Assembly (NCBI GenBank): GCA_049971805.1
Contig: JBMFKU010000016.1
Location: forward strand, 1-31,168
Reading direction: 5' to 3'
DNA from: Caldisphaera sp.
GTDB taxonomy: Archaea; Thermoproteota; Thermoprotei_A; Sulfolobales; Acidilobaceae
DNA length: 31,168 nt
The notes below the pieces were generated by a model. It was not told where the DNA came from and ran no database searches. It was given only the letters and a program-made list of their open reading frames with translations. The position numbers and the translations under genes are program-made. Positions 1-31,168 of the stretch are shown here, piece after piece (positions within the stretch are counted from its first letter, which is position 1; every line of letters begins with the position of its first letter).

Positions 1-77
1 ATGGTTGAGGGCTAAGTCCCTATGCTCGATCATGATTGAAGATAAGATGATTGAAATGAAAGTGTATGGACAAACGG
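1..77 (+). mobile_element. tnpB: 3' end of a tnpB-carrying IS (IS607 or IS200/IS605 type), truncated by window start
   Basis: Frame from nt 2 reads WLRAKSLCSIMIEDKMIEMKVYGQTGVPKE* (stop 92-94), matching from memory the C-terminal tail of Sulfolobales TnpB/OrfB proteins. The sequence switches to peptidase-coding sequence after ...GACAAACGG (77). Confidence 0.65.
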
Positions 78-611
78 GAGTGCCAAAAGAGTAAACCTGT
101 TTATAGTGCATGGTATGAGTTCTACCCAAATCCTACTGTTACTTTTAGCAACGCAAATGTAGTCCCAGGAGATAAAATTGTTGCATAGGTTGTTTATTTA
201 CCAAATGACACTTTTGCTACCTTAATAGAAGAATTTAATAGCAATGGGCAACCCATGTTTAATGAATCATCACTATCAACACTGGTATCAGGCGCGGAAA
301 GAGCTTCTACAGAATGGATAGTTGAAAGACCTGATATATGCATAGGCCCTGTTTGCACATTAACAAATTTAGCTAATTTCGGTAATGCTTCATTTGGTTC
401 TAATTTCACTAATATAAACAGTGACTATGTAACACTTTCGAATGGTACTTCATTACCTTTTGGCTCTTTAAGCAAATACATTTACAATATCACTATGGTA
501 AACAATAATGGAAGCCCATTAGCCTATGTTAGCTGGTTCAATAAAATTTCAAGCTTTAATGTTACTTATGTTACCACATCATCTATTCAAGTAACTAACG
601 GCCATAAGTAA
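78..611 (+). pseudogene. G1 family glutamic peptidase (peptidase A4/scytalidopepsin-like), 3' fragment, disrupted
   Basis: The frame of ORF 255..611 extends upstream to ECQKSKPVYSAWYEFYPNP...VVPGDKIVA*; G1 motifs YxAWYExYP and TEWIVERP are present. There is an in-frame TAG at 186-188, and the N-terminus is replaced by IS sequence. Confidence 0.75.
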
Positions 612-656
612 TTTTAATTAATATTTTTTGAAACATTTAATAGAATTATGTTTCAA

Positions 657-696
657 TGCACAAACTGCACAAAACAAACTGCACAAAATTGTGCAT
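657..696. repeat. 14-bp tandem duplication merged with a palindrome
   Basis: ACAAACTGCACAAA at 660-673 and 674-687; TGCACAA-AA-TTGTGCA inverted repeat at 680-695; three TGCACAAA units in total. Confidence 0.8.
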
Positions 697-795
697 GTAA
701 AAAAAAGAGATGTAAGTTATAATAAAAAAGAACAGAACCAATTTGCTAACAAAGCCAGCCCCACCAATAAAAACTCTTGAATGCATTTCTAGAAG

Positions 796-1833
796 CTAAG
801 TATCTTCAGAAGCTTCTTTTCCATAAACCTCCCAAAGAGAATCCAGCTCATCCTGAACATACACATCCTTTATCCTCTCAACTCCACACCTCTTCCTATG
901 CAACAAAACATAATCTCCAGAGAACTTCCACACCCTTCCTATTACAGAAGCCTTTACACCAATAGATTTTAAAAGCTCAATTGCTTTCTCAGATCTTCTA
1001 TTTGGTACCGAGGCTATAAGGACTCCTGAGCTTATAAGCTTAAGTGAATCAATTCCAAGAGCATTTGCCATTATAACCGTCTCATCAGCTATTGGAACCC
1101 TATCCTCAAACACTTCTATTGTTTTCTTGGAAGCATAAGCCATCTCCGCAATCCCCTCGAGTACTCCACCATTAGTTGCATCATGCATTGAATTAGCAAG
1201 CCCTGCATCAGAAAGGACAAGCGCTTCCCTCATAATACTGATAAATTTTAAGAATTCTCTCCCCCTCCTCAATACATCTTCGCTTACCCCCTTTTTGAGC
1301 AGTACTTTTTTAAAATCAGTTGCAAGTATTGCAGTCCCCTCAACACCTGCTGTCTTTGTCATTATTATCTCATCGCCTTCCTTGGCATTTGAAGTTCTTA
1401 CAACCTTATCCTTCTCCCCTATACCAATGGCGGTCATTGAGACTATCACTCTATTAAGCTTAGGCGCAAATGCTGTATGCCCACCCACAACCATAACCCC
1501 TATTTCTTTGGCAGCGCTGTCTATCTGTAATGTTACCTTGTCCAAAAGCTCATTTCCAGAGCCCTCTGGAAGAAGTATATCTGAGAGAAGCCATCTAGGC
1601 CTCACCCCCCTAACAGCAATGTCGTTGCTGACTATATTGACAGAGAGCCACCCTATCGACTCTATTGCCCCAACTATAGGATCGACGTGGGAAACGAGGA
1701 CCTTTCCATCCCCTATGTCTATTATAGAAGCATCTTCTCCTATCCTTGGCCCTACTATTACTTGGGTATCTTCCTTCCCAATCCTGCTCAAAACGTACTT
1801 CATCATATCATCATGAGGAAGCTTTATTACCAT
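796..1833 (-). CDS. AIR synthase-related protein (PurM/HypE/ThiL superfamily)
   Basis: GPRIGEDASII, HVDP, NDIA, GGHT and MHDATNGG motifs; lacks the HypE C-terminal PRIC. Confidence 0.85.
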   Translation of the reverse strand: MVIKLPHDDMMKYVLSRIGKEDTQVIVGPRIGEDASIIDIGDGKVLVSHVDPIVGAIESIGWLSVNIVSNDIAVRGVRPRWLLSDILLPEGSGNELLDKVTLQIDSAAKEIGVMVVGGHTAFAPKLNRVIVSMTAIGIGEKDKVVRTSNAKEGDEIIMTKTAGVEGTAILATDFKKVLLKKGVSEDVLRRGREFLKFISIMREALVLSDAGLANSMHDATNGGVLEGIAEMAYASKKTIEVFEDRVPIADETVIMANALGIDSLKLISSGVLIASVPNRRSEKAIELLKSIGVKASVIGRVWKFSGDYVLLHRKRCGVERIKDVYVQDELDSLWEVYGKEASEDT

Positions 1834-1921
1834 TTTCTTTCCTATTCAATGGAGCTTATAACATGAATTTAAGCTTTGCTGAACGTTCCTGTTTTAACTT
1901 TGCCTTAAAACATACAGAGGT

Positions 1922-2290
1922 ATGGATTTAGATGGAATACATAAAGCCAAAATAGATCATTCTTATGTTATATCTTCCTTAACTGCATATTCAGTTATAA
2001 AAAATGATGGAAAATATGATGCAAGAATTGTAGGTATCTATGTATATGACAGCAACGGTATGAAGATAAATGAAAACCAGACAAATTTGTTAATAAAGCC
2101 TGGCCAGGTCTCAGTAACAGATTTACAGGTAAACGGTGTTGTGCCATATAATGTATATTCAGTAATCATCTTCACAGATTTCAGGTATGAGCGAGTCTTG
2201 CTACTTCGTTTACCCCCCTTAATTTCTTTATTATTTAATTTACTATTAATTCTAACAAAAAACATTTGTATACATATTATAACATATTAA
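1922..2290 (+). CDS. hypothetical beta-rich protein, possibly a remnant of a pilin-like or surface protein
   Basis: GAGGT RBS-like motif directly upstream. The pattern IKNDG..ARIVGIYVYD..IKPGQ..YSVIIFT resembles crenarchaeal surface/pilin globular domains. No signal peptide; the C-terminal tail looks non-coding. Confidence 0.3.
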   Translation: MDLDGIHKAKIDHSYVISSLTAYSVIKNDGKYDARIVGIYVYDSNGMKINENQTNLLIKPGQVSVTDLQVNGVVPYNVYSVIIFTDFRYERVLLLRLPPLISLLFNLLLILTKNICIHIITY

Positions 2291-2322
2291 TTCCCCCTGT
2301 TACCTTTTTTTCGGTGTTGGTT

Positions 2323-3324
2323 TTGGAAAAAGAGCTTGAGCTTCCATCGTGGTTGAAAAGGGTAAAAATGCCCATCCCTATAGAGTCTTTAAAATTTATA
2401 AATGTTTATTTGATTGGATCAGAAAACTCTTTTAGCATGATAGATGCAGGCATGTACAACATAAGGTCATTCCATGAGTTCTCAAAGGGCATAAGCTCAT
2501 TAGGATACAAGATATGCGATCTTGAATCAGTTATAGTAACTCACTTCCATGTAGATCACATAACTATGTCTCCTATCCTTCAAAGCCTAGGGGCAAGCGA
2601 TTTCTATCTTGGATTAAAGGATGCAAGGGTTTTGAGCAGGGGGTTTGATAAGTTCATAAACAAGGCAATCAAATTATATGCTAACCATGGAATGCCTGAA
2701 AATGAGGCAAACGAAATTTCAAAGGCCCACCCTGCAATGAGGCTTATAGATATATATTCTGATTTACAGGAAATTCCTTGGATAACATTAAGCAACGACT
2801 CAGAAATAGATGTGCAGGATAAAAAGCTTAAAGTCATTGAAGTCCCAGGCCATACGCCCGGTCAAATAAATTTGTTTGATGAAAAAGACGGTATACTATT
2901 TGTTGGAGATCATGTATTAGATCCAATAACTCCTCAGATAACTCTTGCAGAGGAAAACACAGATCCTTTAGGGGACTACATAAAAAGCCTTGAAAAAATT
3001 TCAACCTTAAATGCAAAAATTGCAATGCCCGGGCATAGGGAACCAATATTAAACCCTTCAAAGAGGGCTAAAGAAATAATAAAGCATCATGAAGAAAGGC
3101 TAAATGAGATACTCGGCTATATAAGGAAAAAAGAGCTAAACGGATATGAAATTGCCAAAATGGTAAAATGGAGGGCCTCATATAATTCGTGGGAGGAATA
3201 CCCTTATTCAGAAAGGTTCTTTGCAATGGGGGAAACACTGGCACATCTAAAAAGGTTGGAATTGGAAGGGAAGATAGAAAGGAAGATGAACAAAAACATT
3301 GTATATTGGAAAGCACTTGTCTAG
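2323..3324 (+). CDS. MBL-fold metallo-hydrolase
   Basis: THFHVDH (HxHxDH), PGHTPG, GDHVL and PGH motifs. Start moved to TTG 2323 behind GGTG (2313-2316); ATG 2368 is an alternative. Confidence 0.9.
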   Translation: MEKELELPSWLKRVKMPIPIESLKFINVYLIGSENSFSMIDAGMYNIRSFHEFSKGISSLGYKICDLESVIVTHFHVDHITMSPILQSLGASDFYLGLKDARVLSRGFDKFINKAIKLYANHGMPENEANEISKAHPAMRLIDIYSDLQEIPWITLSNDSEIDVQDKKLKVIEVPGHTPGQINLFDEKDGILFVGDHVLDPITPQITLAEENTDPLGDYIKSLEKISTLNAKIAMPGHREPILNPSKRAKEIIKHHEERLNEILGYIRKKELNGYEIAKMVKWRASYNSWEEYPYSERFFAMGETLAHLKRLELEGKIERKMNKNIVYWKALV

Positions 3325-4103
3325 CCTAATTTGCTACACCAGCTGTTTTGCGACGCAATTAATTCCTCAATTTTTTTACATATTTCCAAAAATATTTCTT
3401 CAACCTTCCCCTCAATTTTTATATCGGCATAGCTATCAAACTCTGTCTCCCCCATGTTAATTATTATTAACTCAGCTCCCCTTGATTTTGCAATAATAGG
3501 CAATTGATTTGCAGGGCTTACTGATAAACTAGAACCCAATACAAGGAATAGGTCTGAATTTGATGCCAATTCATATGCCTTGTTTATAACCGAATAATCA
3601 AGTGCTTCCCCAAAAAACACAACGTCTGGCTTTAATATACCTCCACAGTATGGGCATAAAGGGATTTTATTTTCTCTCACCTCCTTAAACGCATCTTCAA
3701 TATCATACTTCCTTTTGCATTGGGTGCATATAGAATATCTCATATTACCATGAAGTTCAACAACTTCCTTGCTACCTGCCTTCCTATGGAGATCATCTAT
3801 GTTTTGTGTTATAACAGCTTTTATTATGCCCATCTCCTCAAGCCTGGCCAAAGAGTAGTGCGCTGCATTTGGCTTTGCATCCTTTATCTTATCATACATC
3901 TCGTTCATAAAAAGCTTCCAAGAAGAAAGGGGGTCGCTTAGAAAATATGATATATGAAAAAGACCTGGATCCATTATCTTCCATATACCTCTAGGTCCTC
4001 TAAAATCTGGTATCCCACTACCCGTGCTGATACCAGCACCAGTTAAGGCTATGGCATAATTTGCTTTGATCATCTTCTCTGCTATTTGTCTTATTTGATC
4101 CAT
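3321..4103 (-). CDS. cobB: NAD-dependent protein deacetylase, Sir2 family
   Basis: TGAGISTGSGIPDFRG, TQNIDDLH, ELHG, CxxC..CxxC zinc site, KPDVVFFGE, GSSL. Confidence 0.95.
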   Translation of the reverse strand: MDQIRQIAEKMIKANYAIALTGAGISTGSGIPDFRGPRGIWKIMDPGLFHISYFLSDPLSSWKLFMNEMYDKIKDAKPNAAHYSLARLEEMGIIKAVITQNIDDLHRKAGSKEVVELHGNMRYSICTQCKRKYDIEDAFKEVRENKIPLCPYCGGILKPDVVFFGEALDYSVINKAYELASNSDLFLVLGSSLSVSPANQLPIIAKSRGAELIIINMGETEFDSYADIKIEGKVEEIFLEICKKIEELIASQNSWCSKLG

Positions 4104-4265
4104 AATCTACCCCCATTTAAAATTTATGAAAAAGGCTTAAATCTATATTGCAAATAAGAATAAGGAAGAAAAGATAGGGAAGGCATAAAAGTAATAGGAA
4201 AAATCTTAAAAATTCGCACTTCAACAAATATTTCTAAATACTTTTAAATTTAATTTTCAAAATTT

Positions 4266-5519
4266 TTATGTTATTGAAATTTGCTTTGCCTTTTCAATTA
4301 AAGAATTCATCAGCTTTGATAGCAAGAAGTTTTTTGCCTTTTCCCTTGCATTCTTACCCATTTCATCTCTCTTCCTTTCATTATTTATCAAATCCAATAT
4401 TGCATTATAACCCCCTTCAATATCATCCGATCCCCTTAAGTGAATACCATCAACCTTATCACTTATCAGCCATTTTTGTCCATATGTTGCGCTTGTAATT
4501 ACTGGCACCTCACCATACATAAACTCTATTTGCGTTAGGCCCAATGCCTCCATTTTAGACATTATTATATTTAAATAGCTTGCCTTAATTAGAGATGCCT
4601 TTAAACCAACACTTATTTCTCCTGTCAATATAACATTTTTCATCTTTTTAGATTCCCTCAAAACTCTATCCCACTGATCCCCAGGTTTTCCAGCTATGAC
4701 AAAATAAACATCTTTAAAATTTCCAAATTTTTTTGCAATCTCAACAACTGCTAAAGGATTCTTCCTCTCCTCAACTGTTCCCAAATAAGATATTATTTTG
4801 CTTCCTTCGGGTATCTTGTATTTATCCAAAAATTCCTTAGGATTTGCATCTTCTATTTCTTTTGCTTCCTCATCATCCAATCCACCAGGAAAAATAAATA
4901 TCTGAGAAGGCTGTGCACCCATTGTAATCATGTCTTCGGCCTCAATTCCTGTAACTGCCAAAATAATGTCTGCTGCTTTAAATATTGATGGCAATTCCGT
5001 CATGTTCCATGCCAATCTGTATGTCCTTTCCAAAGGCTCATACCTTCCAGGTTCGGGGGGCTGATAATGGGACATGTGGCCATATACGACCCTCTTCTGA
5101 TTTATATTCATACTGCTCATCAATTTCCTCCAAAGAATCCACTTAGCAGTATCTTCTGGACCATTCCATAGTGTTGAGTGGGATACAATAAAATCAATCC
5201 CTATTTCATTGTCTATCAAATTAAGCGTGCTTATATAATCCCTAAAAGTTATCCTCCTTGGAGGCCATGTTAACTTCCTACTCAAAACCCTTATAGTTGG
5301 TAACTTAATTTTTGGATCAACATCAAATACTTTAAAAGGCTTTTCCGACCTTTCCAATTCCCTTTCAGAAACTATTGGTTCACCATCATGATAAATGCTT
5401 GTTATTAAATAAGATTTATAACCAAGCTTTAGAGCATATTTCACCATCCTTTGAGCAACAAGCTCTTGCCCCTTGCTGTTTGATGTCTGATACATAACAG
5501 AAAAAAAATTAAAACCCAT
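4266..5519 (-). CDS. GT4 (GT-B) glycosyltransferase
   Basis: GTVEERKN and the E-x7-E signature EALGLTQIE; last gene of a tightly packed 3-gene operon. Confidence 0.88.
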   Translation of the reverse strand: MGFNFFSVMYQTSNSKGQELVAQRMVKYALKLGYKSYLITSIYHDGEPIVSERELERSEKPFKVFDVDPKIKLPTIRVLSRKLTWPPRRITFRDYISTLNLIDNEIGIDFIVSHSTLWNGPEDTAKWILWRKLMSSMNINQKRVVYGHMSHYQPPEPGRYEPLERTYRLAWNMTELPSIFKAADIILAVTGIEAEDMITMGAQPSQIFIFPGGLDDEEAKEIEDANPKEFLDKYKIPEGSKIISYLGTVEERKNPLAVVEIAKKFGNFKDVYFVIAGKPGDQWDRVLRESKKMKNVILTGEISVGLKASLIKASYLNIIMSKMEALGLTQIEFMYGEVPVITSATYGQKWLISDKVDGIHLRGSDDIEGGYNAILDLINNERKRDEMGKNAREKAKNFLLSKLMNSLIEKAKQISIT

Positions 5520-5520
5520 T

Positions 5521-6108
5521 TTATGGCCTCCTCAAATACCTAACAAGCAAAACTGCTACAAATGCTATTGCCAGTCCCCATGCCAATGGTTGTAACAGTA
5601 TCATCAATGGTTCAACATCTAACTTAACTTCCCTCATAGCCAAAGTAATAACTGTTAAATAAAGGATAATCTTTATGTAAACTATTAGAATTTCAAGCTC
5701 CTGACCTCCTCTTTGTCTTGCCTCGCTTGATATGTAAGAATCGAACACATCAATCAATATAAAACCAATTATTATTATGAAAACAAACAATGCTACATAA
5801 CCCAAGCCGTAGGTTATCATTGAGGAAGCTACTCTCAATTCCTTTACTATTTGCGAAAGGAAGTCCAATGCCAATACAATACCTGTTACATAAATAAAAT
5901 ATGCTATTATAGAACCGAAAAAGTCTCCTCCGGTCATGCCAGCCCTTAATGCAATCTTTCCCATGCTTATATGCTTGAACCAATCATTAAAACCTGTAAC
6001 CTCTAACGATCTTTCTATAACAAATTTTAAAAACTTTCCTATAAAATAAAATGCAACTATTATAACAATAAATACGACTGCATCTATTAAATAATCAATT
6101 ATCTGCAT
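5521..6108 (-). CDS. membrane protein, mechanosensitive-channel-like (CmpX/MscS N-terminal TM-helix repeats)
   Basis: About five hydrophobic helices with a repeated TM-helix pattern; no MscS cytoplasmic domain visible; overlaps the upstream gene and sits 1 nt from the downstream gene. Confidence 0.7.
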   Translation of the reverse strand: MQIIDYLIDAVVFIVIIVAFYFIGKFLKFVIERSLEVTGFNDWFKHISMGKIALRAGMTGGDFFGSIIAYFIYVTGIVLALDFLSQIVKELRVASSMITYGLGYVALFVFIIIIGFILIDVFDSYISSEARQRGGQELEILIVYIKIILYLTVITLAMREVKLDVEPLMILLQPLAWGLAIAFVAVLLVRYLRRP

Positions 6109-6805
6109 ATTTCCTAATCAGCCCTCCAACATCATTAAATCTTACCATTTCATTCACTCTAAATTTCTTCATGTGATCATTATATCCATTTAATACCAAA
6201 ACAGATATGTCTGATTTAAGGAATGCGGGTAAATCATTTTCGCTGTCACCAAAATATACTACCTTATCTGCATTAAAAATCTTTCTCAAAAATTCAACAG
6301 AATCTCCCTTGTCCTTTTTGCTTAATAATATATCAACAAATGGATGATTTTCATAAACGATAACTCTCATACCAGATAGCATGGATTTATTTAAAATTTT
6401 TTCCAGACTACTTGGCTTTTTGGAAAAGCGCCAGTCTATGCTAAACCCAGCTATCAATCCAGACAAGGTTCTCTTAACTTCGACCTTGACTTTAGATACC
6501 TCATAGTCATTCTTTATCATGTTTATTATTTCCAATGCATTGTCTTGTTTTTCTACTAAATCAACATCAATGCATGACCTATCATTAAACAAAACCTCTG
6601 CCCCACCAATGCATGAATATGCGTCTAATTCATCTACCTTTTTAATTAATACATCGCATGCCTTTGTTGATACCAACGCAACCCTCACCTTCCTTTTTGC
6701 ATATTTTATAGCATCTAAAACATCTTTTGATGGAAATGCCATTTTTTCTTCAACATCTATTGGGCTAATAGTTCCATCATAGTCTAACAGTATTAGCTTG
6801 ACCAA
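6095..6805 (-). CDS. HAD-IIB phosphatase, trehalose-6-phosphate phosphatase-like
   Basis: Motif I LLDYDGTISP, motif III DKG, motif IV YFGDSEND. The true start is TTG at 6805 behind a GGGGG RBS; the rest of ORF 6095..7294 is antisense to the GTPase. Confidence 0.82.
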   Translation of the reverse strand: MVKLILLDYDGTISPIDVEEKMAFPSKDVLDAIKYAKRKVRVALVSTKACDVLIKKVDELDAYSCIGGAEVLFNDRSCIDVDLVEKQDNALEIINMIKNDYEVSKVKVEVKRTLSGLIAGFSIDWRFSKKPSSLEKILNKSMLSGMRVIVYENHPFVDILLSKKDKGDSVEFLRKIFNADKVVYFGDSENDLPAFLKSDISVLVLNGYNDHMKKFRVNEMVRFNDVGGLIRKYADN

Positions 6806-6869
6806 ATAATTCCCCCAGCTAAAATAAATTTGATAAGTTTGGATATTTATTTTTATAAAGGGAGTAAAG

Positions 6870-8036
6870 TTGGTTACAAACTTACCTGCAGAAGCTATTG
6901 CAAAGCTAAACAAATACAGCGATGCAAAGACGCATGATGAGAAAATTAAGGCATTAGAGGAATTTATAAGCGCAGTACCAAAGCACAAAGGGACTGAAAA
7001 CCTATTGTATTGGGCAAGGAGCAGGCTTGCTGAGCTTAGACAGGAGGAAGAAAAGGAAAGGAGGAAGAAAAGAGGTGGTGGGGGGCCAAAGCTATTTATA
7101 GAAAAAACTGGTGCAGGACAGATAGCTGTTATTGGCCCGCCAAATTCTGGGAAGAGTAGCATAGTATCAAGATTGACAAATGCAAAAGTTCTTATAAGCC
7201 CAGTACCATTTAGCACAAACGAACCTGTGCCAGGAATGATGAGCTTTGAAGACATAAAATTCCAGCTTATCGATACCCCACCAATTATAGGCAATGAAGG
7301 AAATTATGTTAACACAAAGACAATGGCTTTGGCAAGAAATGCAGATGCATTAATAATAGTTATTGGATTAGATTATGATCCAATTAATTCATTTAAAAGG
7401 GTTTCAAATACATTAGAAAAGAAGGGGATAATAATTTCAATACAAAAAGGTTTTATAAGGATTATAAAGGAAAGGGTTGGGAATGGAATAAACGTTTTAT
7501 TTTATGGAAGGCCTTCCTTTACAGAAGAAGATGTGAAAAGGGCACTAAGTTCTTATAGAATCTATGATGCTACTGTAGAAATCTATGGGAAACCAAGCCT
7601 GGATGATATAGATTCTTCTCTTTTAAATGCAAAGGTCTATAAGCCCACTATAGTTCTCTTTAATAAATCAGATTTAGTAAAAAATAGAGAAGAAGTAGAA
7701 GATGGGATAGAAAGAGAAAAAATTATTCCTAATGATGTAAAATACTATTTTGTATCAGCAAAAAACAATGAAAATTTGGAAAAATTGGGTAAAGAAATAT
7801 TTAATATGTTAAAGATAAAAAGAATATACACAAAGAAGCCAAATTCCCCTCCAGATAAGGATCCTTTAATAATCAGGGAAAATGCAAATGTAAAAGAAAT
7901 AGCAGAGGCAATAAATCCACACATAGCAAATATAAAATATGCAAAAATTTGGGGATCAGGAGTCAAATATGATGGCCAAAGGGTTGGACCAGAATATGTA
8001 CCAAAAGATAAGGATGTTGTAGAAATAAGGTATTAA
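6870..8036 (+). CDS. DRG/OBG-family GTPase with C-terminal TGS domain
   Basis: PKHKGTE N-terminal helix, G1 GPPNSGKS, G3 DTPP, G4 NKSD, G5 SAK, TGS-like tail IYTK...GQRVG..DVVEI. Confidence 0.92.
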   Translation: MVTNLPAEAIAKLNKYSDAKTHDEKIKALEEFISAVPKHKGTENLLYWARSRLAELRQEEEKERRKKRGGGGPKLFIEKTGAGQIAVIGPPNSGKSSIVSRLTNAKVLISPVPFSTNEPVPGMMSFEDIKFQLIDTPPIIGNEGNYVNTKTMALARNADALIIVIGLDYDPINSFKRVSNTLEKKGIIISIQKGFIRIIKERVGNGINVLFYGRPSFTEEDVKRALSSYRIYDATVEIYGKPSLDDIDSSLLNAKVYKPTIVLFNKSDLVKNREEVEDGIEREKIIPNDVKYYFVSAKNNENLEKLGKEIFNMLKIKRIYTKKPNSPPDKDPLIIRENANVKEIAEAINPHIANIKYAKIWGSGVKYDGQRVGPEYVPKDKDVVEIRY

Positions 8037-8079
8037 TAAAAATTTCCTTTTTATTGCTTAAAAGCTTTTTATTTTATCT

Positions 8080-8970
8080 TCATTCTTCTCTATAATCCAT
8101 AGCCTCACTTTCTTCTATTATTGCAGGGCAAATTAATTTATTACCAATGCTTTCAATTATTGATGACATACCAATTAAAATTCCGTATGATTTGCTGTTC
8201 ACACTATCATTAATATCTTTAGACAATTTAATTGCATTTAATACCCTTCTCCCGCTGTTTGATGCTATCCCCCCTAGCAATTCGCTCAATATCATTTTTA
8301 AAATCGGAGAATTTTTCTCCAATTCTTCCTTTGATGCATTTACTAAATAGCTGTAGACTAGATCTGAAAGGGTTAAAATTAATCCGTATGATAATGGATC
8401 CAAGTGATCTCCATCACTTTTAGGCAAAGCCAATACTGCCATAGCTAAGTCCTCAATATCTTTCTTCAACAAATCAATATTTTTTGATTTGCTACCCTCA
8501 TTTAAAGCAACATCTATCATTTCTTGCAACTTTGAATTTATCTCCTTAATAAACCTTGCAGCACTCCCATCTTTTATTGATATGAATTCAACACTAACAT
8601 TATCAATACCTTCGACAACCCTTTTTACTTTATCGTTTTCCTCCAAAATTTTTATGAGTGAACTGTATTGCTGTGCATCTAACCCCTTAGTATTTATTGA
8701 TAACCTCTTATAACCATGAATAAATGCACAGTCAGATATTAATTTTGGTCCTGCACTTCTTGCTATCCCATTATATTTAATTGATATTGTCTCAGCCTTT
8801 ATTGCTGCTTTGCTGTCAGATGGGACAAGCTTTAAATGATCCCCCTCTTCCAATATCTTTAACTCATCTCCAACTTTTAACCCAAGTTTTTTTGCCCACT
8901 GCTTAGGCAATGTTATAATAAGGCTAGATCCACCCAACCTCTGTATTTTCCTACTTGAATTTAAACTCAT
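8080..8970 (-). CDS. AbrB/SpoVT-domain phosphate-uptake-regulator (PhoU)-like transcription regulator
   Basis: N-terminal RKIQRLGGSSLIITLPKQWAKKLGLKVGD swapped-hairpin motif followed by a helical C-terminal region. Confidence 0.8.
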   Translation of the reverse strand: MSLNSSRKIQRLGGSSLIITLPKQWAKKLGLKVGDELKILEEGDHLKLVPSDSKAAIKAETISIKYNGIARSAGPKLISDCAFIHGYKRLSINTKGLDAQQYSSLIKILEENDKVKRVVEGIDNVSVEFISIKDGSAARFIKEINSKLQEMIDVALNEGSKSKNIDLLKKDIEDLAMAVLALPKSDGDHLDPLSYGLILTLSDLVYSYLVNASKEELEKNSPILKMILSELLGGIASNSGRRVLNAIKLSKDINDSVNSKSYGILIGMSSIIESIGNKLICPAIIEESEAMDYREE

Positions 8971-9062
8971 TCTTACCCCCCGCTCTATATAAGGTATAGC
9001 AGTGGTTTATAACTTTAACGCCGTTATATTAAATAAAAAATATTTTTAAAAAGAACTGTTTT

Positions 9063-9084
9063 AATTTTAGGGTATCCTAAAATT
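9063..9084. promoter_or_regulatory. palindromic putative operator between the regulator and the por operon
   Basis: AATTTTAGG-GTAT-CCTAAAATT, perfect 9-bp arms. Confidence 0.55.
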
Positions 9085-9153
9085 TGTATATAAAAGAAAA
9101 GTATTAGTAATTTAACCCCTCCTAATAATATAAAGATCTGAGGCGATAATAAT

Positions 9154-9729
9154 TTGGCTTTGACGGAGATAAGATGGCATGGTAGGGGGGGCCAAGGAGC
9201 AGTTACAGCAGGAGAAGTTCTTGCCTCAGCGGCTATAATTGAGGGTAAGTTCGCCCTTGCATTTCCAGAATTTGGTGCAGAAAGGAGGGGTGCACCTGTT
9301 AGAGCATATACAAGGATAACAGACAGCCCCATGATACCAAGAACCCCAATTGATAAGCCAGATGTAGTTGTTATTCTGGACAAAAGCCTTATAAAGCATG
9401 AGTATTTAGAAGGATTAAAGAAAAATGGTTATTTCATAGCAAACACTTCATTAAAGCCAGATGAACTAATCAAAAAACTAAACATGCCAAGAGATTATAA
9501 TATATCTACAGTAGATGCAACGAACATTGCATTAAAATGGTTAAAGGCTAACATAGTTAACACAGCCATTTTGGGAGCAGTAATTAAAACAACTGGCATA
9601 GTAAATGTTGAAACTGTAATAAATGTTATTAAAAATAGATTCCATGGAAAAATTGGGGAGGCAAATGGTGAAGCAGTAAAGGAGGCATATGATTCTACCT
9701 TAGTTATGAAATTGGAGGAGGCGAAATAG
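9154..9729 (+). CDS. porC: pyruvate/2-oxoacid:ferredoxin oxidoreductase gamma subunit
   Basis: EIRWHGRGGQGAVT, FPEFGAERRGAP. Confidence 0.93.
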   Translation: MALTEIRWHGRGGQGAVTAGEVLASAAIIEGKFALAFPEFGAERRGAPVRAYTRITDSPMIPRTPIDKPDVVVILDKSLIKHEYLEGLKKNGYFIANTSLKPDELIKKLNMPRDYNISTVDATNIALKWLKANIVNTAILGAVIKTTGIVNVETVINVIKNRFHGKIGEANGEAVKEAYDSTLVMKLEEAK

Positions 9730-9730
9730 A

Positions 9731-10054
9731 ATGAGCGAAAAGCTTTTATCTTATAAAGAAATGGCAATTGGAGGTATAATAACAAACCCTGGGAATAGCT
9801 TGGAATATAAAACTGGGGATTGGAAGGTATTAATACCAGTGATTAACCAAGAAACCTGCACAAGATGCAGGATTTGCTGGTACGTATGCCCTGATAATGC
9901 AATTTTGGAGCTAGATAAGGAATATACAACAAAGAAGAACAGAAAATATAAAGTAACATATGATGTTAACTCAGATTTTTGCAAGGGTTGTGGTATGTGC
10001 GCCCAAGAGTGCCCTGTTAAGGCAATAGAAATGGTACCTGTAGAGGTGGAGTGA
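9731..10054 (+). CDS. porD: pyruvate/2-oxoacid:ferredoxin oxidoreductase delta subunit
   Basis: KTGDW and two CxxCxxCxxxCP motifs. Confidence 0.93.
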   Translation: MSEKLLSYKEMAIGGIITNPGNSLEYKTGDWKVLIPVINQETCTRCRICWYVCPDNAILELDKEYTTKKNRKYKVTYDVNSDFCKGCGMCAQECPVKAIEMVPVEVE

Positions 10055-10055
10055 A

Positions 10056-11240
10056 ATGATAGCACAAACAGCTAAGAGGGCAATACCATTAAGCACAAAC
10101 CATGCTGTTGCTTATGCAGTTAAAGATTTAGATGTAGATGTTATCTCAGCATATCCAATAACTCCTCAAACAACAGTCGTTGAAAAAATATCTGAATTTA
10201 TAGCAAACGGGGAATTAAATGCAGAGTACATACATGTTGAAAGCGAGCACAGCGCATTGAGTGCAGCAGTTTCTGCATCATTAACTGGTGCAAGAGCATT
10301 TACTGCAACAGCCAGCCAAGGGCTTGCATTAATGCATGAAATACTCCATATAGCAACCGGCCTTAGAGCTCCTGTCGTTATGAGTGTAATAATGAGAGCT
10401 CTCAGTGCACCTATAAGCATTTGGAATGATCAGAGCGATATATTTAATGCAAGGGATTCAGGATGGATAATAATATTTGCTCACACAGCTCAGGAAGCTT
10501 ATGATTCTGTCATACAGGCATATAAAATTGCTGAAGACCAAAACGTTTTATTACCTGTAATGGTTGCATATGATGGCTATGTCATGAGCCATACAATAGA
10601 GCCTGTAATAACTGAAAGCAGAGAAAAAGTAACTTCATTTGCCCCAAAGAAACAATTCCCATTCAAACTAGACCCAGATAGACCTGTTACAATAGGTGCA
10701 ATCACCCCGCCTGAATATTATTATGAAGTAAAATACCAACAGGTAAAGGCTGTTGATGAATCCTTGCCAACAATAGAAAGAGTTGATGAAGATTTCGGTA
10801 AAGTCTTTGGGAGAAACTATGGTATAATGGAGTGCTATATGTGCGAAGATGCAGATTCATTAATTTTAACAAATGCAAGCTATGCATCGACGCTAAAGGC
10901 ATTTTTACCGGAGATAAGAAAACAAGGTGTAAAAGTGGGGCTTTTAAGGCTTAGGGTATATAGGCCATTCCCATTACAGAAGTTTATCGAATATATTGAA
11001 AACAAGAAAAGCCTCTTGGTTATAGATAGGGCAATAAGCTATGGTGCACCATACCAAGGACCTCTGGCTAATGAAATATCTGGTGCATTAATTAAGGAAG
11101 GTCTCAGCCTTAATTTAATAAGCGTTGTAGCAGGAATAGGGCAAAGAACTGTTGAGTTTGAGGACTTTTTAGCCTTATCAAGGATTGCCTATGAAGGAAA
11201 GAAGTATAAAGAAACAATATTTTATGGGGTGAGAGAATGA
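10056..11240 (+). CDS. porA: pyruvate/2-oxoacid:ferredoxin oxidoreductase alpha subunit
   Basis: AYPITPQT, ESEHSA, TATASQGL, RPFP. Confidence 0.95.
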   Translation: MIAQTAKRAIPLSTNHAVAYAVKDLDVDVISAYPITPQTTVVEKISEFIANGELNAEYIHVESEHSALSAAVSASLTGARAFTATASQGLALMHEILHIATGLRAPVVMSVIMRALSAPISIWNDQSDIFNARDSGWIIIFAHTAQEAYDSVIQAYKIAEDQNVLLPVMVAYDGYVMSHTIEPVITESREKVTSFAPKKQFPFKLDPDRPVTIGAITPPEYYYEVKYQQVKAVDESLPTIERVDEDFGKVFGRNYGIMECYMCEDADSLILTNASYASTLKAFLPEIRKQGVKVGLLRLRVYRPFPLQKFIEYIENKKSLLVIDRAISYGAPYQGPLANEISGALIKEGLSLNLISVVAGIGQRTVEFEDFLALSRIAYEGKKYKETIFYGVRE

Positions 11241-12202
11241 GCGAGACAAAAAAGGTTTTGAGGATAAAGAGCCTATATGATATACCAAGGGATGAATTAT
11301 TTATAAGCGGTCATGGGTTGTGCCCAGGTTGTACTGCTGGGACAATAATGAGAATGCTAACTAAAGTAGCGGGAAAGGATACAATAATAGTTAATGCAAC
11401 AGGTTGTGTTGAAGTATCTACAACAAGATATCCATATTCAAATTGGCTTGTTCCATGGCTTCACTCAGCATTTGAAAACACAGCTGCATCGGCAAGTGGT
11501 ATTGTTGCAGCAATAAAAGCAATGAAAAGCAAGGGAGTTATGGACAAAAACAGAGATATTAAAGTTATTGCAGTAGCAGGGGATGGAGGAACTGTAGATA
11601 TAGGGATACAAAGTCTTAGCGGTATGCTGGAAAGAAGAGACCCAGTTATGTATGTATTGTATGATAATGAGGCATACATGAACACAGGAATACAAAGAAG
11701 TGGATCAACACCTCATGGTGCATGGACAACAACTACTCCTGCAGGTAAGGTTTGGAGAGGGGAATGGAGAGATAAAAAAGACATTGCAGGTATCGCTGCC
11801 GCGCATCATATACCTTATGTTGCTACAGCAAATCCAGCATATCCAATGGATATGATAAATAAATTTGCAAGAGGCCTAGAAGTACTTAATGAGGGATCTT
11901 CTTTTATACAGGTTTTAATGGCATGCACAACAGGGTGGCGTTTTGATCCAGCCCTAGGCATAACAATTTCAAGGCTTGCAACCGAAACAGGTATATTTCC
12001 AATATATGAAATAGATCATGGTAATTTCAGGGTTACTTTTCCAATAGCAAAAAGAAAACCTGTTAAAGAATACCTAAAGTTACAGGGAAGGTTTGCACAT
12101 CTAAGAGATGATGAAATACAAGAAATACAGAAACTTGTTGACCAGAAAGTTGAGCAGATTAATAAAATGGCTGGTAAAACAGTTATAGGACCAGTTGCAT
12201 AA
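11237..12202 (+). CDS. porB: pyruvate/2-oxoacid:ferredoxin oxidoreductase beta subunit
   Basis: GHGLCPGC, TGC, TPP-binding GDGG...DNEAYMNTGIQRS; ATGA overlap with porA. Confidence 0.95.
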   Translation: MSETKKVLRIKSLYDIPRDELFISGHGLCPGCTAGTIMRMLTKVAGKDTIIVNATGCVEVSTTRYPYSNWLVPWLHSAFENTAASASGIVAAIKAMKSKGVMDKNRDIKVIAVAGDGGTVDIGIQSLSGMLERRDPVMYVLYDNEAYMNTGIQRSGSTPHGAWTTTTPAGKVWRGEWRDKKDIAGIAAAHHIPYVATANPAYPMDMINKFARGLEVLNEGSSFIQVLMACTTGWRFDPALGITISRLATETGIFPIYEIDHGNFRVTFPIAKRKPVKEYLKLQGRFAHLRDDEIQEIQKLVDQKVEQINKMAGKTVIGPVA

Positions 12203-12217
12203 TTAATTTACAATCTT

Positions 12218-13168
12218 TTATTCTTCATCTTCATACTTAGAGTTTTCTTTATCACTTTTTCTACAAAGATTTTTCAACAAAATTCTAGATGCAGTATCAA
12301 AGCCCCTGGGCTTGCTGCTAGAAGTATCTACCTCAACAATTATTGGTAAATCTAAATCCTCATACGTTCTAATTCTGTCTTTCACAACCCCTACTTCAGG
12401 CTCAGCCGTTATAGTTGGCATAAATGCTATGTAACCGCTGTTGTTTACCCCTTCTACTGCACCTCCAATCAAAATTATTGGTAAATCTGTTTCTTTACTT
12501 CTCACAGCTAAAAAATTGTTGATTGTTTCTTCCTCTAGAGTTAATAAAGCCAGTTCAGTATCATTCTTCATTTTAAAGAACTGAGAATCATATGGTAGCA
12601 TTGTTCCAATTATTGCATTTGCCCCCATATAGCTTAAAGCCCTAAATATTTCTGGATATCCTAGGTCTTCATCTATAAATATTCCAATATATGCAGACTT
12701 CTTCTTTATTTCAAATACTACAACGCTTTTTCCAGGAGTTAATCCACTTTCCTCCTCTGATTTAGTAATAGCAATTTTTCTATATTTTCCTGAAAGCTCA
12801 CCTTGAGGATTTGTCGAAAATGTAGTTAAATATAGCCTTGGACCAGCTCTTTCTACTATAGGTCCTGCAATTGTATATATACCAAATTCATGAGACCATT
12901 TGGATAAAGCCATAAATGTTTGGTTTTGTTGCAGTTCAGATTCATTTAACCTCTCAGAAAAATTTTTCAACATCATTTTAATTTTTTGGTTTGGATAATA
13001 ACCCACAACGGGACCTGTTAATGGATATGCTGGCAAATAGATTAGATCTACATCATGCTCTATAATTGTTCTGTTTATTAATTCCTCAAGCCTTCTTAAG
13101 TTTGTTCTCCTTGCACCCAATTTTATTCTTGTATGTATTATAGCAATTTTTAGTGTCATTTTATCCAC
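12218..13168 (-). CDS. carbon-nitrogen hydrolase (nitrilase-fold) protein with degenerate catalytic triad
   Basis: DLIYLPAYPLTG, GKYRK and GIFIDEDLGYPE align with the family motifs FPE, YRK and ICYD; GTG start behind an AGGTG/GGTG-like context. Confidence 0.8.
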   Translation of the reverse strand: MDKMTLKIAIIHTRIKLGARRTNLRRLEELINRTIIEHDVDLIYLPAYPLTGPVVGYYPNQKIKMMLKNFSERLNESELQQNQTFMALSKWSHEFGIYTIAGPIVERAGPRLYLTTFSTNPQGELSGKYRKIAITKSEEESGLTPGKSVVVFEIKKKSAYIGIFIDEDLGYPEIFRALSYMGANAIIGTMLPYDSQFFKMKNDTELALLTLEEETINNFLAVRSKETDLPIILIGGAVEGVNNSGYIAFMPTITAEPEVGVVKDRIRTYEDLDLPIIVEVDTSSSKPRGFDTASRILLKNLCRKSDKENSKYEDEE

Positions 13169-13328
13169 CTTTCTAAAACATAGACCAGCAATCCCCTTTA
13201 TAATTATTTAGCTAGAGAGATATTTAAGCAGGTAGATTTATTTTTAAAAATTATAACTAAAAATTTTTAACAAAAATAAAAGATAAAAAGCAATTAAATA
13301 ATATAACTAATATACCAAATTACTTAAC

Positions 13329-13382
13329 TTATTTCTTTTCTGCAGCACCTTCTTCTTTCTTAGCTTTCTTTCCTTTTGCCAT
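13329..13382 (-). CDS. putative 17-aa basic micropeptide MAKGKKAKKEEGAAEKK
   Basis: ATG...TAA ORF below the ORF-track cutoff. AGGTGA RBS 7 nt upstream, TATA-like element further upstream, T-rich tract downstream on the coding strand. Confidence 0.6.
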   Translation of the reverse strand: MAKGKKAKKEEGAAEKK

Positions 13383-13532
13383 TTCTAATTCACCTGGGCC
13401 TTACGGCCTGGGTTTATTAAGGTTGAATTAATATACTTAAGAATTTATAGCACTAGGGAAGTAGAGAATTCAGGTAATATCTATGGGAGCTTTAAACTCA
13501 CATACTAAAGAAACTTGGAAAAATTGAGAGTT

Positions 13533-15479
13533 TTATATGGAAATTATTTTATTATTAAATAATAATTTCCATACCATTTCAATTTCTGATCTCTTTAGAT
13601 AATCAATATAATAATTTTTATCATATTTTCCATCAAAAAACTCTACTGGTATTGGATTTCCCTTATCATCTATTATATAGCTTATATAATCATCTATTCC
13701 AAAAAAGGAGCTTGCCTTTATCTGCTGTGTATTTCTTTTGCTTAATTTTCCAATCCTCTTATTTATAATCAAAAGCCTTGGATCTATTTTTTCATTCTTA
13801 ACCATTTCTATTGCTTCATAATATTTATTTTTAGCATTTTTTAACAAATTTTTTAATTCTTCACTATTTTTAGCATTTTTTAGTTCATTTAATGAATTTA
13901 ATTCTGCCTCTTTAACCAGCTCCGGTACATTACTTCTAACAGCATTTATCCCTTTTATCTTAAAAGTTAGATCCTTCTTTAACCCATAGTACTTGCCTGC
14001 AGCACCAATACCTTTATTGGTGTATGGAAATACAACCCAATAAAAATTATCTTCAACCCTTAATTTAATTCCAACCTCTTTTGTTATTTCATTAGCTAGT
14101 TCATCAACCCCTAATTTAGGCTTAACAGGGATAACAAATATGCTATCTATGATGGAATTTATTACCCTATAACCATTTCGCATAGAAATCTCATATGCTT
14201 TTTTCATTATTTCTCTCGCAACAGATGTAACTACTTCATACGCGGATATGCTTCCAAATAAACTGTTTCTATAGCCAAGATAACCAAAGCCAGACACCAA
14301 AATCCATTTTATTGCATCAAATCTTTCCTTAATTATCTTATTTTCTTTAAATTTCCTAAGCATCTCCCTCCTTTCAATCAATTTTTTTAAAACGCTTGAT
14401 ACCAAGCCTTCCTTGTCTAGACAAACTTTATGGCCTATAGCTTCTTTCCTATATTTATTACAATAGATATTATTAACTGTTTCACCAGATAAGTTATGCA
14501 AAACAATTATATTTGGATAAAGGCTTGAAAAATCCAATTGATATACATTAAAATATACTCCTGGATTTGGTACAGAAATAACACCAGCTTTATCTGATAT
14601 TGAGAACTCATTTAAATTCCTCCACAGCTCAAACCTCTTAACCTTCTTTATAACATATTTCCTTCTTATTGCCTCCAATACCTCCGTTGCGGTTAATATT
14701 TTTCCTATTGAAGCATTTGATGATTGCCTTAATGTTAAATGAGAAATCCTGGACCACTCTATCAAACCATAAAGTCCTATTTTAAGATTATTCCCAATAA
14801 CTATTACCCTTTCCTTTATTTCTCCGCTTAACTTAAATCCTATTTCATTGATTGAACTTCTATCAGAAACTATTATACCTATGTTTTTATTTTCTTTTAT
14901 TATATCAATAATGTCATCCAAATTATTTTTCCTTAAGGTCTCTTCCCTTTCCCCTTTTATATTTATTACATAATAAGATCTATCATAAAAGCTTGCTGGT
15001 TTACCAAACCTATTAAAGCTGCTTATTGATATAAATTCTATTTTAGGTAAATCATAAAGTGGATCGTCTAAACTATCATCTAATTTAAATTTTCCATTAT
15101 AATCAACATTATATCCAGGAAATGCATTGATTTCGTTTAACAAATAATTTATTTTATCTGGATAGGTATTTACTAATTCACCCATATTGTAAGATTTTAA
15201 TTTTTTAACAAAACCTAAAAATCTTTTCTCATCAAAATACCTTACCTTTATTATTTCTTTTTCCCTTTCATAATATGGTGGTGCATACCACTTCTCTACC
15301 TCAAAATCTTTTATAAAATCTAAATTAGATAGAAATTTTATCAAACTCAACTCATTAACTTCTATATAGCTAATTAAAGGTATTTTATCTATTTTTATTT
15401 CTTCTAAACCACTATTGGTTAAAACCTTTATAAACAAATTATTTTCTATATAATTAGCATCTAAGACCAATCCTTTCAA
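13533..15479 (-). CDS. polB2: family B DNA polymerase, PolB2 (Dpo2) group
   Basis: Motif A DFSSLYPNII is intact; motif B reads KWILVSGFGYLG; motif C YGDTDS is changed to SIIDS; exonuclease motifs are not recognisable. Operon context is typical of PolB2. Confidence 0.9.
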   Translation of the reverse strand: MKGLVLDANYIENNLFIKVLTNSGLEEIKIDKIPLISYIEVNELSLIKFLSNLDFIKDFEVEKWYAPPYYEREKEIIKVRYFDEKRFLGFVKKLKSYNMGELVNTYPDKINYLLNEINAFPGYNVDYNGKFKLDDSLDDPLYDLPKIEFISISSFNRFGKPASFYDRSYYVINIKGEREETLRKNNLDDIIDIIKENKNIGIIVSDRSSINEIGFKLSGEIKERVIVIGNNLKIGLYGLIEWSRISHLTLRQSSNASIGKILTATEVLEAIRRKYVIKKVKRFELWRNLNEFSISDKAGVISVPNPGVYFNVYQLDFSSLYPNIIVLHNLSGETVNNIYCNKYRKEAIGHKVCLDKEGLVSSVLKKLIERREMLRKFKENKIIKERFDAIKWILVSGFGYLGYRNSLFGSISAYEVVTSVAREIMKKAYEISMRNGYRVINSIIDSIFVIPVKPKLGVDELANEITKEVGIKLRVEDNFYWVVFPYTNKGIGAAGKYYGLKKDLTFKIKGINAVRSNVPELVKEAELNSLNELKNAKNSEELKNLLKNAKNKYYEAIEMVKNEKIDPRLLIINKRIGKLSKRNTQQIKASSFFGIDDYISYIIDDKGNPIPVEFFDGKYDKNYYIDYLKRSEIEMVWKLLFNNKIISI

Positions 15480-15480
15480 T

Positions 15481-15714
15481 TTATTTCTCCTTATGCCTTA
15501 GATTTTTTACCAAATAAAGTAATATACCTAAAACAATTACCTCTAGAGGATCGTAAATGCCATAAAATTGATAAGATGATATAAAACCATACGATTCCTT
15601 TAATATGTCTTTGATTTCATCCTTATCTTCATAGTCTATATAATCTATTATATCTAATATCCTTTCTATTTCTTTTTCTAAAACCATTCTTGTAGAAGGT
15701 GTTGTCCTACCCAT
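15481..15714 (-). CDS. small helical PolB2-associated protein (arCOG07300-like)
   Basis: MGRTTPSTR N-terminus, position directly upstream of polB2, GGGTGA RBS. Confidence 0.8.
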   Translation of the reverse strand: MGRTTPSTRMVLEKEIERILDIIDYIDYEDKDEIKDILKESYGFISSYQFYGIYDPLEVIVLGILLYLVKNLRHKEK

Positions 15715-16331
15715 AATCTTTCATCACCCAACTCCTTTATTGATATAAATGAGGCTATAGGGGTTCTCTTAGCATAGTGCTTAATTAAAACTGCCTGAAA
15801 TCCATTTCTATATGGATTTATTTTTATTATTGCATGCAATTCATGATGATGGAATTTTCCCCCTTCTGGTAAATACCTACCTAAAGAAGTCTCCCTATTA
15901 AAAATAGAAACCGTTATACCATATGATAAGAGCTCTTTCAAAGAACCAGTTATCGGAGTTAAAATACTATAATTTAAATAGCTTTGAGGGGAAAAAAGAT
16001 AAGGATCTATTATAACTAAACTTTTAATTCCTATATGCTTAACTGAGTTTATTAAATCCGCTATTTCATCTCTTCTAAAAGCCCTTGAAATGTATATATC
16101 ATCAAAATTACCTCCTATCATATCTGCATGCTTATGAATAAGATAAGGGTCTAGGTAACCAAAATCCTGTATATAAATTACTCCAACCCTACCATATTTT
16201 GAAAGGGATGCTATTGTTTTATGTGCGATAGACAAAACAGCCCTCCATGTGCCATATATTTCAAATGATTTCCCTTCATCTATTGGATCTAAAAGCCTAT
16301 CCAATGGAATTATATTAGTTGGTTTTTCCAT
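15678..16331 (-). CDS. inactivated RadA/RecA-like protein of the PolB2 operon
   Basis: LDRLL..G..FEIYG with no Walker A lysine; LDPY, ISRAF and Walker-B-like LVIID. Start placed at ATG 16331, about 25 nt from a TTTAAA box (leaderless). Confidence 0.75.
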   Translation of the reverse strand: MEKPTNIIPLDRLLDPIDEGKSFEIYGTWRAVLSIAHKTIASLSKYGRVGVIYIQDFGYLDPYLIHKHADMIGGNFDDIYISRAFRRDEIADLINSVKHIGIKSLVIIDPYLFSPQSYLNYSILTPITGSLKELLSYGITVSIFNRETSLGRYLPEGGKFHHHELHAIIKINPYRNGFQAVLIKHYAKRTPIASFISIKELGDERLWVGQHLLQEWF

Positions 16332-16497
16332 CCTTTTAGCAAAATGAATAGCTTTAAAGTTTTTATTGCATTTCATTTTAATCAAATTATTCTCTATACT
16401 ATAAACCATTTTTGCCCCCAGTTGCTAATTAATAAAAAGATAATCTTAACCAAGATATTATAAATTATAGCATAAGAGAGAGCAAAACGAAACTATT

Positions 16498-17502
16498 TTA
16501 AGAAAAACCAGGTTTCCTAGCATTTAAAACTTCCTTATTAACTAAGGTTGGCGGTACTTGCCCCCTATAAAATGAATTTAGGTTTTCATAAACAAGTTCA
16601 GCCATCCTGGCCCTTGTTTCATGTGTTGCACTACCTATATGGGGCGTTAAAACAATGTTGTATAGAGTAACTATTGGATTCTTAGGATCCAATGGTTCTG
16701 ATGGATAGACATCTAGGCCTGCTCCTGCAATCCATCCTTCTTTTAATGCCTTATATAATGCATTTATATCTATTACCTTCCCCCTAGAAGTGTTTATCAA
16801 AATCGCTGTTTTTTTCATCAACCTTAATAACCTCTCATTAACTAAATTCTGTGTCTCATTAGTTAATGGAACATGCAAAGAAACTATATCGCTTTTCATA
16901 AATAGAGTTTCTATATCAACAAATTCTCCCCCTAGCTCTTCTATTTCCTTATGTCTGTTCCTGCTATTATATAGAATTTTCATGTCAAAGCCCTTAGACC
17001 TTTTTGCAACAGCATAGCCTATCCTACCACCCCCAACTATACCTATAGTTTTCCCATAAACATCATAGCCCAACATTAAGGTTGGATGCCATGCAGAACC
17101 AAGCTCATACCATTTTCCATCTCTAACAAATTTATCTGATTCAGGAATTTTTCTTGCAACTGCCATTATTAATGCCCATGTTAAGTCTGCAGTAGCATCG
17201 GTTAAAACTCCTGGAGTATTTGTTACATATACTCCATGCTTTGTTGCACAATCTAAATCAACATTATCATAACCCACAGCATATTGAGCAATTATTTTCA
17301 ATTCTGGCATTAATTGTTCAATGATATCACAAGTTATCCTATCTTCCAATGTAGTTACAAGAGCATCATAACCCTTTGCATTTTTTATTATATCTTCCTT
17401 TTTTGGCGGGGCATATTTTTGCCATATAGATACATAAAATAGTTGCTTCATCTTATCAACAGCAGGAAAAGGGATCTCTCTTGTCATAAACACTCTGGGC
17501 AT
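16498..17502 (-). CDS. gyaR: glyoxylate reductase / D-2-hydroxyacid dehydrogenase
   Basis: AVGYDNVD, TNTPGVLTDATAD, GGGRIG, INTSRG, GLDVYPSEP, PHIGSAT. Start at ATG 17502 behind GGGTGG. Confidence 0.9.
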   Translation of the reverse strand: MPRVFMTREIPFPAVDKMKQLFYVSIWQKYAPPKKEDIIKNAKGYDALVTTLEDRITCDIIEQLMPELKIIAQYAVGYDNVDLDCATKHGVYVTNTPGVLTDATADLTWALIMAVARKIPESDKFVRDGKWYELGSAWHPTLMLGYDVYGKTIGIVGGGRIGYAVAKRSKGFDMKILYNSRNRHKEIEELGGEFVDIETLFMKSDIVSLHVPLTNETQNLVNERLLRLMKKTAILINTSRGKVIDINALYKALKEGWIAGAGLDVYPSEPLDPKNPIVTLYNIVLTPHIGSATHETRARMAELVYENLNSFYRGQVPPTLVNKEVLNARKPGFS

Positions 17503-17572
17503 TTTAACCACCCATATAAAATTGCAGAATAAGAATATAAAACCCTTCAACTTAATTCTTAAATGGTGAATC

Positions 17573-18421
17573 ATGAAAAAATTTGCCATTGCATTAATAA
17601 TATTAATTATTATATTTGCTGTTCAAGTAACAAGCATAGGATTTAGCAATAGCTATGTTGAGAATAACATTTATGTAGACGATGCAGGGGACATAATATC
17701 TATTACGATTATTAACGTTACATCAGCTCCTTCAATAATATCAATTCCTACATCTTCTCAGCCAAATGCATACTTTGCTTATTATGTTAGCAATAACCAA
17801 GAAATGCCTATAGAATATAATGGAACATATCTTAATGTTTTGGCAAACAATACTGGTTTACTCAACATAACATATCTATCATTAACTGCAACAAGTAAAA
17901 ATGGAAGCCTTTGGACCTTGAATTTAATTGAAAACTGCAATTCTAAGATTTATCTTCCTCAGAACTCCATAACTATTTATGTAAATCCATCTCCCATTTC
18001 TGTCTATTACTATTCAAATACACCTGTGTTATTAATGCCTCAAGGCAAAATAATTATACAATATGTAATCTCGACTCAATTAACAGCACCAACCAAAAAG
18101 AGCTATTATAATTATACTATTTATTATGTTGTAATTATAGCAGCAATAATTTTATTATCTATTTTTATTATAATAAAAAAAATAAGAAATAAAAAAAATA
18201 AGATAGAAAGAGGTGAAGAATATTATTTAGATGAAAGAGACAGAACAATTATTAATGCGATAAAAAAGCTTGGAGGCACTGCAACAGCAAATCAAATAAT
18301 AAATGAAACAGGCATACCAAAGACGCCCTTGTACAGAAGGCTTTCAAAATTGGTTCAATATGGCTATATAGAAGAAATAATAACAGGAAAAACTAAAGCA
18401 TATAAAATTAAAGAAAAGTAA
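17573..18421 (+). CDS. membrane-anchored protein with extracellular domain and cytoplasmic winged HTH (COG2512-like)
   Basis: Signal peptide, beta-rich domain with NxS/T sequons, one TM helix followed by KKIRNKKNK, then wHTH ATANQIINETGIPKTPLYRRLSKLVQYGYIE. Confidence 0.82.
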   Translation: MKKFAIALIILIIIFAVQVTSIGFSNSYVENNIYVDDAGDIISITIINVTSAPSIISIPTSSQPNAYFAYYVSNNQEMPIEYNGTYLNVLANNTGLLNITYLSLTATSKNGSLWTLNLIENCNSKIYLPQNSITIYVNPSPISVYYYSNTPVLLMPQGKIIIQYVISTQLTAPTKKSYYNYTIYYVVIIAAIILLSIFIIIKKIRNKKNKIERGEEYYLDERDRTIINAIKKLGGTATANQIINETGIPKTPLYRRLSKLVQYGYIEEIITGKTKAYKIKEK

Positions 18422-18432
18422 CTTAAATCGAA

Positions 18433-19605
18433 TCAATCATATAAATACTCTAATTTCTTAGCTAAGTTATCCAAGAACCTTAGCCTCTTTGGAGTTGGTG
18501 GGTGGGTTGCCATTATTTCTTCTTTCGGATCTGTTGGTCTTTTCTTTAATTCTTCAACGGCCTCATCAATATCTTCATATTCTCTATTCCTCCTGCTTGG
18601 GAAGTCAAATTCAAAGAAGAAGCCGCCATAAATTTCTACAAAAGGAGCTATTATAAATAGCATCTGAGCTGTTGAGTTGTTTTTCGCTTCTTTCTTCAAT
18701 CTCCTACTTGAATCATAAGTTATTTCTAATCTGGCAAGAGCTCTTTGTAAGTTTCTTGGATTTTTTGTTACAATAGCACTGTTTGCATCGGCATAATACT
18801 CTCTTAATCTATTGAAATGGGCAACCAAAAATCTAAATAAAACACCTGCTGCTATTAAAACAACACCAACTATTAATAGTAATACATTACCACTTATATT
18901 GCTATCCCTACCCCTTCCTCCATATCCTCCAGAAAGAAGGCCATTCCATATTAATATTTGGCCTAGGTAATATACAGCCAAGGGAATTAGGCTTAATGCC
19001 AATATAAAGCTAACATCTCTGTGCCTTAAATGGCCAACTTCATGCCCAAGCACAGCTTCCATTTCATTATCTGGCATTGAATTTAATATCCCTCTTGTAA
19101 CGGCAACAAAGTTACCTGTTAGAGGGCTTCCATAAGAAAATGCGTTTGGTATATTTACTTCAGCTATCCTTAACTTAGGTGTTTTAATATTGCTTCTATT
19201 TGAAACATTTGCCAATATTTGCTGTAATTTCTTCTCTTCATTTGTTTTAGGCTCATGGGCCCTATACATTAAATTAATTAAATAAGGTGAAAAAAGCCAT
19301 TGAAATATTATAATCAAAAATGTTAGAAAAACTGCACCCACTACTATTGAGTCTGCAACAAGAGGCAATCCAAACGCATAGCTTAAAATTTCCGCAGTTC
19401 CAATAAACACCCCTATGCCTGCTAAAATAATTGCTATTGCAGATATAATCATAGATGCCTTTAAACTGGATAGGCTTTCAGGCTCACTCCCAACAATTTT
19501 TGGAGCAAAAGCTGTAATTATAGCAACCATTAAACCGGCTATTAATGAACCTATTATCATTACCCACCAATATGTAAACATAAATGCTAGCAGCCCACCA
19601 AGCAT
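18433..19605 (-). CDS. htpX: zinc metalloprotease HtpX (M48 family)
   Basis: PNAF, HEVGH (HExxH), REYYAD, THPP..KR, multiple TM helices. Confidence 0.9.
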   Translation of the reverse strand: MLGGLLAFMFTYWWVMIIGSLIAGLMVAIITAFAPKIVGSEPESLSSLKASMIISAIAIILAGIGVFIGTAEILSYAFGLPLVADSIVVGAVFLTFLIIIFQWLFSPYLINLMYRAHEPKTNEEKKLQQILANVSNRSNIKTPKLRIAEVNIPNAFSYGSPLTGNFVAVTRGILNSMPDNEMEAVLGHEVGHLRHRDVSFILALSLIPLAVYYLGQILIWNGLLSGGYGGRGRDSNISGNVLLLIVGVVLIAAGVLFRFLVAHFNRLREYYADANSAIVTKNPRNLQRALARLEITYDSSRRLKKEAKNNSTAQMLFIIAPFVEIYGGFFFEFDFPSRRNREYEDIDEAVEELKKRPTDPKEEIMATHPPTPKRLRFLDNLAKKLEYLYD

Positions 19606-19713
19606 CTTTCTTCACCCCCAACTATTTTTTCCCCTGAGGGGATTAAACCTTTCTATTTTATTTCAAATAAAGCTTAAATGCTAAAATATTTTAAACTATT
19701 AAGGAGTGATAAA

Positions 19714-20286
19714 ATGGAAATTAATTTGAATAGGATTTGTGAAAAAAACAAATTAGTTATAATAATTTCAGGCCCTCCTGGGTCTGGAAAATCTACATAT
19801 GCCAAAATGCTTGCAAAGGACTTAGGGCTTAGATATTATACAAGCGGACAGGCCTTTAGAGAAATAGCAAAAGAAATGAATTTGGATCTCACAGAATTAA
19901 ATAAAATGGCAGAAAAAGATCCAAGCATAGATTTAAAAATAGATAAAAAATCTTTTGATGAGTTATTAAAGGGTTGTATAGTTATAGATTCTCATCTAGC
20001 TTCTTGGCTATTCAGAGAATATGCAACATTAACCATTTATGTTAAGGCAGATATGAAAAACAGAGTTAAAAGAATGTCTGAAAGAGATTGTATAGATATG
20101 GAAAATGCTATGAAAGAATCAAGCATAAGAGAAATAACACATTGGAAGAGATTTAAAAAATATTATGGAATAGACATAAGAGACCTATCTCTATTTGATT
20201 TAGTTGTAGATACAACAAACCTAAGCATACAAGATGCCTATAACATAATATTAGAATTCGTTAAAAGGGAATTAAAATTAAATTAA
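19714..20286 (+). CDS. cmk: archaeal cytidylate kinase
   Basis: ISGPPGSGKST, G..FR, ID..ID, RFKKYYGID..D. Start at ATG 19714 behind AGGAGTGA. Confidence 0.88.
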   Translation: MEINLNRICEKNKLVIIISGPPGSGKSTYAKMLAKDLGLRYYTSGQAFREIAKEMNLDLTELNKMAEKDPSIDLKIDKKSFDELLKGCIVIDSHLASWLFREYATLTIYVKADMKNRVKRMSERDCIDMENAMKESSIREITHWKRFKKYYGIDIRDLSLFDLVVDTTNLSIQDAYNIILEFVKRELKLN

Positions 20287-20311
20287 AAATTTTTTATTTT
20301 TATTAGCCTGT

Positions 20312-20611
20312 CTACTCCTTACCTAAGCAAATTTCTATGCTACTGACCCTTCTTGTTCTTTGCTGATTTGTTTGTGGATCATTAACAGTTATTTCATGAC
20401 TTCCTACATCAATGTTTTTAACTTTTACATTCTTAGCAAATCTGCTTCTTACTATTTCAACAGTATCAACAGCCTTAGTTATATTTCTACCCCTTGCTTT
20501 TACAACAACGGCTGAAACGTTCTGTTCCATCAATGTTGTTAAAACAGCTAACACATAGTTCATTACAGGCTTTTTACCAACTCTAACCTCAGGTGATCCT
20601 TCGCATACCAT
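20312..20611 (-). CDS. albA: DNA/RNA-binding protein Alba
   Basis: [34 protein letters not shown]. Confidence 0.95.
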
Positions 20612-20659
20612 AACGCTCCACCTATTCTAGCAATTTTGTGCTGTTTATTCAAAGACATA

Positions 20660-20687
20660 GATAGCAATATATAAGCTTTTTGCTATC
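20660..20687. promoter_or_regulatory. alba BRE/TATA box flanked by an inverted repeat
   Basis: GATAGCAA-N12-TTGCTATC; the minus strand reads AAAAAGCTTATATA across the spacer. Confidence 0.5.
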
Positions 20688-20745
20688 CGCTAAGACTAAA
20701 AAATATATAAACAAAGGTTTACAAATATTTTATGGTGGAAATTAA

Positions 20746-21456
20746 TTGGCAAACAGAAGCTTGAACAAAAAAATAACCTATATAATAGTTTTGTTAATGG
20801 TTGTTATAGTATTAACAAATGCATTATGGTTTGTTTCCTTCAGCCAAATAAATAATTCATACAACACAATAAAGAATAAATATAATCAATCAGTTACAAC
20901 ATACAACAAAACAATCAATAATCTGACTAAGATCATTACAACTTATCAAAAAGATTTAAATACAACTATAAAGCTTCTTAACATATCAACAAAACTATTG
21001 AAAATATATAATGCGACATTAACTATTGAAACAGCCGAATATAACTTAACCAAAGCAAAGCTAAACATAGCTATGGCCTTATTAACTTTAAATAGCATTG
21101 ATGAATTTAAAATAGCAAACTCTTCCATGCAAGATGCAATCAACTTAACACTAAGTTCAACACAAAACAGTTCATTAAAAAGCTATTATTTAATAGCTGC
21201 AAGTAAGGATGTAAACACATCAATATTAATTTTGAATCAACTCGAAACAAACGGAAAAATTTTAAATCTATCAAGATATTATTTAAATAATATATCAAAT
21301 GCATTATCTTTAGCAAACTCTGTTAATTCAATAATAATAAAATTAATTAATGGTGGTAGCCCATCATATACAGATATAGTAACTTTGACCAATGCGCAAA
21401 CATATTTCCCAATTTATTTGGCATACGCAGAAAAGATATTATTAAATAATTATTAA
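20746..21456 (+). CDS. N-terminally anchored extracellular coiled-coil glycoprotein, hypothetical
   Basis: Single N-terminal TM helix, heptad pattern, about 15 NxS/T sequons counted by eye. Confidence 0.7.
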   Translation: MANRSLNKKITYIIVLLMVVIVLTNALWFVSFSQINNSYNTIKNKYNQSVTTYNKTINNLTKIITTYQKDLNTTIKLLNISTKLLKIYNATLTIETAEYNLTKAKLNIAMALLTLNSIDEFKIANSSMQDAINLTLSSTQNSSLKSYYLIAASKDVNTSILILNQLETNGKILNLSRYYLNNISNALSLANSVNSIIIKLINGGSPSYTDIVTLTNAQTYFPIYLAYAEKILLNNY

Positions 21457-21477
21457 AAATAAATTTTAAAATAAAAA

Positions 21478-22476
21478 TTACTCAGAATATTTGCTAAATA
21501 TGGAATAACATAATAGGGTTTCTTCAACATTATTAATAATCCTTGAAATATCTATTATTCTTGCTAGTAAATAACCAAAGGAAGGGGATGAACTCTTAAT
21601 TATTTCTACCAAATCCTTTTCCAATTCTAGGATTGTTCTAAGTTTCCAATAGGCTTCTTCTTCCTTCTTAATGCTTGGCGGTTGTATGCTAGATGTCGAT
21701 GTTACAATAGATACTTCTAAAAGTTGTAACAAAAACTTAAGCCTCTCCTTTTCATCTAAGCTCAAATTATCTGATAAATTAATTATATCTATTGCTAGTT
21801 TATATAAGGAATCATTAGATAAAATTAATAATCCAACTGCGGCAGACAAGAGTCTATTCATATGTTCTTCTGTAAGCCCTTGGCCTCTACCTCTACTTGC
21901 CATCCTTAACAATCTAAAACTATAAGATTTTAATTCCTCATAGCCCATATCTATATCGCTTTGACTTATGTTAGATCCATCTAATTGCATTGTTAGCTTT
22001 GATATTAAATCGCTCAAATTCCTTCCATATACCATTAGTGTATCAACTACATTTATTATTTTATCCTTAAAATTTATAGCCATTTCATATTCGCTAATAA
22101 GACCAGATTCTGTAGAGGGTAACTTTTCAGCTGTTTGGCTCGCCTTTTCTAAAATATCGCTTCTAAATGGTCTGTTTGAATACAAAACTATTGAATCAAG
22201 ACCTGATATATAAGAACATAATACTATTCTACCTGCATGCTTACATACATTGTTATGCTGAATAGAAAAAGATGACTTTAAAATAGATCCGCCTTCGGAT
22301 GGAGATATAATTAACCTTTCTCCATCTTCGAAAACAGATACTATGCTTCCAACATTAACTCTATGCTTCCTAGCCCACTCTCTTGGGATAGTAATAATCA
22401 TAGAAGATGTACCTAATTTTTGAACTTTTCTTTGCACTGACTTGCCTTCTATCTCTATACTTTCTACTTCGTTCAA
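21478..22476 (-). CDS. second AbrB/SpoVT-domain PhoU-like regulator
   Basis: RKVQKLGTSSMIITIPREWARKHRVNVG motif, SCYISG segment, helical C-terminus; GGTGA RBS before TTG. Confidence 0.8.
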   Translation of the reverse strand: MNEVESIEIEGKSVQRKVQKLGTSSMIITIPREWARKHRVNVGSIVSVFEDGERLIISPSEGGSILKSSFSIQHNNVCKHAGRIVLCSYISGLDSIVLYSNRPFRSDILEKASQTAEKLPSTESGLISEYEMAINFKDKIINVVDTLMVYGRNLSDLISKLTMQLDGSNISQSDIDMGYEELKSYSFRLLRMASRGRGQGLTEEHMNRLLSAAVGLLILSNDSLYKLAIDIINLSDNLSLDEKERLKFLLQLLEVSIVTSTSSIQPPSIKKEEEAYWKLRTILELEKDLVEIIKSSSPSFGYLLARIIDISRIINNVEETLLCYSIFSKYSE

Positions 22477-22550
22477 AAAGGTTCACCATGTCTTATATGT
22501 TGTGGGTCGCTTAAATATGTTTGTAGTTAATAAATGTTTACCATAGGTTT

Positions 22551-22639
22551 TGTATATATCTATACAGTATAGCAATGTGTATTTTCAGTGAAAATATTTA
22601 TTAACCCACTTTACATATATTATCTTGCCTGTGAAGGCA
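22551..22639. promoter_or_regulatory. glnA upstream palindromes and RBS hairpin
   Basis: TGTATA-N4-TATACA (22551-22566), TATTTTCA-G-TGAAAATA (22580-22596), TGCCT-GTGA-AGGCA (22626-22639). Confidence 0.5.
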
Positions 22640-22640
22640 T

Positions 22641-24002
22641 TTGAGTGCGGCAGAAAAAATTAGGTTTGTGGATGTGCAATATATTGATTTAACAGGTTTT
22701 TTAAGGTCTGTAACTATATCTTATCAAGCTTATCTAGATAAGATACCAAGCTATATAGCTTCATTTGATGGAAGCAGCGTCGAAGGATTTGAAGAGATAA
22801 ACAAAAGCGATATGTTTTTAAAGGCTGATGAAAAGACTTTTTCTAGAGTACCATGGGATACCAATAAAGCAAGGGTTATAGGAGAAATATATGATTTAAA
22901 AAACAAGAGATATGAAAAGGATCCAAGATATATTGCTTTTTCAACTACAGATTATATAAAGCAACAAGGCTATTCGCCTATGGTTGGTTCTGAGATTGAA
23001 TTCTTCCTTTTTGATTCAATAGATTTAGATGTAGGAAATCCTATAAAAGGAATAGGTTATGATTTAACTTCTCAAGAACAACCTTGGGATTTCTCAGGTT
23101 TAACTCTAAGAACGAAGAAATCCTACCATATGGCAGAACCAAATGATAAATTATCAAAAACCAGAAGTGAAATAATAAACTCATTTAAAGAATTTGGCTA
23201 TGATTTCGAAGCATCTCACCATGAAGTAGCAGTTTCTCAGAATGAAATTAGCATCAAAGCAGGAGATCCATTGCTTGTAGGAGACGAAATTGTTACACTT
23301 AAATATGTTGCAAGAAACATTTCGTTACAAAATGGGCTAACACCTGTTTTCATGCCAAAGCCATTATTTGGAGATAATGGAAGTGGTTTACATTTCCATA
23401 TGAGCTTATGGGATACAAATAACAAAACAAACTTATTTTACGATGACTCAACAAATGATATAAGCCAACTTGCTAGGTATTTCATAGGAGGAGTTTTATA
23501 TCATGGAAGAAGCTTGGCAGCGCTTGTTGCTCCTACGACAAATAGCTATCATAGATTGGTTCCAGGGTATGAAGCCCCTGTATATCTGGTCTGGGGCCAT
23601 AGCAACAGGAGTGCAGCCGTTAGGATTCCATCAACTGGAGGGAAAAGCAAGTTAACAAGAATTGAATTTAGGAGCCCTGATCCTACATGCAACCCGTATT
23701 TAGCGTTATCAGCATCTCTATTAGCTGGTTTAGATGGCATCAAGAAGAAAATAGATCCGGGAGATCCCTATGAAAATAATGTATATGAAATGCCAGGAAA
23801 TCTGCTAAAAGAAAAGAAAATTATAACGCTACCAAAAAGTTTAGATGAGGCCCTAGAAGAACTAGAAAGCGATAACAATTATTTAAAGCCGATTTTTAAT
23901 AATGAGTTACTAGAAAGTTATTTAGATATTAAAAGAAAAGAATGCGATACCATAAGAATGATGCCAAACCCGTATGAAATATATATGTATTTAAATCTTT
24001 GA
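22641..24002 (+). CDS. glnA: glutamine synthetase type I
   Basis: FDGSS, HHEVA, FMPKP..NGSGLHFH, LVPGYEAP, NRSAAVRIP, RIEFRSPDP. Confidence 0.96.
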   Translation: MSAAEKIRFVDVQYIDLTGFLRSVTISYQAYLDKIPSYIASFDGSSVEGFEEINKSDMFLKADEKTFSRVPWDTNKARVIGEIYDLKNKRYEKDPRYIAFSTTDYIKQQGYSPMVGSEIEFFLFDSIDLDVGNPIKGIGYDLTSQEQPWDFSGLTLRTKKSYHMAEPNDKLSKTRSEIINSFKEFGYDFEASHHEVAVSQNEISIKAGDPLLVGDEIVTLKYVARNISLQNGLTPVFMPKPLFGDNGSGLHFHMSLWDTNNKTNLFYDDSTNDISQLARYFIGGVLYHGRSLAALVAPTTNSYHRLVPGYEAPVYLVWGHSNRSAAVRIPSTGGKSKLTRIEFRSPDPTCNPYLALSASLLAGLDGIKKKIDPGDPYENNVYEMPGNLLKEKKIITLPKSLDEALEELESDNNYLKPIFNNELLESYLDIKRKECDTIRMMPNPYEIYMYLNL

Positions 24003-24034
24003 TTTTTTATTTTTATTATTTTATGCATGGTTCT

Positions 24035-24274
24035 TTATGCCGGTTCTATATGAATAATCTGAGTTGGACAACTTTGAACAGCGGCATCTACACAATCCTT
24101 TAAATCATCTGGAACAAAGCCCTCATTAATCTTGCTTGGATCTTTCCTCCACTTTGCAACTATATTGGCTTTTCCATCAACATCTGACATCTCAAACACA
24201 TCTCCGCATAAACTAACACAGACCATATCCGCAATGCAATTATCTCTAGGTTCTTCCCAAACTCTATATGTCAT
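24035..24274 (-). CDS. fdx: monocluster ferredoxin with Asp ligand
   Basis: C13-x2-D16-x2-C19...C69-P; extra C23/C61 pair. Confidence 0.92.
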   Translation of the reverse strand: MTYRVWEEPRDNCIADMVCVSLCGDVFEMSDVDGKANIVAKWRKDPSKINEGFVPDDLKDCVDAAVQSCPTQIIHIEPA

Positions 24275-24489
24275 ACCACACCACCAACATTTTCATTCAT
24301 ACTTTGATTTATTATAACCAGTATAAAAATTTTTTAGGTATTCTCATTATGATCATTAAATAGCAAATTAAATTTCCGACCTCATTTCTAAAATAAATAG
24401 AGGAGGTATATTTTAATTAAAATAAAAACGAAAAAGCATTTATATATTTATATTTTGGAAAATAATAAACTATTGGGTGCTAAATAAAT

Positions 24490-25263
24490 ATGAGCTATTC
24501 ATTTGAAGAAGAAATTTTAGGTTATAACTTTATAGAATATGGAAACCTCGGAAAACCAAAATATTTAATATTGGGACTACCCGATGCAGGTCTAATTGGA
24601 CCTATAGCAGCAAGCCATATTGTGAGAACACTAAATATGCAGGATGTTATAGGAATAGAAAGTTATGGCTATATACCGCCAGCTGCAATAATTCAAAATG
24701 GATCAATAAAGTATCCTATGAGAATATATTCAAATGGAGATATATCAGTGTTGATAACTGATGTAGCACCTGTTCCCTCAGGTATCGTTTCATTAGGTTC
24801 AGCTATAGTTGAATTTGCCAGAAAAAGAGGAGTAGAACATATCATAAGTGTTAGCGGGATTGGCAATCCATCTAGAGCAGAAATTGATAAGCCCAGTGTT
24901 TATTATCTTGCAACTACAGAAAATTCCTTTAAGCTAGTACAGCAATTTAATGATGTTAAACAATTCCCAGACGGAATTATTGTTGGTCCATATGCGATAA
25001 TATTGAAAGAATCAATGAAAAGAAAGGTAAACAATCTATTATTATTAGCAGATGCATTTATTGAAATGCCAGATCCTGAGGCTGCAGCAGAAGTTATTGA
25101 AAAAATATCAAAAATCATTAATATAAACATAGATGTTTCACAACTATTGCAAGAAGCAGAGACATTAAGGCTAAGATTGCAGGGATTGGCAAAGGAAACA
25201 AAAGATGTATTAGCAAAGGTAGGAAAGGGATATGAGTACAGAACACCCCTAATTTATAGTTGA
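24490..25263 (+). CDS. PAC2-family proteasome assembly chaperone homolog
   Basis: GLPDAGLIGPIAASH, PMRIY, PDPEAAA; C-terminal HbYX motif I-Y-S. Confidence 0.88.
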   Translation: MSYSFEEEILGYNFIEYGNLGKPKYLILGLPDAGLIGPIAASHIVRTLNMQDVIGIESYGYIPPAAIIQNGSIKYPMRIYSNGDISVLITDVAPVPSGIVSLGSAIVEFARKRGVEHIISVSGIGNPSRAEIDKPSVYYLATTENSFKLVQQFNDVKQFPDGIIVGPYAIILKESMKRKVNNLLLLADAFIEMPDPEAAAEVIEKISKIININIDVSQLLQEAETLRLRLQGLAKETKDVLAKVGKGYEYRTPLIYS

Positions 25264-25277
25264 GAGGGTGTTAGTAA

Positions 25278-25742
25278 TTGTCTTACGATCAATTTGAAGA
25301 TCTAAGAAAAAGAATGCTAAAAATGCTTAGGGATATGATGATTGATGCAGACGAAATGGATGCATGGCTTGAAGGATTACTAGATGATATGGAACTTTCC
25401 TTAAAGCCAAGAGAATTGCTAAATAAAAGAATTGACGAAAGCTCAAAGGGATATTTAACTCCTTTAATAAGCATTCATGACCTTGGTGATGAGCTATTAA
25501 TAACTATAGATATACCGGGAAGTGATCCAAATAGCATCTCAATAGAATTAGTTCCTGATAAGATATCAATAGAGGCAAAGATTAAAGAAGAGATAGCAAG
25601 AGAAGCATTTGGACAAGCATATTGGGCAAAAAAGATACATGAATATAAAGGAACTTATACATTACCAGCCAATGTTGATCCTAGATCGGCCAAGATAAAC
25701 AAGAAAAAAGGAATGCTCGTAATTAAAGTAAAAAAGGCTTAA
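25278..25742 (+). CDS. small heat-shock protein (Hsp20/alpha-crystallin)
   Basis: PLISIHD..DIPG...LPANVDP..A...GMLVIKVKK; 14 nt after the PAC2 gene, GAGGGTG RBS. Confidence 0.85.
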   Translation: MSYDQFEDLRKRMLKMLRDMMIDADEMDAWLEGLLDDMELSLKPRELLNKRIDESSKGYLTPLISIHDLGDELLITIDIPGSDPNSISIELVPDKISIEAKIKEEIAREAFGQAYWAKKIHEYKGTYTLPANVDPRSAKINKKKGMLVIKVKKA

Positions 25743-25758
25743 AAATTGCTAATCTTTT

Positions 25759-27831
25759 TTAAGATTTCTTCTCTTCCAAGGATTCATCAACTAGTTCAGC
25801 AATATCTTTAACTTTAAAACCAAACTTATCAGATTCCCCTCTAAACATTGTGTTACACATTGGGCAAGAAACAGATAGGACTTTTTCATTAGAATCTATT
25901 TTATCTAAAGTCTCCTTTGCCTCTTCAGATCTGATAACGGATATCCTTTCTCCTCTCTTTACTTCATAAAACATTTGGCCTCCCCCACCACCACAGCAAA
26001 AACTATTTTCCCTATTCCTTGGCATTTCTTTAATCCTCAACCCCTTTATACTGCCAATAACTTTTCTAGGCTCATCATAAATATTATTCCACCTACCTAA
26101 ATAGCATGGATCATGATATGTTATTGCATAATTTAATTCCTTTGTTGGCTTTATCTTTCCTTCCTTTATTAACCTAGAGATTAAAATACTATGATGCTCA
26201 ACTTTAAGATTTTCTAAGGTTTCAACCAACTTAGCCGTTTCTTGGTTCTTAATTAAATAATCCTTATACTTCTTATAATTATTTTTAAAGTTGTTAAAAC
26301 CGTGAGGACAATTAACTAAAAGCTTTTTGAACTTATACTTGCTAAGCATTTCTAAGTTCATCTTTATATATTCAACATAGAGAGCTTCATCACCTATACT
26401 TCTTGCAGGTTCACCACAGCAACCCTGCTCTATCGGAATCCCTATTCTCAAACCAGCCAATTTTGCAATTTTTATTAAAGATTCTGCAACAGGCCTAATC
26501 CTTGGATCATAGGTTGTAACACAACCAATCCAATAGAGATAATCGTATTCCTCACCCTCTTTTGCTATAATATCATCTCCATACTTTTGTGCCAATTCAT
26601 TGATCCACTGCTCTTTTTCAACAGGATTCATGCCTAGAGGATTACCTGTTTGTTGCAATCTATATAAAGCATTTAATGCATCTTCGGGTATATCTTGTGA
26701 ACTTGTGCTTATCATACCTCTCCTTAGATCAATAATTGTATCTACATGATGTATTGTAACAGGACACTCATATACGCATGCCCCGCATGTTACGCAGCTC
26801 CATATTGCTTCCGGATTAATTTGCATTTCTTTTGTTCCTATTACATTTTCTTCCCATAGACCTTTATGCATCATTTCTTTCATATCAACAATAACGTTTC
26901 TTGGCGATAGTATTTTACCAGAATTAAAAGCCGGACATGCATTTGTACATCTCATACAGCTTGTACATGCATCATAATCTATTCTTTGCTTCCAAGTAGT
27001 ATCTGATAGCTTTACAACACCTACAGGTTTTCCTTTTTCTATTCTTTCATCAATATCTAACACTGGTTTTATTCCATCAGGCATTGATCCTTCTCTTTGT
27101 AAAGAAACATTTACAGTTGCAGAATATATGTGCCATAAATTTGTATAAGGTATTAATGCCATCGCAAGCATAGCCAATGACATGTGGAATAGCCATAAAC
27201 CTCTGTAAATTACTTGCAGTTCTGATATGGGAACAGTCCTTGACCACAAAAATACCAAATAATCTATGGGATCAAACCAATAAGACTCCCACGAATATCT
27301 GTAAGCAACTGCTGCTATTCCACTAAGCAAGAATCCGGTTATTACTATAACTAATAGCATACCTAAAACCAAGTAATAATAGGGATCTTGGGGTAAGTTT
27401 TTTGTCAGCTTTAAACTCCTCCTTATTATTGCTATTACTATTCCAATAATAGCTATAATCCCTGCAATATTAGCTAACAACTTATAAACAAAGAAAACGT
27501 CTCCTGTCAGGAAAATAACTACATGAGCATTTATAGCTCTAAGCACTGTAGTTACGGCAAGCCAACCAATCCCATAAAATATTAAAGCATGCATAGTTCC
27601 TGGAAATCTCTTTCTAAGAACTTTCCATTGCAAAATAACGTATTGAATAAAGTTTTTAACTATATATGTTAAAGATGGCCACTTTATCTTTTCATTACCA
27701 TAGGTCCACCTTTTATACCCAACATATGCAGAATATAAAAGAATAATTGCGACCACAACTGCTTCTCCATAAACTATAGGTTCATAACCCTTGACCCAAA
27801 CAAAATTGTAAATGCCTATTGATGATGTCAA
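25759..27831 (-). CDS. membrane Fe-S oxidoreductase (NarI-like TM + 2x[4Fe-4S] + CCG domains; HdrD/FadF-like)
   Basis: N-terminal TM helices with His residues, CTSCMRCTNACP, CVTCGACVYECP, CCGEP, YHDPCYLGR, CCGGGGG. Confidence 0.88.
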   Translation of the reverse strand: MTSSIGIYNFVWVKGYEPIVYGEAVVVAIILLYSAYVGYKRWTYGNEKIKWPSLTYIVKNFIQYVILQWKVLRKRFPGTMHALIFYGIGWLAVTTVLRAINAHVVIFLTGDVFFVYKLLANIAGIIAIIGIVIAIIRRSLKLTKNLPQDPYYYLVLGMLLVIVITGFLLSGIAAVAYRYSWESYWFDPIDYLVFLWSRTVPISELQVIYRGLWLFHMSLAMLAMALIPYTNLWHIYSATVNVSLQREGSMPDGIKPVLDIDERIEKGKPVGVVKLSDTTWKQRIDYDACTSCMRCTNACPAFNSGKILSPRNVIVDMKEMMHKGLWEENVIGTKEMQINPEAIWSCVTCGACVYECPVTIHHVDTIIDLRRGMISTSSQDIPEDALNALYRLQQTGNPLGMNPVEKEQWINELAQKYGDDIIAKEGEEYDYLYWIGCVTTYDPRIRPVAESLIKIAKLAGLRIGIPIEQGCCGEPARSIGDEALYVEYIKMNLEMLSKYKFKKLLVNCPHGFNNFKNNYKKYKDYLIKNQETAKLVETLENLKVEHHSILISRLIKEGKIKPTKELNYAITYHDPCYLGRWNNIYDEPRKVIGSIKGLRIKEMPRNRENSFCCGGGGGQMFYEVKRGERISVIRSEEAKETLDKIDSNEKVLSVSCPMCNTMFRGESDKFGFKVKDIAELVDESLEEKKS

Positions 27832-28012
27832 ATCTTACACCTACTTCAATGCTTGTAATATAGATTATACTATAAAAATATGATATTATTAAGCTATTAA
27901 AATGAACACAAATTTAGTTTTTATATATGGCTTAAGATTTTTCTAAAACATAAATACAAAATTAATTTATTTTGTTAATCAATTTAAATTCTATCCACTC
28001 TAATAAATTAGG

Positions 28013-30835
28013 GTGTTTGAACTGACAAAAAAACAAGCAAGCATTGACGATTTTATAGATGATATAAAAAAGAAAATAAACACAAGTAACTCCAATAAAA
28101 ATGCAAACAAAAACACAGGAAAATCAAGAGATTTAACTTTTTTCTTCGAAGATAACAGCAATGCAAACTATGAGGAAAAAGAGGAAGAAATTAAAGAAGA
28201 TACAATAAAAAATGATGTAATTGAAAAAAGTGAGATAGAAGGAAAAGTTGAATCAAGCAATATAAATAATGATAAGGAAAGAGATGGAGGAAAAGTAAAT
28301 ATTGCATATGAGATAAAAAATAATGGAGGAAAAGTTGATAGTTGGAAATTAAGCGAACAAAACAGCTATTATGATAGTGCAAAGGGTTATTTAATGGAAG
28401 TAAGATATGAAGGTGACTTAGGCAAAGCTATTGCTTTAATATATGATATTAATGAAAAAAAGATTAAAAAATGGATTGATAAAACAGGTCATAAACCCTA
28501 TTTCTTGACTAATATTAAAATAGATGAAAATGAAAGGCTTCCAATAGATTTAAGCAAGTATAAGTCTTTTAGCAACTATGCAGTTATTACAAAAAAAGAT
28601 CCATTAACAAATAATGATATAAAGCTACTAAAAATTATTGTAGATGATCCATTAGCAGTTAAAAATTTAAGAGGCGCTATTAAGGATAAAGGATTCGAAG
28701 CATGGGAAGCTGATATAAAATACTTTTTAAATTATATTTATGACAATCAATTAATCCCTGGTATGCCTTATGAAGTTAATACCAATTGGAAACAAAACGA
28801 ATGGAAAATAGATGAAAATATGAGAGAATTAATCAACAAAAATTTTCCTGATAATATGAAAGAAACTGCATATTCATGGGTTCCGATATTAGAAGAAAAA
28901 GCACCAGATATAGATAGGGTAGCAATAGATATAGAGGTCTACACTCCAGAAGGACATTTTCCAAATCCAGATGAAGCATATTATCCAGTAATATCTATTT
29001 CATTAGTTGATAATAGAGGTAATAGGCAGGTATTACTATTATACAGGGATGGAACCCGTTTTACTGGAAAAACTCCTGATGCACAGATTGAAATTTTTGA
29101 TACTGAAAAAGGTTTGATTTTAGAGGCATTAAGAAGGATCACAAAATATCCTGTAATCGTAACATTTAATGGAGATAACTTTGACATACCTTATATCTAT
29201 AATAGATTAATTTCATTGGGATTAAGGCCTGATGAAATCCCAATAGTTTTCCACCAAGATTATATCACATTTCAAAACTCCTTGCATCTGGATTTACATA
29301 AGCTATTTGATATAAGAGCATTACAGACATACGCCTTTAGCAACAAATACAGAGAAAAGAACTTAGATTCGATAGCAGAGGCTTTGCTAGGATCATCAAA
29401 AATAAAACTTACTGCTATAATAAATAATGTTAGTCTCGATGAACTAGCAAGCTATAATTTGCAAGATGCTATTTTAACGATTTCATTAACAACTTTTTCT
29501 AATAATTTAGTTTGGAACCTCTTAATGCTATTAATGAGAATAAGCAAAATGGGATTAGAAGAGGTATCTAGAGTTCAGGTATCTGCATGGATTAAAAGCA
29601 CGCTTTATTGGGAACACAGAAGGAGAAATCTATTAATACCAAACAAAGAAGACATTTCAGCAAATAACATATCACCAAAGAGCATGGCAATAATAAAGGA
29701 TAAAAAGTATAGAGGGGCTATAGTATTAACACCTCCTCAAGGTGTTTACTTTAATGTATTGGTATTGGACTTTGCAAGCCTATATCCATCTATAATAAAG
29801 AACTGGAATCTAAGCTATGAAACTGTTAATAATCCGAATTGTAAGGATGATTATGTGCAAGTACCAGAAGTAAACCACTTCATATGTAAAAGTAGAAAAG
29901 GTATTTCAAGTGAATTAGTTGGATTGCTTAGGGACTTCAGAGTTAAGGTATATAAGAAAAAATCCAAAGATAAAAACATTGATGAGCAAGAAAAGATATG
30001 GTATGATACCGTACAAGCAGCAATGAAGGTATATATAAATGCAAGCTATGGAGTTTTTGGCACAGAAACATTTAGTCTTTATAGTTTACCTGTTGCTGAA
30101 AGTGTTACAGCCATTGGAAGAAATGTATTAATGGATACCCTAAAGAAATCTTCCGAATTAAACCTTCACATATTATATGGTGATACGGACAGCTTATTTT
30201 TATGGGATCCTCCAAAAGAAAAATTGGAGGCAATAATAAAATATGTAAAAGAAAAGTACGATTTGGACTTAGAAATAGATAAAGTATTTAAAATAGTTCT
30301 TTTCAGCGGGCTAAAGAAGAACTATATAGGCATAGATAATGATAATAAAATAACAATAAAAGGTCTTGTAGCTAAGAAAAGCAATACTCCAGAGTTTATA
30401 AAAATAGAATTTGCTAATGCTTTATCAATATTACAAAGACTGAATGAGCCTGAGCAAGTAGAAATTACATTAAATCAACTAAAAGATTTAATTCAAGGAA
30501 TATACCAAAAACTAAAGAAAAAGGAATATACCTTAGACCAATTAGCAATAACTGTTATGCTAAGCAAAGGATTAAACCAATATGAAAGAAATACCCCTCA
30601 ACATGTAAAAGCTGCATTATTGCTTAAAAAAGAGGGGTTCAATGTTTCTAAAGGTGATGTTATTTCATTTGTTAAAACAAAAGATAAATTAAGCGTTAAA
30701 CCTGTTAAATTAGCAAAGCTGTCTGAAGTCGATATAACCAAATATGTTGAATATATCAGATCAGCATTAGAGCAATTCTTATTGGCATTTGGAGTTCAAT
30801 GGGATGAATTGGTTGGAGTTAAAAAATTGATTTAA
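28013..30835 (+). CDS. polB1: replicative family B DNA polymerase PolB1
   Basis: ExoI DIEV, ExoII FNGDNFD, ExoIII YNLQD, DFASLYPS, KVYINASYG, YGDTDS; start codon uncertain. Confidence 0.95.
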   Translation: MFELTKKQASIDDFIDDIKKKINTSNSNKNANKNTGKSRDLTFFFEDNSNANYEEKEEEIKEDTIKNDVIEKSEIEGKVESSNINNDKERDGGKVNIAYEIKNNGGKVDSWKLSEQNSYYDSAKGYLMEVRYEGDLGKAIALIYDINEKKIKKWIDKTGHKPYFLTNIKIDENERLPIDLSKYKSFSNYAVITKKDPLTNNDIKLLKIIVDDPLAVKNLRGAIKDKGFEAWEADIKYFLNYIYDNQLIPGMPYEVNTNWKQNEWKIDENMRELINKNFPDNMKETAYSWVPILEEKAPDIDRVAIDIEVYTPEGHFPNPDEAYYPVISISLVDNRGNRQVLLLYRDGTRFTGKTPDAQIEIFDTEKGLILEALRRITKYPVIVTFNGDNFDIPYIYNRLISLGLRPDEIPIVFHQDYITFQNSLHLDLHKLFDIRALQTYAFSNKYREKNLDSIAEALLGSSKIKLTAIINNVSLDELASYNLQDAILTISLTTFSNNLVWNLLMLLMRISKMGLEEVSRVQVSAWIKSTLYWEHRRRNLLIPNKEDISANNISPKSMAIIKDKKYRGAIVLTPPQGVYFNVLVLDFASLYPSIIKNWNLSYETVNNPNCKDDYVQVPEVNHFICKSRKGISSELVGLLRDFRVKVYKKKSKDKNIDEQEKIWYDTVQAAMKVYINASYGVFGTETFSLYSLPVAESVTAIGRNVLMDTLKKSSELNLHILYGDTDSLFLWDPPKEKLEAIIKYVKEKYDLDLEIDKVFKIVLFSGLKKNYIGIDNDNKITIKGLVAKKSNTPEFIKIEFANALSILQRLNEPEQVEITLNQLKDLIQGIYQKLKKKEYTLDQLAITVMLSKGLNQYERNTPQHVKAALLLKKEGFNVSKGDVISFVKTKDKLSVKPVKLAKLSEVDITKYVEYIRSALEQFLLAFGVQWDELVGVKKLI

Positions 30836-31010
30836 TGAACAAAAACCAATTATGCAAACATATTTTAGCCACCCTTTGGCTGATATATTAGGTAACTTCA
30901 TATAAAATTGCGCTTATTTTTCTCTGCAATTCTTTATGCCAGAAAAATAGTATTGCTCTAAATGCGTCTGAGATTTTACTTTTTTCTATTTCTTATGTTA
31001 AGATATATCG

Positions 31011-31168
31011 CTGACCTCTCCTGCCCTGATGGGCGTTAGTTCCTGAGGTCTTGAGGGTTCCTATAGGAGCTACTCTGATTCCTCCTTATGCGAGTAAATT
31101 CGTTTCCCACTCTTCATCTTTATTTGGACCTAAGAGAGAAATCTCGCCCTCCTTTTCCTTTAATTTGG
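31011..31168 (-). mobile_element. right end of an IS200/IS605-type element (omega-RNA-like region), truncated by window end
   Basis: The minus strand ends GGAACTAACGCCCATCAGGGCAGGAGAGGTCAG: a GCCC/GGGC subterminal hairpin plus terminal TCAG, resembling crenarchaeal IS605 ends as I recall them. GC-rich and structured relative to the flanks. Confidence 0.6.

Follow-up and report, generated by a model that had tools for sequence, protein, structure and literature searches.

A probable 17-codon micro-protein gene with a GNRA-hairpin leader between polB2 and a CN-hydrolase gene in Caldisphaera

Introduction

Small proteins encoded by short open reading frames (sORFs) are an established kind of gene product in archaea. 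In Methanosarcina mazei, the 23-aa protein sP26 is reported to bind glutamine synthetase (bioRxiv 10.1101/2020.05.06.080432), and 314 unannotated sORFs of up to 70 aa are reported as translated according to Ribo-seq (PMC11456600). Ribosomal protein eL41 (Pfam PF05162, about 25 aa) is also very short, basic and stand-alone. In bacteria, amino-acid leader peptides such as trpL, hisL and thrL span 14 to 30 codons, are enriched in one amino acid and are followed by a terminator; we know of no established trpL-type attenuation in archaea. Histone and HMG tails are Lys-rich and disordered. KKE/D tails are reported to occur on snoRNP proteins (PMC11528048).

Here, we analyze a Lys-rich micro-ORF of the archaeal genus Caldisphaera (family Acidilobaceae), a further, lineage-restricted member of the sORF-encoded class without family assignment. 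Like sP26 and other archaeal sORF proteins, it is an unannotated, very short, stand-alone ORF with its own small transcript (predicted here), missed by gene callers and found in close relatives only; by analogy with sP26, its product would presumably act by binding a larger partner. Two general marks of sORF proteins, a coding substitution pattern and an own initiation signal at functional distance (AGGTGA, 6 to 7 nt before ATG), were found. Unlike sP26, it belongs to the phylum Thermoproteota/Crenarchaeota rather than the Euryarchaeota, is even shorter (17 to 19 aa), is strongly hydrophilic and Lys-rich, and is known here from sequence alone. In contrast to eL41, the micro-peptide has no Arg, contains 3 or 4 Glu, carries a net charge of only about +4 and occurs in one genus, whereas eL41 is widespread; the PF05162 model gave no match at E <= 10 in the source genome, micro-ORF included.

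The arrangement of a short ORF rich in one amino acid, then a terminator, upstream of a gene in the same orientation recalls the bacterial leader peptides. Unlike trpL-type attenuators, however, the micro-gene lacks alternative hairpins, its whole peptide sequence is conserved, and the downstream CN-hydrolase gene has its own promoter box and no lysine link. The KK blocks split by small or acidic residues, and the likely disorder, are reminiscent of KKE/D, histone and HMG tails, a resemblance only, at a length too short for a homology test; those tails are parts of large proteins, whereas the micro-peptide stands alone.

Results

The window is the whole stretch of DNA analyzed, 31,168 nt of contig JBMFKU010000016.1 (assembly GCA_049971805.1), from a Caldisphaera genome (G000) of 1.52 Mb with 31% G+C in 66 contigs. 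The sequence-only reading had described a hidden micro-gene with promoter, structured leader, ribosome-binding site and T-rich tail on the minus strand of a 364-bp gap, and all of these features are present at the positions it gave. They are listed here with their surroundings.

13533..15479, minus strand: polB2-like ORF, stop 13535..13533, product of 648 aa
13169..13532: intergenic gap of 364 bp between the polB2-like and CN-hydrolase ORFs
13457..13532, minus strand: conserved non-coding block from the polB2 stop to the micro-gene TATA
13436..13456, minus strand: putative promoter block CTAGTGCTATAAA(T/G)TCTTAAG (CTAGTGCTATAAAKTCTTAAG), with TATA box TATAAAT at 13449..13443
13450..13443, minus strand: TATA-like sequence CTATAAAT
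13441..13434, minus strand: sequence CTTAAGTA
13409..13435, minus strand: weakly conserved spacer, expected to hold the transcription start (predicted at about 13420)
13412..13390, minus strand: GC-rich island CCCAGGCC-GTAA-GGCCCAGGTGA
13397..13408, minus strand: leader hairpin GGCC-GTAA-GGCC, stem 13408..13405 and 13400..13397, GNRA tetraloop
13390..13395, minus strand: Shine-Dalgarno (SD) sequence AGGTGA, 7 nt before ATG, spacer 13389..13383
13329..13382, minus strand: micro-ORF MAKGKKAKKEEGAAEKK, 17 codons plus TAA, ATG 13382..13380, stop 13331..13329
13246..13289, minus strand: oligo-T tracts T5, T4, T5, T5, T5 (13289..13272, 13263..13259, 13250..13246), likely terminator
12218..13168, minus strand: CN-hydrolase ORF, listed start GTG 13168

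The peptide, described beforehand as Lys-rich and of about 1.8 kDa, has a computed mass of 1832 Da and a pI of 9.9; it holds 7 Lys and no more, 3 Glu and no Arg, with a net charge of about +4. A type I toxin or membrane micro-protein was considered and rejected on a GRAVY of -1.74 and the lack of any hydrophobic stretch. By Pfam and NCBIfam, the neighbors are DNA_pol_B (a PolB2/Dpo2-like type B polymerase) and CN_hydrolase, the latter product giving weak nitrilase or amidase matches only.

A BLAST search of the gap against 41 related genomes recovered the block from four more Caldisphaera genomes, and the alignments of G002 and G005 stop exactly at the stop codon (query 26/35-204, window about 13507..13329). 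Retention of the ORF and its ribosome-binding site in close relatives, and synteny between the nitrilase-like gene and polB2, had been named as checks, and both came out in favor of the micro-gene: ORF and SD are kept in five species, and the order polB2, micro-ORF, CN hydrolase is found in five of the seven Caldisphaera species genomes. Among these five, protein identity is 53-59% for PolB2 and 74-82% for the CN hydrolase. The tblastn match of the G006-lineage CN hydrolase (loci L004 and L045) falls into two pieces, query 6-203 and 237-315, the approximately 33 unmatched residues being either a divergent insert or a disruption. The encoded micro-peptides are as follows.

G000: MAKGKKAKKEEGAAEKK, reference
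G002 and G003: MAKGKKEKKSEGAAEKK, no length change
G006: MAKGKKAKKEEGAAGSEKK, +6 nt
G005: MAKGKKAKKEEGASSEKK, +3 nt

With 17 to 19 aa, they share 14 invariant residues, and Gly, Ala and Glu positions are conserved as well as those of Lys. The hairpin-SD motif and the peptide were not detected in the congeneric genomes G001 and G004, where a contig ends inside the CN-hydrolase gene in both cases, so that this non-detection is not taken as absence. Searches of these two genomes also failed to recover a polB2 orthologue, the 243-aa ORF or a close glyoxylate reductase; together with the micro-ORF, these genes may make up some 4.5 kb that is either variable or missing from the two assemblies.

With a profile built from the five peptides, matches were confined to these five genomes (5 of the 61 in the family Acidilobaceae, 5 of the 301 in the order), and the hairpin-SD-ATG pattern returned the same five of the 301 order genomes. 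In other genera, the 1.3 kb that follow polB2 held no SD-led basic micro-ORF at any of 16 loci, and no fused form of the Lys-rich peptide was found in the 61 family or 301 order genomes. Two MAKGKK matches in genus g13 were discarded, as they belong to the N-terminus of an unrelated 86-aa protein encoded in an operon. Derivation from a split-off PolB2 tail was likewise rejected, as no Lys-rich C-terminus is seen in 16 PolB2 orthologues, 13 of them from other genera.

Searches with the hairpin pattern gave 36 loci in public genome contigs: 3 from Caldisphaera or Acidilobaceae, and the others from G+C-rich bacterial DNA, mostly one conserved alphaproteobacterial gene. Metagenome contigs held 18 loci, five of them with the micro-gene and all five identical to the G002 or G003 alleles; the 10 loci in viral contigs were all unrelated and G+C-rich, with no virus-linked copy of the micro-gene among them. 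The 21-nt hairpin-SD pattern recurs on about 30 alphaproteobacterial and other G+C-rich contigs (loci L031-L084) in one protein-coding region (…DMKWDMGG…AGRKAKVNAVG…ENMP…), presumably resembling leucyl aminopeptidase; these matches are a codon coincidence, unrelated to the micro-gene.

Contigs from public DNA runs showed no variant in 13329..13456. The best-matching run, X1, differs from the window by six clustered T/A swaps at 13549..13560, where the 3' end of polB2 is A+T-rich. A second Caldisphaera contig in X1 carries a G002-like micro-gene allele at similar contig depth, and two congeners therefore coexist in that sample. In the literature covered, which did not extend to supplementary sORF lists, nothing was found on the micro-peptide or on Caldisphaera transcriptomes. 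As far as the genomes compared indicate, the micro-gene is lineage-restricted, being found so far in the genus Caldisphaera only.

Indications of coding function come from the substitutions in the micro-ORF. On the parsimony tree (G000,((G003,G002),(G006,G005))), the five related sequences amount to three lineages (G000, G002 with G003, and G005 with G006), so the statistics rest on about 16 substitutions. Over 18 alignable codons, variable sites are distributed 2/2/8 by codon position (8 of 12 at position 3, binomial p = 0.019) and parsimony events 2/2/12 (12 of 16 at position 3, binomial p = 8e-4). The four A/G changes seen in codons for Lys or Glu all fall at position 3, while about 30 purines occupy positions 1 and 2. 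By the Nei-Gojobori method, pN in the micro-ORF is 0-0.11 versus a pS of 0.21-0.59; for polB2 in the same genome pairs, pN is 0.06-0.28 and pS 0.41-0.70. Between G000 and G005, pN is 0.02 for the micro-ORF and 0.28 for polB2. The micro-peptide is, from this lower pN, more constrained than its large neighbor.

Only two length differences occur inside the ORF, the +3 nt of G005 and the +6 nt of G006, both in frame, and ATG, TAA and AGGTGA are invariant in the five species. The spacer between SD and ATG measures 7 nt in G000 but 6 nt in the four relatives, and owing to this 1-nt indel the species share no reading frame extended upstream of the ATG. Shifted by +1, the frame has no start codon in G000 and a translation that varies far more from species to species; the micro-ORF itself is purine-rich and of low complexity. 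Mean pairwise identity is 0.91 in the TATA block and 0.80-0.91 across hairpin, SD and ORF. Conservation then collapses directly past the stop codon, with identities of 0.39-0.60 after the micro-ORF (0.39 in the 20 columns just past the stop) and 70 parsimony events in 60 columns. This pattern argues that selection acts on the amino-acid sequence of the micro-peptide. The claim of a stand-alone gene missed by gene callers is thus upheld by the retention in five species of ORF, start, stop, SD spacing, promoter block and hairpin, together with the coding substitution pattern and the in-frame indels.

In the promoter block, 20 of 21 positions are invariant in the five species, with 7 parsimony events over 26 columns around the TATA versus 23 over the 27-column spacer after it. 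A promoter function of the TATA block is predicted by analogy with the archaeal TATA consensus, and the usual archaeal TATA-to-start distance puts the predicted transcription start at about 13420, approximately 26 nt downstream of the TATA center; the variability of the spacer between TATA and hairpin is what one would expect near such a start. The upstream flank CTAGTGC shows no obvious purine-rich BRE, the consensus upstream flank of archaeal TATA boxes, so that the orientation of the promoter is assigned from the SD and ORF that follow it.

AGGTGA is complementary to the 16S 3' end ...GGATCACCTC of G005, G002 and G003; this end was not found in G000 itself, where it is probably unassembled. 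Among 1055 long ORFs of G000, the first ATG is preceded by GGTG in 24.6% of cases, versus 1.6% for 2387 internal ATGs, with a GGTGA-to-ATG spacing of mostly 4-7 nt, a range that includes the 7 nt of the micro-ORF. The SD and TATA of the micro-gene fit the usual signals of the genome and are uninformative on expression level.

T-rich tracts had been noted after the ORF in G000, and several T5-T7 tracts lie 40-100 nt past the stop in all five species, in sequence that is otherwise not conserved. Since archaeal transcription terminates at oligo-T, they are likely the terminator of the micro-gene. The CN-hydrolase gene has its own SD and its own canonical TATA box at 13220..13227, invariant as TTTAAATAT in the four relatives and reading CTTAAATAT in G000. 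Given the T-tracts and this separate TATA box, the micro-gene looks like a transcription unit of its own. For the CN hydrolase, a start at ATG 13159 (MTLKIAI...) behind AGGTGG is more likely than the listed GTG 13168.

The leader had been read as structured and possibly regulatory; of this reading, the 4-bp GNRA hairpin alone is supported. The GGCC/GGCC stem is invariant in the five species, and the four relatives have a GAAA loop where G000 has GTAA, the sole change being at the N of GNRA; the region from hairpin to SD is the most conserved part, with 2 parsimony events in 19 columns. In RNAalifold runs over leader, ORF and 20 nt beyond, this 4-bp hairpin is the only consensus structure, with 0 covarying pairs because the stem never varies, and alternative terminator/antiterminator hairpins of the attenuator type are lacking. 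Its predicted pair probability is 0.88-0.99 at 75°C, where the energy parameters are extrapolations. GGCC-N4-GGCC is also a DNA palindrome and could be a protein-binding site; the GTAA/GAAA change, one event only, would fit a constraint at the RNA level better than a DNA palindrome.

The minimum-free-energy folds of all five leaders show partial pairing of the SD at 37 and 60°C, and the outer leader helix melts by 75°C in silico. An RNA thermometer or SD-sequestering helix was rejected: 10-60% of 300 shuffled or 300 random genomic upstream 17-nt segments occlude the SD equally well or better, so that the longer helix is no better than such sequence. The CCCAGG direct repeat of the island, present in G000, is not kept as a repeat in the relatives, which have TCAGG or ACAGG and then CCCAGG or CCTAGG. 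No Rfam family exceeded its gathering threshold (best PsrR1, 19.3 bits versus 42, E = 0.73, on the opposite strand), and no tRNA or tmRNA was found in the window.

The block between polB2 and the TATA box (13457..13532) has a mean pairwise identity of 0.68-0.76, like the neighboring coding DNA, and invariant submotifs including ATATTACC and AGTTTA. It holds no conserved ORF. A consensus structure was lacking on the minus strand, and the plus strand gave only a weak, unconvincing A/U helix; the block could be a polB2 terminator, upstream control sites of the micro-gene, both, or part of a plus-strand transcript from the nearly symmetric TATA box. On the other side of polB2, a 77-aa ORF (15481..15714, minus strand) stops 2 nt short of the TTG start codon of polB2 and is overlapped by the 243-aa ORF (15678..16409, minus strand), neither with a Pfam or NCBIfam match.

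Chance expectation was assessed in G000. It contains 537 ORFs of 8-35 aa behind GGTG, 16 of them with at least 35% K+R. GGCC-N4-GGCC occurs once (about 0.5 expected from base composition), and a 4-bp G+C-rich stem directly followed by GGTG and ATG occurs twice. Within G000, the micro-gene has no paralogues, and repeated 12-mer complementarity to it elsewhere does not exceed chance. Short SD-led ORFs being so common, the case rests on the comparison with relatives: the micro-gene is unremarkable from G000 alone and, by the alignments, far beyond chance once the relatives are compared.

Discussion

The comparative evidence presents the locus as what appears to be a real, unannotated, lineage-restricted micro-gene, and we consider it likely that this is a translated, selected micro-protein gene. 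The TATA-box promoter at 13449..13443 would start a short transcript near 13420, whose leader of about 38 nt would carry a very stable 4-bp GNRA hairpin 1 nt upstream of AGGTGA. The ribosome would translate a peptide of 17 residues (17-19 in relatives), and transcription would end in the oligo-T tracts 40-130 nt past the stop. The predicted product is a free, soluble, disordered, net-positive peptide of the form AKGKKxKKxEGA..EKK once Met is removed, of about 1.7 kDa. The hairpin is probably a leader element that stabilizes the mRNA, presents the SD, or both.

It is unlikely that the transcript is instead a small non-coding or mainly RNA-acting one (an antisense or protein-binding sRNA), with a functional GNRA hairpin and purine tract and an ORF that is incidental or occasionally translated. 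The concentration of conservation in the hairpin and SD-like motif (2 events in 19 columns) would suit such an RNA, as would a purine-rich tract that is predicted to be unstructured, like many sRNA seed regions, and a second SD-like motif, GAAGGTG, inside the ORF. Moreover, archaeal sRNAs that encode small proteins and also have RNA functions are described in a recent preprint (bioRxiv 10.1101/2025.10.28.685009). An RNA-level function alone, however, does not account for a 3-nt periodicity that places 12 of the 16 events on third codon positions, for A/G changes confined to third positions despite some 30 purines at positions 1 and 2, or for in-frame indels and conservation that halts exactly at the stop codon. 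The ATG also stands at the normal SD distance of the genome, there is no Rfam match, and the rest of the genome shows no conspicuous repeated 12-mer complementarity. That there is no gene at all, and that the ORF arose by chance within conserved promoter or operator DNA or a polB2 3' UTR, is hardly credible, even though SD-led short ORFs are common by chance (the 537 in G000), the adjoining block 13532..13457 is conserved without an ORF, and GGCC-N4-GGCC is palindromic. The codon-position bias (p = 8e-4), the in-frame indels and a pN/pS well below that of polB2 speak against it, as do the invariant start and stop with a near-constant SD spacing of 6-7 nt; the sole hairpin change, at the N of GNRA, fits RNA-level constraint and not a palindromic operator.

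The constant position of the ORF upstream of the CN-hydrolase gene, in the same orientation in 5 of 5 species, raises a further alternative, namely a translated cis-acting leader (uORF) of that gene, which lies 170 nt downstream. The advance of ribosomes through the seven Lys codons would then set termination in the T-tracts versus read-through, in the manner of an attenuator, and the share of Lys (7 of 17 codons) and the T-tracts after the ORF agree with this. We nevertheless regard such a role as very unlikely: RNAalifold gives the 5' hairpin only and no alternative terminator/antiterminator structures, the CN-hydrolase gene has its own TTTAAATAT box and SD, the weak nitrilase or amidase matches of the enzyme offer no evident link to lysine, and Gly, Ala and Glu positions are conserved beyond the Lys codons.

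For the micro-protein gene that we favor, any specific mode of action of the peptide is proposed tentatively and is open to real doubt. The peptide probably acts in trans, binding electrostatically to a polyanionic partner such as a nucleic acid, the ribosome or an acidic protein surface. At 17 residues, it is below the size of most cellular peptides known as stable, which counts against the micro-protein gene itself. In its fullest form, which we think rather unlikely, the proposal would be of a genus-specific, possibly de novo gene of 17-19 residues, under stronger purifying selection than its 648-aa neighbor, whose Lys-rich peptide assists a nucleic-acid machine in trans as a polycationic cofactor. 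As partner, the most specific candidate is the neighboring damage-tolerance polymerase PolB2/Dpo2, because the two genes are constant neighbors in five genomes and neither was found in G001 and G004; a ribosomal role is the alternative. The link to PolB2 is guilt by association, and the joint non-detection in G001 and G004 may be one assembly gap.

If these interpretations hold, the micro-gene would be among the shortest stand-alone conserved genes in Archaea, and the GNRA hairpin at the SD would be a dedicated module through which a very short mRNA stays stable and initiates translation efficiently at 70-75°C. Standard annotation does not see genes of this size, and the micro-proteins of Crenarchaeota are barely known; here, comparative sequence data alone make a strong case for protein-level selection on a 17-codon ORF. 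The compact and complete cassette of TATA, GNRA hairpin, SD, ORF and oligo-T offers a testable example for micro-protein discovery in hyperthermophiles, for the stabilization and translation of very short leadered mRNAs at high temperature, and for the way in which an A+T-rich archaeal genome gains lineage-specific genes, possibly de novo. Even if it should prove ordinary, it would still be a missing gene to add to the annotations of Caldisphaera.
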